IMG/VR virus record: IMGVR_UViG_3300032116_000147
Span: 4,966-68,965 of that record
DNA length: 64,000 nt
DNA from: a virus
Strand: one strand, 5' to 3'
The notes under the pieces were generated by a model that saw only the letters and a program-made list of their open reading frames with translations, was not told where the DNA came from and did not search any database. The position numbers and the translations under genes are program-made. This document shows positions 1-64,000 of the stretch, piece by piece (the stretch's first letter is position 1; each line of letters starts with the position of its first letter).

Positions 1-3000
1 GGTCTTGGTGAGGATACTCCAATTTATCCATGGCCTCAATATATTGTTGCAACAACTTCAAATGATAATAGAGAAAAATATGAGATTAGGTATCCTGGTG
101 AAAGTGATGTTGTTGAACAAACACAAGGTTATCTTTATGAATATTGGCCTGAGATTGAATTTGTTGAAGAATTTATAAGAGCTTATGTTGAAAAAGTTTC
201 TCAAACAGATACTGATACGGAAACTGGATTTAATCAAACCGAAGATGTTAAAAGATTAACACTCAATGCTATTGAATTCCCTATAGGGACTGATGTTTAT
301 TCAAATAAAGAAGAGATTAAATTTTTATTTGAGATATTTGAAAGACTTTTTTATGTTTCATCATATTCAAAACTTAATAGAATAAATTATGATGTTTCTG
401 AATCGGATAAAATTACAAGTTTAATTTCCGATACTGAAAAAATAAATTTATTAAATAGTTTGTCAAATGATAATCCGTTTCTTATACAAAAACTTCAAAA
501 TTACGGATTTAATTCCTCAAATTTTTTATCAATTTTAGAACAATTCTCAAATGAAGGACAAGGACAAAGTTGGCAAAATTTTATAAGGGGAATTTATAAT
601 ACTAGTTATATAAAAAATCAAACAGATAATTTATTATTTGAATTTATAAATCAAGAAGTTTTAACAGATAAAAAAAGTCAACCTATTGTTTCTTTAACTA
701 ATGAAAACGATATTGTAAATTTAATTTCTAATTCAACTAAATCTAATAAATTTGATTTAACTGACACTTATCCATTTACTAATTTTAATTGGGTAAAATC
801 TAACTTAGCTGATGGTAAATCAATACAAAATGTTGATTTATCTTTTGATACCAAAAAAGTATTAAATTTTAACACTCTTAATAAAGTTATATGTAATTTT
901 TCTCAAACAACGTTTAATGCAATCGGAAAACCGTTTAGTAACTTTTTGATGGAGACAATTAATGAACCAACAGGTTACGAAACAAGTCTAACAGATTTTT
1001 ATAACTCAAGAGTTTACCAATATCAAAATGTTACTGAGGGAGACGTTCTTTACGGTGACTATAGTGGAAACGTAACGTCCCTTCAAACTACATCTATGTT
1101 AAACACACCATTTTTTACAAATGCAATACAAGAAGGTGTTGAAAAGTTTAGAAACTATGATACATATCCTTTTGTATCTGCGGCATATTTGTTTATTAAT
1201 AGTTTACCAATTGCGACATTAAGGGAAAAATATAAAACTTATGAAAATGGGGCAACAATTGATTTAGATTATATTTTTGCGACACTTAAAAAGTTTGGGG
1301 CTATCCATAAGGTACCTTACTCTTGGATGGTTAAAATAGGTTCAATTTGGCATCGTTATAAAAAATATACAGAAACAGGTTTTGATATTATTAATTCTTC
1401 ATGGTCATCTTTTGATAAGGTTGCTAACTACGACCCAATCACAAATGACCCAACAAAAATTTATTCATTAGATATAAATGGTTCTGCGGTTGATATTATA
1501 TTAGAAAAAAATACAGTTATTGGGTCTGAAACATCTACAGTTATAAATGTTGGGTTTTATCCAAAACTTATTAATGATTTTAACGTTTTTTACCAAGGAT
1601 TTAATATCATTGATTTTACATACACAGAAGTTGATATTCAAAATGCATTTGCTTCAGGATTAACACTTAATTATGTTGATAGTGCGGTTATTAATTTAGC
1701 TGAAGGATTTGACCCTAATGATGATTTGAGAGATTTGAAAATAACACCTTGGTCAGTATCAGTTAACACTTTAGATTCAAATTATGAATATCCGTTTCCG
1801 TCTGAGGGTAGTTTAATAAATCAAACTAAAAACGAGTGCTTTAATTCTAATGGTCAGATTACCAATGAAGTTTTATCTAATAACTCGGTTTACGATGGTT
1901 CAGTTAGAAATTTTTGGTCATTACCTCATTATGGTTATTTTGATATTTCAAAAATAGTTAAACCTTCACCCGAAGAATATCTTAAAACAATTTTCACTGA
2001 ATCGTCAATTCAATCTAATTTTTCATTTAATAAAAATGGATATGAGTATACAAAAATAAGTGAAATGTTCTCTATTTTTGAAAAACAAGTTTTAGACAGA
2101 TTTGAAATAGAATTTTTAAATTTTTCTAAAACAGTTTATGATTATGAAAGTAATTTGGTTTCGAATTCTGAAACAGAAACAGAGTTTGGGTTCAAAAATT
2201 TTCAGTACATGATGAGACAAATGATGAAAGTTCCAAAACAAACGGGACAAACTGGTGCTGAAGTAGTAAAAAATATTTTACAAAAACAATTTATAAGTGT
2301 TAATGATTATTTAAAACAATTTTTAAATTACGATGTTATTTTTAAATTTGGAAACCCGTCAAGTTTTGATAAAAAATTATTTTATTCATTTTCAAATTTA
2401 CCTTTAGTTGATAAATTTGACCCCGATAGTTATCAAACTACAACACCTAATTCACTTCCGGTTAATGGTGGTAACGTTACATTATTACAATCACAGATTA
2501 ATTATCCAAATGAATGGATTTCTTTAAAAACTTATGTTGGTTTTTCTGAAATTCCCGAACTTACATATAGTGACAATGGTTCATATATCACAGATTTCTT
2601 TATTGATTTTAATATTGCATTTACTGTTAATAATATAAAGTTGTTCGCTCCTATAATTAAAATGTACGCAACTCAAAAACTTAACGGTACACAATCTAAT
2701 CAAATCCAGTCCCAAATACCACCTGCTTCTTTTGTAACTTTAACAGTTGCTAGTGCTAATTTAGAAGGTGGGTATCAAATTTTAATTAAAAAGGGGTTTG
2801 AAAATTCTGAACCTAATTTATGGCCGTTATTATTTGATGAAAATGGAATTCAAGTTTATGAGGGTATACATAATTTTTATTTCCCACCATCAACTTGGAA
2901 TGATGTGTGTCAACAACTTATAAATGATACAATAATTAAAGTTTTTGGTTCATTATCTACAAATCCGTTAGCCCCACAATATATTGTAACACAACAAATT

Positions 3001-4839
3001 GATGCGTTTACTAATTATCCTGTTACAAACAATCCGAATAATAAAATAGGTAAAGAAAAGTTTTTTGAAGTCATGACAAATTATTTACTTGTTATTGAAA
3101 ACTTTCTTAATAAATCACTAAATAATTTATTGATAAGATTAAGAGTTGATTTACCAAATATTACAATTCAAAGTCAAAAAATTAATTCAAGGTTACAAGG
3201 ACCACAAACTAAAGTTGAATTGTGGGAATCTTTTAAAGCTACAAACGACAAATGGATTTCAGGGACAGATTTTAAAAGTAAAACATTATTTGAAGATGTT
3301 TTAATTTTAGATAGGGCTTCAAGGGATATTGGTAGTAAAGTTTTAGTTGATGTTTACGAATTGAAAAATCAATTATCAGATATGAATGTTAAAAGTAATA
3401 TGTTATATTTGGTAAATGAAATATTGTCACATAACCACTTTGTTGTTATGAATGTACCTGCTTATATGAACTTTTATAATGTTCAAAATGCTACAAAAAA
3501 TCCTATACCTAAATTTGAGGGAACTAACGATTTTGCTAATAGTTTATTCGGTAGTTTTTTGAATGTTGATTATCGAAATTCATCAACAAAAATGGTTTGT
3601 TTTTACGGTGGAAAATTAAGTGAATATTTAGATATTAAAAGTGTTGATTTTAGATATAAAAATGATGCGTTTGATTTAACAAAGGATAATCCTTTAATTG
3701 AAAATCAAATAGGTAAAAATGATTGGGATAAATCTAATAGAGTAGTTGGTTTTAATGTTGATATAGGTACTCAAAATCAAACAATATTTAAAGGTTTCAG
3801 TGTATCTCAAAATAATGGACTATCAACTGCGGAAAGTTTAGCTATTTTAAATGAAATGGCTAATCAGGCTGGTAATCGAGGTGGAGCAACTCAAAATCTT
3901 TCATTATATAACTTATATAAAAATAGAAGTTATGCTTGTAGTATAGATATGCTTGGTAACGCTATGATTCAACCAACAATGTACTTTAATTTAAGGTATG
4001 TACCAATGTTTAGTGGACCTTATATGATTACAGGGGTTAGACATACTATAGTACCTGGTAATTTCTCAACTACAGTTACAGGTCAAAGACAACCTATATA
4101 TTCTTTACCACAATTAGATGAATACTTACAAAGTATTAAAACAAATTTATTAGAAGGTATTTTAGAGAAAGTTAAAAAATCTGATGTGAGTGAGTCGGCA
4201 CCTAATACAGGAATTAATCAAAATGCTCAAACAAGTAATATTGAAAATAGTATTCAAACAACCAATGTCGCTAGTAATCAAGTAACACAAAGTTGTATTG
4301 ATTTACTTTCAAGTGAATATGATTATAGCCCAAGTGATAATCCAAAATCTACAAGTTTATCTTATGAGATTATGGTTAATAATATCACAAATTCAACTTC
4401 AGATGTATTACTACAAAAGATTATTTTTGCAACTTTTTATATACAAAGTGGTAACTTTAATAACAGTGGAGCATTCCAAAAATTTAATAGTTGGGAAAAT
4501 AATTATGGTAAAATAACTTTAAATCAATATTGGGGCGGAAGCTCAAGTTATTTTGGTGATGATAAAAAGTTTTGGTGTAGTAGTACATCAATACCAATGG
4601 CAAGTTTTTCTAATGTAAGAAAATCAGTCGACTTTTTAGTTGCTAGATGGGCGTCAAGAATTGTAACTACAAGTGATACTCCTGAAAGTATTTCAGACTT
4701 TATTTCATTGAATTGGAATAAGAGTAATGTTAGTGAATCAATATCAGTTTCTGAGACGAATAACTCTAATTTAACAATTAATTATGTAACTATTGTTACC
4801 GAAGCTTTGGAATTATTTAATTCAATTACAAACAGATAA
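1..4839 (+). CDS. Very large virion structural protein, probable baseplate hub/tail-associated protein (5' truncated)
   Basis: Frame 1 is open from base 1 (GLGEDTPIYPWPQY...), so the TTG at 460 is not the true start. The C-terminal region (YACSIDMLGNAMIQPTMYFNL..PMFSGPYMITGVRHTI..GNFSTTVTG) resembles the end of gp27/late-control-D-type hub proteins. Confidence 0.6.
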   Translation, partial: GLGEDTPIYPWPQYIVATTSNDNREKYEIRYPGESDVVEQTQGYLYEYWPEIEFVEEFIRAYVEKVSQTDTDTETGFNQTEDVKRLTLNAIEFPIGTDVYSNKEEIKFLFEIFERLFYVSSYSKLNRINYDVSESDKITSLISDTEKINLLNSLSNDNPFLIQKLQNYGFNSSNFLSILEQFSNEGQGQSWQNFIRGIYNTSYIKNQTDNLLFEFINQEVLTDKKSQPIVSLTNENDIVNLISNSTKSNKFDLTDTYPFTNFNWVKSNLADGKSIQNVDLSFDTKKVLNFNTLNKVICNFSQTTFNAIGKPFSNFLMETINEPTGYETSLTDFYNSRVYQYQNVTEGDVLYGDYSGNVTSLQTTSMLNTPFFTNAIQEGVEKFRNYDTYPFVSAAYLFINSLPIATLREKYKTYENGATIDLDYIFATLKKFGAIHKVPYSWMVKIGSIWHRYKKYTETGFDIINSSWSSFDKVANYDPITNDPTKIYSLDINGSAVDIILEKNTVIGSETSTVINVGFYPKLINDFNVFYQGFNIIDFTYTEVDIQNAFASGLTLNYVDSAVINLAEGFDPNDDLRDLKITPWSVSVNTLDSNYEYPFPSEGSLINQTKNECFNSNGQITNEVLSNNSVYDGSVRNFWSLPHYGYFDISKIVKPSPEEYLKTIFTESSIQSNFSFNKNGYEYTKISEMFSIFEKQVLDRFEIEFLNFSKTVYDYESNLVSNSETETEFGFKNFQYMMRQMMKVPKQTGQTGAEVVKNILQKQFISVNDYLKQFLNYDVIFKFGNPSSFDKKLFYSFSNLPLVDKFDPDSYQTTTPNSLPVNGGNVTLLQSQINYPNEWISLKTYVGFSEIPELTYSDNGSYITDFFIDFNIAFTVNNIKLFAPIIKMYATQKLNGTQSNQIQSQIPPASFVTLTVASANLEGGYQILIKKGFENSEPNLWPLLFDENGIQVYEGIHNFYFPPSTWNDVCQQLINDTIIKVFGSLSTNPLAPQYIVTQQIDAFTNYPVTNNPNNKIGKEKFFEVMTNYLLVIENFLNKSLNNLLIRLRVDLPNITIQSQKINSRLQGPQTKVELWESFKATNDKWISGTDFKSKTLFEDVLILDRASRDIGSKVLVDVYELKNQLSDMNVKSNMLYLVNEILSHNHFVVMNVPAYMNFYNVQNATKNPIPKFEGTNDFANSLFGSFLNVDYRNSSTKMVCFYGGKLSEYLDIKSVDFRYKNDAFDLTKDNPLIENQIGKNDWDKSNRVVGFNVDIGTQNQTIFKGFSVSQNNGLSTAESLAILNEMANQAGNRGGATQNLSLYNLYKNRSYACSIDMLGNAMIQPTMYFNLRYVPMFSGPYMITGVRHTIVPGNFSTTVTGQRQPIYSLPQLDEYLQSIKTNLLEGILEKVKKSDVSESAPNTGINQNAQTSNIENSIQTTNVASNQVTQSCIDLLSSEYDYSPSDNPKSTSLSYEIMVNNITNSTSDVLLQKIIFATFYIQSGNFNNSGAFQKFNSWENNYGKITLNQYWGGSSSYFGDDKKFWCSSTSIPMASFSNVRKSVDFLVARWASRIVTTSDTPESISDFISLNWNKSNVSESISVSETNNSNLTINYVTIVTEALELFNSITNR

Positions 4840-4865
4840 TACTTAAACATTTTTGGTTTATTAGA

Positions 4866-4873
4866 TATTTATA
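4866..4873 (+). promoter_or_regulatory. TATTTAT(A) element, putative late promoter
   Basis: Same heptamer lies upstream of many gene starts (9287, 14155, 15110, 17480, 26574, 35156, 50909, 52602, 54858, 59926, 61565; minus strand 42596 and 60491). Confidence 0.65.
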
Positions 4874-4886
4874 AAAAAATGTAATT

Positions 4887-5111
4887 ATGAATACAAAAGA
4901 TTTATTAGACAAATATTTGGGAAAGAATTCTAGAATTTCAGAAAGAGATACTGGAAACGGTTATAAAGAAGTTTGTGATTTAGACACAGGTGATTGTTAT
5001 ACTGTACGAATGAAAGATGGTTTAATTGAAAGATTTGACCATTCAGTACAAAAATCAAAAAGAATACAAGTAGAAACCACTAAAGGGATTAAACAATTAT
5101 TAAACGGATAA
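4887..5111 (+). CDS. Hypothetical protein, 74 aa
   Basis: ATG 13 nt after the TATTTATA motif; abuts the next gene; CDLDTGDC motif. Confidence 0.75.
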   Translation: MNTKDLLDKYLGKNSRISERDTGNGYKEVCDLDTGDCYTVRMKDGLIERFDHSVQKSKRIQVETTKGIKQLLNG

Positions 5112-5112
5112 A

Positions 5113-5796
5113 ATGAAAATCGATTTACAAATTTTAGAAGAATTAAAAAGATATAATCAAATAAATGATTATATTTTGGAACAAGAAGTAGCTTTACCAC
5201 CAGCTCCTGGTGGGGATGCGGGAGCACCTGTTCCACCACCCGCGGATGCACCTGTAGATGCTGCTGGAGCGGCTGCAACACCACCACCTCCGACACCTAA
5301 TGAATCTCCGGCACCTGTTGATACGAATACTGACCCTGATGTTGAAAAGTTAGATGATGAAGGTAAGTCTGAAGAAAAGAAAGATAAAAAGGGTGAAGAA
5401 ATTGAGATAACCGATTTAGTAAAATCTCAAAAAAATATCGAAGATAAACAAGAAGAATATTTTGATAATTTATTCAAACATTTAGGTGATTTAGAAGATA
5501 AATTATCTAATATGGATAATATTTTAGATAAACTTAATGATTTAGAAAGTAAAATTGAAAAATATAGAGTTAAAACACCACAAGAAAAATTGGAATTAAG
5601 AACGCTAGATTCTGGTCCATATAATCAGAAACTTTCAGATTTTTTTGAAGATAAAGAAGATGACTTTGAAAAAACTGGAAAAAATGAATATGTTTTAACT
5701 CAAAAAGAAATTTCAGATTATTCACCGATTGACATTAAAAAAAGCTTTAGAGATTTTGGTGATGAAAACATGGGTGATTTTGTAAACGTAAGATAA
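5113..5796 (+). CDS. Hypothetical acidic protein with Pro/Ala-rich linker and coiled coil, possibly head-associated
   Basis: 227-aa ORF; leader ILEELKRYNQINDYILEQ, PPAP linker, heptad region; followed by a terminator. Confidence 0.75.
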   Translation: MKIDLQILEELKRYNQINDYILEQEVALPPAPGGDAGAPVPPPADAPVDAAGAAATPPPPTPNESPAPVDTNTDPDVEKLDDEGKSEEKKDKKGEEIEITDLVKSQKNIEDKQEEYFDNLFKHLGDLEDKLSNMDNILDKLNDLESKIEKYRVKTPQEKLELRTLDSGPYNQKLSDFFEDKEDDFEKTGKNEYVLTQKEISDYSPIDIKKSFRDFGDENMGDFVNVR

Positions 5797-5800
5797 ATAC

Positions 5801-5822
5801 ACGGTCTTCGGACCGTTTTTTT
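5801..5822 (+). terminator. Intrinsic terminator
   Basis: ACGGTC-TTCG-GACCGT hairpin (cUUCGg tetraloop) followed by a T run. Confidence 0.9.
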
Positions 5823-5833
5823 ATCTAACTCAT

Positions 5834-5862
5834 TTGACTATACTACGGCTGACACTTATAAT
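5834..5862 (+). promoter_or_regulatory. Sigma70-type promoter for the replication block
   Basis: TTGACT-17 nt-TATAAT between the terminator and the SSB start. Confidence 0.75.
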
Positions 5863-5886
5863 TAGTAAACAATTAAATTAACACAT

Positions 5887-6735
5887 ATGGCGACAAACAA
5901 TTCTCTAGACGCTGTTCTTGCACAGTACGAACAAGCGACAAAAGGTGGTTCATCTTCTACCTCAATGACACAAGATGAAAGAATGAAAAAATACTTTGCA
6001 GCTATCCTTAAGGATAACGAAAAACAAGGTCAAAAAAGGTTACGTATTCTCCCTACAAAAGACGGCTCATCACCTTTCAAAGAGGTATGGTACCACGAAG
6101 TACAAATTGATGGAAAGTGGAATAAAATTTACGACCCAGGAAAAAACGACAATGAACGTTCACCTTTGACCGAAGTTTATGAAGAACTTATGTCAACAGG
6201 TAAAGAGTCGGACAAAGAACTTGCTAAACAATATAAACCAAGAAAGTTTTATATTCTTAAAGTTGTTGACCGTGATAACGAACAAGATGGAGTTAAGTTT
6301 TGGCGTTTTAAACACAACTATAAAAACGAAGGAATTCTTGATAAGATTATCCCAATTTTTAGAGCTAAAGGTGATATAACAGACCCTGAAAAAGGAAGAG
6401 ATATTATCTTAGAATTAACTAAAGCTAAGACCCCAAAAGGTGCTACATACACAGTTATCCAAACTATTATGTATGATGACCCAACGTCGGTTCATGAAGA
6501 TAAAGCGACTGCTGATTCATGGGTTAACGATGCGTTATCTTGGTCGGATGTTTATTCTAAAAAACCTGTAGAATACTTGGAAGCGATTGCAAGAGGTGAA
6601 GTACCTCGTTGGGACTCTGATGCTGGTAAATATGTTTATGGAAATTCTGAGGAATCTCTTATTTCTATCGGTGGAAACACACCAATAGTTGACCCACAAG
6701 CTGGCAACGAACCTGATGGTGATTTACCATTCTAA
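5887..6735 (+). CDS. Single-stranded DNA-binding protein, T4 gp32-like
   Basis: LRILP..PF..VWYH, KFWRF, DITDPEKGRDI motifs; acidic tail ending DGDLPF; first gene before recA. Confidence 0.85.
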   Translation: MATNNSLDAVLAQYEQATKGGSSSTSMTQDERMKKYFAAILKDNEKQGQKRLRILPTKDGSSPFKEVWYHEVQIDGKWNKIYDPGKNDNERSPLTEVYEELMSTGKESDKELAKQYKPRKFYILKVVDRDNEQDGVKFWRFKHNYKNEGILDKIIPIFRAKGDITDPEKGRDIILELTKAKTPKGATYTVIQTIMYDDPTSVHEDKATADSWVNDALSWSDVYSKKPVEYLEAIARGEVPRWDSDAGKYVYGNSEESLISIGGNTPIVDPQAGNEPDGDLPF

Positions 6736-6740
6736 TATTT

Positions 6741-6788
6741 AAGAGTTTGGACATCTACTTAGACAAGGTGTCCAAACTCTTATTTTTT
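6741..6788 (+). terminator. Long hairpin terminator/attenuator between ssb and recA
   Basis: AAGAGTTTGGACATCT / AGGTGTCCAAACTCTT 16-bp stem (one G-U) followed by ATTTTTT. Confidence 0.8.
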
Positions 6789-6818
6789 AACAAATTTTTA
6801 ACTAACACTTAGACATTA

Positions 6819-7808
6819 ATGGCAATTAAGAAAAAAGAAATTGGATTAGATTCTATTAAATCCAAATTTTCATCAAAAACAAAATATAAACCTGAAAGTT
6901 ACTACAATTGTGGAGATGCTTTCATGGGTGCGTGTGGATTACCAGGTCCTGTTATGGGTGGTATAAACATGTTTTTAGGTCATTCTAATTCATCTAAGAC
7001 GACTGCGATGATATTAGCTGCGGCTGATGCTCAGAAAAAAGGACATTTACCTGTTTTCATTATTACAGAAAAAAAATGGTCTTGGACTCACGCAGTTGAA
7101 TTAGGTTTATCGGCATCTCAAAACTCTGAGGGTGAATGGGACGGTGATTTCATTTTTAACGATAGTTTTGACTATATTGAACAAGCTACTGATTTCATTA
7201 ATGAAGTATTGGACGCTCAAGAAAAAGGTGATTTACCATATAATTTACTATTTTTGTGGGATTCTGTTGGAAGTATTCCTTGTAAAATGACATTTGAAGG
7301 TAAAGGTGGAAAAATGCACAACGCTTCTACACTTGCTGATAAGATTGGTATGGGAATACATTCAAGAATTAGTAAATCTAAAAAAGAAGAGTATCCTTAT
7401 TATAACACAATGGTAGTTGTAAACCAACCTTGGGTAGATTTACCTGATAACCCATTTGGACAACCTGAAATCAAGGCAAAAGGTGGTGAAGCGTTATGGT
7501 TAGCATCTGCTTTAGTGTTCTTATTTGGAAATCAGAAAAAGGCTGGTATTAATCATATTACTGCGACAAAAAATGGTAGAACTGTTCGTTACGCAATTAG
7601 AACCAAAATCTCTATTTTGAAAAACCACGTAAATGGTTTAGGTTATAGTGATGGTAAGATTATTGCCGTACCACAGGGTTATATTTCAGATACTAAAGAG
7701 GCTTTAGAAAACTACAAGAAAGAATTCTCACAGTATTGGAACGCTGTTTTAACAGGTACTGGTGAAATTCTTCTTGACGAAGAAGTTGTTGATGAGTCTG
7801 ACATCTAA
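6819..7808 (+). CDS. recA: RecA/UvsX-like recombinase
   Basis: Variant Walker A GHSNSSKTT, FIITE, Walker B LFLWDSVGS, VVNQ, KGGEAL, KNHV. Confidence 0.85.
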   Translation: MAIKKKEIGLDSIKSKFSSKTKYKPESYYNCGDAFMGACGLPGPVMGGINMFLGHSNSSKTTAMILAAADAQKKGHLPVFIITEKKWSWTHAVELGLSASQNSEGEWDGDFIFNDSFDYIEQATDFINEVLDAQEKGDLPYNLLFLWDSVGSIPCKMTFEGKGGKMHNASTLADKIGMGIHSRISKSKKEEYPYYNTMVVVNQPWVDLPDNPFGQPEIKAKGGEALWLASALVFLFGNQKKAGINHITATKNGRTVRYAIRTKISILKNHVNGLGYSDGKIIAVPQGYISDTKEALENYKKEFSQYWNAVLTGTGEILLDEEVVDESDI

Positions 7809-7819
7809 AATTAAATTAA

Positions 7820-8830
7820 GTGATTAAAACACTATTAATTGACGGTAACAATTTATTAAAAATCGGTTTTCATGGGGTAAAAGATTTCTTCCATGAAGGG
7901 AAACACGTTGGGGGTATTTGGCATTTTCTGAATACCACCCGACGTTTTATTGAAGAACAAAACTTTGATAAAGTTGTTGTTTTTTGGGATGGTGAAGATA
8001 GTTCCTCTACTCGAAAATTAATTTATCCTCAATACAAAGAAAATCGTAAAATTTATAAAGAAGACTTTAAGGAACAATCTTTTGCTGAACAAAAACAACG
8101 AGTTAAACAATATCTTGAAGAGATGTTTGTTAGACAGGTTGATATTGACAATAATGAGGCGGATGATTTAATTGCTTATTACTGTAAGATATCAACAAAC
8201 GAAACTATAACCATTTTTTCAGGTGATAGGGACTTAACTCAACTTATTAGTGATAATGTCTCAATCTATTCCCCAAACACAAAATTAACATATAAAAATG
8301 GTGATTTTATTAGATTATATGAAGCTGAAATACCTCATTATAATGTTATAACTTACAAAGTGTTATCTGGTGATAAATCTGATAATATTGATGGTATCTA
8401 TTTTTTAGGTGAAAAAACTTTTATTAAATTATTTCCTGAAATACTTGAAAAACCGACATCTGTTTCCGATATTTTAACAAGAGCGGAAATGTTATTCGCT
8501 GAAGACAAAGAAAACAAAGTATTACAAAATTTACTCACAGGTAAAACCAAATCAGGTATCTATGGAAATGAATTTTTTGAGATTAACACAAAAATCGTGG
8601 ATTTATCTAATCCGTTAATCACAGAAGAAGGAAAAGAAATTGTTGAACTTTATTATAAAGAAACATTAGACCCCGAAGGTAGAGGGTATAGAAATCTTAT
8701 TCGCATGATGATGGAAGATGGATTTTTTAAATTTTTACCAAAAGGAGACGAAGCTTGGGTTAACTTTGTAAAACCATTTTTAAAACTAACAAGAAAAGAA
8801 AAGAAAAAATATCAAACAAACAAAAAATAA
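7820..8830 (+). CDS. 5'-3' exonuclease/flap endonuclease (PolA N-terminal, T4 RNase H-like)
   Basis: LLIDGNNL, VFWDG, YKENR, EADDLIA, SGDRDLTQL, GDKSDNIDGI..LGEKT. Confidence 0.92.
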   Translation: MIKTLLIDGNNLLKIGFHGVKDFFHEGKHVGGIWHFLNTTRRFIEEQNFDKVVVFWDGEDSSSTRKLIYPQYKENRKIYKEDFKEQSFAEQKQRVKQYLEEMFVRQVDIDNNEADDLIAYYCKISTNETITIFSGDRDLTQLISDNVSIYSPNTKLTYKNGDFIRLYEAEIPHYNVITYKVLSGDKSDNIDGIYFLGEKTFIKLFPEILEKPTSVSDILTRAEMLFAEDKENKVLQNLLTGKTKSGIYGNEFFEINTKIVDLSNPLITEEGKEIVELYYKETLDPEGRGYRNLIRMMMEDGFFKFLPKGDEAWVNFVKPFLKLTRKEKKKYQTNKK

Positions 8831-8833
8831 ATT

Positions 8834-9286
8834 ATGAAAGAACAAGATTTAACCAAATTAGAATTTTTGATGAAAGTGAATGACAACATCATTGTTCAAA
8901 GATTTTTCAATGTTAGGAATTATAATCCTAAAGCAAAAAATTCTGATGACCTTTATGAATATATAAAGGATTTTAAAGATGAAATGTGTCATATTTTGAA
9001 AATGAAAACTGTGGACTACATGTTACAAAATTCATACGAAATCATGGAAAATCCTGAGATTCTTGAAACCTCTTTTGTTGACGGACCGGAGTATTTTTCA
9101 CTCATTATTAAAAATAATGATATGACAATTTGTCATAGATTATTTGACGCAAAAATCTACCCACCTAAAATAAGATACACCGTAGACATACGTCCGCAAA
9201 TAAAAAGTTTATTGTCAGATTTGACAGAGATTTTCTCGACAGAAAACTTAACATTTGCTAACTACGAAATTCCTGTAGAGGGGTAA
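8834..9286 (+). CDS. Hypothetical protein in the replication operon
   Basis: 150-aa ORF tightly packed between exonuclease and helicase. Confidence 0.75.
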   Translation: MKEQDLTKLEFLMKVNDNIIVQRFFNVRNYNPKAKNSDDLYEYIKDFKDEMCHILKMKTVDYMLQNSYEIMENPEILETSFVDGPEYFSLIIKNNDMTICHRLFDAKIYPPKIRYTVDIRPQIKSLLSDLTEIFSTENLTFANYEIPVEG

Positions 9287-9315
9287 TATTTATCAATTAC
9301 AAGAATAAAAAAATT

Positions 9316-10698
9316 ATGGCGACAATTAAAAATTTTGACTATCTCGGTCCTACATTTCAGATTCAATTAATGAATCAGATTATTGTAGACAAAGAGTTCG
9401 GAAGGTCCATAATTGATGTAATTGAAACAAACTATTTCGAAAATAAATACTTCAAAATTATCATGCAAATGATTAGGGAGTATTATTCAAAGTACGAGCA
9501 CACACCTACTTTTGATACTTTGGAACAGATAACAAAATCTGAATTACAACAAGAATTGGCATCCAAAATCGTACTTGATACGATTACTAAAATAAAAGAA
9601 ACATCTACTGAAGGTGGTCAGTTTGTTCAAGAAAAAGCTCTTAAATTTTGTAAACAACAAGAGTTACAAAAGGCAATCACAAAGGCTCAAAAAGTCATTG
9701 ATGGAGGTGAATTTGAGAACTATGACACATTAGAACAATTAATCAAAGAAGCATTACAAGTTGGGGAAAGAGAAGATGGAATGTCGGATGTATTCTCCAA
9801 TCTTGATGATGTGTTAAATGAGGATTATAGACATCCAATTCCTATGGGAATACCTGGTATTGATAGATTATTGAAAGGTGGATTGGCAAAAGGTGAAATA
9901 GGTGTGATTTTAGCCCCGACAGGTGTTGGTAAATCAACGTTTTTAACTAAAATCTCAAATCACGCATATAATTTAGGTTACAATGTACTTCAAATATTTT
10001 TTGAGGACAATCCTAAAATTATCCAAAGAAAACATTTCACATTATGGACCAAAGTTCATCCTGATGAACTATCAATCAAAAAGGATGAAGTAATGTCTAA
10101 AGTTAAAGAAATTGAGGATAAAATGGAGAACAAGTTACTTCTTCAAAAATTACCATCAGATACTTTGACAATGCTTCAGATTAAAAACATGATTCGAAAA
10201 ATGATTGCGGATGGTGTTAAATTAGATATGGTTCTTTTAGATTATATTGATTGTGTGGTACCTGATAAAAATTTAGGTGACGAATGGAAATCTGAAGGTT
10301 CTGTTATGAGAGGTTTTGAAGCTATGTGTCATGAATTAGATTTAGTTGGATGGACTGCAACACAAGGAAATAGAAGTTCTATATCTTCAGAAGTAGTTAC
10401 AACTGACCAAATGGGTGGGTCAATTAAAAAGGCTCAAGTTGGTCACGTAATCATATCGGTTGCTAAAAGTTTACAACAAAAAGAAATGAAATTGGCAACA
10501 ATTGCGATAACTAAATCAAGAATTGGTGATGATGGAGTTGTATTTGAGAATTGTAAATTTGATAACGGATATTTAGATATTGACACAGATAGTTCAGTTA
10601 CGTTTTTAGGACTTGAGGAACAAAACGAAGAGAAAAAACGACAAAGAATTCAAGAATTATTACAAAAAAGAAAAGAAAGAGAACAACAAAATAATTAA
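9316..10698 (+). CDS. Replicative DNA helicase, DnaB/T4 gp41 family
   Basis: Walker [27 protein letters not shown]. Confidence 0.92.
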
Positions 10699-10703
10699 TT
10701 AAT

Positions 10704-11651
10704 ATGGAGAAAATTTTAGTAGAAAACCCGAACAGGTTTGTTATCTTCCCAATAGAACATAATGATATATGGGAATATTATAAGATGCATCAAGCCGCTT
10801 TTTGGACGGCAGAAGAAATTGATTTAAGTGGTGACCTACGTGATTGGGAAAACTTATCAGAGAATGAACAGTATTTTGTAAAAAATATTTTATCATTTTT
10901 TGCAGCGTCTGATGGTATTGTTAATGAAAATTTAGCGGAGAATTTCTACCGTGAAGTACAATATCCTGAAGCAAAATTCTTTTACGGAATCCAACTTGCT
11001 ATGGAAAATATTCATTCATTAATGTATTCATTATTGATTGATACATATATTTCAAACGAACAAGAAAAACAATTATGTTTTACCGCATTGGATAATCTTC
11101 CTGCGGTTCAAAAGAAAGCTAAATGGGCTTTGGATTGGATTGAAAACGCATCTTTTGAAGAGAGATTAGTTGCTTTCGCAGCTGTTGAAGGTATCTTCTT
11201 CTCAGGTTCATTCTGTTCAATATTTTGGTTAAAATCTCGTGGTATTATGCAAGGTTTGTGTAATGCTAATTCATTAATCTTTAAAGATGAGAATTTACAT
11301 TGTGATTTTGCGATTCATTTGTTAAACAATCATATTGAAAACAAACCAAGTGAAAAGAGAATTAAAGAAATTCTACTTTCAGCTCTTGAAATTGAAAAAG
11401 AATTCATCACTGAATCATTACCTGTTTCTTTAATTGGTATGAACCAAAACTTAATGAAACAATATCTTGAGTTTGTTGTTGATGGTTTATTGGTAAAGTT
11501 TGGATGTAAAAAACAATTTAATGTTGAACAACCATTTAAGTTCATGGAACAAATTGCGGTTGAAACAAAAGGTAATTTCTTCGAGTCAAGAACCGTTGAA
11601 TACCAAAAAGCTAAATTGAACGAAACATTGTCCTTTACTGACGATTTCTAA
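10704..11651 (+). CDS. nrdB: Ribonucleotide reductase class Ia beta subunit
   Basis: [30 protein letters not shown] (radical Tyr), [19 protein letters not shown]. Confidence 0.97.
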
Positions 11652-11671
11652 TTTATTATTCTTATAGAACT

Positions 11672-14104
11672 ATGATGTCACTTAAAATTAAAAAGAGAAG
11701 TGGAGATGATGCGTCATTTAATCCACAGAAAATTTATAACCGTATTAAAAGAGCTTCAAAAGGGTTGAGTGTCAACTCCGATGAAATCTTTATTAAAGTT
11801 ATCACTTCAGTACCAACTGAAGGTATTATTACAACAAAAGAATTAGATAAGTTAATCTATGAAATTGCGGCAGCATTTACAGGTAGTCATCATGATTACT
11901 CAAGATTGGCTTCATCAGTTGCTATTTCATCTTATCATAAAGAAACTGACCCAAGTTTCTCAAATACTATGCATTTGTTACATGATGAAGGAATTATCAA
12001 TGATAAATTAATGGAAACCATTGAGTCATACGGACCTTCTAACATTGATGATGTTATTAATCATGATAATGATTATAACTTTGATTATTTTGCTTGGAGG
12101 TCACTTGCTGAGATGTATCTTTTGAAGTTATCGGATGGTATAGTAGTTGAACGTCCTCAACATATGTATATGAGAGTTGCTCTTTGGGTTACTAATACAT
12201 TTGAAGAGGCGGTTGAGTATTATCAAGCGTTATCAAATCAAAGAATTTCACCGGCAACACCAATTATGATTAACGCTGGAACTAAAACACCGCAATTAGC
12301 GTCTTGTGTACTTCATTATAATGATTCAGATTCTCGTGAGGGATTACTGAACACTATGAGAGACATCTCAACGTACTCATCGGACGCTGCGGGTATCGGA
12401 CTATCAATGTCTAACATTCGTAGTAAAGAGAGTCGTATTTCATCTTCGGGTGGATATGCTGGTGGACTTTTAAAGTATTTGAAGATTGTTAACGAATCAC
12501 TTCGTTTCTTTAATCAACAAGGACGTAGACCTGGTTCTGCGGCAATCTACTTGGAACCTTGGCATAAAGATATCATGGATTTATTGGAGATTAAAAAGAA
12601 CACAGGTGCTGAAGAATTGAGAGCTCGTGATTTGTTTACAGCACTTTGGATTCCCGACAACTTTATGAGAGCGGTTAAGGATAATGATGATTGGTATTTG
12701 TTTTGTCCTAATGACATTAAAAAGGCTGGTATCAAACCGTTACAAGAAAGTTATGGTAACGAGTATGAAGAAAATTATAAGTTGGCGGTAAACATGGGTC
12801 TTGGTAAAAAAGTTAAGGCTCAAGAAATTTGGAATAAGATTATTGAATCACAAATTGAAACAGGTGTTCCATATCTATGTTCTAAAGATAGTGCGAACAA
12901 AAAGACAAACCATCAGAATATTGGCGTTATCAAACAATCAAATCTTTGTAATGAAATTTATCAGTATACTGATGAAGACACAACTGCAATCTGTACTTTA
13001 TCATCTATGGTGTTAAAGAACTACGTTAAAGATAAAGAGTTTGATTTTCAGGGGTTATATGAAGAAACACGTAAGGTTGTAAGAGCGTTGAACAAGGTTG
13101 TTAACATTAACAACTACTCAACTGAGAAAGGACGTAAAGGTGGATTGTATCAAAGAGCAATCGCTATTGGAACTCAAGGACTTGCAGACGTATTCTATTT
13201 AATGGATTATATTTTTACATCTGAAGAAGCTCGTAAGTTAAATAAAGAAATATTTGAAACAATTTATTTTGCGGCAATCACTGAAAGTAACAGATTGTGT
13301 ATGGATGGTAAATATGAACCATACGCTTACTTTAAGGGTTCACCTATGTCAGAAGGAGTATTCCAATTTGATATGTGGGGTTTAAATAACAATGATTTAT
13401 CAGGAAGATGGTCTTGGGATGTTCTAAAAGAGAATGTTAAAAAATATGGTGTTTGTAACTCTTTATTCACGGCTCAAATGCCTGTAGCATCTTCAGCTAA
13501 GATTACAGGTTCATATGAAATGACAGAACCCGCTCACTCGGCAATCTTTAACAGACGTGTTGTCGGTGGGGAGATTATGATTGTAAACAAATACTTAATT
13601 AACGATTTTGAAAAGATTGGTATTTGGTCTGAAGATTTGAAAAACGAAATCATTATGAATGAAGGGTCGGTACAAGGAATTAACTTCTTGAATTATTTGG
13701 ACCCTGAAGATAAAAGATATAATTTTAAAGTTAATCGAATTGAAAGATTGATTGAAAAGTATAAAACAATTTGGGAGATTTCACAAAAATCCTTGATTGA
13801 GATGGCGGCTGACAGAGCACCATTTATTGACCAATCACAATCAATGAATATTTATATGGGTAACCCAACTTTGTCCAAGATTTCATCATCACATTTTTAT
13901 GGGTGGGAAAAAGGATTGAAAACACTTTGTTATTATGTTAGAACAAAGGCAATTTCAACAGGAGCAAAACACTTAGCAATTGATACTTCAAAAGTTAATA
14001 AACCAAAACCAACTCCTGAACCACCAACGGTAGATTACAGTTATATGAATTTACCAGACAAACCTGAAAATAGTAACTTTGATTGTTTTGGATGTTCTTC
14101 TTAA
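11672..14104 (+). CDS. nrdA: Ribonucleotide reductase class Ia alpha subunit with N-terminal ATP cone
   Basis: ERPQHMYMRVA, SPATP, QLASC, QQGRRPG, SNLCNEI, CTLSS, MPVASS, DQSQSMN, KTLCYY, C-terminal CFGCSS. Confidence 0.97.
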   Translation: MMSLKIKKRSGDDASFNPQKIYNRIKRASKGLSVNSDEIFIKVITSVPTEGIITTKELDKLIYEIAAAFTGSHHDYSRLASSVAISSYHKETDPSFSNTMHLLHDEGIINDKLMETIESYGPSNIDDVINHDNDYNFDYFAWRSLAEMYLLKLSDGIVVERPQHMYMRVALWVTNTFEEAVEYYQALSNQRISPATPIMINAGTKTPQLASCVLHYNDSDSREGLLNTMRDISTYSSDAAGIGLSMSNIRSKESRISSSGGYAGGLLKYLKIVNESLRFFNQQGRRPGSAAIYLEPWHKDIMDLLEIKKNTGAEELRARDLFTALWIPDNFMRAVKDNDDWYLFCPNDIKKAGIKPLQESYGNEYEENYKLAVNMGLGKKVKAQEIWNKIIESQIETGVPYLCSKDSANKKTNHQNIGVIKQSNLCNEIYQYTDEDTTAICTLSSMVLKNYVKDKEFDFQGLYEETRKVVRALNKVVNINNYSTEKGRKGGLYQRAIAIGTQGLADVFYLMDYIFTSEEARKLNKEIFETIYFAAITESNRLCMDGKYEPYAYFKGSPMSEGVFQFDMWGLNNNDLSGRWSWDVLKENVKKYGVCNSLFTAQMPVASSAKITGSYEMTEPAHSAIFNRRVVGGEIMIVNKYLINDFEKIGIWSEDLKNEIIMNEGSVQGINFLNYLDPEDKRYNFKVNRIERLIEKYKTIWEISQKSLIEMAADRAPFIDQSQSMNIYMGNPTLSKISSSHFYGWEKGLKTLCYYVRTKAISTGAKHLAIDTSKVNKPKPTPEPPTVDYSYMNLPDKPENSNFDCFGCSS

Positions 14105-14119
14105 AAAATCCGATGTGTT

Positions 14120-14148
14120 ATCCCGAGCTAGGTCGGGATTTTTATTTT
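14120..14148 (+). terminator. Intrinsic terminator after nrdA
   Basis: ATCCCGA-GCTAGG-TCGGGAT hairpin followed by TTTTATTTT. Confidence 0.8.
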
Positions 14149-14165
14149 AACAAGTATTTATCTAT

Positions 14166-14942
14166 ATGTCTAATATAATACAAGAAGAAATTGAAAAGAT
14201 ACGAAAAATGATGCTCTTGGAAAACATGGTACAAGAGGATGGTTTTAAGGCTCTAAAAGAAACAATAAAAGAACTTTCTAAAAAGAAAAAAGTACTTTTA
14301 TTAAGTTGCTCAAACCGATTCAATTGGGATGAGAATAATATTGATACACCAAAGTCCAAAATTTTAGCAATGTATCTTAAAGAAGAACTTGGTGATAAAT
14401 GTGTTTTCATGGATGTATCAGAATTAAAGATATTTCCTTGTGAGGGGAATGTATCAAGAGAAGAAGGTAATAGTTGTGGAGTGTTAAAGTCGTTATTGAA
14501 AGATGATAAAAAAAATCCATCGGGAAATCATAGATGTTGGGCGAGTTTAAATAATAAATCAGATGAATTATGGAAGGTTTCAAAAGAACTTTTTGAATCA
14601 GATGTTGTATTATTTTTTAGTTCAGTTAGATGGGGTCAGGCTAATATGTTTTATCAAAATCTAATAGAAAGATTAACTTGGATTCAAAATAGACATTCCA
14701 CTTTAGGTGAAAAAAACACAGTTGAAAATATTGAAAGTGGTTTTATATGTGTAGGTCAGAATTGGAATGGTGAAAATGTTACAGATGTACAAAAAAAAGT
14801 ACATGAGTTTTATGGGTTTAAACCTAATGAGAAGTTATATTGGAATTGGCAGTATACAAAAGATGAAAATGATGAGACCCAAAAATCATATAAAAAAAGT
14901 TATAATAAATTTTATAAAGATTTTAAAATTAATGAAAAATAA
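14166..14942 (+). CDS. Flavodoxin-fold protein, NADPH-dependent FMN reductase / iron-sulfur flavoprotein family
   Basis: LLLSCSNR, PKSKILA, IFPCEG..SCG..HRCW..D Cys cluster, ESDVVLFFSSVRWG, LIERL. Confidence 0.75.
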   Translation: MSNIIQEEIEKIRKMMLLENMVQEDGFKALKETIKELSKKKKVLLLSCSNRFNWDENNIDTPKSKILAMYLKEELGDKCVFMDVSELKIFPCEGNVSREEGNSCGVLKSLLKDDKKNPSGNHRCWASLNNKSDELWKVSKELFESDVVLFFSSVRWGQANMFYQNLIERLTWIQNRHSTLGEKNTVENIESGFICVGQNWNGENVTDVQKKVHEFYGFKPNEKLYWNWQYTKDENDETQKSYKKSYNKFYKDFKINEK

Positions 14943-15105
14943 AATTGGATTTTATAAATATGAAAATTCATTTATTAAATCTAATTATGAGTTACCTTAT
15001 TATCCTATAAATGAGTCAATTTTAAAAAATTTAAAACATTTAAAATACGATATGGAAAATAACAAATTTAAAAAAATAAATGGAAAACTTGTAGTTTTAA
15101 TTTAA
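14932..15105 (+). CDS. Small hypothetical protein (57 aa, MKNKIGFY...)
   Basis: In-frame ATG at 14932 within track ORF 14767..15105, overlapping the end of the upstream gene; fills the gap to gp25. Confidence 0.4.
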   Translation: MKNKIGFYKYENSFIKSNYELPYYPINESILKNLKHLKYDMENNKFKKINGKLVVLI

Positions 15106-15121
15106 TTGGTATTTATCTGAT

Positions 15122-15580
15122 ATGGCTCAAGGAACAACATACGGTATTAATTTTCCTTTTAGGGATTCTTTATATGGTAATTATTTAAGTTTATCTGCAA
15201 CAAATGATGAAGAAATAAGGTCAAGTTTAATTCACTTAATTTTAACTCGAAAGGGTTCAAGATATTATTTACCTGATTTTGGTACTAGACTTTACGAATT
15301 TATTTTTGAACCTTTAGACGGACCTACTTTTAGTGATATTGAGTCTGAAATACGTGATTCTGTTGAAATGTATTTACCAAATATTACCATTACAAATATT
15401 GAAATAAAAGATGCGTCACAAGGTTTGGAAAATAAAGGTACAACAGTAAATGATAATGATGAGAGAGAATATAGAGTTCCTGGAATTTCACAGTTAGAAC
15501 ACACTGCTAAAATCAAAATAGATTATGTGGTTAATAATACAGTTTTCGGCTCGAGTGATTTTATAATAATTAATATTTAA
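15122..15580 (+). CDS. Baseplate wedge subunit, gp25/GPW family
   Basis: LILTRKGSRYYLPDFGTRLYEFIFEP signature. Confidence 0.92.
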   Translation: MAQGTTYGINFPFRDSLYGNYLSLSATNDEEIRSSLIHLILTRKGSRYYLPDFGTRLYEFIFEPLDGPTFSDIESEIRDSVEMYLPNITITNIEIKDASQGLENKGTTVNDNDEREYRVPGISQLEHTAKIKIDYVVNNTVFGSSDFIIINI

Positions 15581-15586
15581 TAGTAT

Positions 15587-17425
15587 ATGGCTAACAAAAA
15601 AATTTCGTATACAACCAGAGATTTTCAACAAATCAGAACAGAGTTAATAAATTTTACAAGAACTTATTACCCTGAATTAATTGATAATTTCAATGATGCA
15701 TCTATTTTCTCAGCACTTTTAGATTTAAACGCTGCGGTAACTGATAATTTACAGTTCAATATTGATAGAAGTATACAAGAAACTGTATTACAATACGCTC
15801 AACAAAAATCATCAATTTATAATATCGCTAGAACTTACGGATTAAAAATTCCGGGTCAAAGACCTTCAGTGGCTTTAGTTGATTTTTCTATTACAGTTCC
15901 GGCTTTTGGGGATAAAGAAGATTTGAGATACTGTGGTATACTTAGAAGAGGGTCTCAAGCACAAGGTGCTGGACAAATTTTTGAAACTGTATATGATATT
16001 GATTTTGCATCACCAACAAATGCTGAAGGTTATCCTAATAGATTAAAAATTCCTAATTTTGATTCTAATAATACATTAATTAATTATACTATTGTAAAAA
16101 GAGAAACCGTTGTTAACGGATTAACTAAAGTTTACAAAAGAGTTATTACAGCAAATGATGTAAAACCATTTTATGAATTGTTTTTACCTGATAAAAATGT
16201 TTTAGGTGTTACAAGTGTTTTATTAAAAGATGGAACACAATATGCGAATGTACCAACAACTCAAGAATTTTTAGGTTTAGATAATAGATGGTATGAAGTA
16301 CAAGCTTTGGCTGAAGATAGAGTATTTGTTGAAGACCCTACAAAAGTATCTGATAATCCAGGTGTAAAAGTAGGTAGATATCTACAAACAAGTACTAAAT
16401 TTATTACTGAATTTACACCTGAAGGATTTTTAAAGATGACTTTTGGTGGAGGTACACAATCGGCTGATGAACAATTAAGAGAGTTTGCTCGAAATGGGTA
16501 TCAACTAAATCTGTACAAATATTCAAATAATTTTGCTTTAGGGTCGACTTTAAAATCTAATACAACATTATTTGTTCAATATCGTGTTGGTGGAGGTACA
16601 TCAACTAATTTAGGTGTTAATGTAATAACACAAATTGGTACAGTTTCTTTTTATGTTAATGGACCTTCAGAAAATATTAATACTTCAGTAATAAATTCTT
16701 TACGTTGTACAAATGTAACTGCTGCAATCGGAGGAGCAAATAATCCTACAACAGAAGAAGTACGAAATTATGTAACTTATAATTTTGCGGCTCAAAATAG
16801 AGCGGTTACTGTAAATGACTATGAATCTATTATAAGAAATATGCCTTCACAATTTGGAGCACCAGCGAAGGTTGCGATTGTTGAAGATAATAATAAAATA
16901 AAAATAAAAATGTTATCTTTTGATAATACAGGAACTTTGACTGAAGTTATTTCTAATACATTAAAAAATAATGTTGCGAATTACCTATCAAATTATCGAA
17001 TGATTAATGATTATATTTCTATTGAAAGTGCTAATGTGATTGATTTATCGGTTACAGTTGATGTTGTTTTAGACAATAGTCAAAATCAAGGTAGTGTCAT
17101 ATCTCAGATAATTAATATTGTATCAGAATTTTTTAGTCCTGCGGTTAGAAACATGGGTGAAAACATATATATTTCTGATTTAAGAAGATATATACAAGAT
17201 GAAAATGGAGTTATCTCTGTTACTAATATTTTATTTTTTAATAAGGTCGGAGGTCAATATTCGTCTTCTCAAACATCTCAATCGTATTCAGATAGTACAA
17301 CTAAAGAAATACAACCAGTTGATGATACAATATTTGCAGAACCAAGTCAAACCTATCAAATTCGGTTCCCAAATAAAGATATTAATATAAGAGTTAAAAA
17401 TTTATCTACTGTTAATTTTTCTTGA
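15587..17425 (+). CDS. Baseplate wedge protein, T4 gp6 / baseplate J-like
   Basis: RDFQQIRTEL, YRVGGG..N, AAIGGA, AQNRAVTVNDY; directly after gp25. Confidence 0.88.
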   Translation: MANKKISYTTRDFQQIRTELINFTRTYYPELIDNFNDASIFSALLDLNAAVTDNLQFNIDRSIQETVLQYAQQKSSIYNIARTYGLKIPGQRPSVALVDFSITVPAFGDKEDLRYCGILRRGSQAQGAGQIFETVYDIDFASPTNAEGYPNRLKIPNFDSNNTLINYTIVKRETVVNGLTKVYKRVITANDVKPFYELFLPDKNVLGVTSVLLKDGTQYANVPTTQEFLGLDNRWYEVQALAEDRVFVEDPTKVSDNPGVKVGRYLQTSTKFITEFTPEGFLKMTFGGGTQSADEQLREFARNGYQLNLYKYSNNFALGSTLKSNTTLFVQYRVGGGTSTNLGVNVITQIGTVSFYVNGPSENINTSVINSLRCTNVTAAIGGANNPTTEEVRNYVTYNFAAQNRAVTVNDYESIIRNMPSQFGAPAKVAIVEDNNKIKIKMLSFDNTGTLTEVISNTLKNNVANYLSNYRMINDYISIESANVIDLSVTVDVVLDNSQNQGSVISQIINIVSEFFSPAVRNMGENIYISDLRRYIQDENGVISVTNILFFNKVGGQYSSSQTSQSYSDSTTKEIQPVDDTIFAEPSQTYQIRFPNKDINIRVKNLSTVNFS

Positions 17426-17501
17426 TAATTTATTTATTATAATAAGTTAGTATCTTTTTATGAAAATTGGGTAATAAACTATTTATCAAAAAAAAGATAT
17501 A

Positions 17502-20500
17502 ATGTCAAATTCATATAGGATTAGAACACAAGTTGGTGTTGATAAATCAATTAAGGTAAATTTAGAACAAGAGTTTGAATCTCTTGAAATTTTATCTTTA
17601 AAAATATTACAATCAGACATTTACGCTAGACAATGTTCAGATTATGGGGTAATTGTTGGTAGAATTACTGCTAACAATGGGTATGGTATACCAAATTGTA
17701 AAGTTTCTATTTTTATACCTTTAACAAGTGAGGATGAAGTTAATTTAGTAACAACTGAACTTTATCCATACAAGACATTATCGGAATTAAATGATGATGG
17801 TATTAGATATAATCTTTTACCATATACACAACAACATGGAGGTCACGTACCAACAGGAACATTCCCAACGAGAGAAGATGTTTTAACAAATCCTCAAGTT
17901 CAAGAAGTATACGACAAATATTATAAGTATAGTGTTCAAACCAATGAAAGTGGTGACTATATGATATTTGGAGTACCAGTCGGGAATCAAACATTACATG
18001 TTGATATTGATTTATCAGATATTGGTGAATTTTCATTATCACCTCAAGATTTAATTCGTACAAGTAATACAACAGAAGGAAAAGTTAATGGTACACAATT
18101 TAAAAGTTCAAATAACTTAAGTGATTTACCTCAAATTTTAACAATAAATAGAACTGTAGAGGTTGAACCTTTGTGGGGACAACCTGAAATTTGTAATTTA
18201 GGTATTACAAGAACTGACTTTGATATTTTAGAAGAGTTTGGAATTAAGATTGAACCTTGTGCAATATTTTTAGGGTCTATTTTTTCAAATAGTGATGAAT
18301 ATGTTCAAAAACAAAATTGTAAGGTAAATAAAAATTTGGGGGATAAATGTGCATTAACAACAGGACCTGGGGAAATTTTAGCGATAAGACAAACCATTTA
18401 CAGAGATTCTAATGGAAGACCAATTTTAGAATCACACACATTAGAACAAGGTGGTAAATGTATTGACGAAAATGGTGCATGGTTGATTAATTTACCTATG
18501 AACTTGGATTATATATATACTAATGAATATGGTGAAAAAAGTATTTCGACTGACCCTAAAATAGGGTTACCGACAAAGGCTAAATATAGATTCAAAGTAA
18601 AGTGGTCACAGCCACCAAATTTATCAGATTCTGTAAGAAGAGCCTATTTTTTAATTCCGAATATAAAAGAATGGGGATGGGACGCACAAGAAGACCCTTT
18701 TTCAGATGGTTATACAGACCCGACATATCTTGAGAACTTTTTTATTACTAACTGTAATCCACCAGATTCAGTTAGTTTGGATAATGGGTATTATAAAGCC
18801 GCAAAGGCTTCATACGCATTTAGTTTAGATTGGTTAGATTATGGTCAAAGGGCTAGTAATGGTAATTTAACAACAATTGGATTACAAATGGTTGAGGAAG
18901 CTATAAAATGTGAGGATAGATTTTATGAAATGTCTTATAATAAAGTATATTCAGTATCACAACTTATGTCTGAATATGCTAAAGGACCTGCCAACAAAAG
19001 ATATATTGCAATTAAAGAAATTACTAGTTCTGAATGTGTTGGTCCTGTAAATACTCCACCGGCTACGGATGTTCAATATAGACCGAGTGCGTTATATGGT
19101 TTAGCGAGTTATTTTCTAAGAATAATTTCAATAATATTATTTCCAATTATAGTAGTTTTTCACATTGTAAAAGCTATTTTAACACTATTTTTAGCACTCG
19201 TTATTTTTATCCAATTTATAATTTGTGAACTTGCTGGTATTGAAATTTTGGGAGTATCTCCATTTGGATTTTTAAATGAACCGTGTGATAAATTAACTGA
19301 ATTTAGAAATCAATTAGAAGAATTACTTTTTGATGGTTTTACTTTAAATTTACCACTTTATTTACCTGGAGAATGTGAGTTTTGCGATTGTTCGATTTCA
19401 GATTCAACAGGTGAGGATGTATCAAATGCACCTGGTGTTTCAGACGCTTTAAATAATACTAATGTATCGTGTTTATCTAAATTTTACTCACCATCTACAT
19501 TTGAAAATTGTTTACCGTATCCTAGTTATGTAAAATTTTTATTTTCAGGTAATCAATCACAAAATAATGGAAGTGCTACCGCACATGCCCCAACATTACA
19601 AGAATTAGATGACAATAATGTTTTTTTCACATCAAGTTTAACAATACCTGAAAGACTTAATTTATTTAATACTAAGGCGAAATATTTTGATGAAAGTGGA
19701 GATAATCCTGGAGGTGGATGGAATAGAATTAAAGTTTCATTTGATGTTAACCAAAATGACCCAAACACACAATGGCACTTAGATAATGTGGTTGCTTTAG
19801 TTATAAATCCAGTTTGTGATTTGGATTTATCAATTGGAAATTTACTTTCATTTCAAAATTTAGAACAATCAAATGACCCAAATCTATATGAAGGTCCGTT
19901 AAATAGTTATGGTAATAATTCTGTAACAGGTACCCCAATAGGTACTCTTATATCTGTTGGTGAGACTGAATTTTACCAAACTAACGTTAATTTAACTTGG
20001 GCTAAACCTGATGGTTCGGGTAATAATTCGACAATTTATACTATTAATCAAGATTCAAACGATATAAATTATTTAAAATTCCCAACAGATGTTGAATATT
20101 TTCAAATTATACATAAATCAACAGTACAAAATTTTATTGATAATAGTGACCCTAATAACCCAGATTCATTTGCTAATAGATTTTTAAATAATTATAATGT
20201 GATTATTAAACTGAATGATACTCAAGGGGAAACCCGTACATCTTATCATTCACCATGTGCTACTGATTTTTTAAATCAAATTGTTGTTTTTGTAGTTCGT
20301 GGAGTTGACCCTAATTCTTCGAGAGTAAATTGTCAAATAGATTTAAGTAGGTTATATGGATTTAATACCGATTTTTTAACAACTTGGGGTAACTCTTCAT
20401 ATGTCATACAGGAAGATTTAAAATTAAATATACCTGTACAAGGAAGTTTTAAAAATGTAAGACATAGTCCGTTATTAGATAACACAACTATAGACCCGTA

Positions 20501-22766
20501 TAGTGGTATTCATTTATTTTATGATTCTTTTCATTTTCAACCAGATACAACATTATTTCAAAATTATCAGACAAATTATCCTTATTTTTATTCTAAAATT
20601 GATAATAATAACACCGCCAATTCACCAATTCAAGCGAGTACGTCATCATCTTATGGTTTAAAAATTGTCAATACAAATGGATTTTGTAAAGAACTTTATT
20701 ATTTGGCGCAATCTTCACCAAATATTTGGATAACTACTCCACCACCATCATCATCACCAACTCCTGATTTACAGTATAATTATCCTAATACACAATCCCC
20801 TTCAACTTTAGGATATGGTAGAAACCGAGGATATTATTTAAATGAAATTGTTGAAGGTAGTGGTTTATTATATTTAAATGACAATAATTCATTTTATGTG
20901 GATTGGCTCGGAACACCTATATTAGAATTTCCGTCAACACCTGATTTTTCAAATCCATTAGTTCCGGCTTATGCTGACATTTATTATTTTTCAGAAAGTT
21001 ATTCAACAACATCAACAATGACGTTCACTTTGAATAATATTGGAAATGAAAGAAGAATGGTTATGAGGTCGGATAGATTACCAACATCAACCATTCAAGA
21101 AAATAATGGTAATTATAGTTACCCTTTGTTCATTAATAAAAATTTATATATTAAAATTGTTTCGGATAATGGAGTTTCTTTACCATTTAGTGCCGAATTC
21201 CAAGTTACTAATTTTAGTGGTAATAGTGTTGATTATAATGAGGATTTATCCGATATATCTTCATCAGTAAGTAATTTTGATGGGGCGATTAATTCATTTA
21301 CTTGTGCGGGTGCGGTACCTTCGGATTGTTATCAAGAAAGTTCTGATGGATATATACAAGTATTACCCACAGATAATCCATGTAATACAATACATCCTCT
21401 TGGTGTTCCTCCAGCTCTCATTGTTGAAAATGGTTGTTATACATTAGTAAGATATCCTATTCTTTCTCTTTTAAGTGATATAAAATATCTTTTTGAATGG
21501 TCATTTAGAGTTAGACAAGGCTTTATAGCTTGTTATGGAATATTTAATCATGTGTTTACAAATAGTTGGCTCAACGGTAGTTTATTTGCATTCCCATTTT
21601 CAAATAATGTTTTATTTACAAGTAATTTTGGTAACCAAGAATCTGGAGAATTACCACCAAACTCACCATATAATTGTTATTGTAAACATACTATTTTTTT
21701 GGACATAGATACTAATAATCATTATTATAGATGTACTCCATATAATACTTCATACGGGTTTATTGGTAGATTTAACCCTAATATATCAGGATTAAATTAT
21801 ATTACTAATCAATATTACTCAAATACTTCAAAAACTTTGATGTTTCCAACAACAGTTATTGATTTAGGTCCTAGAACTGATTATTTAGAAGAATTAATAT
21901 TTAGTGATGAATATGGTGGATATGTTTCAGATAAACTAAAAACAACAACATATCAAGACACTAGTGAACTATTAGGTTTGTATTTAATTCACAGATTTAT
22001 AGCGACAACTGCTTTTGGACAAGTTTTACAAGCAATTTCGGGGCTTCTCCCGATTGCAGTAACCGACCCTGTACTTTATTATTTCAGTAGAGAAAATAAT
22101 AAAATGGACGCTGATTATGTTCAAATGTTACAGATTAATTCACAATTAGGTGTTACACAATTTCAAACTTCTGTCTATAATAACCCCAACGAAATTTATT
22201 TTTCAAACGGAAATAGTTTAAATTCGGTTTTTGGAGTTTTCTTTAAAAGTAATTTACAAACAACTGATTATATTTCACCAAAAAGAAAAATTTTAAATTC
22301 TTTTGAGTCACCTAGTAATAGTTGTGCTTACGATGTTTTTGGTTCAAAAAGTCAAAGTGTACCTTTTTACAGATGGAATATTTTTCCTAATTTTGAAGGT
22401 AACTCTACTGATAGTATTTTTGGTAGTCAGAAAAATGAATGGGCGGTTAATTTTTATGTAAACACTCCATTTTTAACAATCAAATATCAAGAAGTTGATA
22501 GAATGAATCCACTTCATAGTAATATGCAACCAGTTGACCAATCTCAATCGAGATTTTTTAGAGGTTATATTTCTAATATCATTTCATTTAATCCGGTAAC
22601 ACTTCAAGTAAACTATAGTGCTCAACCACCACAAGCTGGAGGAATAGGAAGAACAATCTTACAAGGTTCACCATATTATTTTTACTTTGGTGCTGGTAGA
22701 GGAAAAAGTAGTTGGGATTTATTTACAGAAAAATGGATAAAAACTGATATTATTACATTTGAATAA
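17502..22766 (+). CDS. Giant baseplate/tail structural protein (1754 aa) with N-terminal beta-sandwich and internal hydrophobic segment
   Basis: YGVIVGRITANNGYGIPNCKVSIF and TNESGDYMIFGVPVG (carboxypeptidase-regulatory-like fold); ~50-aa hydrophobic stretch; lies in the baseplate operon. Confidence 0.6.
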   Translation: MSNSYRIRTQVGVDKSIKVNLEQEFESLEILSLKILQSDIYARQCSDYGVIVGRITANNGYGIPNCKVSIFIPLTSEDEVNLVTTELYPYKTLSELNDDGIRYNLLPYTQQHGGHVPTGTFPTREDVLTNPQVQEVYDKYYKYSVQTNESGDYMIFGVPVGNQTLHVDIDLSDIGEFSLSPQDLIRTSNTTEGKVNGTQFKSSNNLSDLPQILTINRTVEVEPLWGQPEICNLGITRTDFDILEEFGIKIEPCAIFLGSIFSNSDEYVQKQNCKVNKNLGDKCALTTGPGEILAIRQTIYRDSNGRPILESHTLEQGGKCIDENGAWLINLPMNLDYIYTNEYGEKSISTDPKIGLPTKAKYRFKVKWSQPPNLSDSVRRAYFLIPNIKEWGWDAQEDPFSDGYTDPTYLENFFITNCNPPDSVSLDNGYYKAAKASYAFSLDWLDYGQRASNGNLTTIGLQMVEEAIKCEDRFYEMSYNKVYSVSQLMSEYAKGPANKRYIAIKEITSSECVGPVNTPPATDVQYRPSALYGLASYFLRIISIILFPIIVVFHIVKAILTLFLALVIFIQFIICELAGIEILGVSPFGFLNEPCDKLTEFRNQLEELLFDGFTLNLPLYLPGECEFCDCSISDSTGEDVSNAPGVSDALNNTNVSCLSKFYSPSTFENCLPYPSYVKFLFSGNQSQNNGSATAHAPTLQELDDNNVFFTSSLTIPERLNLFNTKAKYFDESGDNPGGGWNRIKVSFDVNQNDPNTQWHLDNVVALVINPVCDLDLSIGNLLSFQNLEQSNDPNLYEGPLNSYGNNSVTGTPIGTLISVGETEFYQTNVNLTWAKPDGSGNNSTIYTINQDSNDINYLKFPTDVEYFQIIHKSTVQNFIDNSDPNNPDSFANRFLNNYNVIIKLNDTQGETRTSYHSPCATDFLNQIVVFVVRGVDPNSSRVNCQIDLSRLYGFNTDFLTTWGNSSYVIQEDLKLNIPVQGSFKNVRHSPLLDNTTIDPYSGIHLFYDSFHFQPDTTLFQNYQTNYPYFYSKIDNNNTANSPIQASTSSSYGLKIVNTNGFCKELYYLAQSSPNIWITTPPPSSSPTPDLQYNYPNTQSPSTLGYGRNRGYYLNEIVEGSGLLYLNDNNSFYVDWLGTPILEFPSTPDFSNPLVPAYADIYYFSESYSTTSTMTFTLNNIGNERRMVMRSDRLPTSTIQENNGNYSYPLFINKNLYIKIVSDNGVSLPFSAEFQVTNFSGNSVDYNEDLSDISSSVSNFDGAINSFTCAGAVPSDCYQESSDGYIQVLPTDNPCNTIHPLGVPPALIVENGCYTLVRYPILSLLSDIKYLFEWSFRVRQGFIACYGIFNHVFTNSWLNGSLFAFPFSNNVLFTSNFGNQESGELPPNSPYNCYCKHTIFLDIDTNNHYYRCTPYNTSYGFIGRFNPNISGLNYITNQYYSNTSKTLMFPTTVIDLGPRTDYLEELIFSDEYGGYVSDKLKTTTYQDTSELLGLYLIHRFIATTAFGQVLQAISGLLPIAVTDPVLYYFSRENNKMDADYVQMLQINSQLGVTQFQTSVYNNPNEIYFSNGNSLNSVFGVFFKSNLQTTDYISPKRKILNSFESPSNSCAYDVFGSKSQSVPFYRWNIFPNFEGNSTDSIFGSQKNEWAVNFYVNTPFLTIKYQEVDRMNPLHSNMQPVDQSQSRFFRGYISNIISFNPVTLQVNYSAQPPQAGGIGRTILQGSPYYFYFGAGRGKSSWDLFTEKWIKTDIITFE

Positions 22767-24577
22767 TGGGGAATGAAAATAGAATAGTTTTAGGTTCACT
22801 TAGATATAAATCGGCACCAAATACTGATTTATCTTTAAAAGTGCCTTTTAAACAATTGACGAAAGAATTTACGGAATTTGATAGAAATGTAAATTTAAAT
22901 TTACAACAACTGTTTGTTGATGAACGACAAAACTCAACTTTATTTAGGCCAACCGCTAAGTTTCAAGTATTATTTAGTAATTCATATTCAGGATTTTCAA
23001 ATTATCTACCTTACAATAATAATTTATATGTTGATTTGAATCAAAACACTATAGATTTTTGTGAAAATGATAGATTTACATTATATGGTTTTCCACAATA
23101 TTTTGAATTTGATTTCATAAGAACCGATAATGATGTCACAGGTTATACTATTTATGATTCTTCTTATACTCCACCACTTAGACACATTCCATTTACATCA
23201 CAAAGTGCTTCGACATATAATTGGAATAATTTCATAAGTTACGCTTATGAAAATGATTATAATAAAATTATGCAAGCGTATATTAAGATGGATTCTAATC
23301 CATTAAGTATTATAAATTGGGTTGTTTCTGATGGAATTCCGTTTATTATAAAAAATACAACGTTAAACGGTTTAAACGTGGTTTCTTTTGTATGTCCAGT
23401 TAAACATGGGATAAATGTCGGTGAATTTATAAGGTTAAGTATATCATACAATGGTCAAAACATTTTTCAAGTAGATTCTTTGGGAAATGGTAATGTTAAT
23501 AGTGAATTCTATATTGTTAACATTTTAAATCCTGGATTTCTTGGGACAACATTTGCAGATAACGTGAATGGTACACTTAAAAGAGTTTTAAATCCTGATA
23601 ATTTATCGGAAACAACTTCAAAATACTATGTTAGAAGAAATAAAATTTTAACCAATTTAAATGAACAAGTTTTAGTTAAAGCCGGATTTGAACAAAATAT
23701 TTTTGGTAATAAAAAACAATTTCTTAAATCTAAATACACAAATAGTGGTCAACCTAAAGTTAATGTAAAAGAAGGGTCCCAAAGTTATACATTAAGTTTT
23801 CAAAAAGATATAGATATTTTTGGAATGATTGATAATCAAATGAGACCTATAAGTGAACTTTTTTTTACTACAGTATGGAAAGGTTATTTTGGTTGGACAT
23901 TAGGTGAAAAAAATAGTAGTGGAGAGTTTTATAGAATGAGACAGGGTTGGGAATTTAATTTACCTCTTCATCCGGTAACACAATTACCAAGTAATTGGTG
24001 GAGTTATACTAATTCTAATTCTGATTCTAATATACCTAATAATTTTTACAATTTGTCAACACAATACGGTGTTGATTCTAATGGTGTACCATACAATTTT
24101 GTTTATAACAAAACACTTAGTATTGGCGATGTAATAGATGGTGATTTTTGTGAATGGAATGATTTTGAACAGACCGAGAGAGTTGTTTCAGATTTATATC
24201 ATAAAATAACTTTTAATAGAAATCTTTTTAATATTGGTACTAATAATTTAACGTCTTTAAATCAATTCGGATATTTTTACAAACCACATACATCTGTTCA
24301 AATACGAACATTTTCTTCTTATTTAGAAAATGGTTTACCAAGTCAAGTTGCTGATATTCCTAGTTATGCTCAGTTTTCACAAAATAGAAATGTTTTTGTT
24401 TGGAAGGATTTATATGATTATGGTTTCATAGATGTTGATGGTAGTGGAGTTGATTTTCCGTTTATTAATAATAAACACCATCCTTTTAAATATATAGTTT
24501 TTAAGATAATACCCGAAGGTACAAATTATAGGGTATTTGATAATGTTATAGACCCAATTATAGACGACTGTGAGTAA
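22766..24577 (+). CDS. Putative structural protein (603 aa)
   Basis: Coupled to upstream gene (TAATG); Asn/Phe-rich; baseplate operon context. Confidence 0.55.
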   Translation: MGNENRIVLGSLRYKSAPNTDLSLKVPFKQLTKEFTEFDRNVNLNLQQLFVDERQNSTLFRPTAKFQVLFSNSYSGFSNYLPYNNNLYVDLNQNTIDFCENDRFTLYGFPQYFEFDFIRTDNDVTGYTIYDSSYTPPLRHIPFTSQSASTYNWNNFISYAYENDYNKIMQAYIKMDSNPLSIINWVVSDGIPFIIKNTTLNGLNVVSFVCPVKHGINVGEFIRLSISYNGQNIFQVDSLGNGNVNSEFYIVNILNPGFLGTTFADNVNGTLKRVLNPDNLSETTSKYYVRRNKILTNLNEQVLVKAGFEQNIFGNKKQFLKSKYTNSGQPKVNVKEGSQSYTLSFQKDIDIFGMIDNQMRPISELFFTTVWKGYFGWTLGEKNSSGEFYRMRQGWEFNLPLHPVTQLPSNWWSYTNSNSDSNIPNNFYNLSTQYGVDSNGVPYNFVYNKTLSIGDVIDGDFCEWNDFEQTERVVSDLYHKITFNRNLFNIGTNNLTSLNQFGYFYKPHTSVQIRTFSSYLENGLPSQVADIPSYAQFSQNRNVFVWKDLYDYGFIDVDGSGVDFPFINNKHHPFKYIVFKIIPEGTNYRVFDNVIDPIIDDCE

Positions 24578-25391
24578 TAAATATAAATTTACACTTCCTA
24601 TTTCGAATAATAAATTCATTGATATTCCAATACAACTAAAATGGGATTTTTTTGGACGATTAGATAGTATTCAGGAATACGAAAATACTGTGATAGAAGA
24701 AATCATTGGTTCACCATTAGATTATGAAATAGACAGGTTTGCACATGATAGTTATGGGGAAGATAACGTTACAAAAATTTATTATAATTTTTATTTTTTT
24801 AATGGGGTCCCAACGGATATACCAACGTCTATTTCGACTGATTGGGATGATAGTTATATAACTGAAGGATTTTCAGGTGAAGAAATTTATTTTTTAGTAA
24901 ATCAATTTACAAAATCTTTTTTTAAATTGGATTTTTATGATACACAAGAAGCGGCAACTCAAAAAAACTATTTTACTGTGATATTACCTGTTACGGAAGG
25001 TGAAAATGAAAGTATTTTAGTTCCTATGATAGATTTGGTGAATAATGTTTTTATAAAAAAACCAACATTTGAATTAGATTATATTAAGAAAAATGAAGGG
25101 TTTTATTTTTATTGGTTAAGAGATAGAACGGTATTGGATATTAGTACTTTTTATATGACCGCTAAATTTTTTGATGCAAAATCAGGTGTTTTTGTAAAAA
25201 TGATGACTGAACCACAATCAAATTTACCGGGGGATAGATTTTCTTTTAAACCTGAAGATTATTTCTATTATAAAGTTGTTTTAGATTATAATAATTATAG
25301 TTATAAAGTTTATAATGTTTTAACAAATTTTAGAGTAGGTGATAATTTACAACCTATAAATTGGTATGAATATGTAAATCCACAAAATTAA
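24570..25391 (+). CDS. Putative structural protein (273 aa)
   Basis: GTG start overlapping the upstream stop; FTKSFFKLDFYD motif; operon context. Confidence 0.55.
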   Translation: MSNKYKFTLPISNNKFIDIPIQLKWDFFGRLDSIQEYENTVIEEIIGSPLDYEIDRFAHDSYGEDNVTKIYYNFYFFNGVPTDIPTSISTDWDDSYITEGFSGEEIYFLVNQFTKSFFKLDFYDTQEAATQKNYFTVILPVTEGENESILVPMIDLVNNVFIKKPTFELDYIKKNEGFYFYWLRDRTVLDISTFYMTAKFFDAKSGVFVKMMTEPQSNLPGDRFSFKPEDYFYYKVVLDYNNYSYKVYNVLTNFRVGDNLQPINWYEYVNPQN

Positions 25392-26567
25392 ATGGATGAG
25401 ATAAATTATAGTATTAGAATTTCACCTGAGGTTATTAGTAATGATATTTTTTTTGTAAAATATGTACAAGGAGAATATTCAAATACTTTACCATATGACC
25501 CATGTTGTGATGTAAGTGGACAAACTATTTCAGGTTTAACTACTGGTTATACTTTTGTTTATAAAAGTATGTCTGAAATTTTATCAGGAGGAACAGATGG
25601 TGCTTCCATTTTAACTGGATTAACTATTCCTATTTATTTAAGTGAAACTGCGGTAGATATTGGTTTTTATGATGTTTTTGATGGTTTAATTACACAAAAA
25701 GATGTAATGATTAATTTTTTATTTAGTGCTGACACACTAAATCCGTATGTTTATTATTTTTTTAATACTTCAGATATTGAATTTAAAAAATTCTTAGAAT
25801 TTTGTGATTATCAAATTAATTGGGGTGACGGAAGTCCTATTCAAGTAATTACAAGTGTTGCACCTAATTATTATTCACACACATATTCACAGGATGGTGA
25901 ATACCAAATATCTATGTCAGGAATGAGTCCTTGGGGATATAATGTGATTGAAAAAACAATATATGTACCATTTACAGATGTTGTAATTGATAATCCTTAT
26001 GGTACTGCATTTTTTATTCCGGCAGGAGGTAGTTGGTCGAATACACCATTAATGTATGATTATATTTTTACTGGTGATTCTATATGTGAAACAGAAACTC
26101 CTTGTTGTGAGTATGGTACAATTCCATTTTTAGTTACTGGATATACTTTTTCAAGTATGGGTGATTTACAAGTTTATGGTAAAAAATCAGAATTAGATGC
26201 GGGTAAGTACAAAATGGGGTATCAAGTAACTGGTAGTTCAGGTTCAGTTGGCGTTTGGTGGGGACCTTCATTTGATGGTTCTTACACATCTTATACACTT
26301 AATGATATAACTTATTATGATTATAGTAATGGTCAAACAGTTTTTATTGTTGAATCATCTGGATGTACATATGAACTATTATGTTCGGCTATTACAAAAA
26401 ATGAAGTTTTACTAAATGTAATTTCAGAACCTGAAGTACAATCTAATGTTTTTATCGAAAGAGGTAAAAATTCTGCATTGGAATATGTTGAAAGACTTGG
26501 TGAGGTTAATAATATGGGAAGTTTGATGGATTATGGATATAGATTTTTTAACGTCATAAAAATATAA
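25392..26567 (+). CDS. Structural protein with PKD-like Ig domain
   Basis: YQINWGDGS...SHTYSQDGEYQI is the PKD signature. Confidence 0.6.
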   Translation: MDEINYSIRISPEVISNDIFFVKYVQGEYSNTLPYDPCCDVSGQTISGLTTGYTFVYKSMSEILSGGTDGASILTGLTIPIYLSETAVDIGFYDVFDGLITQKDVMINFLFSADTLNPYVYYFFNTSDIEFKKFLEFCDYQINWGDGSPIQVITSVAPNYYSHTYSQDGEYQISMSGMSPWGYNVIEKTIYVPFTDVVIDNPYGTAFFIPAGGSWSNTPLMYDYIFTGDSICETETPCCEYGTIPFLVTGYTFSSMGDLQVYGKKSELDAGKYKMGYQVTGSSGSVGVWWGPSFDGSYTSYTLNDITYYDYSNGQTVFIVESSGCTYELLCSAITKNEVLLNVISEPEVQSNVFIERGKNSALEYVERLGEVNNMGSLMDYGYRFFNVIKI

Positions 26568-26608
26568 ATTCAATATTTATAATAAAAAGAAAAATTGTTT
26601 AATTAAAT

Positions 26609-27517
26609 ATGGCTACAGGAACTTATGGAACGTTAAGACCAGCTGATGTCTCACCTGAAGATGTTGAGATATTATTATTATATACCCCATCGAGAGATGA
26701 AACTGAAAATTTTGTTTTAACAAAATTAAATTCAATCGCGTTATTAAGACCATATTTTAATAATGCGAATACTGGAGGTAATTCAAACATAGAAGTTTTA
26801 GGTGGATTATATAATTTAAAATTACCTGCTGAACAATTTAACAGGATTGGTATATATACTGTTTATTTGAGGCCAGCACAGATAAGAACAACTATATTGG
26901 ATTGTGGAGTATTATCCGCTTTACCAAATGTTAGAGGATTAGTTATTGATTTAAATTCTGTACCTAGCGAATATAGAAATAAGTTTATTAACCAAGGTTT
27001 AGTTGGGTTTAGAATTGAATATTTAAATCCTGACGGGACAAAAATACCTAATTTTTTCAGAATAATTACATCAAGTTTTTTTTGTGAACCTGTGGTTCAA
27101 AATCTTACTAACACAACTGCTAAAGCTATAAGATATAGATACTCAGATAATAATACAAATTTAATTTTTTGTACATTATCACCATCTTCCGCACCAACTA
27201 ATAAGCCAAACGCATTACCATATATTGGGCAACCAAATCAGAATATAATAATAACAAATACATTTTTTAATCCGATAACTTTGGATGTTGAAATTGCGGA
27301 ACATGACTTTAGTACTTTGGCAATTGCTCTTTATGGTAACCAAACTAAATCTATGGAAGATGGTATTTACACACTCTATAATACTTCTAATGTTATTTAT
27401 AAACAATACAATTTATACGAAATAAGAGACCAATTTAATAATTTGTTATTCGAAGTAAGACAAGATAGAGGAGATAACATCGATTTTACTAAAAACTTCT
27501 CAAACATAACTCAATAA
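26609..27517 (+). CDS. Putative baseplate/tail structural protein (302 aa)
   Basis: Clean ORF after TATTTAT at 26574, coupled to the next gene. Confidence 0.55.
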   Translation: MATGTYGTLRPADVSPEDVEILLLYTPSRDETENFVLTKLNSIALLRPYFNNANTGGNSNIEVLGGLYNLKLPAEQFNRIGIYTVYLRPAQIRTTILDCGVLSALPNVRGLVIDLNSVPSEYRNKFINQGLVGFRIEYLNPDGTKIPNFFRIITSSFFCEPVVQNLTNTTAKAIRYRYSDNNTNLIFCTLSPSSAPTNKPNALPYIGQPNQNIIITNTFFNPITLDVEIAEHDFSTLAIALYGNQTKSMEDGIYTLYNTSNVIYKQYNLYEIRDQFNNLLFEVRQDRGDNIDFTKNFSNITQ

Positions 27518-30500
27518 TGGCTGTTCAAAAATATAAGTGTCCACCAATTACTGCTTCAGGGGAAGGTACTTTTTCTGATAATTTAGTTGGATTTCAATTA
27601 GTACAAGGTGGTGGACTAACACAGGGTAATTTTGAATTTACAGTAGGAACTGCAGAAAAAGTTAATAGGACTTTTGAAATTGGTACTTTTTCTGGTCCCA
27701 TAAATTTAAAAAGTTTGGGGATTAATACTATTGCTGAATCTAAGGCAATTTTTGAGAAAAATTTTAAAGTTTATCCAAATTATGACTTAAGTATAGTTAC
27801 AAATTTTGTTCTATACGGTTCAATGTCTAAAAGAATATCTTCTTCTGTAAACATAATTATAAGTCAGTTTCCGGCAGCACTTGAATCGAATCTTTATGGT
27901 ATTAACTATACGACAGGTACAACCGCATTTAATATAAGTTATAATCAATTTACAGATGAAACATCATTTGAATTGGATATAAAACGAATAAGAAATCCTT
28001 TTGGTATTGATTTTACCACTAATTCTACAAGAAATTTATCTCTTTTAGAAATTCCTGTTTCTGAATTAAGAAATATGACAGTCGAATTTAGAAAATATTC
28101 TTTATATTATTTTGGTCAGGGATTTAATGTGACTGGTATGATACCAACGAATAGTCTAAGTAGTGGTACTCTTAAAATTTTTGTTCAAGGAAATCCTTTT
28201 TCAGGTAAAACAAATGTTTATGATAATTTAGTTGTGAGACCAAATGATGAAGAAGTTAATAAAGTTTTTAAAAATAAATTGGATGAAGTACAGAATTTTT
28301 TATTAAATAGAAGTATTAAACCAATTTATACCGCCCTTTTTAAAATACCAAAATTATCGGATAGTGGTGATTTTTTTGTACAAAATAATAGTATAACTTG
28401 GCCTTTAGATGGTTTTTGGAATTTAGATATTGTTAGTGGAAGTTTTCAAAATTACCTACAAAGTTTAAATGATGTTAGTGAAGAATTTGATTCATACAAA
28501 ACAAATTTAATAACCCGATTTTTAACGACAGGAGCGTTTAAAGAATTTGATACTCAGGACCATAAAACAGAAAAAGTTTTACAATTATATGGTAGAAGTT
28601 TTGATGAAACAAACAAGTTTATAAACGCTTTAGCATATATGAATTCGGTACATTATAATACCGGAAATGACATACCATCACAATTACTAAAAAATTTAGC
28701 ACAAACATTAGGTTGGAATATAAACATTTCACCAATTACAAATGACCAATTTTTGAAATCTGTATTTGGTCAAACAAATTATGATGAATCTCAGTACTCT
28801 GGTATTCCTGTATCATCAACTCCTGATGAATTAAATTACAATTATTATAGAAATCTTATATTAAATTCCGCGTTTCTTTTTAAATCAAAAGGTACTAGAA
28901 AATCAGTTGAAACTTTAATGAGGTTAATTGGGGCACCTGATGCATTAGTTGAATTTAATGAATTTATTTATTTGGCGGACCAAAGAATTAATTTAGGTAA
29001 ATTTTCTGAACAATACACACAAATTTCAGGAGGTACATATTCTCAAGAACTACCTGTTTTAGACCCTTCAAATGTATTTACAATTTTTGGTGTGTCATAT
29101 ACTGGTACAACAACAGTAACAAAATTTTCAGATGTTAATTTAACTTTTGATAATTTTCCTATGGATGTTGAAGGATATCCTGAAGCACCTGTTGAAACAC
29201 CAAATTATTATTTTCAAATTGGTGCTGGATGGTTTGAATCAACACCACAACACAGGTCCCCTGAAGAGGTTAATTTAACGACTTCAGTATTTACAGGAGC
29301 AAATCCAAATTTTCAAACTCAGTTAGTTCCATTTTCATACGGTCAAATTTATTTAAATCGTTTTAGAAAGTTTCCTTATATGTCATTAGGTTATAATTTA
29401 AGACCAATAGTTGACAATAATAAAAGTTGGACAAACCAAGAAACAGGATTGAGGGTTAATTTAGATGGAGGTATAAATGCTCGATATTTAGTGGATAATG
29501 AAAAATTAGTTTTAAATGTAAAAAATGTTGATTTGTTTTTAAACCCATCACAGGGATTAGCTTACGATGTTTGGTATATGTCAAGACAATATAATTATCC
29601 TATTCCATACCAAGGATTGAGATATGTGCCACCAACAAAATGTAACCCATATCCAAATTCTGGATATCCTGAAAGAGGTGGGGTTGATTGGACTGAAATT
29701 AATCCTAAACCACAACAAAAAACTTTTTTTGAATTCGCTCAAACTTTTTGGCAGAACATGATAAATGTTAGAAATCGACAATACGTAACTGATGGTAAAA
29801 CAAGTGGATATCCAACATTACAATCGATTTATTGGAAATATTTAGAATCACAACAAACAATTAATATACCTAACGATAATTTCACATATAAAACAATGAT
29901 AGATTATGTTGTTGGGATGGGTGATTATTGGATAAGATTGGTTGAACAAATGTTTCCGGCAACAACTTTATGGAATACAGGTGTAAAATATGAAAACTCA
30001 ATTTTCCACAGACAAAAATTTGTGTATCGAAGACAAGAAGGTTGTAAACTAGTTGCAGTCCCTTGTAAACCTTGTAAATTAACTACTAATATATATGATA
30101 CTGATTGTCCAATACAGTCAGTTGAATGTTACAAATATCCGTGGAACGTTGATTCTCAAATTCAAAGTTTTGGAGGTGTTTTAGGTAGTTTACTAACAGA
30201 TTACCTAACATCGATAGGACTTACAACTAATAATTGTGTATTAAATTCTACACAATCAGAATGGTATGTTGACATCAGATTTGATGGAACCCCAGTTGTT
30301 ACACAACTATTTTTTAATGGTTTAGGATATGATACCCCAGGAATAAGTACACCAAGTCAAATTGATTGGGACGTTGCACTATCTTTAGCGTTAGATAGTT
30401 TATCTTCTTTGGGATATAGTTATTATTTAACAAGTGAAGATACAATAATCATTTTTAATAATGATTGTGGAAGTTCATTAGAAAGTATTGATTTTACTTT

Positions 30501-30537
30501 GAACGTTGGAATAAACTTTAATATTTTATGTAATTAA
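27517..30537 (+). CDS. Baseplate wedge protein with P2 gpI / T4 gp7-like segment
   Basis: IPSQLLKNLAQTLGW...LFKSKGTRKSVETLMRLIG motif typical of tail protein I-like domains. Confidence 0.65.
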   Translation: MAVQKYKCPPITASGEGTFSDNLVGFQLVQGGGLTQGNFEFTVGTAEKVNRTFEIGTFSGPINLKSLGINTIAESKAIFEKNFKVYPNYDLSIVTNFVLYGSMSKRISSSVNIIISQFPAALESNLYGINYTTGTTAFNISYNQFTDETSFELDIKRIRNPFGIDFTTNSTRNLSLLEIPVSELRNMTVEFRKYSLYYFGQGFNVTGMIPTNSLSSGTLKIFVQGNPFSGKTNVYDNLVVRPNDEEVNKVFKNKLDEVQNFLLNRSIKPIYTALFKIPKLSDSGDFFVQNNSITWPLDGFWNLDIVSGSFQNYLQSLNDVSEEFDSYKTNLITRFLTTGAFKEFDTQDHKTEKVLQLYGRSFDETNKFINALAYMNSVHYNTGNDIPSQLLKNLAQTLGWNINISPITNDQFLKSVFGQTNYDESQYSGIPVSSTPDELNYNYYRNLILNSAFLFKSKGTRKSVETLMRLIGAPDALVEFNEFIYLADQRINLGKFSEQYTQISGGTYSQELPVLDPSNVFTIFGVSYTGTTTVTKFSDVNLTFDNFPMDVEGYPEAPVETPNYYFQIGAGWFESTPQHRSPEEVNLTTSVFTGANPNFQTQLVPFSYGQIYLNRFRKFPYMSLGYNLRPIVDNNKSWTNQETGLRVNLDGGINARYLVDNEKLVLNVKNVDLFLNPSQGLAYDVWYMSRQYNYPIPYQGLRYVPPTKCNPYPNSGYPERGGVDWTEINPKPQQKTFFEFAQTFWQNMINVRNRQYVTDGKTSGYPTLQSIYWKYLESQQTINIPNDNFTYKTMIDYVVGMGDYWIRLVEQMFPATTLWNTGVKYENSIFHRQKFVYRRQEGCKLVAVPCKPCKLTTNIYDTDCPIQSVECYKYPWNVDSQIQSFGGVLGSLLTDYLTSIGLTTNNCVLNSTQSEWYVDIRFDGTPVVTQLFFNGLGYDTPGISTPSQIDWDVALSLALDSLSSLGYSYYLTSEDTIIIFNNDCGSSLESIDFTLNVGINFNILCN

Positions 30538-32684
30538 TGTCATCTTGTGGATTGTCAACAATATTAAGTGTCACTGGTGATTGTCAATCAACCACATCAG
30601 GAGCGTTTTCATTAGATATAGTCGGAACGGCTCCTGATTATACAATTGTTTGGAATTATCCAATAACATCAACAATACCACTTGGACCAAGTGTAACAAA
30701 CTATTCAGAATATGGTTTATCTGCTGGTACATATACATTTACAGTTTATGATTCTTGTTCACCTTCGGTTTCAGTACTTGTTAGTTTGTATATTTCATCA
30801 GGAACTTGTGTTTCAATATCACATGAAATTAATACAATTTGTGGATTAAATAATGGAAGTTTGACGGCATATACCCAAAACATTTATTCAAATCCTACTT
30901 TTTATTTATATGAGACAACAAATGGGTATATATCATCCGGAAGTTCATTTACCAATGAATTTATTTTTAACGGATTAGAACCAGGGGTTTATTATGTGAT
31001 TGCTGATGATGGAGGTGGTTGTGAAGGAATAAGTGAAAGTTGTATTATTAAAAGTTCGTCCACTTTAAACTTTGGTTTTTATGTTGTAAATGATGCTGGA
31101 TGTACAACGGATTCTGGAAAAATATTTATTACAGGATTAACAGGTTCACCACCATATTCATATTTGTGGTCTAATGGTGAGACATCACCATCAATCACAG
31201 GATTAACTAGCGGGACTTACAGTGTGACTGTGACGGATAATACTGGATGTTCATATGGTAGTGGAACAACTGTTTTTACCGTACCTCATATTGGATTTGC
31301 ATCAGTAACGTCAATTAGTCCATCATGTTTTTTAGCGGATGGTTCAGTTACAGTTACTGTAACAGGGGGTACTGCACCATTTTATTTTTCAGGTACTAAT
31401 GGTGAAAGTGTTGTAACTTTCTCAACAAGTTATACTTTTAATAATTTGAACTCAGGGTATTTTAGTGTATCTGTAACAGACGCTGGATTATGTAATGCGT
31501 ATGTTTCAACAAGTGTACTTACACCCGGAGGTTTTAGTTTGATTTCGGTAACTACAACTCAAAGTATTTGTGGTAACAATACAGGTAGTATATCTATAGT
31601 TTTATTAGGAGGTACCCCTGATTATATTTACAGTATAACAGGAAGTTCAGGAACAGTTATTTCAACAACAAGCTCATCTCCAAATTATATCTTCAATAAT
31701 TTACCTGCGGATATCTATTCATTAGAAATTAGTGATAATGGACCTTGTGTTTATTATGATGTTATAACAATTACAACCGAGGATAGTTTTACTTTAACAA
31801 CATCAATAACTGGTGCAACTTGTAATGAAATTAATGGTGAAGTAGAAGTTACAATTACTAGTGGTGGAACCGCCCCGTATTTATATCAATTGAACGGACA
31901 ATCGGTTACGACTACTGATTTAAGTTATCTTTTTACAAATTTAAATTCAGGTAATTATGTTGTTTCAGTTACAGATGCTACAGGTTGTACTCAAAATGAA
32001 AATATAGTAATTCCTGATTTATCCTCAATTGATTTTATTTTATATGGTACAAATCCTACTGATGGGAATAATGACGGAATAATTAACATTTTTATAACAG
32101 AAGGTAATCCACCTTTTACAATAAACTGGAGTAGTAATGTAAATGGACAAACAGGGTTAACTATTACAAATTTAAGTGCTGGTACATATTCAGTAACAAT
32201 TACTGACAGTGATGGTTGTACATTATTTAGAGAAATAACTTTAGAAGGTTACAATATTATTTCTAATTATGGTGTATTTGGTATTTGTAGTGAAACTTTT
32301 GCTTATAACGGAGTTGTAACAAAAAAAGGACCACAACAGATGCTCATTGAAGGTTTTTATGATTTAACCTCAGGTGATTATGGTTGTATATTAAATGGTT
32401 CAATTTTTACTGCTATTGTTGAAGTAAGTGGTGTAACAGCTCAAACATCATTTTATACTGGTACTACTTTAGGTGATTTTCCTGCAGATAACGTAGTTAC
32501 TTCCACCATTGAAAATTTAATATTAGGTTTTGCTGGTATTGATAGTGTCTCAATAGACTTGGTTGGTAATAAAATTACTATTAGTACGGGATGTAGTGAC
32601 CAAACAATCTCATTTGTGGATGTAAATGTTAAAATATCCATAAACATATTTTACGATATTTCATGTGTTGCATGTGGACCTTAA
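30537..32684 (+). CDS. SprB-repeat protein, putative tail fibre/adhesin
   Basis: About seven repeats of C...G.I.....GG..PY.Y......L..G.Y.V.VTD..GC (e.g. GGTAPYLYQLNG, GTYSVTVTDNTGC). Confidence 0.75.
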   Translation: MSSCGLSTILSVTGDCQSTTSGAFSLDIVGTAPDYTIVWNYPITSTIPLGPSVTNYSEYGLSAGTYTFTVYDSCSPSVSVLVSLYISSGTCVSISHEINTICGLNNGSLTAYTQNIYSNPTFYLYETTNGYISSGSSFTNEFIFNGLEPGVYYVIADDGGGCEGISESCIIKSSSTLNFGFYVVNDAGCTTDSGKIFITGLTGSPPYSYLWSNGETSPSITGLTSGTYSVTVTDNTGCSYGSGTTVFTVPHIGFASVTSISPSCFLADGSVTVTVTGGTAPFYFSGTNGESVVTFSTSYTFNNLNSGYFSVSVTDAGLCNAYVSTSVLTPGGFSLISVTTTQSICGNNTGSISIVLLGGTPDYIYSITGSSGTVISTTSSSPNYIFNNLPADIYSLEISDNGPCVYYDVITITTEDSFTLTTSITGATCNEINGEVEVTITSGGTAPYLYQLNGQSVTTTDLSYLFTNLNSGNYVVSVTDATGCTQNENIVIPDLSSIDFILYGTNPTDGNNDGIINIFITEGNPPFTINWSSNVNGQTGLTITNLSAGTYSVTITDSDGCTLFREITLEGYNIISNYGVFGICSETFAYNGVVTKKGPQQMLIEGFYDLTSGDYGCILNGSIFTAIVEVSGVTAQTSFYTGTTLGDFPADNVVTSTIENLILGFAGIDSVSIDLVGNKITISTGCSDQTISFVDVNVKISINIFYDISCVACGP

Positions 32685-32695
32685 AAAAATAAAAA

Positions 32696-35140
32696 ATGAT
32701 ATATAAAGTTCAAAATACTGGTACTACTGATTATATTGGTTTTTCATTTGTAGATGAACCGACATCAAATACCAAAGTTATTAATATACAACCGAATTAC
32801 AAATATTTTGTAAATTCTATCTTTGGATTAATTTCTCCATCACCAACTATTGTTGTTGATTTTGTATCAAGTAATAATGATACTTTAATGATTTTTGATT
32901 CATGTTGTGGAAGTGAAAGTTTTTCAATATATGGTTACGATTCAACAACTAATAAGGCGTTAACTCCTTTTACAGGTTTAACAACTAATGAATTTTCTCC
33001 TTTAAATGAATCAATTGCTTTTGAGATAGTAGTATCTTCTGATAATCCAAATACTTATTTAACAGGTTGTTTTGAATATATAGGAACAGGAGAAACATCT
33101 GCGACTACAATACATCCTTTACAATCCGTTGTTGCATTCCCTATTAATAATTTAGATAAGTCAGATAACGTAGATGCAAATTTTATATCTACATGTAGTA
33201 GTTGTATATCTAAATACCCATGTATAGAATCTTTAATATATTTCAAACTATGTTGTGAAGATAATACTAATCCAAATAATAATTTTGCTTTAACAACAAG
33301 TATTGGTACATTTATACCTGGAGAAGTTTACTATGTTTCTACTCCAACTTTTAATTGTTGTGCTGAGGTTATTAGTAGTCCTACTCAGACTATCTATCCA
33401 ATTTATGATGTACCAATAACATATTTTCAGTATAATGGATGTATTGAGTGTCTTGGGTCAAATCAAATTTGTTTTGAAGAAGTTGGAAATGAACCTGAAC
33501 CATTTTATACTGCGGACACACCTTGTGGTGTGGTATATGTGTTAAAAAATGAATGTGAACCAATTACTATTTACCCTGTTGGATTAGATTGTTTTACTAC
33601 AAATATATCTTCTTATGGTTTATCTGATGGTACCGCAACATTGGTTATTTCTGGAGGTACACCACCTTATGTAATTTCTTGGAGTAATACAAATTTTATG
33701 AACGAAAATATAAATCAATATTTATATAATCTCCCACCGGGTACATATCAAGCGACTGTAACTGATTATTATGGTGATTTTACAGAGACTGTTGACTGTG
33801 TGATTCCTGGTATTACACCACCACCTCCTGAGCCAACACCTGAGCCAACACCTGTTCCGATAGTTGGTGATTTTTGTATGACTTTAAAGTCTTCACTAAT
33901 TCATTTTCAAACAAGTGTATTTGTTGATGGAAAACCAAGTTATATTAGTGATAACGGACTTTATAGTATTACATGGTCAGATATAAATCAAAGATGGTCA
34001 TTAAATAATTATACAAGTTCATTTCAGGTATTAAATAATAATCCGGTTTATCCACCAATTACAGGATGGTATTATGTTGGACAAGGCGGTCAACCAATAG
34101 TAGTTGAAGGTCAGTGTTTTTCTACTGAACTTTGTGTGTTTTTTAGTGGAGTTTGTGGTGAAGAATTCATTACTCTAACTGAATCATATGATATAGATGG
34201 AATTCAAACTTGGATTGGTGATTTACCATGTTCTACACCAGGTGATTTTTTAATTTATTTTAATACTACCACTGATAAATGGGAGACAAGTGGTATGACA
34301 AATGTCGTAGGTATTACTGTAGAGGCGGAAATTGATGGTTCACCTATTGGTATTTGGGATGTAAGTTCTAATGAATTTGAATTTTATAGTACCGATGACC
34401 CCTGTGGTAATACAGGTGTTTTAAAAATGAGTATTACCAAAAATAACCCAATTAATGGTTCTGATGGAAACATAGTTATTAATACTGAAGGTGGGGTTTC
34501 ACCTTACACTTATTCTATTGATGGTGGTACATCTTTTAAAAGTGTTCCTATTTTTAATAAACTAAATCCTGGATTATATCCTGTTCAGACTAAAGATGCT
34601 AGTGGTCAAACAGTAAACTCTGTTATTAAATTGAATAATTTACCTTACAAAACAATATATAATGTTTCTTTAAGTACATCATTTGTAATCATTTCAAGTA
34701 CAAGTACTATATTAACAAAAGAATATTATACAAATGTTACAGTTTCACCTCCTATACCTAGCGGTTCAACTTTAACATTTGATTTGGTTCATACTAATGA
34801 TTTTGAAACCTCCCCAAGTTACACTTCTGCAACAATCACAACAAGTAGCGTTCTTACAAAAAATTCTTCAGTAGTTCCAATCACTTCAACATCTTTTGCG
34901 ACAGGTGAAACTTTAAATACTTACATCACTTGTACCTCTTATAATATTTACAGTTCAGCAAATACTGAAAATTGGAATAATATAACTATGTCATATGGAG
35001 ATGTTGTTTTAATAACGACAAATACTACTGTAAATAAAAATGAAAAGGTTTCATGTTATTTGGGACAATCACAAGAATCATATTCAATTGTTAATGTAAA
35101 TATTAGTGGATGTAGTCCTTGTGGTATTTTAGTTACTTAA
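32696..35140 (+). CDS. Cys-rich modular protein with SprB repeats and Pro-rich linker
   Basis: GGTPPYVISWS..LPPGTYQATVTD, GGVSPYTYSIDGG..LNPGLY, PPPEPTPEPTP linker, CC and CxxC modules. Confidence 0.65.
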   Translation: MIYKVQNTGTTDYIGFSFVDEPTSNTKVINIQPNYKYFVNSIFGLISPSPTIVVDFVSSNNDTLMIFDSCCGSESFSIYGYDSTTNKALTPFTGLTTNEFSPLNESIAFEIVVSSDNPNTYLTGCFEYIGTGETSATTIHPLQSVVAFPINNLDKSDNVDANFISTCSSCISKYPCIESLIYFKLCCEDNTNPNNNFALTTSIGTFIPGEVYYVSTPTFNCCAEVISSPTQTIYPIYDVPITYFQYNGCIECLGSNQICFEEVGNEPEPFYTADTPCGVVYVLKNECEPITIYPVGLDCFTTNISSYGLSDGTATLVISGGTPPYVISWSNTNFMNENINQYLYNLPPGTYQATVTDYYGDFTETVDCVIPGITPPPPEPTPEPTPVPIVGDFCMTLKSSLIHFQTSVFVDGKPSYISDNGLYSITWSDINQRWSLNNYTSSFQVLNNNPVYPPITGWYYVGQGGQPIVVEGQCFSTELCVFFSGVCGEEFITLTESYDIDGIQTWIGDLPCSTPGDFLIYFNTTTDKWETSGMTNVVGITVEAEIDGSPIGIWDVSSNEFEFYSTDDPCGNTGVLKMSITKNNPINGSDGNIVINTEGGVSPYTYSIDGGTSFKSVPIFNKLNPGLYPVQTKDASGQTVNSVIKLNNLPYKTIYNVSLSTSFVIISSTSTILTKEYYTNVTVSPPIPSGSTLTFDLVHTNDFETSPSYTSATITTSSVLTKNSSVVPITSTSFATGETLNTYITCTSYNIYSSANTENWNNITMSYGDVVLITTNTTVNKNEKVSCYLGQSQESYSIVNVNISGCSPCGILVT

Positions 35141-35167
35141 TTTTTAAAATTTATATATTTATTAACG

Positions 35168-37573
35168 ATGACATATATACTCAAAAATACATCCGGATTA
35201 ATTAATTCAAGACTAACAGACGCTGGAAGATTGAAGTTATCAGAAGGAAATTTTAATATTTCTTATTTCCAAATTGGTGATAGTGAAGTATCCTATAATA
35301 CTTTACCAAGTAGTTATAACCAATATAATACAATGGTTTTAGAACCAAACTACAATTCACAAAATTCAAGTTTTGTTCCTGAGACTAATAAACAGTACGT
35401 AAAATATCCATATTTTGTTCAAGGAAATAAAGGTAATACATATGGTATACCTTTTATGGATTCTTCAGTCAGTTCAATATACAACAGAGCTGCTATGAGA
35501 GGATTTTTTACAGGTGATTTAACCGCTACCACAATAGATTGGAGTGCGAGAACAAATAGCTCTTATGTAATTAATTCGAACTATGTTGTTGATATGTTGA
35601 CATTAAGTGGTGGTACTTTTATAGATTTAATATATTCGGGTTGTAATACTGATATTGTAAGGTTGCCAAAAGTAGGTGATATTATCACAATTTATTATGA
35701 TGGTAATGGTTTAGATAATTGTTATTGTGAAATAACTCCAACACCTACTTCAACAAGTGTTTTAACTCCAACTCCTACGCCAACACCTTCATCAACATTA
35801 GTTTACCCATGTAATACGTCTACACCAACACCGACTCCTACTTCAACAGTATGTTTATCACCAACACCAAAAATTGATTGTACACCGACTCCATTACCTG
35901 AGTGTGTTACTCAAATTACAAACTGTTATCCTATATTAACTTATAAGATTGTTTCAATTTGTGGGAGTTTAATTGAATTAGATAGACCAACTCCTGATTA
36001 TAGTGTATTTTTACCTGGTTGTTATGGTAGAATTTTAATTTACCCATCAGATATGTTTGAAATATATGATAGTGTAACACCAAGACAACATTGGAAAGAT
36101 GATGTTATTAATTTTGAATCAATATGTGATACTGACCAATTTGATGTTAAAATTTGGAATATGAATATTCCATGGTCAGAAAGTCCAGCAGGATTAATCT
36201 CAACCTCAAATCAAGATTATACAAATTTTGGTTCTATTGAATACTTGGGGTCAAAAGAGTATTTTGGTTACGCTTCTTCATCAGGACAAACTGATACCGA
36301 TTCAGTTTACTATTACAATTCGTTTTCTGAAAAAGTTATTGTAACACCTGAAGAACAAAAATCGATAGCTATAATACATTATACTAATCAAACTATTGAT
36401 AATTTTTATGGTGAAAAATTTGCTTTAGAACCATATTCACAATCAATACAGAATGACACTTATGGTCAAGCAAGAAATTTCAAATTACATATTCCATGGT
36501 TAATGTGGCATAAATCACCTGTTTGTTGTAGTGGACAAACATTTTGGGTTGACCCACCTGGATTTGATAATTTAAATTTGTTTGAGGTTCATTATATGGA
36601 GTCTAAAAAAAATTCGGATATGAATAATCCTGGGTTACGTTATTATCACTTATGGGATACAAATGTAAACACAAATGGTTATCCTAATAGAATTGGTAAA
36701 GTATTTCCTGATGATAAAATAGTAATAATTGATGATGAAGAAATAATAGCGGCAATGTCTTATAAATCAAATAGAAACTGGACTTTACCCGCACCTAAAA
36801 TTTCTTTAGTTACACCTAATACATGTGGGAATGAATCAGTATCTAATGGTATTTTGACTGGAGATACTGAATATTTGTATGTTACTTATAGATTTAGTAA
36901 TAGTAGTGCATTTACAGAATCATTACACTGTAATTATTATGTGAAAATTCAAGGACCTAAAATTAATTGTAATACATATGGTGAACAAAATGTCGCGGTT
37001 AGATTTGGACCTGAATTTGAATGTTTAAATTACATTAATGTTTTACCACTAACTTTAACTGGTTTTATAGGAGACTCATTCCAATTAATAGTACAAAAAG
37101 TTGAAGGAGATGCTAGACCAAATCCTGCTGAATGGAAAATTATTGATTATACCGAATATCTTTCAGCTACAACAATAAATGGATATATAACACAATCAGG
37201 ACTTACGGGAACAACTTTTGTTGTAACACAAGATGATTATGATACCGCACCAACTTACAATTTAGATAATTATATCGATTTACCGCAAGTTGGACAAACA
37301 GGAGTAACTCTAAACTTTGGAGACGAGTATTATTTTTATGGTTCATTAGAAACTGATATTCAAGCCACAATTTATGAAATGAAATATAAAGTTAATTTAG
37401 GTCAGGCGGAATTTCAAACTTCCCAAAATCCTTCTTGGACATTTGGAAATAATTCTTATATAACTGAAATTGGACTTTATGATTCTGAAAAAAATCTAAT
37501 GATTGTTTCTAAAATGCAATCACCAATTTTGAGAACAGGTATCCAACAGTTTTTAGTTAAATTTGATTTTTAA
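35168..37573 (+). CDS. Tail-collar/fibre attachment protein with Pro/Thr-rich insert
   Basis: N-terminal LTDAGRLKL..ISYFQIGD and C-terminal YITEIGLYD..LMIVSK..PI match the tail-collar fibre (DUF3751-like) pattern; TPTPT repeats. Confidence 0.6.
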   Translation: MTYILKNTSGLINSRLTDAGRLKLSEGNFNISYFQIGDSEVSYNTLPSSYNQYNTMVLEPNYNSQNSSFVPETNKQYVKYPYFVQGNKGNTYGIPFMDSSVSSIYNRAAMRGFFTGDLTATTIDWSARTNSSYVINSNYVVDMLTLSGGTFIDLIYSGCNTDIVRLPKVGDIITIYYDGNGLDNCYCEITPTPTSTSVLTPTPTPTPSSTLVYPCNTSTPTPTPTSTVCLSPTPKIDCTPTPLPECVTQITNCYPILTYKIVSICGSLIELDRPTPDYSVFLPGCYGRILIYPSDMFEIYDSVTPRQHWKDDVINFESICDTDQFDVKIWNMNIPWSESPAGLISTSNQDYTNFGSIEYLGSKEYFGYASSSGQTDTDSVYYYNSFSEKVIVTPEEQKSIAIIHYTNQTIDNFYGEKFALEPYSQSIQNDTYGQARNFKLHIPWLMWHKSPVCCSGQTFWVDPPGFDNLNLFEVHYMESKKNSDMNNPGLRYYHLWDTNVNTNGYPNRIGKVFPDDKIVIIDDEEIIAAMSYKSNRNWTLPAPKISLVTPNTCGNESVSNGILTGDTEYLYVTYRFSNSSAFTESLHCNYYVKIQGPKINCNTYGEQNVAVRFGPEFECLNYINVLPLTLTGFIGDSFQLIVQKVEGDARPNPAEWKIIDYTEYLSATTINGYITQSGLTGTTFVVTQDDYDTAPTYNLDNYIDLPQVGQTGVTLNFGDEYYFYGSLETDIQATIYEMKYKVNLGQAEFQTSQNPSWTFGNNSYITEIGLYDSEKNLMIVSKMQSPILRTGIQQFLVKFDF

Positions 37574-37683
37574 TTTCTTTAAGTTAAATGTCTTTACAAT
37601 TCTAACATTTTAACGAATTTTATATAAAATAATATTCGATAGGTGTATTCTTGTTACCTATAAAAGGATAACTAAATTATATA

Positions 37684-38286
37684 ATGAGTAAAAATAGATT
37701 AAAAGAAAGTCCAAAAGTATTGGGATTAGACGTATCAACTCGCACAATAGGATGGGCATTATTTGATATACAAACAAAAGAATTATTAGAATTAACTCAT
37801 GTTTCACCTGTCCCAAAACCAAAAGAGGAAAATAAAATTAAAGAACTTATTTTGAAAAGTGAAATTTTCAAAACAAAATTAGTACAATATAAAGATTTAG
37901 GTATCACTAAAGTTATCATTGAAGAACCTCTATTAAATAGTAATAACGTTTATACTATTCAAACCTTATTAAGGTTTAATACTTTAATTACTAAACAAAT
38001 TTATGATGTATTGGGTATAGTTCCTGATTACATTTCTACCTATAACTCAAGAAAGTTTGCTTTTCCTGAATTAGTTCAAAAAAACGATAAGAATAAAATG
38101 GTATTGTTTGGTGGTTACTCAAAAGATTGTGATAAAAAACAAATAATTTGGGATTTAGTTGCAAAAAAAGAACCACAAATTCAGTGGCAATATACAAAAA
38201 ACAATACTCTTAAAAAAGAAAACTTTGACCAAACTGATGCTTACGCTTGTGTTTTAGGTTATATGAATCAAGAAAATATTTGGTAA
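37684..38286 (+). CDS. RuvC-like Holliday junction resolvase
   Basis: VLGLDVSTRTIGWA, IIEEP, DQTDAY acidic catalytic residues of the RNase H fold. Confidence 0.8.
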   Translation: MSKNRLKESPKVLGLDVSTRTIGWALFDIQTKELLELTHVSPVPKPKEENKIKELILKSEIFKTKLVQYKDLGITKVIIEEPLLNSNNVYTIQTLLRFNTLITKQIYDVLGIVPDYISTYNSRKFAFPELVQKNDKNKMVLFGGYSKDCDKKQIIWDLVAKKEPQIQWQYTKNNTLKKENFDQTDAYACVLGYMNQENIW

Positions 38287-38291
38287 AAATA

Positions 38292-40202
38292 TTATGGGGT
38301 TATCGTTACTGTCCAGTTATATGGTGGGCCTGTAAGTAATAAATAATCAGGATTAGTTAAACCTCCCGTTGGGGATTGAGTACCAGATAGGTTCAATGTT
38401 CGATTGTACAATGTATTGGATACAGCGATAGTTGCTACGTCATCTAATATAAAGTCAACCGCCGCAGTTTTAAGACCGGTACTCGCAAAATTGATTGATA
38501 ATATATTGGTCATTGCTGAGAATGTTGATGTCCAACCTGTTAATAATGAACTACCTACGGAAGTAAATGTTCTTAAAGTTGATGGGAAGTCACCTTGTAT
38601 TATTTGTGTACTATTTATGAAATTATTATTACTAATAGTTAAAGTTACAAGAGAAGTATGTCCCGAAAGATTTGTTGTTCCAGTTAATTCGTTGACGAAT
38701 AAATCTATTGATGTTGCTCCTTGAGTATAATTAAAATCAAAGTTTGTTAACTTATTTTGTCTAAAACTTATTGTTTTAATTGATGGTGGGAATTGTGTTG
38801 TCCATCCTGATAAACTAACACTATCTAATCTGAAAGTTTGTAATGACGTAGCACCTGTTAAATCTACAGTCCATTGTGGAACATATTGTAAAGGTCCATT
38901 ATCACTCATATTAAAAGTCACACAACTTGTTGGGAAGTTACTTGTATATCCTGTTATGTCATTCAAATCCAATCTTAATGTTTGAATACTATTTGGAAAT
39001 ATAGGTGGTAATGTTGTTAAATTGTTATTGTCTAATCTTAATGTTGTTAATGATGTACATCCCGATATTGTATTTGTAAATGAACTTAAAACGAGATTAC
39101 TATTTAAATCTAAATTAGTTAAATTCGTATTTGCCGATAAATCAATATCAAAATTACGGATTCTGTTACCATTAAGATTGGCAATTTCCGCAGATACTGG
39201 TAATGTATATGTCCATCCTGATAATGAGGAATTAGAAAAAACATTTATTAATTCAAGACCTGTGCAACCCGATAAATTATTGGTCACATTAAGTATTGGT
39301 AATGATGTATTAAGTACAATGTATAATTCAAGGAATGTTGAGCCAGTTGGTACCGTCACATTCAAGTTAGTTAAACTATTATTGTTTGTTAACCTTAAAG
39401 TTCTAAATGAACTACTTCCTGAAAAATTGTAGGTAAACCCTGACATATCAGTATTCTGAATTAATAGTTCTCTAAAGACTGGTAATGTTGCCAAATTAGT
39501 TGTAGGACTAAATTGGAAATTTTGAGACCCTGGAGCATTTGTATTATAGATATAAAAATCAACAAGTGAGTTAGGTAAACTCGAACTAAAATCAGTTAGA
39601 GTTGTACCTGATAACCAAATATCAGTCGCCGCAGTAAATGCACTAAAAGTATAACTATTCTCAATAATATCTGAAATGTTAGATAACTTAATCTCTCTTA
39701 TATAATCTGTTGACAAAGATGATGAAAGTTGAAAATTCTCACATGTTGCGGTAAACGTATTCAATGAATATGTATGTGTAAAAGAATAATCTGCAAATGT
39801 GAATGGAAATGGGGGATTAGTAAAATTAACTAAATAAGAAGAACCATCACCCCAATCAATGTCAAAACTACTTACCGCGGCACTTCTTGCTTCTATAATA
39901 AGTGGATTAGTTCCATTTATATTAACCACTTGAAAATACGGAGGTATAATTGGTAGTGGTGTCGGGGTCGGAGAAGGTGTACAATCATAAATTTCGAATC
40001 TATCACAACCATCTGAAGTAACTATTAAAATACCAACCGATGGTGAGGTATCGAAAGATGGTGGTAAAAATATTGTAATACTTGGGGGTACTGATGTTAA
40101 TATACTTGAAACCAAAACACAGTTGTTTCCATAAACATCACATGTGTAGATTGAATACGGATTGTTTAAACCTGTTATATTTGTTAAAGTAATACTTTTC
40201 AT
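38292..40202 (-). CDS. Leucine-rich-repeat protein with N-terminal Cys domain, PT linker and PKD-like motif
   Basis: Repeats such as LTTLRLDNNNLTTLPPIFP and LTNLDLNSN; IDWGDGS..FTHTY; TPSPTPTP linker. Confidence 0.8.
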   Translation of the reverse strand: MKSITLTNITGLNNPYSIYTCDVYGNNCVLVSSILTSVPPSITIFLPPSFDTSPSVGILIVTSDGCDRFEIYDCTPSPTPTPLPIIPPYFQVVNINGTNPLIIEARSAAVSSFDIDWGDGSSYLVNFTNPPFPFTFADYSFTHTYSLNTFTATCENFQLSSSLSTDYIREIKLSNISDIIENSYTFSAFTAATDIWLSGTTLTDFSSSLPNSLVDFYIYNTNAPGSQNFQFSPTTNLATLPVFRELLIQNTDMSGFTYNFSGSSSFRTLRLTNNNSLTNLNVTVPTGSTFLELYIVLNTSLPILNVTNNLSGCTGLELINVFSNSSLSGWTYTLPVSAEIANLNGNRIRNFDIDLSANTNLTNLDLNSNLVLSSFTNTISGCTSLTTLRLDNNNLTTLPPIFPNSIQTLRLDLNDITGYTSNFPTSCVTFNMSDNGPLQYVPQWTVDLTGATSLQTFRLDSVSLSGWTTQFPPSIKTISFRQNKLTNFDFNYTQGATSIDLFVNELTGTTNLSGHTSLVTLTISNNNFINSTQIIQGDFPSTLRTFTSVGSSLLTGWTSTFSAMTNILSINFASTGLKTAAVDFILDDVATIAVSNTLYNRTLNLSGTQSPTGGLTNPDYLLLTGPPYNWTVTITP

Positions 40203-42361
40203 TATATGAAATTAGTAGGTATACAGAATGGTGCAAATTTTAATTTGGCTTGAGATGCCCCAAAATTTGCTCCAGTGGTTCCAACCATCGATGGTTGTGG
40301 TAACAAAGCGTAAGGAGATGTGTTACTAATCCTATACACTGAATTATCGTTTGTTACTAAATAGATTCTTGACGACTCTTCAAATATTGACGTAACTGTT
40401 TTTCCTGGCATTCCTGAAGTAATATTAATGTCAAATTCAAGTACCCCTGTAGAACTATATTGTAAAACTCTTTGAGATGGACTTGGACTTGGTGTACCAA
40501 CTAAAACAATAATTTTATTACTCGTATCTGTTACCATTATATCTTTGTTAGCTAAATAAGTTGGTGGTAGTGTTGTAATATCAGTAACTACTGCAGTTGT
40601 TGACGTAATGTTTAAAGATACAATTTTATTCGGTGATACCCCAAGGTTTGTACTATATAATACTGTATTAGAAAATGCGAAAAGAGAACCTAATGTTACA
40701 GGTGAAGTAATAATTCGATTTAACACAAATGACGGAGGACAAAGACTTATGTCATATTCCTCAATTGTTACATTATCAGCTCTAAGTAACCATAATTTAT
40801 CTGTTGAATTCGCAATATCATTATAACTGTTTGGAAAATTACCAAATAAAGTTAACGTATTAGATGATTGTTTGTATGATTGTACGTTAAAACCGAGACC
40901 GCCAGTAGTTGTACCACGGAAGGCTACGAAAGTTGAACAATCATCAAAACAAGGTAAACCTGAAGGTGTCGGGGTTAGTGTGTTTGTAGGGGTTAAAGTC
41001 ACAGTTGGCGTGACTGATAATGTTGGAGTATTTGTACTAGTAACAGTCGGTGTAATAGTTGTTGTTGGTGTTACCGATATTGTTGGAGTAACAGTTGGTG
41101 TTTGAGTCGGAGTTTTAGTAATAGTTGGTGTTACCGTTGGTGTTGGAGTGACAGTTGATGTTGTTGTCACAGTTGGTGTAATAGTTGGTGTTGGTGTCGG
41201 TGATGAACTTACAGGTATGTTTTCGAAACAATCCCCACAAGTGTTAAATATAGACGATTCAATACTGGTAAAATAATTTCCTAAAAAGAACGTATATGAA
41301 GACCCAGGTGGTAAACCAACAAAATTTGGAACACTAGTTAAGTATTGCCAACAATCACCTGTTGTTGTTTTTAAAACAGTTAAAGGTATTGTTGTAATAC
41401 TTGGTAATGTTTGAACAATATATTCAGTGGTAACCGCACAATTTCTAAATATGTAGAATAATGTTGACGGTAATGAAGTTGGTGGTGGTGTAACTGAAGG
41501 TGTTGGTGTTAATGTCGGTGTAGCGGTTGGTGACATAGAAATTTGAGGTACACAAAGATTACATTCATTTAAATTTGCGTATCCTAATGGACCCGAAACT
41601 AGGTCAATTATGTTTCCTCCGATAGTATTATCATTTTGACCGACATACCAAAGACATCTTGAAACACCATCTACAATAGCTTCGAATATCATATAAGTTG
41701 AAAGCGGCACACCTGACGGAGTTTCAACGACTGATGTTGTATAATACATAACACCATTACTACAATCTTGAAATTGTTTAGAACCTGGACAAAGAATTAC
41801 TGAGTCAACGGTTGTGAATGTAACGTCTCCTGAAAAATTACAATAATAAATTACTTCTGGAGTGATTGAAGGTGTTGGAGTTAATGTTGATGTAGGTGTT
41901 GGAGTATATGCAGATATACTCACATTAATACCAATTGATGGACAATAATTTGTTACCGATGGTGTTGGTGTTAATGTTGGGCTTGGAGTTTCTGTTGGAG
42001 TGTTACTTGGTGTTGGAGAAACTTCACAATCAAAAATTGCGGTAAAATCTAAAACATCACAATTAACTGTTGGGGATGGTGTTGGACTTGGACAATTTCC
42101 TGTTGAAAGATAAACATTACACAAGTCAGGACAATTAGAAATACATGGACTAGCCCCAAATAATATACAACTACCACCTAAAGAAGATGATAAACACCAA
42201 TATTCAGAAGTTCCGGTTACATAATAAATGAAGTTCCCATTTGTCATTCCTGACCAATATTCTTCACCATTAAAATAACCTGATAATTCATAGTTATCAT
42301 CTACATTAGTAATTTCAGTACCTGATATACAAAAATAATTAATTCCACAAACTAAAGGCAT
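40202..42361 (-). CDS. Cys-rich, Pro/Thr-repeat modular protein with probable C-terminal beta-propeller
   Basis: Several TPTPT/TPTVT linkers separating Cys modules; C-terminal ~240 aa of short beta-strand repeats. Confidence 0.7.
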   Translation of the reverse strand: MPLVCGINYFCISGTEITNVDDNYELSGYFNGEEYWSGMTNGNFIYYVTGTSEYWCLSSSLGGSCILFGASPCISNCPDLCNVYLSTGNCPSPTPSPTVNCDVLDFTAIFDCEVSPTPSNTPTETPSPTLTPTPSVTNYCPSIGINVSISAYTPTPTSTLTPTPSITPEVIYYCNFSGDVTFTTVDSVILCPGSKQFQDCSNGVMYYTTSVVETPSGVPLSTYMIFEAIVDGVSRCLWYVGQNDNTIGGNIIDLVSGPLGYANLNECNLCVPQISMSPTATPTLTPTPSVTPPPTSLPSTLFYIFRNCAVTTEYIVQTLPSITTIPLTVLKTTTGDCWQYLTSVPNFVGLPPGSSYTFFLGNYFTSIESSIFNTCGDCFENIPVSSSPTPTPTITPTVTTTSTVTPTPTVTPTITKTPTQTPTVTPTISVTPTTTITPTVTSTNTPTLSVTPTVTLTPTNTLTPTPSGLPCFDDCSTFVAFRGTTTGGLGFNVQSYKQSSNTLTLFGNFPNSYNDIANSTDKLWLLRADNVTIEEYDISLCPPSFVLNRIITSPVTLGSLFAFSNTVLYSTNLGVSPNKIVSLNITSTTAVVTDITTLPPTYLANKDIMVTDTSNKIIVLVGTPSPSPSQRVLQYSSTGVLEFDINITSGMPGKTVTSIFEESSRIYLVTNDNSVYRISNTSPYALLPQPSMVGTTGANFGASQAKLKFAPFCIPTNFI

Positions 42362-42362
42362 A

Positions 42363-42578
42363 TTACGGGGTTAAAATTGTTATTGTTTCGCAGTCATTAT
42401 TATCTATGACTTTTATGTTAAAATCGTCTTGACCATCTAAAATAATCGGTACGTCAAAACTATATGGGGTTGAAGAAATAGTGTTAATGTAAATACAAGT
42501 TGTTATAGGATTATCGCAAAGATAAATATCAAACGGACTTGTACCCGAAATACCGTTTATTGTGATAGTTGTTGGCAT
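42363..42578 (-). CDS. Small protein paralogous to the N-terminal domain of the LRR protein
   Basis: ITINGISGTSPFDIYLCD...C...IKVIDNNDC aligns with ITLTNITGLNNPYSIYTCD...C...ILIVTSDGC; TATTTAT on the minus strand at 42596-42602. Confidence 0.8.
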   Translation of the reverse strand: MPTTITINGISGTSPFDIYLCDNPITTCIYINTISSTPYSFDVPIILDGQDDFNIKVIDNNDCETITILTP

Positions 42579-42628
42579 TTTATAATATTATTTCAATAAA
42601 TATAAGTTCAAGCAAAAACTTGTGAAGG

Positions 42629-42657
42629 TTGATAAACTTATTATTTTAACTTATCTT
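42629..42657 (+). promoter_or_regulatory. Putative sigma70-type promoter for primase
   Basis: TTGATA-17 nt-TATCTT just before ATG 42665. Confidence 0.45.
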
Positions 42658-42664
42658 ATAGTTT

Positions 42665-43567
42665 ATGACTGACGAAAAAGAAATAATTGTTGAATTACTC
42701 ACAGAGTTATTTGGAAAACACAAACAACACTATGAATCCAAAGGTCAAATAGCGTTCAATTGTCCCGTTTGTGATGAGGAAAGGAATAAAGGTAATTTGG
42801 AAGTAAATTATTTTGACCACGTTTTTAAATGTTGGAGTTGTGGTGATACTAGTGGGATGAGAGGTCCTTTAGGTCGATTAGTTGAAAAGTATGGTAATAA
42901 AAAACAAGTAAAAATTTACAAAGTTTTTGCACCTGAAAAAAATGAGGAAGTAAAAAAAGAAAAACCAAAACTTGTTTTACCTGAAAGTTTTACTTTATTT
43001 AAAGATTCTCACCCAAGATATCCAGTGAGATTACAAGCTTACAATTATTTGAAAACAAGAGGTATTGATGATACAATCATAGAAAAATATAATATTGGTT
43101 TTTGTGATAAAGGTTCTCATATGGGACGTATAATTGTTCCATCTTACGATAAGAAAAATGAACTAAATTATTATATTGCTCGTAGTTGGAATCTAACAAC
43201 AAAGTCAAAATATAAAAATCCTGAAGCTGAGAAAGATAAAATCATCTTCAATGAACACTTGATAGATTGGAAAAAAGATATTTTTTTGGTTGAAGGGGTT
43301 TTTGACGGATTTTTTTTAGATAATAGTATACCAATGTTGGGTAAACATTTGAGTGAGTTACTTTTTACAACAATATATGAAAAGGCTAAAGGTGATATTA
43401 TTCTTGCTCTTGATGGTGATGCATTTAATGATACAGTTAAATTATATAGAGAATTAAATGGTGGTTCGTTGTACGGTAGAATTAAGATTGTAAAACTACC
43501 AAAAGACAAAGATGTTTGTGACTTAAAAGGACAAATAGATAAATTTTACATAGAAATTAAAGATTAA
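42665..43567 (+). CDS. DNA primase (Zn finger + TOPRIM)
   Basis: CPVC..CWSC, YLKTRGI, GRIIVP, KYKNP, LVEGVFD, LALDGDA, KDVCD. Confidence 0.92.
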   Translation: MTDEKEIIVELLTELFGKHKQHYESKGQIAFNCPVCDEERNKGNLEVNYFDHVFKCWSCGDTSGMRGPLGRLVEKYGNKKQVKIYKVFAPEKNEEVKKEKPKLVLPESFTLFKDSHPRYPVRLQAYNYLKTRGIDDTIIEKYNIGFCDKGSHMGRIIVPSYDKKNELNYYIARSWNLTTKSKYKNPEAEKDKIIFNEHLIDWKKDIFLVEGVFDGFFLDNSIPMLGKHLSELLFTTIYEKAKGDIILALDGDAFNDTVKLYRELNGGSLYGRIKIVKLPKDKDVCDLKGQIDKFYIEIKD

Positions 43568-44424
43568 TGAATTTAAAAAATATTGCGGTTGAAATCAGAG
43601 AAATTTTAGAAAACAGAAGAAATGAAATTGATTTGACTTTCATAGAGGAAGACCACAAATATTTCATGAAGAATAAAGACGGTGAAATTAGAAGTGATTT
43701 CCCATCAGTATCAAAAGTTATGAAATTATTTTATGATGAATTCCCAACAGAGGAGATTGCTGAGAAGAAATCAAAAGGAGACCCGGTAGTTAAACAACAA
43801 CTGATTGAGGAGTGGGAAGCTGCTGGAACATACTCAACAAATATGGGTAGTCGGGTACACTACTTTTTAGAACAAAATACTATTGGTTTATTTGGTAACT
43901 ATAAAACAGTTAGACAACCAATTTTTGATTGTGACTTTACTCAAATACTGAAGGGTGATAGTATGATTTCTGCGGGAAAAAATTACTTAAAACTAATGAT
44001 AGAAAGAGGTGCTGAATTGTTAGATACCGAAATTGTTTTAGGAGACCCTGATTTAGGTTATACTGGACAACCCGATAAAGTGTGGTTAATACCAAATAAA
44101 ACAGGTGATGAAATTGGTTTAATAATAACAGACTGGAAAACAAATAAAAAGAAAAACTTTGAAGAAAATTATTTTACCAAAAAAATGAAGTTTCCATTTG
44201 TTGATTTACCGAATAATGCTTTGGGTCACTATTTTATTCAACTTCCACTTTACGGAAAGTTAATTTTAAAGATGTTAGAGGGAACCAAATATGAAAAAAT
44301 TAGGATATACGGTGGAATAGTTGTACTTTTGAAAGATGATGGTGATTATGAAGAGTTTCGTATACCGAAACAAACATTAACCACAGTATTAGAAATGGAT
44401 ATTTGTAAATTTTTAAAAAAATAA
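43567..44424 (+). CDS. PD-(D/E)xK superfamily exonuclease
   Basis: PSVS, GSRVH, TE, GQPDKV, ITDWKTNK, QLPLY motifs. Confidence 0.85.
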   Translation: MNLKNIAVEIREILENRRNEIDLTFIEEDHKYFMKNKDGEIRSDFPSVSKVMKLFYDEFPTEEIAEKKSKGDPVVKQQLIEEWEAAGTYSTNMGSRVHYFLEQNTIGLFGNYKTVRQPIFDCDFTQILKGDSMISAGKNYLKLMIERGAELLDTEIVLGDPDLGYTGQPDKVWLIPNKTGDEIGLIITDWKTNKKKNFEENYFTKKMKFPFVDLPNNALGHYFIQLPLYGKLILKMLEGTKYEKIRIYGGIVVLLKDDGDYEEFRIPKQTLTTVLEMDICKFLKK

Positions 44425-44429
44425 TAACT

Positions 44430-44975
44430 ATGAAAACTTTCAACACTTTATTAATTGCGTCTCTCTCAGTTCTTGTTGTTAACGCTTCATTTAATCTTGA
44501 AAGACCAAATCCTGAACCTGTGAAACCAAAGACACATGCTGAAAGAATGTATGACGCAATTACATTTTATGCTGACTCTTTTAAGGTTCCAATTAATATC
44601 GCATTTAATGTTGCTTACATGGAAACAACTTATAGAGGTCCTCATGATACACTATATGTTCATAATAAAACATCTAAAGCGGGTGCGGTAGGTCCAATGC
44701 AGATTATGCCACAATACGCATCACATTATGCGGGGTTTAACGTTACAAAAAAACAACTAAGAGATTCTTTAGAGTTAAATGTCATGATTTCCATGAAAAT
44801 TCTATCAAGTAATTACAGGAAAACAAAAAATTGGATGAGAGCGTTGGGAAAATATAATACTGGTAAACCATGTGTTAACAGATATGCTAAAAAAGGTGTT
44901 ATTGAGGATTATAAAAAGAATTGGATTTCACCAAAATTGATTAACAAAATTGACCTTGTTGATTTAACGAAATAA
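44430..44975 (+). CDS. Lytic transglycosylase (SLT family) with N-terminal hydrophobic signal
   Basis: Catalytic ET, GAVGPMQIMP, ALGKYNTG; N-terminal LLIASLSVLVVNA. Confidence 0.85.
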   Translation: MKTFNTLLIASLSVLVVNASFNLERPNPEPVKPKTHAERMYDAITFYADSFKVPINIAFNVAYMETTYRGPHDTLYVHNKTSKAGAVGPMQIMPQYASHYAGFNVTKKQLRDSLELNVMISMKILSSNYRKTKNWMRALGKYNTGKPCVNRYAKKGVIEDYKKNWISPKLINKIDLVDLTK

Positions 44976-44987
44976 AAGTATTATAAT
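44959..44987 (+). promoter_or_regulatory. Sigma70-type promoter
   Basis: TTGATT-17 nt-TATAAT before ATG 45003. Confidence 0.6.
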
Positions 44988-45002
44988 TAATAAAAAAATA
45001 GT

Positions 45003-45227
45003 ATGGATAGTTTAGATTTAAGACCCAAAATTGATTTAAAGCAACAACCTACCGTTACCTGTAGTAAATGTGGTAGTAAGTTCTTTAAAGAGGTAGTACT
45101 GATTAAGAAAGTACCTGCATTATTAACAGGAAATAGTGAGGATACATTAGTCCCTTTCCCAACTTACAGATGTGATGATTGTGGACATGTTGATGAAGAT
45201 TTTGATTTATTCACTAATGATAAATAA
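45003..45227 (+). CDS. Small zinc-ribbon protein
   Basis: CSKCG...CDDCGH. Confidence 0.75.
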   Translation: MDSLDLRPKIDLKQQPTVTCSKCGSKFFKEVVLIKKVPALLTGNSEDTLVPFPTYRCDDCGHVDEDFDLFTNDK

Positions 45228-45996
45228 AGTAGTACACTTTTCAGATTTACATATTCGTCTTTTTAAAGACCATGAACTTTATCGTAGTATTGTTCAAGAT
45301 ATGTTAAATCAGTTTACTGAACTCAAACCTGATAGAATAGTTTTCACAGGTGATTTAGTACACTCAAAAAACCAAATGACACCTGAATTAATTGAAATGG
45401 TATCTTGGGTTTTAAACGAATGTTCTAAAATCTCTAAAACTGTTTTGATTATTGGTAATCATGATTTTCTTGAGAATAATATGTCAAGGTTAGATGCTTT
45501 AACACCAATCATTGATTCACTACAAAATGATAACATTGTTTATTATAAAAATAGAGGTGTTTATTCTGATGAAAATATTGAATGGGTTGTTTACTCACTT
45601 ATGGACCACAACATACCACCCGATATTCAAAAATCCGATAAAGTAAAAATTGGATTGTTTCACGGACCAGTACAAGGATTAACTACAGATATTGGATATA
45701 AATTCGAATCAGGATTTGAATCGGATAAATTTGATGGGTGTGATTTAGTTTTTTGTGGGGATATTCATAAAAGACAAGTTTTTAATATTCCTGGTGGTAA
45801 GAAAGCATATATGGTTGGTTCAACCATCCAACAAAACTATGGAGAAACCATTAAGAAACACGGATATGGTATATATGATGTGACAAGTGATACTTACAAA
45901 TTTGTAGATTTAGAAAACCCTAAACCATTCCTTTCGTTTAAAATGAAATCTTTTGAGGATATCGTTAACGGAACTGAAAAACTTTCAAATTATTAA
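45217..45996 (+). CDS. Mre11/SbcD/gp47-like metallophosphoesterase nuclease
   Basis: HFSDLH, TGDLVH, IGNHD, LFHG, GDIHKRQ, GSTIQQNYGE; start moved to the in-frame ATG at 45217. Confidence 0.9.
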   Translation: MINKVVHFSDLHIRLFKDHELYRSIVQDMLNQFTELKPDRIVFTGDLVHSKNQMTPELIEMVSWVLNECSKISKTVLIIGNHDFLENNMSRLDALTPIIDSLQNDNIVYYKNRGVYSDENIEWVVYSLMDHNIPPDIQKSDKVKIGLFHGPVQGLTTDIGYKFESGFESDKFDGCDLVFCGDIHKRQVFNIPGGKKAYMVGSTIQQNYGETIKKHGYGIYDVTSDTYKFVDLENPKPFLSFKMKSFEDIVNGTEKLSNY

Positions 45997-46611
45997 ATGT
46001 ACTCGGTTGAGATAAAAAATAATAAAGAAATTTATGACTTCTGTATGTTAAATGGTATTACAGATATCAATAAATTTATTCAGGAATGTTTTAAACAAGG
46101 GTTTGATATTAGGAAGTATGGACTTATAGGTGGAGAACAAGAAAAACAGGTGGAAATTGAGGTAATTCGAGAAATACCTGTTGAAGTCATCAAAGAAGTT
46201 GAGGTAATTAAAGAAGTTCCTGTTGAAGTTGTTAAGGAGATACCTGTTGAAAAGATTGTTATACAAGAGGTTGTGAGGGAAGTTCCTGTTGAAATAATTG
46301 TTGAAAAAATAATTAAAGTTTCGGATGATACTCAAATAAATGAACTGTTGTTAAAAATACAACAGTTGGAAAATAGACAACCAGAAATAGTAGAAATAAT
46401 AAAAGAAGTTCCGATTGAGAAGATTGTTGAGGTCGAAGTTAAAGATAATAAAACACAACTTTTACAAGAAACTTTAATGATATTGAGGTCGGAAATTTCT
46501 GATAAAACAAAAAAAATAGAAGAATTAGAAAATAAAATAAAAACTTTGGAATCAAACGTAAGTCAACCGGCTCATTATTTACGAGGTTCCAGTTTAAACC
46601 AAAAAATATAA
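45997..46611 (+). CDS. Hypothetical protein with EVIKEVPVE repeats and coiled coil
   Basis: Multiple (E/K)(V/I)xxE(V/I)PVE repeats. Confidence 0.75.
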   Translation: MYSVEIKNNKEIYDFCMLNGITDINKFIQECFKQGFDIRKYGLIGGEQEKQVEIEVIREIPVEVIKEVEVIKEVPVEVVKEIPVEKIVIQEVVREVPVEIIVEKIIKVSDDTQINELLLKIQQLENRQPEIVEIIKEVPIEKIVEVEVKDNKTQLLQETLMILRSEISDKTKKIEELENKIKTLESNVSQPAHYLRGSSLNQKI

Positions 46612-46612
46612 T

Positions 46613-46963
46613 ATGAATACATTAGCTTGGATTTTAATTGCATATGGAATGACTAACATTTTAGTTTACGGTTCCATTTTTAATAAACAAAGAAATTTCA
46701 TTCACAAATGGGGTGATAATGAAATTGCACCTTTTCAGGGATTGGGTAAGTTTATATCAGGTCTTATTTCTTGTGTCATGTGTACAAGTACATGGGTTGG
46801 ATTTTTTCTATCTTTAATATTCTTTTCTCCTGTGAAAGAATTGTTTGATACAAACGAATTTTTGTCTATATTTTTTGACGGGATGTTAGCATCAGGTTCA
46901 GTATGGGCTTTGAACGCAATAATTGAATGGTTTGAGGTAAACCGACCAGCTAAAATAGATTAA
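46613..46963 (+). CDS. Membrane protein, DUF1360-like
   Basis: Three hydrophobic segments with LISCVMCTSTWVG motif. Confidence 0.65.
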   Translation: MNTLAWILIAYGMTNILVYGSIFNKQRNFIHKWGDNEIAPFQGLGKFISGLISCVMCTSTWVGFFLSLIFFSPVKELFDTNEFLSIFFDGMLASGSVWALNAIIEWFEVNRPAKID

Positions 46964-46981
46964 TTTTAAAACCAAATATAT

Positions 46982-47173
46982 ATGCCAGTATCTAAAAAAA
47001 GAGGTGGAGCAAAAACCCACAGATTGCGAGTTAAGAAAAGAAACATTAACTTAACTAACGCCAAAACAAACTTCCAAAAACAATACACAAAATTGATGGA
47101 AGAAAAATTGGAAGAAATGAAAAGTAAATTTTCAGCTGAAACTGAAACAAACAACGTTTCTGAAAATGACTAA
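46982..47173 (+). CDS. Small basic hypothetical protein
   Basis: MPVSKKRGGAKTHR...; fills the gap in the operon. Confidence 0.65.
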   Translation: MPVSKKRGGAKTHRLRVKKRNINLTNAKTNFQKQYTKLMEEKLEEMKSKFSAETETNNVSEND

Positions 47174-47175
47174 TA

Positions 47176-49551
47176 ATGGATTTGTTTAATCCACCCCCAA
47201 CTTTAAATTATTTACATATGACTCATGATTTAGATTTGAGTAAGCTTGACAACCCATATATACAAGTTGTATGGGAGGATTTTGCTGAAAATTTTACACA
47301 AGAAAAAATAAAAAGTGTTAGACAATACTTTCAAAAGAAGTATCAGTCAACAAATATTAACGTAATTACTAAAACAAAAAGTGCTGATGAAGAGTCAGTT
47401 CATAACGTTGATATTTCATTTAATATTTTAGATAAAAATTATCAGTTAGAGTTAGTTAAATCTTTCCTCAATTCTAAATCAAATGAGGGTCTATATGATG
47501 ATATAATAAAGTTGGATAATGCGGTTGATAGTAAACTTATCCTTAATCAAACTGAAGTAACACCATTCAAAAGATGGTTTATTAAAAACATTGAGTTTTC
47601 AAATTTCTTATCTTATGGTGAAGGTCAGAAAATTGATTTTGATAAATGTGATGGTATTTCAGTTGTTGAATCAAACCCGCCTAACTTTGGTGGTAAGACC
47701 GTTCTTTCTGTTGATTTATTATTGTTCTTATTCTTTAACGAGACAACAAAAACCACAAAGGCTGAAGAAATCTTTAATAGATTTACCGATAAAAACTCGG
47801 TAATTGTTAAAGGTGAGGTCACAATTGATGGGGAAGATTACATTATCGTTAGAAAGATAGAAAGAAAATTATCACGAAGTAATGAATGGAATGTGAAAAC
47901 TGAATTAGATTTTTTCAAAAAATTATCTGATGGAAGTTTACAAAATTTTACAGGTGAACAAAGACGTGAAACCGAAAGTTTTATTAAAACATCCATTGGC
48001 TCAAAGGAAGATTTTTTGATGACAATTCTTACTACTGCTACTAATTTGGAGGATTTAATTGATTCTAAACCTACAGCTCGTGGACAAGTCCTTTCACGTT
48101 TTATGGGGTTAGATTTTTTAAAGAAAAAAGAAGAAGCCGCTAAAGAGATTTATTCTGAGTTTTCAAAATCAATGTTATCCAATGTTTATAACAGTGAACA
48201 ACTTAAAAATGAAATTCAAGATAACATTGAAAAAATTGAGTTAATTAAAGAAAATAATTCAGAACTTGATAAATCTTTAAGTGATGTAATTGATAGAATC
48301 GGTAAGGGTCAACAGTATCGGGATAATTTATTGAAAAGTAAATTTACTGATATTGATAAAGAAATTAGTTTACTACAACCTGATAAGGTTAATAATGAAA
48401 TTAGTTCAATTAACTTACAAAAATCTAATGTTGTAAATCAACTCAACGAAATTAAAGTTATCGAACCTACTCAATTTTATCATGAGGACCAACATGATAA
48501 AGTTAAAGAAGAATATAAAGATTATTATAAACAAAAAATTGAAGTTGAGACAAACATTTCAAGTATTGAAAAGTTAAAGAGTTCTGTAAGTGGTGGAATC
48601 AAATGTGAACACTGTGGAATTGAATTAATGAATGCGGCGATTACCCAAACAAGAATTGCTGAACTTGACGGACTTATCATACATAAAACCCAAATTGAGG
48701 GGTTAATGACAGATTTGAATGTCAAAGAACAGGCTTTTGTTCAGTTAAAGAAAGACTTTGATGAATATGAAAAAAACAAGTTAATCAAAGAAAAATATGA
48801 ATTGAGTATTGAAAGTTTTGATTTGAAAATTGAAAATTTAAAAAACAAACTTATCAAATATCAAGAAATTCAACATAAGATTTCCGAAAATACTAAGATT
48901 GATTCTCAATTAATTAAAGCGGGTATGAGATTAGATGAACTTGAGGTTGAAAAGAAAGGTATTGAAGTTAAAATTAATACTAATAACTTTACAATAAAGA
49001 ACTTTGAAGATAAGAATGAATCCAATGGTAAGTTAATTGTTAAGATTAAAGAAGAATCTGAAAAAGAGAAAATTTACAAAATATATTTAGAGATTTTTGG
49101 TAAAAATGGAATTTCTAAAATTATAATGAAAACTATGATGCCTTTGATAAATTCTGAATTACAAAGATTATTGGAAGATAGTTCACATTTTAGATTAGAG
49201 ATTAGAATCAGTGATAAAAATGAAGTGGAATTCATTATGATTGATAATAACACTCAAGTTGAGAAATTAATGGCCTCAGGTTCAGGTTATGAAAGAACCA
49301 TAGCGTCATTAGCATTAAGAGCGGTTTTAAGTAAGATTTGTTCTTTACCTAAACCAAATATTATTGTTTTTGATGAGGTTTTCGGTAAAATATCAAATGA
49401 TAATTTAGATATGGTTTCTGAGTTTTTTACAAAAATTAAAGAATACTTTGAAAAGATTTTTGTCATAACTCACAATCCTTTAGTAACTAACTGGTCTGAT
49501 AATGTGATTAAAATTAAGAAAATTGATAACATTAGTTTTGTAACTCAATAA
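47176..49551 (+). CDS. Rad50/SbcC/gp46-like SMC ATPase with N-terminal extension
   Basis: IEFSNFLSYG, Walker A NFGGKT, zinc hook CEHC, signature SGYER, Walker B VFDEVFG, VITHN. Confidence 0.92.
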   Translation: MDLFNPPPTLNYLHMTHDLDLSKLDNPYIQVVWEDFAENFTQEKIKSVRQYFQKKYQSTNINVITKTKSADEESVHNVDISFNILDKNYQLELVKSFLNSKSNEGLYDDIIKLDNAVDSKLILNQTEVTPFKRWFIKNIEFSNFLSYGEGQKIDFDKCDGISVVESNPPNFGGKTVLSVDLLLFLFFNETTKTTKAEEIFNRFTDKNSVIVKGEVTIDGEDYIIVRKIERKLSRSNEWNVKTELDFFKKLSDGSLQNFTGEQRRETESFIKTSIGSKEDFLMTILTTATNLEDLIDSKPTARGQVLSRFMGLDFLKKKEEAAKEIYSEFSKSMLSNVYNSEQLKNEIQDNIEKIELIKENNSELDKSLSDVIDRIGKGQQYRDNLLKSKFTDIDKEISLLQPDKVNNEISSINLQKSNVVNQLNEIKVIEPTQFYHEDQHDKVKEEYKDYYKQKIEVETNISSIEKLKSSVSGGIKCEHCGIELMNAAITQTRIAELDGLIIHKTQIEGLMTDLNVKEQAFVQLKKDFDEYEKNKLIKEKYELSIESFDLKIENLKNKLIKYQEIQHKISENTKIDSQLIKAGMRLDELEVEKKGIEVKINTNNFTIKNFEDKNESNGKLIVKIKEESEKEKIYKIYLEIFGKNGISKIIMKTMMPLINSELQRLLEDSSHFRLEIRISDKNEVEFIMIDNNTQVEKLMASGSGYERTIASLALRAVLSKICSLPKPNIIVFDEVFGKISNDNLDMVSEFFTKIKEYFEKIFVITHNPLVTNWSDNVIKIKKIDNISFVTQ

Positions 49552-49579
49552 GTTTACGTATATTAGCAAAAAAATATTT

Positions 49580-50086
49580 ATGAAGTATATCTTGTTTTTG
49601 TTCGGTAAAAGTGATAATCAAGAAGTTTTTGTTGAGAAAATCGCGAAGTTTCTGAGTGACTCAATGAGAAGTGATTCCGTTAGATTTTATTTTGGTGATA
49701 CTGCGGCGGTGTTTACGTTTGATACGGATTTAAATTTAAAAAATGTTACATCTAACCTTGATGAATTATTTAGTAATCCTGAAATAATTTATTTCCTTTT
49801 ACCATACACGACTGACAAATTGTCAGTTAAACTTGACTCCATCACAAAAACTCACCTATTTGGCACTGATGATGATATTATTACTGATAATGAATTTTTG
49901 AAAATTCTTAAAGATAGAATCGAAAAAAATCTTATATTTGACGAAGAAGATGAAGACGTTGACCTTTGTTTGACTAACAAAGTAAAAGAGCCGTCACTTG
50001 ATAATATTTTAGATAAAATATCTAACAGTGGTTTATCTTCTTTAAGTGAATATGAAAAAAACCTTTTAAACGAATACTCAAAATAA
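49580..50086 (+). CDS. Hypothetical protein with C-terminal LDxILDKIxxxGxxSL motif (DUF6576-like)
   Basis: LDNILDKISNSGLSSLSEYEKNLL. Confidence 0.65.
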   Translation: MKYILFLFGKSDNQEVFVEKIAKFLSDSMRSDSVRFYFGDTAAVFTFDTDLNLKNVTSNLDELFSNPEIIYFLLPYTTDKLSVKLDSITKTHLFGTDDDIITDNEFLKILKDRIEKNLIFDEEDEDVDLCLTNKVKEPSLDNILDKISNSGLSSLSEYEKNLLNEYSK

Positions 50087-50090
50087 AAAT

Positions 50091-50891
50091 ATGAAACAAA
50101 AAAACTCATCAATACCGATTAACCAAGAAGAAATTCAACATTACTTGAAAGATATTCGTAGAATAAAAGTAATGACTCCTGAACGTGAGAAAGAATTAGC
50201 CAAAATAATACTTGACGGAGACATTTCAGAAAAAGAAAGACAAAAAATTAATAAAGAACTTTTAGAGGGTAACTTACGATTTGTGATAACAGTTGCCAAA
50301 CAATATCAAAATCAAGGTTTAGATTTTCCTGACCTTATTGCTGAAGGTAATTTAGGTTTAATGAAAGCGATACAAAATTTTGATTGGTCAAAAAATCTAA
50401 GATTTATCTCTTACGCTGTTTGGTGGGTTAAGCAATCAATTTTACAATCTTTGAATGATAATTCAAGAACAATTAGATTACCTGTGAATGTTGTTCAAGA
50501 TTTACAAAGAGCTAAGAAAGAAGTTGAAAACAAAGGTGGTAAATTAGAGGATAGGTTTGAAAATTTACCGTCAATTATTGATTTGGACATGTATATCAAT
50601 GAAGAGGGTGATACTTTAGTAGATATACTTAAAAATGAAGGGGCGGATATGCCTGACGCCAATTTTAACAATGAGGATATACTTAAATCAGAATTGATGA
50701 CAATCCTTAATATATTGGATGAAAGAGAAAAGGTTATTATCCAAGATTATTTTGGGATATCAGGTACACCAAGAACATTAGAAGATATCGGTGGTGATTT
50801 TAACTTAACTAAAGAAAGAGTTAGACAGATTAAAGAAAAGGCTCTTCGAAAATTAAGGAATGAGAGTTCAATTTTATTTGACTACTTGTAG
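50091..50891 (+). CDS. RNA polymerase sigma-70 factor (RpoD/RpoH-type, lacking region 1.1)
   Basis: YLKDI, NLRFVITVAKQYQNQG, DLIAEGNLGL, RFISYAVWWVKQSI, RTIRLP, TLEDIG..LTKERVRQIKEKALRKLR. Confidence 0.95.
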   Translation: MKQKNSSIPINQEEIQHYLKDIRRIKVMTPEREKELAKIILDGDISEKERQKINKELLEGNLRFVITVAKQYQNQGLDFPDLIAEGNLGLMKAIQNFDWSKNLRFISYAVWWVKQSILQSLNDNSRTIRLPVNVVQDLQRAKKEVENKGGKLEDRFENLPSIIDLDMYINEEGDTLVDILKNEGADMPDANFNNEDILKSELMTILNILDEREKVIIQDYFGISGTPRTLEDIGGDFNLTKERVRQIKEKALRKLRNESSILFDYL

Positions 50892-50899
50892 AAAAAAGA

Positions 50900-50933
50900 A
50901 AAACCTTCTATTTATTATGATAGAAGGTTTTTT
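50900..50933 (+). terminator. Terminator hairpin with an embedded TATTTAT element
   Basis: AAACCTTCTAT / ATAGAAGGTTT stem with A-rich 5' flank and T-rich 3' flank; TATTTAT at 50909-50915. Confidence 0.8.
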
Positions 50934-50953
50934 ATTTTATAGGAAAAATTATT

Positions 50954-51283
50954 ATGAAAAATTTTATTGAACTGTTAAAAAAATATAAGTTGTATATATT
51001 ATCGGCTTTGTTTGTTATTTTCTTTTTTAGGTCTTGTAGTAAATCAGGACAAGTAAATAAACTTGAAAAAACTGAAATTAAGAAAGAAAAAGTAATAGAT
51101 AGTCTAAGTAACGTCATTAAGAGTCAAGAATATACAATCAATAATATCTCAGAAGTTATCAGATTAGAAAAAATCAAAGTTCACACTGATTACGATAATT
51201 ACATTTCAGGTAAAGACAGAGGTGAACAACTAATGGAACTTCATATGAAAGTTAAACAAAATATTAAAGATTTACAAAAATGA
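50954..51283 (+). CDS. Membrane-anchored coiled-coil protein, lysis cluster
   Basis: N-terminal hydrophobic helix ending FFRSC (lipobox-like). Confidence 0.55.
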   Translation: MKNFIELLKKYKLYILSALFVIFFFRSCSKSGQVNKLEKTEIKKEKVIDSLSNVIKSQEYTINNISEVIRLEKIKVHTDYDNYISGKDRGEQLMELHMKVKQNIKDLQK

Positions 51284-52017
51284 GTAAAATTTGGGAATGG
51301 ATAAAAAATAATCCAAACAGGACTATGTTTTTAGTTCCTATTTTTTTAGTTGCTGGAATATCTATTTCACACGTTGTTTCTTGGTATGATATTGCGAATC
51401 CATTTAGTTGGGCGGTTTATTTATCTATAGCTATTGAGGTGGGAGCGATGACCGCTTTGGTTGCTGCTACTAATAAGATTAAAGGTGGTGTTTGGTTTAT
51501 GTTTGGTCTCATAACATTAATTCAAATGATAGGGAATGTCTTTTTCTCATATAAAGAGATTGATGCTAATAGTGATTTATTTAAATCTTGGGTTGAGTTA
51601 ACAGGACCTTTATTTGAAGGTTTAGGTTCTGACCCATCAGATATTATATCACAAAAAAGATGGTTGGCATTTTTAGAAGGTGGGTTACTCCCAATAATTT
51701 CACTAACATCGTTACATTTCTTTACAAAGTATGAGAGTAGTAAAAATAATGATGAAATCGTAAAAGAAGATAAGGAAAAATATATTGAAGATGTAAAATT
51801 AAAGATAACACAAGAAGAACCTCAGCAAGTTGAAATTGAACATTCATTCCAAGAGGAAATTACAGATGTTGATTTTAAAAAAATTATAGAAGAAGAAATT
51901 GTACATGATGAGGTTACAGAAACTTTAAACATTGATGAAAATAATAATCAAAATGAAGATTTAAATGTTGATGAATCAAATCAAAAAAAAAGATTACATT
52001 ACAGTAAGAATAATTAA
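51280..52017 (+). CDS. Multi-pass membrane protein, holin candidate
   Basis: About four hydrophobic helices and an acidic tail; directly upstream of the amidase. Confidence 0.5.
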   Translation: MSKIWEWIKNNPNRTMFLVPIFLVAGISISHVVSWYDIANPFSWAVYLSIAIEVGAMTALVAATNKIKGGVWFMFGLITLIQMIGNVFFSYKEIDANSDLFKSWVELTGPLFEGLGSDPSDIISQKRWLAFLEGGLLPIISLTSLHFFTKYESSKNNDEIVKEDKEKYIEDVKLKITQEEPQQVEIEHSFQEEITDVDFKKIIEEEIVHDEVTETLNIDENNNQNEDLNVDESNQKKRLHYSKNN

Positions 52018-52030
52018 TTTTTTTATATGA

Positions 52031-52639
52031 TTGATGTTAAATATAATTAAATATGATAATTTCAAATCAATAGGTAAAAACTATAATAAGAAACAAATTA
52101 TCTTAACTCATACATCAACAAAGTTAGAAAATTATTTAACTGGTCTCAAATATAGGTTTAATAAATCTTATTCTAAAATTCCTAATTACATTGTGGATAC
52201 TGATGGTAGGGTAATTCATCTACTTGAAAATGAAGATTATAGTGAATTCTTCCAAAATTCAGAAATAAATCAAAATTCGATAATAATTTCTTTAGAAAAT
52301 TTGGGTTGGTTAAATAAAGAACCTCTGAATAATCATTACGTTAACTGGATTGGTGATATTTATAAAGGTAAAGTTTTTGAAAGAAAATGGAGAGAACGTT
52401 TTTTTTGGCATCCATATACTACATACCAAATTGAAAGTTTAGCAAAACTTTGTAATTTGATATTTGAAAATACGAAAATTGAAAAAAATGTTTTAGGACA
52501 TAATACAAAAATAAATGGAATAGAAAAATTCAAAGGTGTTGTTACAAGAAGTAATTTTTATAATTATTTTACCGATGTGAACCCTTCCTTTGATTTTGAA
52601 TTATTTATAAAAAAAATAGAAGATGAACAATTCACATGA
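52031..52639 (+). CDS. N-acetylmuramoyl-L-alanine amidase (Amidase_2-like), endolysin candidate
   Basis: IILTHT, NYIVDTDGRV, NSIIISLEN, YQIESLAKL, VLGHN, DVNPSFD. Confidence 0.75.
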   Translation: MMLNIIKYDNFKSIGKNYNKKQIILTHTSTKLENYLTGLKYRFNKSYSKIPNYIVDTDGRVIHLLENEDYSEFFQNSEINQNSIIISLENLGWLNKEPLNNHYVNWIGDIYKGKVFERKWRERFFWHPYTTYQIESLAKLCNLIFENTKIEKNVLGHNTKINGIEKFKGVVTRSNFYNYFTDVNPSFDFELFIKKIEDEQFT

Positions 52640-53228
52640 TGAAATAAAAAAATTATTGAAAGCGTCAAGAAGTATGCTTTCAAATACATGGTCTAATTTA
52701 CAAAATGAAGAGATTAAAAGTAAGTATAATATTATAAGTGAACAAGTCGGTATTGAAGGTTCATCTGTAGTTGACAAAATGAATATAACAAAATCAGTTG
52801 TAGATAGGATTGACGATGACGTAAAAACAAAAGAAGATAAATCTCAGGCATATAGAATTTCTGGGGGGATATTAGTTTTAAACGGTAAAGAACAATCTGA
52901 ATTAGAGTTAACTACTGATGAAAAAATTGCGTTTCAAGAAACAATGGATGAGTTTGTTGCGGAAGTATCTGACTTAGTTGATTTTAATAAATTGAACGTT
53001 TACAAAAATAATGTTGAATGGTCAGGTAAAATTATAGATTTTGACATAGATTTTTTCTTTTCGATAGGTGAAGAAAACGGAATGTATATTAATGGAGAAA
53101 TGATTAAAACAGACCAAAGTTTTTTGGAATTATTAGAAAAATTAAAAGTTTTTTATGAAAAATTTAAATCAAAATGGTCTAAAATTTTAGCATCAAGAAA
53201 GAAAACTAAAAAAGAAAATGAAGAATAA
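52623..53228 (+). CDS. Hypothetical protein
   Basis: 201-aa ORF preceded by TATTTAT (52602-52608). Confidence 0.7.
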   Translation: MNNSHDEIKKLLKASRSMLSNTWSNLQNEEIKSKYNIISEQVGIEGSSVVDKMNITKSVVDRIDDDVKTKEDKSQAYRISGGILVLNGKEQSELELTTDEKIAFQETMDEFVAEVSDLVDFNKLNVYKNNVEWSGKIIDFDIDFFFSIGEENGMYINGEMIKTDQSFLELLEKLKVFYEKFKSKWSKILASRKKTKKENEE

Positions 53229-53559
53229 TAGTATAGTTAGTATTTTATTTTTAATTATAATTGGTCTTTTTGTTTATGATATTGTTACAACAAATAAGAT
53301 AAAGACTGATATTGAAAAATACCAAACTTCAATAGATAGTATCCAAACTAAAATTGATTCAGTATCATTAATTAACAAAGAATTGGATAATAAATTGGCT
53401 GAGCTTGATACAAATATCACAGAAATTACTCAGGAAATTGAATTAGTTGATAACAACATAAACATTATAAAAACGAAAACAAATGAAAAAGTTGATGCTG
53501 TTGACCATTATGATAATGATGAGCTTAATAAGTTTTTCACAGGTAGATACGGGAGCTAA
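53218..53559 (+). CDS. Inner-membrane spanin-like protein
   Basis: N-terminal TM helix followed by coiled coil; overlaps the next gene by 77 nt. Confidence 0.55.
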   Translation: MKNNSIVSILFLIIIGLFVYDIVTTNKIKTDIEKYQTSIDSIQTKIDSVSLINKELDNKLAELDTNITEITQEIELVDNNINIIKTKTNEKVDAVDHYDNDELNKFFTGRYGS

Positions 53560-53905
53560 AGATACGACTAAAGTTATTATTAGTTCACAAGTTGCTAGAA
53601 AGATTGCTAAAGATTTAGTTAAATTAGAAGGGTGTCTCCAAGAGAATCAAGAATTATATTCAAAGATATCATTACTTGAAGATAGAGAAAAACAAAAAGA
53701 TAGTAAGATTGAAATCTTAACAGAAAAAGACAAAAACAATCAAATAATAATTGGTGAAAAAGACAAACAAATTGGGTTATATGTTAATATGACTGACGAT
53801 TTACAAAATGAGATTAAAACAACAAATGATAAATCTGTGTGGTGGAGAAGAGGAACAATTGCTTCAACAACAGGATTAATATTATTATTAATAATAGCTT
53901 TTTAA
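53483..53905 (+). CDS. Spanin-partner-like exported coiled-coil protein
   Basis: Signal peptide MKKLMLL..ISFS-Q, coiled coil, C-terminal hydrophobic tail; Rz/Rz1-like overlap. Confidence 0.5.
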   Translation: MKKLMLLTIMIMMSLISFSQVDTGAKDTTKVIISSQVARKIAKDLVKLEGCLQENQELYSKISLLEDREKQKDSKIEILTEKDKNNQIIIGEKDKQIGLYVNMTDDLQNEIKTTNDKSVWWRRGTIASTTGLILLLIIAF

Positions 53906-53909
53906 TTCC

Positions 53910-54848
53910 ATGAAATTAAAAGAAAATATAAATTTAACAGACGTTTTGAAAAAAAAAATATTTTCGAATTCTGATATAACTTCTAGTTCTGATGGAGCAA
54001 TTGAGGCTTTCGGTGTAATAAATAAAGTTTCTCAAGAAGTTGGTGAAGAAAAAATAGTTAAAAGAAAGATACAAAAAAATAAAATAAAAAATTTAATTGG
54101 AAACGTAAAAATGGATAAACCAATTGGTAAATTGTTTTCATTAGGTAAATCAACAACTAATGAAAACGCAAGGGCTAAAGAACAATTCAAATTAGATTTA
54201 AAAAATGACCCTGACTTTAATGAATTTAAAAAAGGAGAAAATGAATTTGGGACTCCAAATGTGTCATTAAGTGACCCATTTATTAAAAAGAAAAAATACA
54301 AACACGTTTCTAAAGTTGAAGATTTAGATGAAGATTGGTCTGAAAAATATAAAAAAAGTATAGATTGTAATAATCCTAAAGGATTTTCACAAAAGGCCCA
54401 TTGTCAGGGTAAAAAAAAGAAAGGAGAACAAAGTGAAGCTACGGGTAGTGGTTCTGCTGGAGGTTTTATGGCACCCGTAGGGTTTGACCCTAATAGTGAT
54501 TTTGTTAAAAGAAGTTTTTCTGAAAAACCTAAAAAGATTGAAACCAAAGAAGCGACTGGTTCAGGTTCTGCTGGTTCATACGAAACTAATTCAATTTGGG
54601 CTAAATCAAAAAGTAAAAAAGATTGGAGAGGTGCTTCTAAGACACAAATACCTGGAGGTAAATTTGTTCAGGTTAAGAAAAAATGTAAAAAGTTTCCATA
54701 TTGTAATCAAGGTGATATTAAAGCATTGAATATATGGGAAAATGAAACTTTAAAAAAAGTTATATCTAACGTAAGTCAAAAATACAATATTAGTGAAGAT
54801 GTTGTAAAAAATATCATAGCTTACGAATATGATTTAATTAAAAGCTAA
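53910..54848 (+). CDS. Hypothetical basic protein with short Cys motifs and EATGSGSAG repeats
   Basis: WSEKYKKSIDCNNPKGFSQKAHC, two EATGSGSAG copies, KCKKFPYCNQG. Confidence 0.7.
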   Translation: MKLKENINLTDVLKKKIFSNSDITSSSDGAIEAFGVINKVSQEVGEEKIVKRKIQKNKIKNLIGNVKMDKPIGKLFSLGKSTTNENARAKEQFKLDLKNDPDFNEFKKGENEFGTPNVSLSDPFIKKKKYKHVSKVEDLDEDWSEKYKKSIDCNNPKGFSQKAHCQGKKKKGEQSEATGSGSAGGFMAPVGFDPNSDFVKRSFSEKPKKIETKEATGSGSAGSYETNSIWAKSKSKKDWRGASKTQIPGGKFVQVKKKCKKFPYCNQGDIKALNIWENETLKKVISNVSQKYNISEDVVKNIIAYEYDLIKS

Positions 54849-54877
54849 AATAATAGATATTTATAAAGAAAAAAAAA

Positions 54878-56416
54878 ATGAAAAACTCTAAAGACAAATA
54901 CATCAATTCATTAGTTTCAAAATTAATTAATGAAACTTTAAATGAGAAGGCAGACAGTTTAGTATCAAAAATCAAATCAAGTATGGATGAAGATTTGGGA
55001 GGTATGGAAGATTCACATCCTCGTTTTGGTAACCTTAGATTTTCTGATTACACAAGTGATGAAATTAAAGATATGTTAAGAAAACCAATGATTGAACCAA
55101 TGGATATTACAGTTGATGACGAAGAAGGATATGATGATGAAGATGATATGATGTATGTACCAAAAAGACGAAAGTCTAGTTTTGAAGACGATGAAGAAGA
55201 TGAATATGATTCTTATGAAAATATGTACGAAGAATTAGAAGAAGGTATGGGTATGGCTTGTGAGTCATGTGGTGGAAATTTATCTGAAGGTGAATGTACT
55301 GAATGTGGATGGTCTAAAGACTCAATGGAAGAAGAATATGGTATAGAAACTAAATTTAGACCTGCAGGGTCATCATTTGACTATGTTCAAGAAGAAGATA
55401 TGGAAGATGAAGAGGGTATAGACCAAGATATGTCTTCAGCTTATGACGAAAGAGTATCAAGATTTTGTGACACTGAAAGTGAAGATTATAATGAAGAATC
55501 TTGTAACTACTTGAAGAATGATTTTTTAACTGAAGAAATGAAAGAAGCTCTTCACGGTAAACAAAGAAAATTAGATAAGAACAAAAATAATAAGATTGAT
55601 TCTGAAGATTTTAAAATGTTGAGAAAAGGTAAGAAGGAGACCAAAGAAAGTAGTAAACCTGATTTCTTAGATTTAGATAAAGATGGTAATAAAAAAGAAT
55701 CTATGAAATCAGCGGCTAAAGATGTTAAATCAAAGGTTGCCGAATCATTAAAGTTAACTGAAGATGAATTAGTTAGTTTAATAGAAAATATTATTAAAGA
55801 AGAAAAAAAATCAAATATAAAAAATTCTAACACAAGAGGTTTGGATGTTTATCAAAAGGCTCACAGAGGGTCAGGTAAAGAAAATGATGATTATTTAAAA
55901 TCTGTTGCTAAGAAAATGAAAGAATACTTAAAAGACGGTTCTAAAGGTAAATATGATACAAACCCTGATATATTTCCGAAAGGTAATGGTGATTTAGCGA
56001 AAATGTCTAAAAAGGCTTATATCCCATCAGATGCGGTACAAGATTATACTGATAATTTAACCGCGGCAGGTCTTGAGAATTTAGATTATGATGCGATTCA
56101 TCCAAATGAAGATTGGGTTACTGCTAATGTTGAAGGTTCTTCTAAAACAGGTAATAATCCTGATTGGGCGAATACTGGTAAATCTGATGTTAACAAAAAA
56201 AGAAATAAGATTAGAAAGGACAACATGTTAGCTAAAATCAAGAGAAAGGCGTATAATAAATCTCCTCAACCAGTTGTTAATGATAAAACAGGTGAAGACA
56301 CATCTGATAAGTTGATGATGAAACTTGAATCAACTGAGAATAAGAAAAACGAAATATTATCAGAAGAGTTTAACCGAATGAAAAACCTTATGGGTTACAA
56401 TAAAAAAACTCAATAA
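54878..56416 (+). CDS. Acidic low-complexity protein with Zn-ribbon and EF-hand-like loops, probable head/scaffold-associated
   Basis: CESCGG..CTECG; LDKNKNNKIDSEDF; DFLDLDKDGNKKE; C-terminal ILSEEFNRMKNLM; TATTTATA upstream. Confidence 0.65.
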   Translation: MKNSKDKYINSLVSKLINETLNEKADSLVSKIKSSMDEDLGGMEDSHPRFGNLRFSDYTSDEIKDMLRKPMIEPMDITVDDEEGYDDEDDMMYVPKRRKSSFEDDEEDEYDSYENMYEELEEGMGMACESCGGNLSEGECTECGWSKDSMEEEYGIETKFRPAGSSFDYVQEEDMEDEEGIDQDMSSAYDERVSRFCDTESEDYNEESCNYLKNDFLTEEMKEALHGKQRKLDKNKNNKIDSEDFKMLRKGKKETKESSKPDFLDLDKDGNKKESMKSAAKDVKSKVAESLKLTEDELVSLIENIIKEEKKSNIKNSNTRGLDVYQKAHRGSGKENDDYLKSVAKKMKEYLKDGSKGKYDTNPDIFPKGNGDLAKMSKKAYIPSDAVQDYTDNLTAAGLENLDYDAIHPNEDWVTANVEGSSKTGNNPDWANTGKSDVNKKRNKIRKDNMLAKIKRKAYNKSPQPVVNDKTGEDTSDKLMMKLESTENKKNEILSEEFNRMKNLMGYNKKTQ

Positions 56417-56444
56417 TTCACAATTTAAAATAAGTTATTATAAT

Positions 56445-56478
56445 TTCTCCATAAGAGTTTCTTATGGAGAATTTTTTT
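56445..56478 (+). terminator. Terminator hairpin that contains the start codon of the next gene
   Basis: TTCTCCATAAG-AGTTT-CTTATGGAGAA 11-bp stem then T7; ATG 56464 sits in the 3' arm. Confidence 0.75.
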
Positions 56479-56940
56479 AATTATATAACACAATCTTTAC
56501 AAACCGAAGAAGTAGAAATTTGGTTTAAAAGCCAAAATATTTTTCCTGAAAAGTTAGAGTTATTTTTTGATTTTTTACAATCTTTAAATTTAATAATATC
56601 TGAAACCTATTTAGGTGAACCTGATTCACACAGTGAAACAAAAATTGTGATGACTGAAGATGATAAGCATAAACATTTTGTTTGGTGTTGGAATAAAGTA
56701 ATTGACGATTTCTCAAAAGAAGAATTAATCTTTGAAAAAACAGGAGAACATTTTGATTATTTAAAATCTTTTTACGACGATATTTTTTATTTACAAAAAG
56801 AAGAAATAGTAAGAAAATCAATCTCAAAATTTTTTAAAGAACTTTTTGATTTAGAAAAACCTTTCACCAAATCAGATTTAGATATGATTGGTAATATCTA
56901 TAAACTTTTAGATAAGAATATGAAAATTAAAAAAAAATAG
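56464..56940 (+). CDS. Hypothetical protein
   Basis: 158-aa ORF. Confidence 0.7.
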   Translation: MENFFNYITQSLQTEEVEIWFKSQNIFPEKLELFFDFLQSLNLIISETYLGEPDSHSETKIVMTEDDKHKHFVWCWNKVIDDFSKEELIFEKTGEHFDYLKSFYDDIFYLQKEEIVRKSISKFFKELFDLEKPFTKSDLDMIGNIYKLLDKNMKIKKK

Positions 56941-57006
56941 TTTTTATTTACTATGATGAAAAAAAAATTATTTTTTAAAAGATAATAAATACAAATAAAC
57001 AAAACA

Positions 57007-57189
57007 ATGGAAACTATAGAAAAAATTAAAACTTTAACTGACGAATTATCAGTTGACACATCAAAATTTTTTAAAGGTAACAAAAGCGCGGGTACAAGAG
57101 CAAGAAAAACAGCTCAAGAATTGAAGTCGTTGTTACAAATTTTGAGAGGTGAAATTTTAGACGAAAGAAAAAAAACTGAAGATGCTTGA
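57007..57189 (+). CDS. Histone H1-like (Hc1 family) small DNA-binding protein of Bacteroidota type
   Basis: KF..GNKSAGTRARK...LK signature in a 60-aa helical protein. Confidence 0.8.
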   Translation: METIEKIKTLTDELSVDTSKFFKGNKSAGTRARKTAQELKSLLQILRGEILDERKKTEDA

Positions 57190-57370
57190 TATTAATAATT
57201 TATTTTTATTTTTTTTAGTATTTTCAACAATTTCTGTTTTAAGAACAGGATTTATTTTTGTAAGTGCTCTTTTACAAAATCCACCAAAAAAAATGGTTTT
57301 TAATAATAGAGCTCTTACATTTTTAGGTGTATGTTTATCATACATCATTACCTATTTAATCAATTTATAA
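57182..57370 (+). CDS. Small two-TM membrane protein
   Basis: Two hydrophobic helices; overlaps the upstream stop. Confidence 0.65.
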   Translation: MLDINNLFLFFLVFSTISVLRTGFIFVSALLQNPPKKMVFNNRALTFLGVCLSYIITYLINL

Positions 57371-57373
57371 AAA

Positions 57374-57799
57374 ATGAGTTTATTCCAAGAATTTTCAAAA
57401 CTTTTACCTTACTTACAATCAGTTAGAAAATTAGAAAACTATCTAAGTTTCGATGTCCAATTTCCTAAATCATGGAAAATCCTAAAAAAGTACGCTAATG
57501 AGGAAAAAGTAATACAACTAGAATCTAAAAATTCTGACGATAGATTTTTTTCGTTTGTGTCTGAAATTAGTGAAAACGACGTTAATAATATAATTGAAAG
57601 TATTACAAAAATTATTTCATATAATATTGAATTAGAAGAAAAAGAAAAACTTTTTGAATCAAAAGTTAGTGAACTAAAACAAATTTTTGAAAAACAAACT
57701 CTCAATAGTTTAAAAACTTTAGAATTTCAATTACCGAATAAAAAAATAAAATTTAACGAAGATGAAGAGTCAATCAAATCTAAATTGGTTCAAGAGTGA
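57374..57799 (+). CDS. Hypothetical protein
   Basis: 141-aa ORF in the operon. Confidence 0.7.
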   Translation: MSLFQEFSKLLPYLQSVRKLENYLSFDVQFPKSWKILKKYANEEKVIQLESKNSDDRFFSFVSEISENDVNNIIESITKIISYNIELEEKEKLFESKVSELKQIFEKQTLNSLKTLEFQLPNKKIKFNEDEESIKSKLVQE

Positions 57800-57944
57800 A
57801 TTGAATAAGGACAAAGAAGATTTAGAAAAAGAAAAATTAAATTTTATTCAGGAAATAAAAAAACATAAAAAAGAAGAAATTCTTTCAAAGAAAAAAGAAA
57901 AATTATCATTATGGGAACGAATAAAGAAAGTGTTAATGAGTTAG
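57762..57944 (+). CDS. Small hypothetical protein
   Basis: 60 aa, ends in an amphipathic SLWERIKKVL helix. Confidence 0.55.
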   Translation: MKSQSNLNWFKSELNKDKEDLEKEKLNFIQEIKKHKKEEILSKKKEKLSLWERIKKVLMS

Positions 57945-58162
57945 TTGAAAAACTAGCTTTAATAACGGACTCTTTGGATAATGTTTATCCTGAAAGTAAA
58001 AAAATTATTGTTTTAGAAATGAATCAAAACGATTTTAATAATGCTAAATTCCAATTTAACAATCACAATTTAGTTGATAGACAGTTTAGAGTTGAAATAT
58101 CAGGTGTTGAGTTTGTTTTTATTCTGGATGGGTTGTTGAATGTCTCATCAAGTAGTCTTTAG
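57911..58162 (+). CDS. Hypothetical protein
   Basis: 83-aa ORF; its 3' end overlaps the convergent gene. Confidence 0.55.
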   Translation: MGTNKESVNELVEKLALITDSLDNVYPESKKIIVLEMNQNDFNNAKFQFNNHNLVDRQFRVEISGVEFVFILDGLLNVSSSSL

Positions 58163-58760
58163 GAAATCCTTTTTTAACTAAAATTTCGTATAAAAATTTT
58201 CTTTGTGTTGTTGAAGTATCTTTTACTAAAATACAATCCATTTTCCCATTATCAACTAAGAAAGTTTGTAAATTGTCCAAAAATCTTTCAGAATCCGATA
58301 AATTTTTCAAAGTGAACATAAAAAAAGAATCATCATTTTGAACAACTATTTTATTATTTAATTTAGAAATTAGTTTAATTCCGTCTGAATTTATGTATTT
58401 TGATATAAATTCTATAAAATTAATTTTTAATTTAGTTTGAAAATCTAAAATATCTTCTTCTAACTTGTAAGCTTCAATTTTTGTTATTGTATAATCACTA
58501 TCTTCTAACTCTACTTTTACTTGACGACCAAATCCGTCTTTCATAAATATTGGCATTAGTGTGTTTGACGTTTTTTCTAATAACGCTAACTCAAAGTCAC
58601 ATTTTTTACCATTTTCATATTTTTTTTCAAAATATACATCATTGGATTTCTCTATTAAATTTTTAAAAAATTCATTAGCGACTTTATGTTTTTTAAACTT
58701 ATTGATTATTTTTTTTTTTGTTTTATTTTTAAACAAAACAATTAGAAAATTATATTCCAT
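58119..58760 (-). CDS. Hypothetical protein
   Basis: 213-aa minus-strand ORF; local base skew switches to T-rich on the + strand. Confidence 0.75.
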   Translation of the reverse strand: MEYNFLIVLFKNKTKKKIINKFKKHKVANEFFKNLIEKSNDVYFEKKYENGKKCDFELALLEKTSNTLMPIFMKDGFGRQVKVELEDSDYTITKIEAYKLEEDILDFQTKLKINFIEFISKYINSDGIKLISKLNNKIVVQNDDSFFMFTLKNLSDSERFLDNLQTFLVDNGKMDCILVKDTSTTQRKFLYEILVKKGFPKDYLMRHSTTHPE

Positions 58761-58793
58761 TAAATAAAAATAAAAATCAATAATCCCAAGTAA

Positions 58794-59723
58794 ATGAGTA
58801 GTGAAAATTTTTATGATGTTTTAGGTTTGAAAGATACTGCGACACAAGAAGAAATAAAAAAAACTTATAGAAAGTTAGCGGTTGAGAACCATCCTGATAA
58901 GGGCGGAGATGAAGAAAAATTTAAAAAAATTTCAGAGGCGTATGACACTTTAGGTGATGAGGAAAAAAGAAAAAAATATGACAATCAAAAAAATAATCCA
59001 TTTGGTAATTCAGGTGGACATGGTTTTAATCCATTTGACGATTTTTTCAGTAAATTTAATCAACATAATCATGCAAAGTCAGCACCTGAAAAAGTCATTA
59101 ATTTAGAAATAGGTGCTATTGAATCTTATTTAGGTGTTGAAAAAGTTATATCATATGACAGGAAAGTTGAGTGTAATACTTGTTCTGGAAAGGGAGGTGA
59201 AAGAAAAAATTGTCAAAAATGTAATGGTGATGGTTTTATAACTTTAAGAGTTGGTAATGGTATGTTTGTTCAGTTAGTTAGACAAACTTGTGATTTATGT
59301 CAAGGACAAGGTTTTTGGTTAATATCAAAATGTAAAACTTGTAATGGAATTGGTACAAATAATAAAAGCGAAAGCTTTAATATTAAAATACCAAGTAATT
59401 CAGATGACGGTCAATTTTTTAAATTACAAAGTAAAGGAGATTATTACCAAGGGATATATGGTAATTTGATTTTAAGGGTTAAATTAAAATCTGAAAATAA
59501 TTTTGATAAAGTGGGTGATGATTTAATTTATAATGCGTTTTTTAATTTGGAAGAATTAAACAATGAAAGTTTTAAAATTCCACATCCTGACGGTGAACTT
59601 CTTATTAAGTTTCCTGAAGATTTTGATACTTCTAAACCTTTAAGAGTTAAGTCTAAAGGTTATAAAAATCAAAAAATTGGTGACTTGTTTGTTAAAATGT
59701 TTGTTAAATTTAAAAAAACTTAA
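58794..59723 (+). CDS. dnaJ: DnaJ chaperone (J domain, four CxxCxGxG repeats, C-terminal domain)
   Basis: [50 protein letters not shown]. Confidence 0.93.
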
Positions 59724-59880
59724 TCAAATAATTATAAATTATTTCTACGATTTTAACAGTACCATAAATAGATGCTCCAAATATATACGTACCAAAAAAT
59801 AAAAACCAATAATTTTTAATTAACATTTCTTTTGGAGATTTTTTATTACATGTCTTACATTTTTTAGGGTCTTTTTCCAT
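59710..59880 (-). CDS. Small membrane protein with CxxC
   Basis: [14 protein letters not shown] followed by a hydrophobic helix; in-frame ATG at 59880. Confidence 0.55.
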
Positions 59881-59936
59881 AACTTTTTTAAGAAATATTA
59901 ATTTATTTTTTTTAGTAATCAATGTTATTTATATAT

Positions 59937-60338
59937 ATGGAATTATTAAATTCACTAAAGAGTATTTTATTAGAGAAGAAAATTGCTGAACTACAGGACA
60001 TGGTATATATTACCTATTCAATTCAGCACACTGGGGAAAGTAAACACGGTCAATTTAGAAAAAGAAGACATGAAAAAGAAGAAGGTGGGCAAAGGATAAC
60101 TGACTATGATATTTTACAACTTTGTAAGAACGCTAAGAGTGATATTACCCAATATATTGTAATTGGTGAAATCATATCAGGTGTTAGATTCATAGTTACA
60201 CAAAAAGAATATCCTTATCTCAATTTAGTAATTGAACCGACGGAAAATACTCCATATGATTGGGTTTTAACTGTGGTGACTGTAATGAATAATCAGAATT
60301 TTGTTACTGGTTCAAAACAGTTACAAATCTTTGTATAA
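59937..60338 (+). CDS. Hypothetical protein, possible BECR/RelE-fold (DUF4258-like) ribonuclease
   Basis: ATG 4 nt after TATTTAT; SKHGQFRKRRH...ITDYDI and terminal LTVVTVM strand pattern. Confidence 0.5.
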   Translation: MELLNSLKSILLEKKIAELQDMVYITYSIQHTGESKHGQFRKRRHEKEEGGQRITDYDILQLCKNAKSDITQYIVIGEIISGVRFIVTQKEYPYLNLVIEPTENTPYDWVLTVVTVMNNQNFVTGSKQLQIFV

Positions 60339-60339
60339 A

Positions 60340-60485
60340 GAAAAACCCCCGATGTATTCTAACAACGAGGGTTTAAACTTTTTCACTCTATGAGTTGAGG
60401 CTTCCGCCCCTGAACAGCTTCGTGGTTCAGTTCCGCCGAGTTGTGTGGGTAATCTCGGTTCAACCCCTTAATCCAATTGTGACTA
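60340..60485 (-). ncRNA. Putative structured small RNA (four-way junction core 60392-60466)
   Basis: Core is 43/75 GC against an AT-rich background; four stems; TATTTAT upstream (60491-60497, minus) and terminator downstream; no ATG in the unit. Confidence 0.65.
60343..60374 (-). terminator. Intrinsic terminator, probably bidirectional
   Basis: Minus strand AAACCCTCGTTGT-TAGAAT-ACATCGGGGGTTT followed by TTCTTT; the G-U pair favours the minus strand. Confidence 0.7.
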
Positions 60486-60540
60486 CAAATATAAATAGAA
60501 TATCCCGAATAAAAAAATAAAATTTAAACTTTTTTTAATA

Positions 60541-60548
60541 TATCTTTG
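60541..60548 (+). promoter_or_regulatory. Bacteroidota-type -7 promoter element
   Basis: TATCTTTG matches TAnnTTTG, immediately before ATG 60553. Confidence 0.5.
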
Positions 60549-60552
60549 TCTT

Positions 60553-60690
60553 ATGAAACAGGAATCACTACCACTTAATCTTCGTCACGTTGCTCAAATT
60601 GTTAGACGGAACATGATTACAAAAGTTGTACCGTCAGGCAAAGAGTATTCCCGTAAGAAGATGAAAAAGGTTGATATCTATCAAGATTAG
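60553..60690 (+). CDS. Small basic protein (45 aa) missing from the ORF track
   Basis: MKQESLPLNLRHVAQIVRRNMITKVVPSGKEYSRKKMKKVDIYQD-TAG after a TAnnTTTG element. Confidence 0.65.
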   Translation: MKQESLPLNLRHVAQIVRRNMITKVVPSGKEYSRKKMKKVDIYQD

Positions 60691-60712
60691 GATTATATTT
60701 TATAAAAAAAGT

Positions 60713-61555
60713 ATGCTTAGTTATATTGGTGGTAAGAGTAAGATTGGTAAATGGATTGTTCCATTCTACCCGACAGATATGGAAACGTATGTTGAAACGT
60801 TTGGTGGTATGTTTTGGTGTTTCTTCAATATGGATTTGAAGTTATATCCTAATTTAAAAAGAGTTGTTTATAACGACTTCAATCCTTTGAACTATAATTT
60901 GTTCATGTGTCTTCAGAATCCTGAGACTTTGTTATCTTCGATTAATAATATTCCATGTCAACAACAAGGTGTAGAAGTAACACCACCGGTATATAAAGAA
61001 CAGTTCAACGCATTTCAAAAGGAAATCTTCTCTGAAGGTTTCACAATCAATTATCCTGATTATGATGTGGCGGCTAAATATGCTTATGTTCTAACACAGG
61101 TATTTAGTGGGTCAAAACCTGAAACAAGTTCATTCATTGATTTGAAGGGTAAGTATAAATCAAAATATCTTACATTTAGAGATAAGTTGTCTAAACCTGA
61201 TTGGGTGGAACATTTCAATAAGATATCACATTTTAGACTGGGTGATTTTGAGGATGTAATTAAAGAGTTTGATAGTCCTACAACATATTTTTATGTTGAC
61301 CCACCTTATTGGAAAACTGAGAATTACTATTCAAACCACGATTTTGACAGAAATGACCATGAAAGATTGGCAAATTGTTTAAAAAATATTAAAGGAAAGT
61401 TTTCATTATCTTATTACGATTTCGTACTTTTGAGAGAGTGGTTTCCAACTGAAGAATACAGATGGGAAAAGAAAGAATTTGCTAAAGCCGCAGCGGCAAA
61501 GAAAGGTAAAACCCAAAATATGGGTGAGGAGTTATTAATTATGAATTATTTTTAA
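60713..61555 (+). CDS. DNA adenine methyltransferase, D12/Dam family
   Basis: YIGGKS, YVETFGG, YNDFN, FYVDPPY, ELLIMNY; ATG at 60713 follows TTGATA-17-TATATT (60671-60699). Confidence 0.9.
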   Translation: MLSYIGGKSKIGKWIVPFYPTDMETYVETFGGMFWCFFNMDLKLYPNLKRVVYNDFNPLNYNLFMCLQNPETLLSSINNIPCQQQGVEVTPPVYKEQFNAFQKEIFSEGFTINYPDYDVAAKYAYVLTQVFSGSKPETSSFIDLKGKYKSKYLTFRDKLSKPDWVEHFNKISHFRLGDFEDVIKEFDSPTTYFYVDPPYWKTENYYSNHDFDRNDHERLANCLKNIKGKFSLSYYDFVLLREWFPTEEYRWEKKEFAKAAAAKKGKTQNMGEELLIMNYF

Positions 61556-61584
61556 TTTTTTTGATATTTATAAAGAAAAAAACA

Positions 61585-62961
61585 ATGAGAGGATTTACAC
61601 AACTTTTATCAAATTTAATTTTAGAGAACTCAAGATTTCAAATTTTATATGACAAATTAGTTAAACCATCAGCTAAACCTGCTCAAGGTGCTGAAGGTAG
61701 AAGAGCTAAAGGTATCATGGATTTTGAAACTTTAAAAGCGATTATATTTGCTGACCCAACAACAAGAATGCCTGAAGGATTGGGTGATATTGATGAAATC
61801 AGTATTCAGGATATGGATAAAGTTAAAGTTGGTAAGTATACTCAGTGGTTATTAAAGAATTTCTTAACACCATCATTTAATGATGAAAGAGCGGATGTTG
61901 AAGTTGGCTCACCTGAATATAAACAATTGGCTAAAAGATATCGTGATTTATACCTTGAGGATTTATACAAGGTTACCGACGACTTAAAGAAGTTTGAGAG
62001 ATTTAAAAATCAATTACCTCAAGATAAGAGGGATATTAATAAAATCACAGTTAGTGAATTATTTGATTTAGTTAAAGATTTTAAACTTGAAAAAGTTAAA
62101 GCGTCTAAAGAGGAAAAAGAAAAGGCTAAAATTTCTTATGAATATCCTGGTAGTGAAATTATTTTCAGAGGTCCAAAATGGACTTTGGTTAAAATTGAAG
62201 ATAAAGGAGAATTAGGGAAAAATGCGGCAATATTCTTTGGAGGTTATCAAGATGGTGATAACGATGAAACAAGATGGTGTACATCAGCACCTGGATTGAC
62301 GTTCTTCAATGGTTATATTAAAGACGGTCCTCTTTATGTTGTATTACCAAATGACGATAATGGAAAAGTTGGAAAAAGAACTGGATTACCTAAAGAAAGA
62401 TATCAATTCCATTTCCCATCAAGTCAATTTATGGATAGAGAAGATAGACATGTAAATTTAACTGAACTTTTAAATGGACCAATGATTGAACTTAAAGAAA
62501 GTTTTAAACCTGAATTTGCTAAAGGATTGGTTACTAAAGGTGGTGATAAAGTTGAGATTAACTATCCTAACGATTCAGCGGGTAAATTTGTAGCTCTTTA
62601 TGGATTTGATGAACTTTTTGAATCTATGCCAAAAACGATACAACATTTATTAATTAACAATAAATCTAAAGAAAATATTGCGATAGACGTTCCTGAAAGT
62701 TTGGGTCAGTTTACTAACTTACAAGCATTGATGTTACAAAATATTGTTAGAACTTTACCTGAGTCAATCGGTAACTTGAAAGGACTTAACTTCTTAGCGT
62801 TACCATCTAATTCTAATCTACAGAGTTTACCAGCCTCTATTGTTAATTTAGAGAATTTAGCATTTATTAATTTGAAAGATAGTAACCCGAACATTGAAAT
62901 ACCTGAAGTATTAAGAGAAAAATTGAGTGATGAGGGTGGTGGATTTTATTATGTGATTTAA
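61585..62961 (+). CDS. Jumbo-phage TxWCT-domain protein with C-terminal leucine-rich repeats
   Basis: KYTQWLLK, EDLYK, KRDIN, TRWCTSA, GPLY, YQFHF..QFMD; LRRs VPESLGQFTNLQAL, LPESIGNLKGLNFL, LPASIVNLENL; ATG 61585 after TATTTATA. Confidence 0.7.
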   Translation: MRGFTQLLSNLILENSRFQILYDKLVKPSAKPAQGAEGRRAKGIMDFETLKAIIFADPTTRMPEGLGDIDEISIQDMDKVKVGKYTQWLLKNFLTPSFNDERADVEVGSPEYKQLAKRYRDLYLEDLYKVTDDLKKFERFKNQLPQDKRDINKITVSELFDLVKDFKLEKVKASKEEKEKAKISYEYPGSEIIFRGPKWTLVKIEDKGELGKNAAIFFGGYQDGDNDETRWCTSAPGLTFFNGYIKDGPLYVVLPNDDNGKVGKRTGLPKERYQFHFPSSQFMDREDRHVNLTELLNGPMIELKESFKPEFAKGLVTKGGDKVEINYPNDSAGKFVALYGFDELFESMPKTIQHLLINNKSKENIAIDVPESLGQFTNLQALMLQNIVRTLPESIGNLKGLNFLALPSNSNLQSLPASIVNLENLAFINLKDSNPNIEIPEVLREKLSDEGGGFYYVI

Positions 62962-62989
62962 TTTTGTTATTTTTGTAAAAAATAATACT

Positions 62990-63280
62990 ATGAAATACAT
63001 TGAAGTTGACTTATACATGAACCAACTAATGTCTTTTTTTGAAAAGAATCCTAATGACTTATTAGATTTAATTGGAGAACTTCAAAAAGACGATTTTTAC
63101 AAAAAAGTAAAAGAGGTTTGTATTAAAAATTTCCAAGAATCAGGAGATGTGATACCGACTCAAAAACAACTTATAGAGGTTGTGATTGAACTAAAGAAAG
63201 TACCTGTATCAAAGGAAGAGTTGAAATCAATACATCAAGCTTTTCAAAAAACAAAATTTGGTATGATGTGTCTAAATTAA
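62990..63280 (+). CDS. Hypothetical protein
   Basis: 96-aa ORF preceded by TATTTTTG (TAnnTTTG, 62968-62975). Confidence 0.7.
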   Translation: MKYIEVDLYMNQLMSFFEKNPNDLLDLIGELQKDDFYKKVKEVCIKNFQESGDVIPTQKQLIEVVIELKKVPVSKEELKSIHQAFQKTKFGMMCLN

Positions 63281-63281
63281 T

Positions 63282-63312
63282 TTTGAATTTTTAAAAAAAA
63301 GTTATATATTTG
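63282..63312 (+). promoter_or_regulatory. Bacteroidota housekeeping-type promoter (-33/-7)
   Basis: TTTG (63282-63285)-19 nt-TATATTTG (63305-63312). Confidence 0.65.
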
Positions 63313-63335
63313 TGGGACGTAAAGTCCCATTTTTT
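63313..63335 (+). terminator. Terminator-like hairpin
   Basis: TGGGAC-GTAAA-GTCCCA followed by T6. Confidence 0.7.
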
Positions 63336-64000
63336 ATGACTACACTTTTTGAAAAAATTTATCGAAACTATTATACTTCATTGTACCATAATTACAGTAG
63401 TATTGATACTGTATTACCTCTCACTCCGTATAGGTTAAAATCTTCATGGACATTAAATAAAGAAGATAATACAGAAGAAGCTTTTGAAAAAAATTATGGT
63501 AATCTATGTTCAGAAGTTTTATTTAAAAGAATTATCATCAAGTTAGAAAAAAATGATGATAAAATTTCTATGAAGTTATTTCACTATGTAAATTCAAGAA
63601 GAGTTGGTAAAAAATTCTTCAAGAAAAGTACAATGTGTAGGTATGTGACCTATAACTTAAAAACTAATATCTTATATCATGGTGAAATTACAAACTATCA
63701 CCTTAAAAGAAAGTGTTACAAAAAAGTAAGAACATCTAATTTTAGTGATTCCCCCATCCAAAAATTCATAGGTTTTTTTAATACTTTAACTTACGGTTTG
63801 GCGGAATATAATCTGTTCACTAAAGATGATATTTTCAATCTTTTCAATTTATTCCTACAGAACATACCAGGATTAGAGGATTATATGGATATCAATAGTC
63901 AGGACCGTCTATATAAATTTATTTTAGATAAAAGAGGGGTTAAATTACCAAACAACTGGTTATCGTTTAAAGATTCTCCAATACAGCCTAAAAAAGTTGA
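63336..64000 (+). CDS. Hypothetical protein, 3' truncated by the window edge
   Basis: ATG 63336 (MTTLFEKIYRNYY...RRVGKKFFKK...); no stop seen in the part translated by eye, and absent from the track, consistent with running off the window. Confidence 0.7.
   Translation, partial: MTTLFEKIYRNYYTSLYHNYSSIDTVLPLTPYRLKSSWTLNKEDNTEEAFEKNYGNLCSEVLFKRIIIKLEKNDDKISMKLFHYVNSRRVGKKFFKKSTMCRYVTYNLKTNILYHGEITNYHLKRKCYKKVRTSNFSDSPIQKFIGFFNTLTYGLAEYNLFTKDDIFNLFNLFLQNIPGLEDYMDINSQDRLYKFILDKRGVKLPNNWLSFKDSPIQPKKV

What the first reader, a model, noticed from the sequence alone, without database searches (positions are those of the whole stretch)
60340..60497. Stand-alone tRNA-sized four-way-junction RNA with its own promoter motif and terminator
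Seen: on the minus strand, TATTTAT (60497-60491) precedes an ATG-free unit whose 75-nt core is 57% GC (43/75) in an AT-rich genome. It folds as a closing 7-bp stem GGGUUGA/UCAACUC (one G-U) around three hairpins: CCGAG/CUCGG, CUGAAC/GUUCAG and GGC-GGAA-GCC (GNRA tetraloop). GGCGGAA occurs twice. An intrinsic terminator follows (60374-60343). It has tRNA length and an acceptor-like stem but no canonical D or T loop, and matches no RNA family I recognise. Inference: a phage-encoded structured ncRNA, possibly a tRNA mimic or decoy, a protein sponge using the GGAA motifs, or a partner of the convergent putative RNase.
Basis: partly seen in the sequence, partly recalled or inferred. Interest (0 to 1): 0.85.

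Follow-up and report, generated by a model that had tools for sequence, protein, structure and literature searches.

The report
New pseudoknotted small RNA in lake phages
A short, folded, strongly conserved RNA gene with its own start and stop signals sits in this giant lake-phage genome and in about a hundred relatives; it matches no known RNA family and its job is still unknown.

Summary
Window 60340-60497 (minus strand) carries an ORF-free, 57% GC island with the stated hairpins and a terminator. It is the only intergenic GC island in a 29% GC window. Fold energy alone is not significant (z about -1.5), but comparison settles it. The element belongs to a family of 86 distinct sequences in about 30% GC phage contigs, with one copy in each of four records searched whole. 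Two hairpins covary strongly. No tRNA or Rfam hit, and no match in GenBank phages or the cellular genomes searched.

The fold needs revising. The outer three pairs of the "7-bp closing stem" compete with a covarying extra hairpin. The 5' GGGU instead pairs with ACCC in the first hairpin loop, a pseudoknot with one covarying pair.

A third of loci carry a Bacteroidota-type promoter (TAnnTTTG; TATATTTG at 60493-60486 here). In most relatives the RNA lies just downstream of a phage sigma-70 gene and ends at the terminator. Half have the convergent 140-aa protein, which is weakly RelE-like. RNA and protein each occur without the other.

Best reading: a new phage small RNA that binds a partner through an invariant 36-nt pseudoknot domain. 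Function unproven and no expression data. First readers flagged the same RNA in another genome.

The parts
60486..60493 (-). Promoter -7 box TATATTTG (Bacteroidota-type TAnnTTTG). The predicted start is a few nt downstream, about 60480.
   Evidence: Sequence. TAnnTTTG lies within 30 nt upstream in 31 of 91 distinct family upstream regions, against 55 of 1820 random positions. Consensus read in passages of PMC7641319. The start site itself is not mapped.
60459..60467 (-). 5' strand G-GGGU-UG-AA. GGGU (60466-60463) is the 5' strand of the pseudoknot. UUG (60463-60461) is the short closing helix P1. AA is a linker.
   Evidence: GGG:CCC and U:A are invariant. The flanking pair N-1:X1 covaries in the family: AU 35, UA 33, unpaired 18 of 86. 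In this window that pair is a G-A mismatch.
60436..60458 (-). Hairpin P2: CCGAG, the 13-nt loop AUUACCCACACAA, then CUCGG. Loop ACCC (60450-60447) is the 3' strand of the pseudoknot.
   Evidence: Invariant in all 86 distinct sequences. Patterns that left the stem free found no variants.
60431..60435 (-). Invariant junction CGGAA
   Evidence: It was partly fixed by the search pattern.
60410..60430 (-). Hairpin P3: CUGAAC, loop CACGAAGCU, GUUCAG
   Evidence: 5 of 5 modelled pairs show changes on both sides across the family.
60398..60409 (-). Hairpin P4: GGGC-GGAA-GCCU. The main family has RGG-UGAAAAU-CCY.
   Evidence: The outer pair varies as AU 38, GU 31, GC 15. The loop is not conserved between subgroups.
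60395..60397 (-). CAA, the 3' strand of the short closing helix P1
   Evidence: Near-invariant: UA 85 and UG 1 at one pair, GC 86 at the other. There is no covariation, so P1 is neither shown nor refuted.
60386..60394 (-). Hairpin P5: CUC-AUA-GAG (7 bp in the main family).
   Evidence: 6 of 7 modelled pairs change on both sides. The first three pairs read UA/CG, UA/CG and UA/CG/AU.
60375..60385 (-). Single-stranded linker UGAAAAAGUUU. UGAAR is conserved family-wide.
60334..60374 (-). Intrinsic terminator: hairpin 60374-60343 followed by UUUUUCUUU
   Evidence: -15.6 kcal/mol, z -4.45. Every main-family member I inspected has a covarying hairpin plus U-run here. The L140 subgroup has it about 60 nt further on. 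The simple consensus scan did not call it.
59922..60338 (+). Convergent 138-aa ORF, which ends 4 nt before the terminator hairpin. A frequent but optional neighbour of the RNA.
   Evidence: Homologues lie convergent to the RNA in 60 of 112 loci and are aligned in A5. No Pfam or PHROG family. Weak RelE/ParE/CdiA-CT/RegB-like fold, Z 3.4-5.0.

Best explanation
This is a gene for a small non-coding RNA of about 140 nt, encoded by a giant freshwater phage that probably infects Bacteroidota.

Shown:
- It is a conserved family, present as one copy in each of the four virus records searched whole.
- It lies on the minus strand.
- It comprises an invariant 36-nt 5' domain (GGGUUGAA, the CCGAG/CUCGG hairpin, then CGGAA), three variable but covarying hairpins, a short linker and an intrinsic terminator.
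- The 5' GGGU pairs with ACCC in the first hairpin's loop, forming an H-type pseudoknot.

Inferred:
- It is transcribed from a TAnnTTTG-type promoter here. In most relatives it forms the 3' end of the phage sigma-70 transcript.
- It is released at the terminator and acts in trans.
- The invariant pseudoknot domain is a specific docking surface for a conserved protein or RNA partner. The variable hairpins serve as scaffold, and the terminator hairpin gives the 3' end and stability.
- It is an accessory function, because close relatives lack it. It most likely belongs to the early regulatory or host-takeover module next to the sigma gene.
For: No known family:
- ARAGORN finds 0 genes.
- Rfam finds 0 of 4227 families at gathering score.
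- Only sub-threshold, mutually inconsistent hits appear for three family members.

Size and distribution of the family:
- 67 of 72 IMG/VR pattern hits are members.
- A metagenome scan added 115 stretches.
- All 88 representative loci score E<=1e-4 with model R1.
- There is one match in each of the 4 records searched whole, two of them 93-100% complete, and one match in the window with filters off.

Structure (86 distinct sequences):
- 94.1% of cells pair, against 41-53% when partners are slid.
- The covariation score is 0.274, against 0.05-0.07.
- P3 has 5 of 5 pairs and P5 has 6 of 7 pairs changed on both sides.
- The pseudoknot pair reads AU 35, UA 33, unpaired 18.
- Its two columns were unpaired in the model and unspecified in the search patterns, so they were not fitted to the result.
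- Both pair types occur within 4 of 32 hairpin haplotypes.
- Many G-U pairs fix the strand.

Transcription unit:
- The promoter motif is enriched: 31 of 91 against 55 of 1820, and the bipartite form 16 of 91 against 7 of 1820.
- The terminator has z -4.45.
- There is no ATG.
- The gene downstream is convergent, so there is nothing to regulate in cis here.

Constraint: the 36-nt domain is identical between this window and main-family members such as L139 and L186. Their sigma proteins are 68-76% identical.

Context: sigma-70 lies upstream on the same strand in 64 of 76 loci.
Against: - No expression evidence of any kind could be obtained.
- The partner is unknown.
- Invariance of P1 and P2 is partly by construction, since members were collected with patterns fixed on that domain. 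Those helices therefore have no covariation support.
- In about two thirds of loci there is no recognisable own promoter and the RNA abuts the stop codon of the upstream ORF. It may then function as part of the mRNA rather than as a free RNA.
- Only one pseudoknot pair varies, and 18 of 86 sequences, including this window, mismatch there.
- Five complete relatives lack the RNA, so it is dispensable.
Confidence: 0.45

Rival explanations
1. A cis-acting transcription element. The folded RNA controls the terminator just downstream, either as a riboswitch-like attenuator or as a put-like element that makes RNA polymerase read through. It would gate transcription from the sigma-70 operon into the genes beyond.
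For: - It is always followed by an intrinsic terminator.
- In the main family it lies between the sigma operon and same-strand downstream genes of about 400 aa and about 198 aa.
- In this window the sigma gene is followed by a plain terminator, as if the RNA core were an insert upstream of a terminator.
- The three nt after CAA can pair either with the 5' GGG (97% of cells) or within P5. That is a possible switch.
- The near-total conservation of the 5' domain resembles an aptamer.
Against: - In this window, and in 60 of 112 loci, the next gene is convergent. Read-through would only make antisense RNA.
- I saw no alternative pairing between the core and the terminator's 5' strand. This was by inspection, not by a formal test.
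- About a third of loci give the RNA a promoter of its own, which suits a gene better than a leader.
- No known riboswitch family matches.
Confidence: 0.2
2. An RNA partner of the convergent 140-aa protein. It could be an antitoxin-like inhibitor, a decoy substrate or a guide for a RelE/RegB-like endoribonuclease. The two would travel as a two-gene cassette sharing a bidirectional terminator.
For: - The protein family lies convergent to the RNA, directly behind the terminator, in 60 of 112 loci.
- The pair stays together in two different genomic settings: beside the sigma gene in the main family, and 10 kb from it here.
- The AlphaFold model (pLDDT 73.5) gives its best small-domain matches to RelE, ParE, HigB2, a CdiA-CT nuclease and T4 RegB.
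- H42, R49, E18, T120 and Q133 are invariant.
Against: - The fold matches are weak: Foldseek E>0.1 and Z 3.4-5.0, a range the tool says is common for unrelated chains.
- There is no Pfam, PHROG or PDB-sequence support.
- Genome G002, 93% complete, has the RNA but no such protein.
- Complete genome G156 has the protein but no RNA, and none lies beside it.
- There are no tandem repeats as in type III antitoxins, and the orientation is convergent rather than co-directional.
Confidence: 0.12
3. A 5'-end-protecting or processing structure. The pseudoknot that ties up the 5' end would stall 5'-to-3' decay, or would mark a processing site. A stable fragment would then accumulate from the 3' end of the sigma mRNA, by analogy with exonuclease-resistant RNAs or tRNA-like punctuation.
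For: - In 19 of the 64 sigma-linked loci the RNA starts within 19 nt of the sigma stop codon, with no promoter of its own.
- The very first nucleotides take part in the pseudoknot.
- The closing helix P1 would ring the chain around that strand (inference).
Against: - This is purely topological reasoning, with no 3D model and no decay data.
- Own-promoter copies such as this window's do not need processing.
- No tRNA features were found.
- Whether the presumed hosts have a 5' exonuclease was not checked.
Confidence: 0.1
4. A tRNA mimic or decoy.
For: The core is tRNA-sized and its nested minimum-energy fold is a four-way junction. A 2-nt linker follows the closing helix, and the third hairpin stacks directly on that helix.
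Against: - ARAGORN finds 0, and no tRNA, tmRNA or tRNA-like Rfam hit appears even at E<=10.
- The loops are 13, 9 and 4 nt here.
- The would-be T-loop is not conserved.
- Half of the acceptor-like stem is used elsewhere.
Confidence: 0.04
5. No RNA function: a chance GC island, or a DNA-level site.
For: The folding energy is not significant, and no transcript evidence exists.
Against: Compensatory changes occur in three helices, and G-U pairs hold on one strand only. The element is conserved well above its flanking DNA.
Confidence: 0.03

Closest known systems
tRNA and tRNA-like structures
   Same: The core has similar length, the nested fold is a four-way junction, and it is a GC island in an AT-rich phage genome.
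   Different: It is not detected by ARAGORN or Rfam. There are no D, anticodon or T loop signatures. Comparative data put half of the 'acceptor' stem into a pseudoknot and an extra hairpin.
Phage-encoded small stable RNAs of unknown role, such as the T4 small RNAs C and D (recalled, not checked here)
   Same: A short, stable-looking, structured RNA encoded by a large lytic phage, with no ORF and a dispensable character.
   Different: There is no sequence or family relation. This one has a defined pseudoknot domain and lies beside a sigma-70 gene in most relatives.
Type III toxin-antitoxin RNAs (ToxI/ToxN type; recalled)
   Same: A pseudoknotted RNA next to a small putative endoribonuclease gene, separated from it by a terminator, in a phage setting.
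   Different: There are no tandem repeats. The orientation is convergent. The protein is not ToxN-like in Pfam. RNA and protein each occur alone.
RNAs that act on RNA polymerase: 6S RNA and the HK022 put RNA (recalled)
   Same: It is linked to the transcription module, with sigma-70 upstream in 64 of 76 loci. Like put, it is placed just before a terminator.
   Different: No 6S hit in Rfam. The architecture is not a 6S-like bulged duplex. Binding to polymerase is untested.
Riboswitch aptamers with H-type pseudoknots (SAM-II/V, preQ1, guanidine-III; recalled)
   Same: A small, almost invariant pseudoknot domain followed by a terminator.
   Different: No Rfam match. There is no downstream same-strand gene here. 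No antiterminator was seen.

Membership tests
tRNA / tmRNA | Recognised by a tRNA/tmRNA gene finder | tested here: not met
   ARAGORN finds 0 genes in the whole window.
tRNA / tmRNA | Conserved D-loop and T-loop and a 7-nt anticodon loop | tested here: not met
   The loops are 13, 9 and 4 nt here. The third loop differs between subgroups: UGAAAAU, GGAA, KUGGUAA.
tRNA / tmRNA | 7-bp acceptor stem closing the junction | tested here: inconclusive
   UUG/CAA is near-invariant. The outer GGG:YYN is compatible (97% paired, changes on one side only). It competes with the covarying P5 and with the pseudoknot.
Any Rfam 15 family | Score at or above the family's gathering threshold | tested here: not met
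   0 matches in the window. The best sub-threshold hit is 25.2 bits against 50, and it lies on the terminator. No family is shared among the window, L129 and L140.
Stand-alone bacterial-type small RNA gene | Own promoter | tested here: met
   TATATTTG lies at 60493-60486. The motif is enriched upstream of family members: 31 of 91 against 55 of 1820. The sigma-70 TTGACA/TATAAT scan found none. The consensus was read in PMC7641319. Use of the promoter is not shown.
Stand-alone bacterial-type small RNA gene | Intrinsic terminator and no ORF | tested here: met
Stand-alone bacterial-type small RNA gene | A discrete transcript | not testable with these tools
   No RNA holder was listed. The laid runs were contigs only.
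H-type pseudoknot | Loop nucleotides of one hairpin pair with a strand outside it, supported by covariation | tested here: met
   GGGU:ACCC is invariant. The flanking pair reads AU 35, UA 33, unpaired 18 of 86. Support rests on one varying pair only.
Riboswitch / cis leader | A regulated gene downstream on the same strand | tested here: not met
   In the window the next gene is convergent, as in 60 of 112 loci. The feature is met in the other loci.
Riboswitch / cis leader | Mutually exclusive terminator and antiterminator pairing | tested here: inconclusive
   None was seen by inspecting. There was no formal search. An alternative GGG:YYN pairing against P5 exists.
Type III toxin-antitoxin (ToxIN-like) | Antitoxin made of tandem RNA repeats, co-directional with the toxin gene | tested here: not met
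   No tandem repeat. The gene is convergent.
RelE/ParE (BECR) ribonuclease fold, for the 138-aa neighbour | Fold match to solved members | tested here: inconclusive
   VIA-align gives CdiA-CT Z 5.0, RelE 4.3 and 4.1, ParE 4.1 and RegB 3.4. Foldseek gives HigB2 at E 0.15. There is no sequence-level support.
RelE/ParE (BECR) ribonuclease fold, for the 138-aa neighbour | Catalytic residues placed as in known members | not tested
   The invariant residues H42, R49, E18, T120 and Q133 were noted but not superposed.

The most novel reading that the evidence does not exclude
The RNA is a new class of phage RNA that acts directly on the transcription machinery. It might dock on the host's primary-sigma holoenzyme or core polymerase and so favour the phage's own sigma-70. 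Alternatively it might ride with the polymerase and alter termination. Either would explain why it is inserted between the phage sigma-70 gene and its terminator in most relatives, and why its 36-nt pseudoknot domain is frozen in sequence.
Probability: 0.12. Interest if true: 0.9.

Novelty: new variant of a known kind. Interest (0 to 1): 0.68.

Why it matters
Almost nothing is known about non-coding RNAs of giant phages that infect Bacteroidota. These hosts lack Hfq-type small-RNA biology and Shine-Dalgarno-led translation (recalled).

This finding offers a well-defined new RNA family:
- 86 distinct sequences, and one copy in each of the four records searched whole;
- a 36-nt domain identical between phages whose sigma proteins are 68-76% identical;
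- a supported pseudoknot and clear borders;
- patchy, accessory distribution, and frequent linkage to the phage sigma factor and to a small RelE-like protein.

That combination is typical of host-takeover or counter-defence functions, and it gives a concrete object for structure probing and partner hunting.

If the RNA binds polymerase, a nuclease or a host defence protein, it would be a new mechanism. If it is only a stabilising 3' end, it is still a new fold. The promoter motif also gives an independent pointer to the host phylum for an uncultured phage lineage.

Tried and rejected
Expression. The look-up of sequencing runs listed no RNA holder. Read laying on X1-X4 used contigs only. One 157-nt contig of X1 covers 60330-60486 with no differences. 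However, the library is flagged as probably DNA, and short contigs break where strains differ. I draw nothing from it, nor from the empty runs X3 and X4.

Searches for more divergent members. Patterns with the P2 stem left free gave 65 known loci and no new ones. A looser pattern gave 12 new loci, and 0 of 12 are members. Of 328 IMG/VR sigma relatives the best 80 were kept, and the RNA lies within 2.5 kb in 1 of 80. It was found in 0 of 5 complete related genomes.

Cellular and reference collections. The genome-contig scan gave 85 stretches, none family-like. Model R1 found the RNA in 0 of 151 genomes sampled from the phylum of handle G005, whose record title says Cytophagales. GenBank phages gave no blastn match. 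These mean 'not found in what was searched', not 'absent'.

Other checks that led nowhere.
- The complement of the P2 loop has 5 matches in the window against 3.3 expected, so no target emerges.
- TATATTTGTA is not enriched window-wide: 34 against 28.3.
- The weak R1 hit at 49910-49989 (14.8 bits) lies in coding sequence.
- The simple promoter and terminator scan called neither element.
- For the 138-aa protein, Pfam, PHROGs and PDB sequences gave nothing. The Atlas gave only a 0.83 lead to DUF4258.
- I did not run complex prediction, because an RNA partner cannot be tested there.

Literature. Four searches turned up no description of this RNA. A fifth was rejected for its wording. I saw passages of PMC7641319 on the -7 box. 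I also saw passages of PMC12619734 on 'moraphages': large freshwater phages with DnaJ and a sigma factor, predicted Bacteroidota hosts, and no occurrence of the word 'noncoding'. Whether this window belongs to that lineage was not tested. All other papers were seen as search listings only. Supplements were not opened and could hold RNA annotations.

Rows left out. Three truncated loci (L142, L163, L189) were dropped from the 145-nt set that gave A2, and L142 and L163 from A3. Identical sequences were collapsed, 67 to 42. A7 uses 88 representatives of the 189 loci that carry the pattern. Context counts use only loci with enough flank: 76 and 112 of 131.
Full report
THE OBSERVATION. On the minus strand of 60340-60497 the sequence reads TATTTATATTTGTAGTCACAATTGGATTAAG, then a 75-nt core, then CATAGAGTGAAAAAGTTT, then a hairpin with a U-run. 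The core lies at 60392-60466 and has 43 of 75 G+C. The unit holds no ATG. GGCGGAA occurs at 60437-60431 and 60408-60402, and all the stated stems are present. The energy is unremarkable: z is -1.42 for 158 nt and -1.48 for the 83-nt core. The opposite strand folds about as well, but into a different shape. Energy alone therefore proves nothing. Composition is more telling. The window is 29.4% GC, and only three places reach 52% GC over 75 nt. The other two lie inside long ORFs. The terminator is strong on the minus strand: -15.6 kcal/mol, z -4.45, followed by UUUUUCUUU. On the plus strand it is weaker at -11.4 with a poor U-tract.

NOT A KNOWN RNA. ARAGORN finds no tRNA or tmRNA in the window. 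Rfam 15 gives nothing at gathering score. At E<=10 there are only weak hits, mostly laid on the terminator; the best is 25.2 bits against a threshold of 50. Two other family members give different weak hits, and none is shared. GenBank phage records hold nothing similar. Four literature searches found no description.

A FAMILY. The window is part of a 68,965-base IMG/VR virus record judged 23% complete, and the element occurs once in it. Close relatives are L004 and the pair L007/L008, on contigs of 185 and 294 kb. They keep the RNA and its neighbours. The pattern TGAACCGAG-N8-30-CTCGGCGGAA then hit 72 IMG/VR stretches. Of these, 67 are clearly the same element in contigs of about 30% GC, and the other 5 are GC-rich and unrelated. 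The same domain hit 115 metagenome stretches. In all, 189 loci carry the pattern, in 131 non-redundant contexts. A covariance model built from 42 distinct sequences finds one copy in each of four virus records. These include a 294-kb record rated 100% complete and a 273-kb record rated 93%. All 88 representative loci match at E<=1e-4. The five GC-rich controls did not match.

STRUCTURE FROM COMPARISON. On 86 distinct sequences (alignment A7), 94.1% of cells form standard pairs. When the 3' partners are slid by 1-3 columns the figure drops to 41-53%. The covariation score is 0.274 against 0.05-0.07, and 0 of 500 column shuffles reach it.
- Hairpin P3 (CUGAAC/GUUCAG in the window) has changes on both sides at 5 of 5 modelled pairs.
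- The small third hairpin P4 varies at its outer pair: AU 38, GU 31, GC 15.
- A further hairpin, P5, lies directly after CAA. In the window it is CUC-AUA-GAG.
- The extended closing stem (GGG with those three nucleotides) remains possible, with 97% of cells paired. It shows only one-sided changes.
- RNAfold on longer stretches kept pairing the 5' end with the loop of P2. I therefore tested GGGU:ACCC as a pseudoknot. Those four pairs are essentially invariant. The next pair joins the base before GGG to the base after ACCC, and it reads A-U in 35 sequences, U-A in 33 and is unpaired in 18 of 86. On the IMG/VR set alone it reads 23, 13 and 6 of 42.
- These two columns were unpaired in the model and were not specified in any search pattern, so the result was not fitted.
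- Both pair types occur within 4 of 32 combinations of P3 and P5 sequence, which argues for repeated change rather than one split.
- The window itself has a G-A mismatch at that pair, leaving four pseudoknot pairs.
- P1 (UUG/CAA) and P2 (CCGAG/CUCGG) never vary, so comparison cannot speak for or against them. Their invariance is partly a result of how members were collected. Patterns that freed the P2 stem found no variants.
- My model is a compact pseudoknotted junction. The continuous 5' strand N-GGGU-UG pairs first with the P2 loop and then with CAA, with P2, P3 and P4 in the ring. P5, a UGAAR linker and the terminator follow.
- Abundant G-U pairs fix the strand as the minus strand.

PROMOTER AND HOST. 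TATATTTG (60493-60486) fits TAnnTTTG. This is the -7 box described as conserved in Flavobacterium and Bacteroides (passages of PMC7641319). A first-reader note on a related genome used the same term. Among 91 distinct upstream regions, 31 have TAnnTTTG ending within 30 nt of GGG, against 55 of 1820 random positions in the same loci. The bipartite TTTG-N17-23-TAnnTTTG occurs in 16 of 91 against 7 of 1820. A classical TTGACA/TATAAT scan finds nothing here. So about a third of the loci, this window included, have a plausible promoter of their own. In the rest the RNA begins a few bases after the stop codon of the upstream ORF. The motif points to Bacteroidota hosts. A recently described lineage of large freshwater phages with DnaJ, a sigma factor and predicted Flavobacteriia hosts looks similar (passages of PMC12619734). 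I did not test membership.

NEIGHBOURS. In 64 of 76 loci with enough upstream flank, an RpoD-like sigma-70 gene lies upstream on the same strand. In 19 of those it ends within 19 nt of the RNA. In this window the sigma gene is at 50091-50888, 10 kb away, and is followed by a plain terminator. Downstream, 60 of 112 loci carry a convergent gene of about 140 aa whose stop lies just behind the terminator. The window's 59922-60338 is one of these. That protein has no Pfam, PHROG or PDB-sequence match. Its AlphaFold model (pLDDT 73.5) resembles RelE, ParE, HigB2, a CdiA-CT nuclease and T4 RegB only weakly, at Z 3.4-5.0 and Foldseek E>0.1. The 'RNase' label is therefore a lead, not a result. The pairing is not obligatory. 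G002 has the RNA without the protein. G156 has the protein without the RNA.

DISTRIBUTION. The RNA is accessory. Among the 80 closest sigma loci it lies within 2.5 kb in 1 of 80. Five complete relatives of 304-322 kb have no match at all. It was not found in 85 pattern hits from 185,579 species genomes. It was also not found in 151 genomes sampled from the phylum of handle G005, whose record title says Cytophagales.

WHAT IT MOST LIKELY IS.
Shown: a conserved, structured, ORF-free RNA element on the minus strand, present once in each record searched whole, with a pseudoknot and a terminator.
Inferred: it is made as a free RNA of about 140 nt and works in trans through its invariant 36-nt domain. 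That domain is identical between this window and main-family members whose sigma proteins are 68-76% identical. Such conservation fits a docking surface for a conserved partner better than a mere scaffold. I put this at 0.45.

The rivals are:
- a cis-acting termination-control element (0.20). It is favoured by the position before a terminator and by the alternative pairing. It is disfavoured by the convergent downstream gene and the RNA's own promoter.
- a partner of the RelE-like protein (0.12);
- a decay-blocking or processing structure (0.10);
- a tRNA mimic (0.04);
- no function (0.03).

No expression evidence could be had.

NOVELTY. The element is not a member of any described RNA family that I could test. 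As a kind, a phage-encoded structured small RNA with promoter and terminator, it is familiar. What is new is the fold, the frozen pseudoknot domain, and the setting in Bacteroidota giant phages beside their sigma factor.

Noticed in passing
window 60553-60690 (+): A 45-aa, very basic ORF (MKQESLPLNLRHVAQIVRRN...) lies between the RNA's promoter region and the methyltransferase gene. It is conserved in L007 at 4893-5030. It has no Pfam or PHROG family.
   Followed up: partly
window 60671-61555 (+): A D12-class N6-adenine DNA methyltransferase (Pfam E 6e-19). The listed TTG start at 60671 is probably too early. Relatives start at the ATG that gives MLSYIGGK (60713).
   Followed up: partly
window 59710-59922 (-): A 70-aa ORF on the RNA's strand, just beyond the convergent 138-aa gene. 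It has a CxxC motif and a hydrophobic tail. A 51-aa counterpart is conserved in L007 (4058-4213). Read-through from the RNA unit would reach it.
   Followed up: no
window 50091-50888 (+), and 50889-50940: A phage RpoD-like sigma-70 gene, 76% identical to the main-family protein that precedes the RNA there. Here it is followed directly by a plain hairpin/U-run terminator with no RNA core.
   Followed up: partly
window 58794-59723 (+): A full-length DnaJ homologue with J domain, CXXCXGXG zinc domain and C-terminal domain, encoded by the phage.
   Followed up: no
window 61561-62961 (+): A 466-aa protein with C-terminal leucine-rich repeats (weak Pfam LRR hits). It is conserved in L007.
   Followed up: no
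window 5167-5345 and 33783-33870: The only other GC-rich islands in the window. Both lie inside ORFs. The first encodes a Pro/Ala/Gly-rich low-complexity stretch of a 227-aa protein.
   Followed up: partly
L140, L157, L184 (RNA plus about 60 nt): A subgroup of the family carries an extra segment of about 60 nt between hairpin P5 and the terminator. It also has a different third-hairpin loop (KUGGUAA).
   Followed up: partly
L384 1501-2578 (genome G156): In a complete 321-kb relative that lacks the RNA, the 140-aa protein homologue sits after a large structural-looking gene. It sits before an ORF with a GHLAPAADF motif, which I recall from DNA/RNA non-specific endonucleases.
   Followed up: no
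window 60330-60486: A 157-nt contig of coded run X1 matches exactly this span with no differences. The library is labelled RNA-Seq but the tool flags it as probably DNA. This may only reflect assembly breaks at variable flanks.
   Followed up: no
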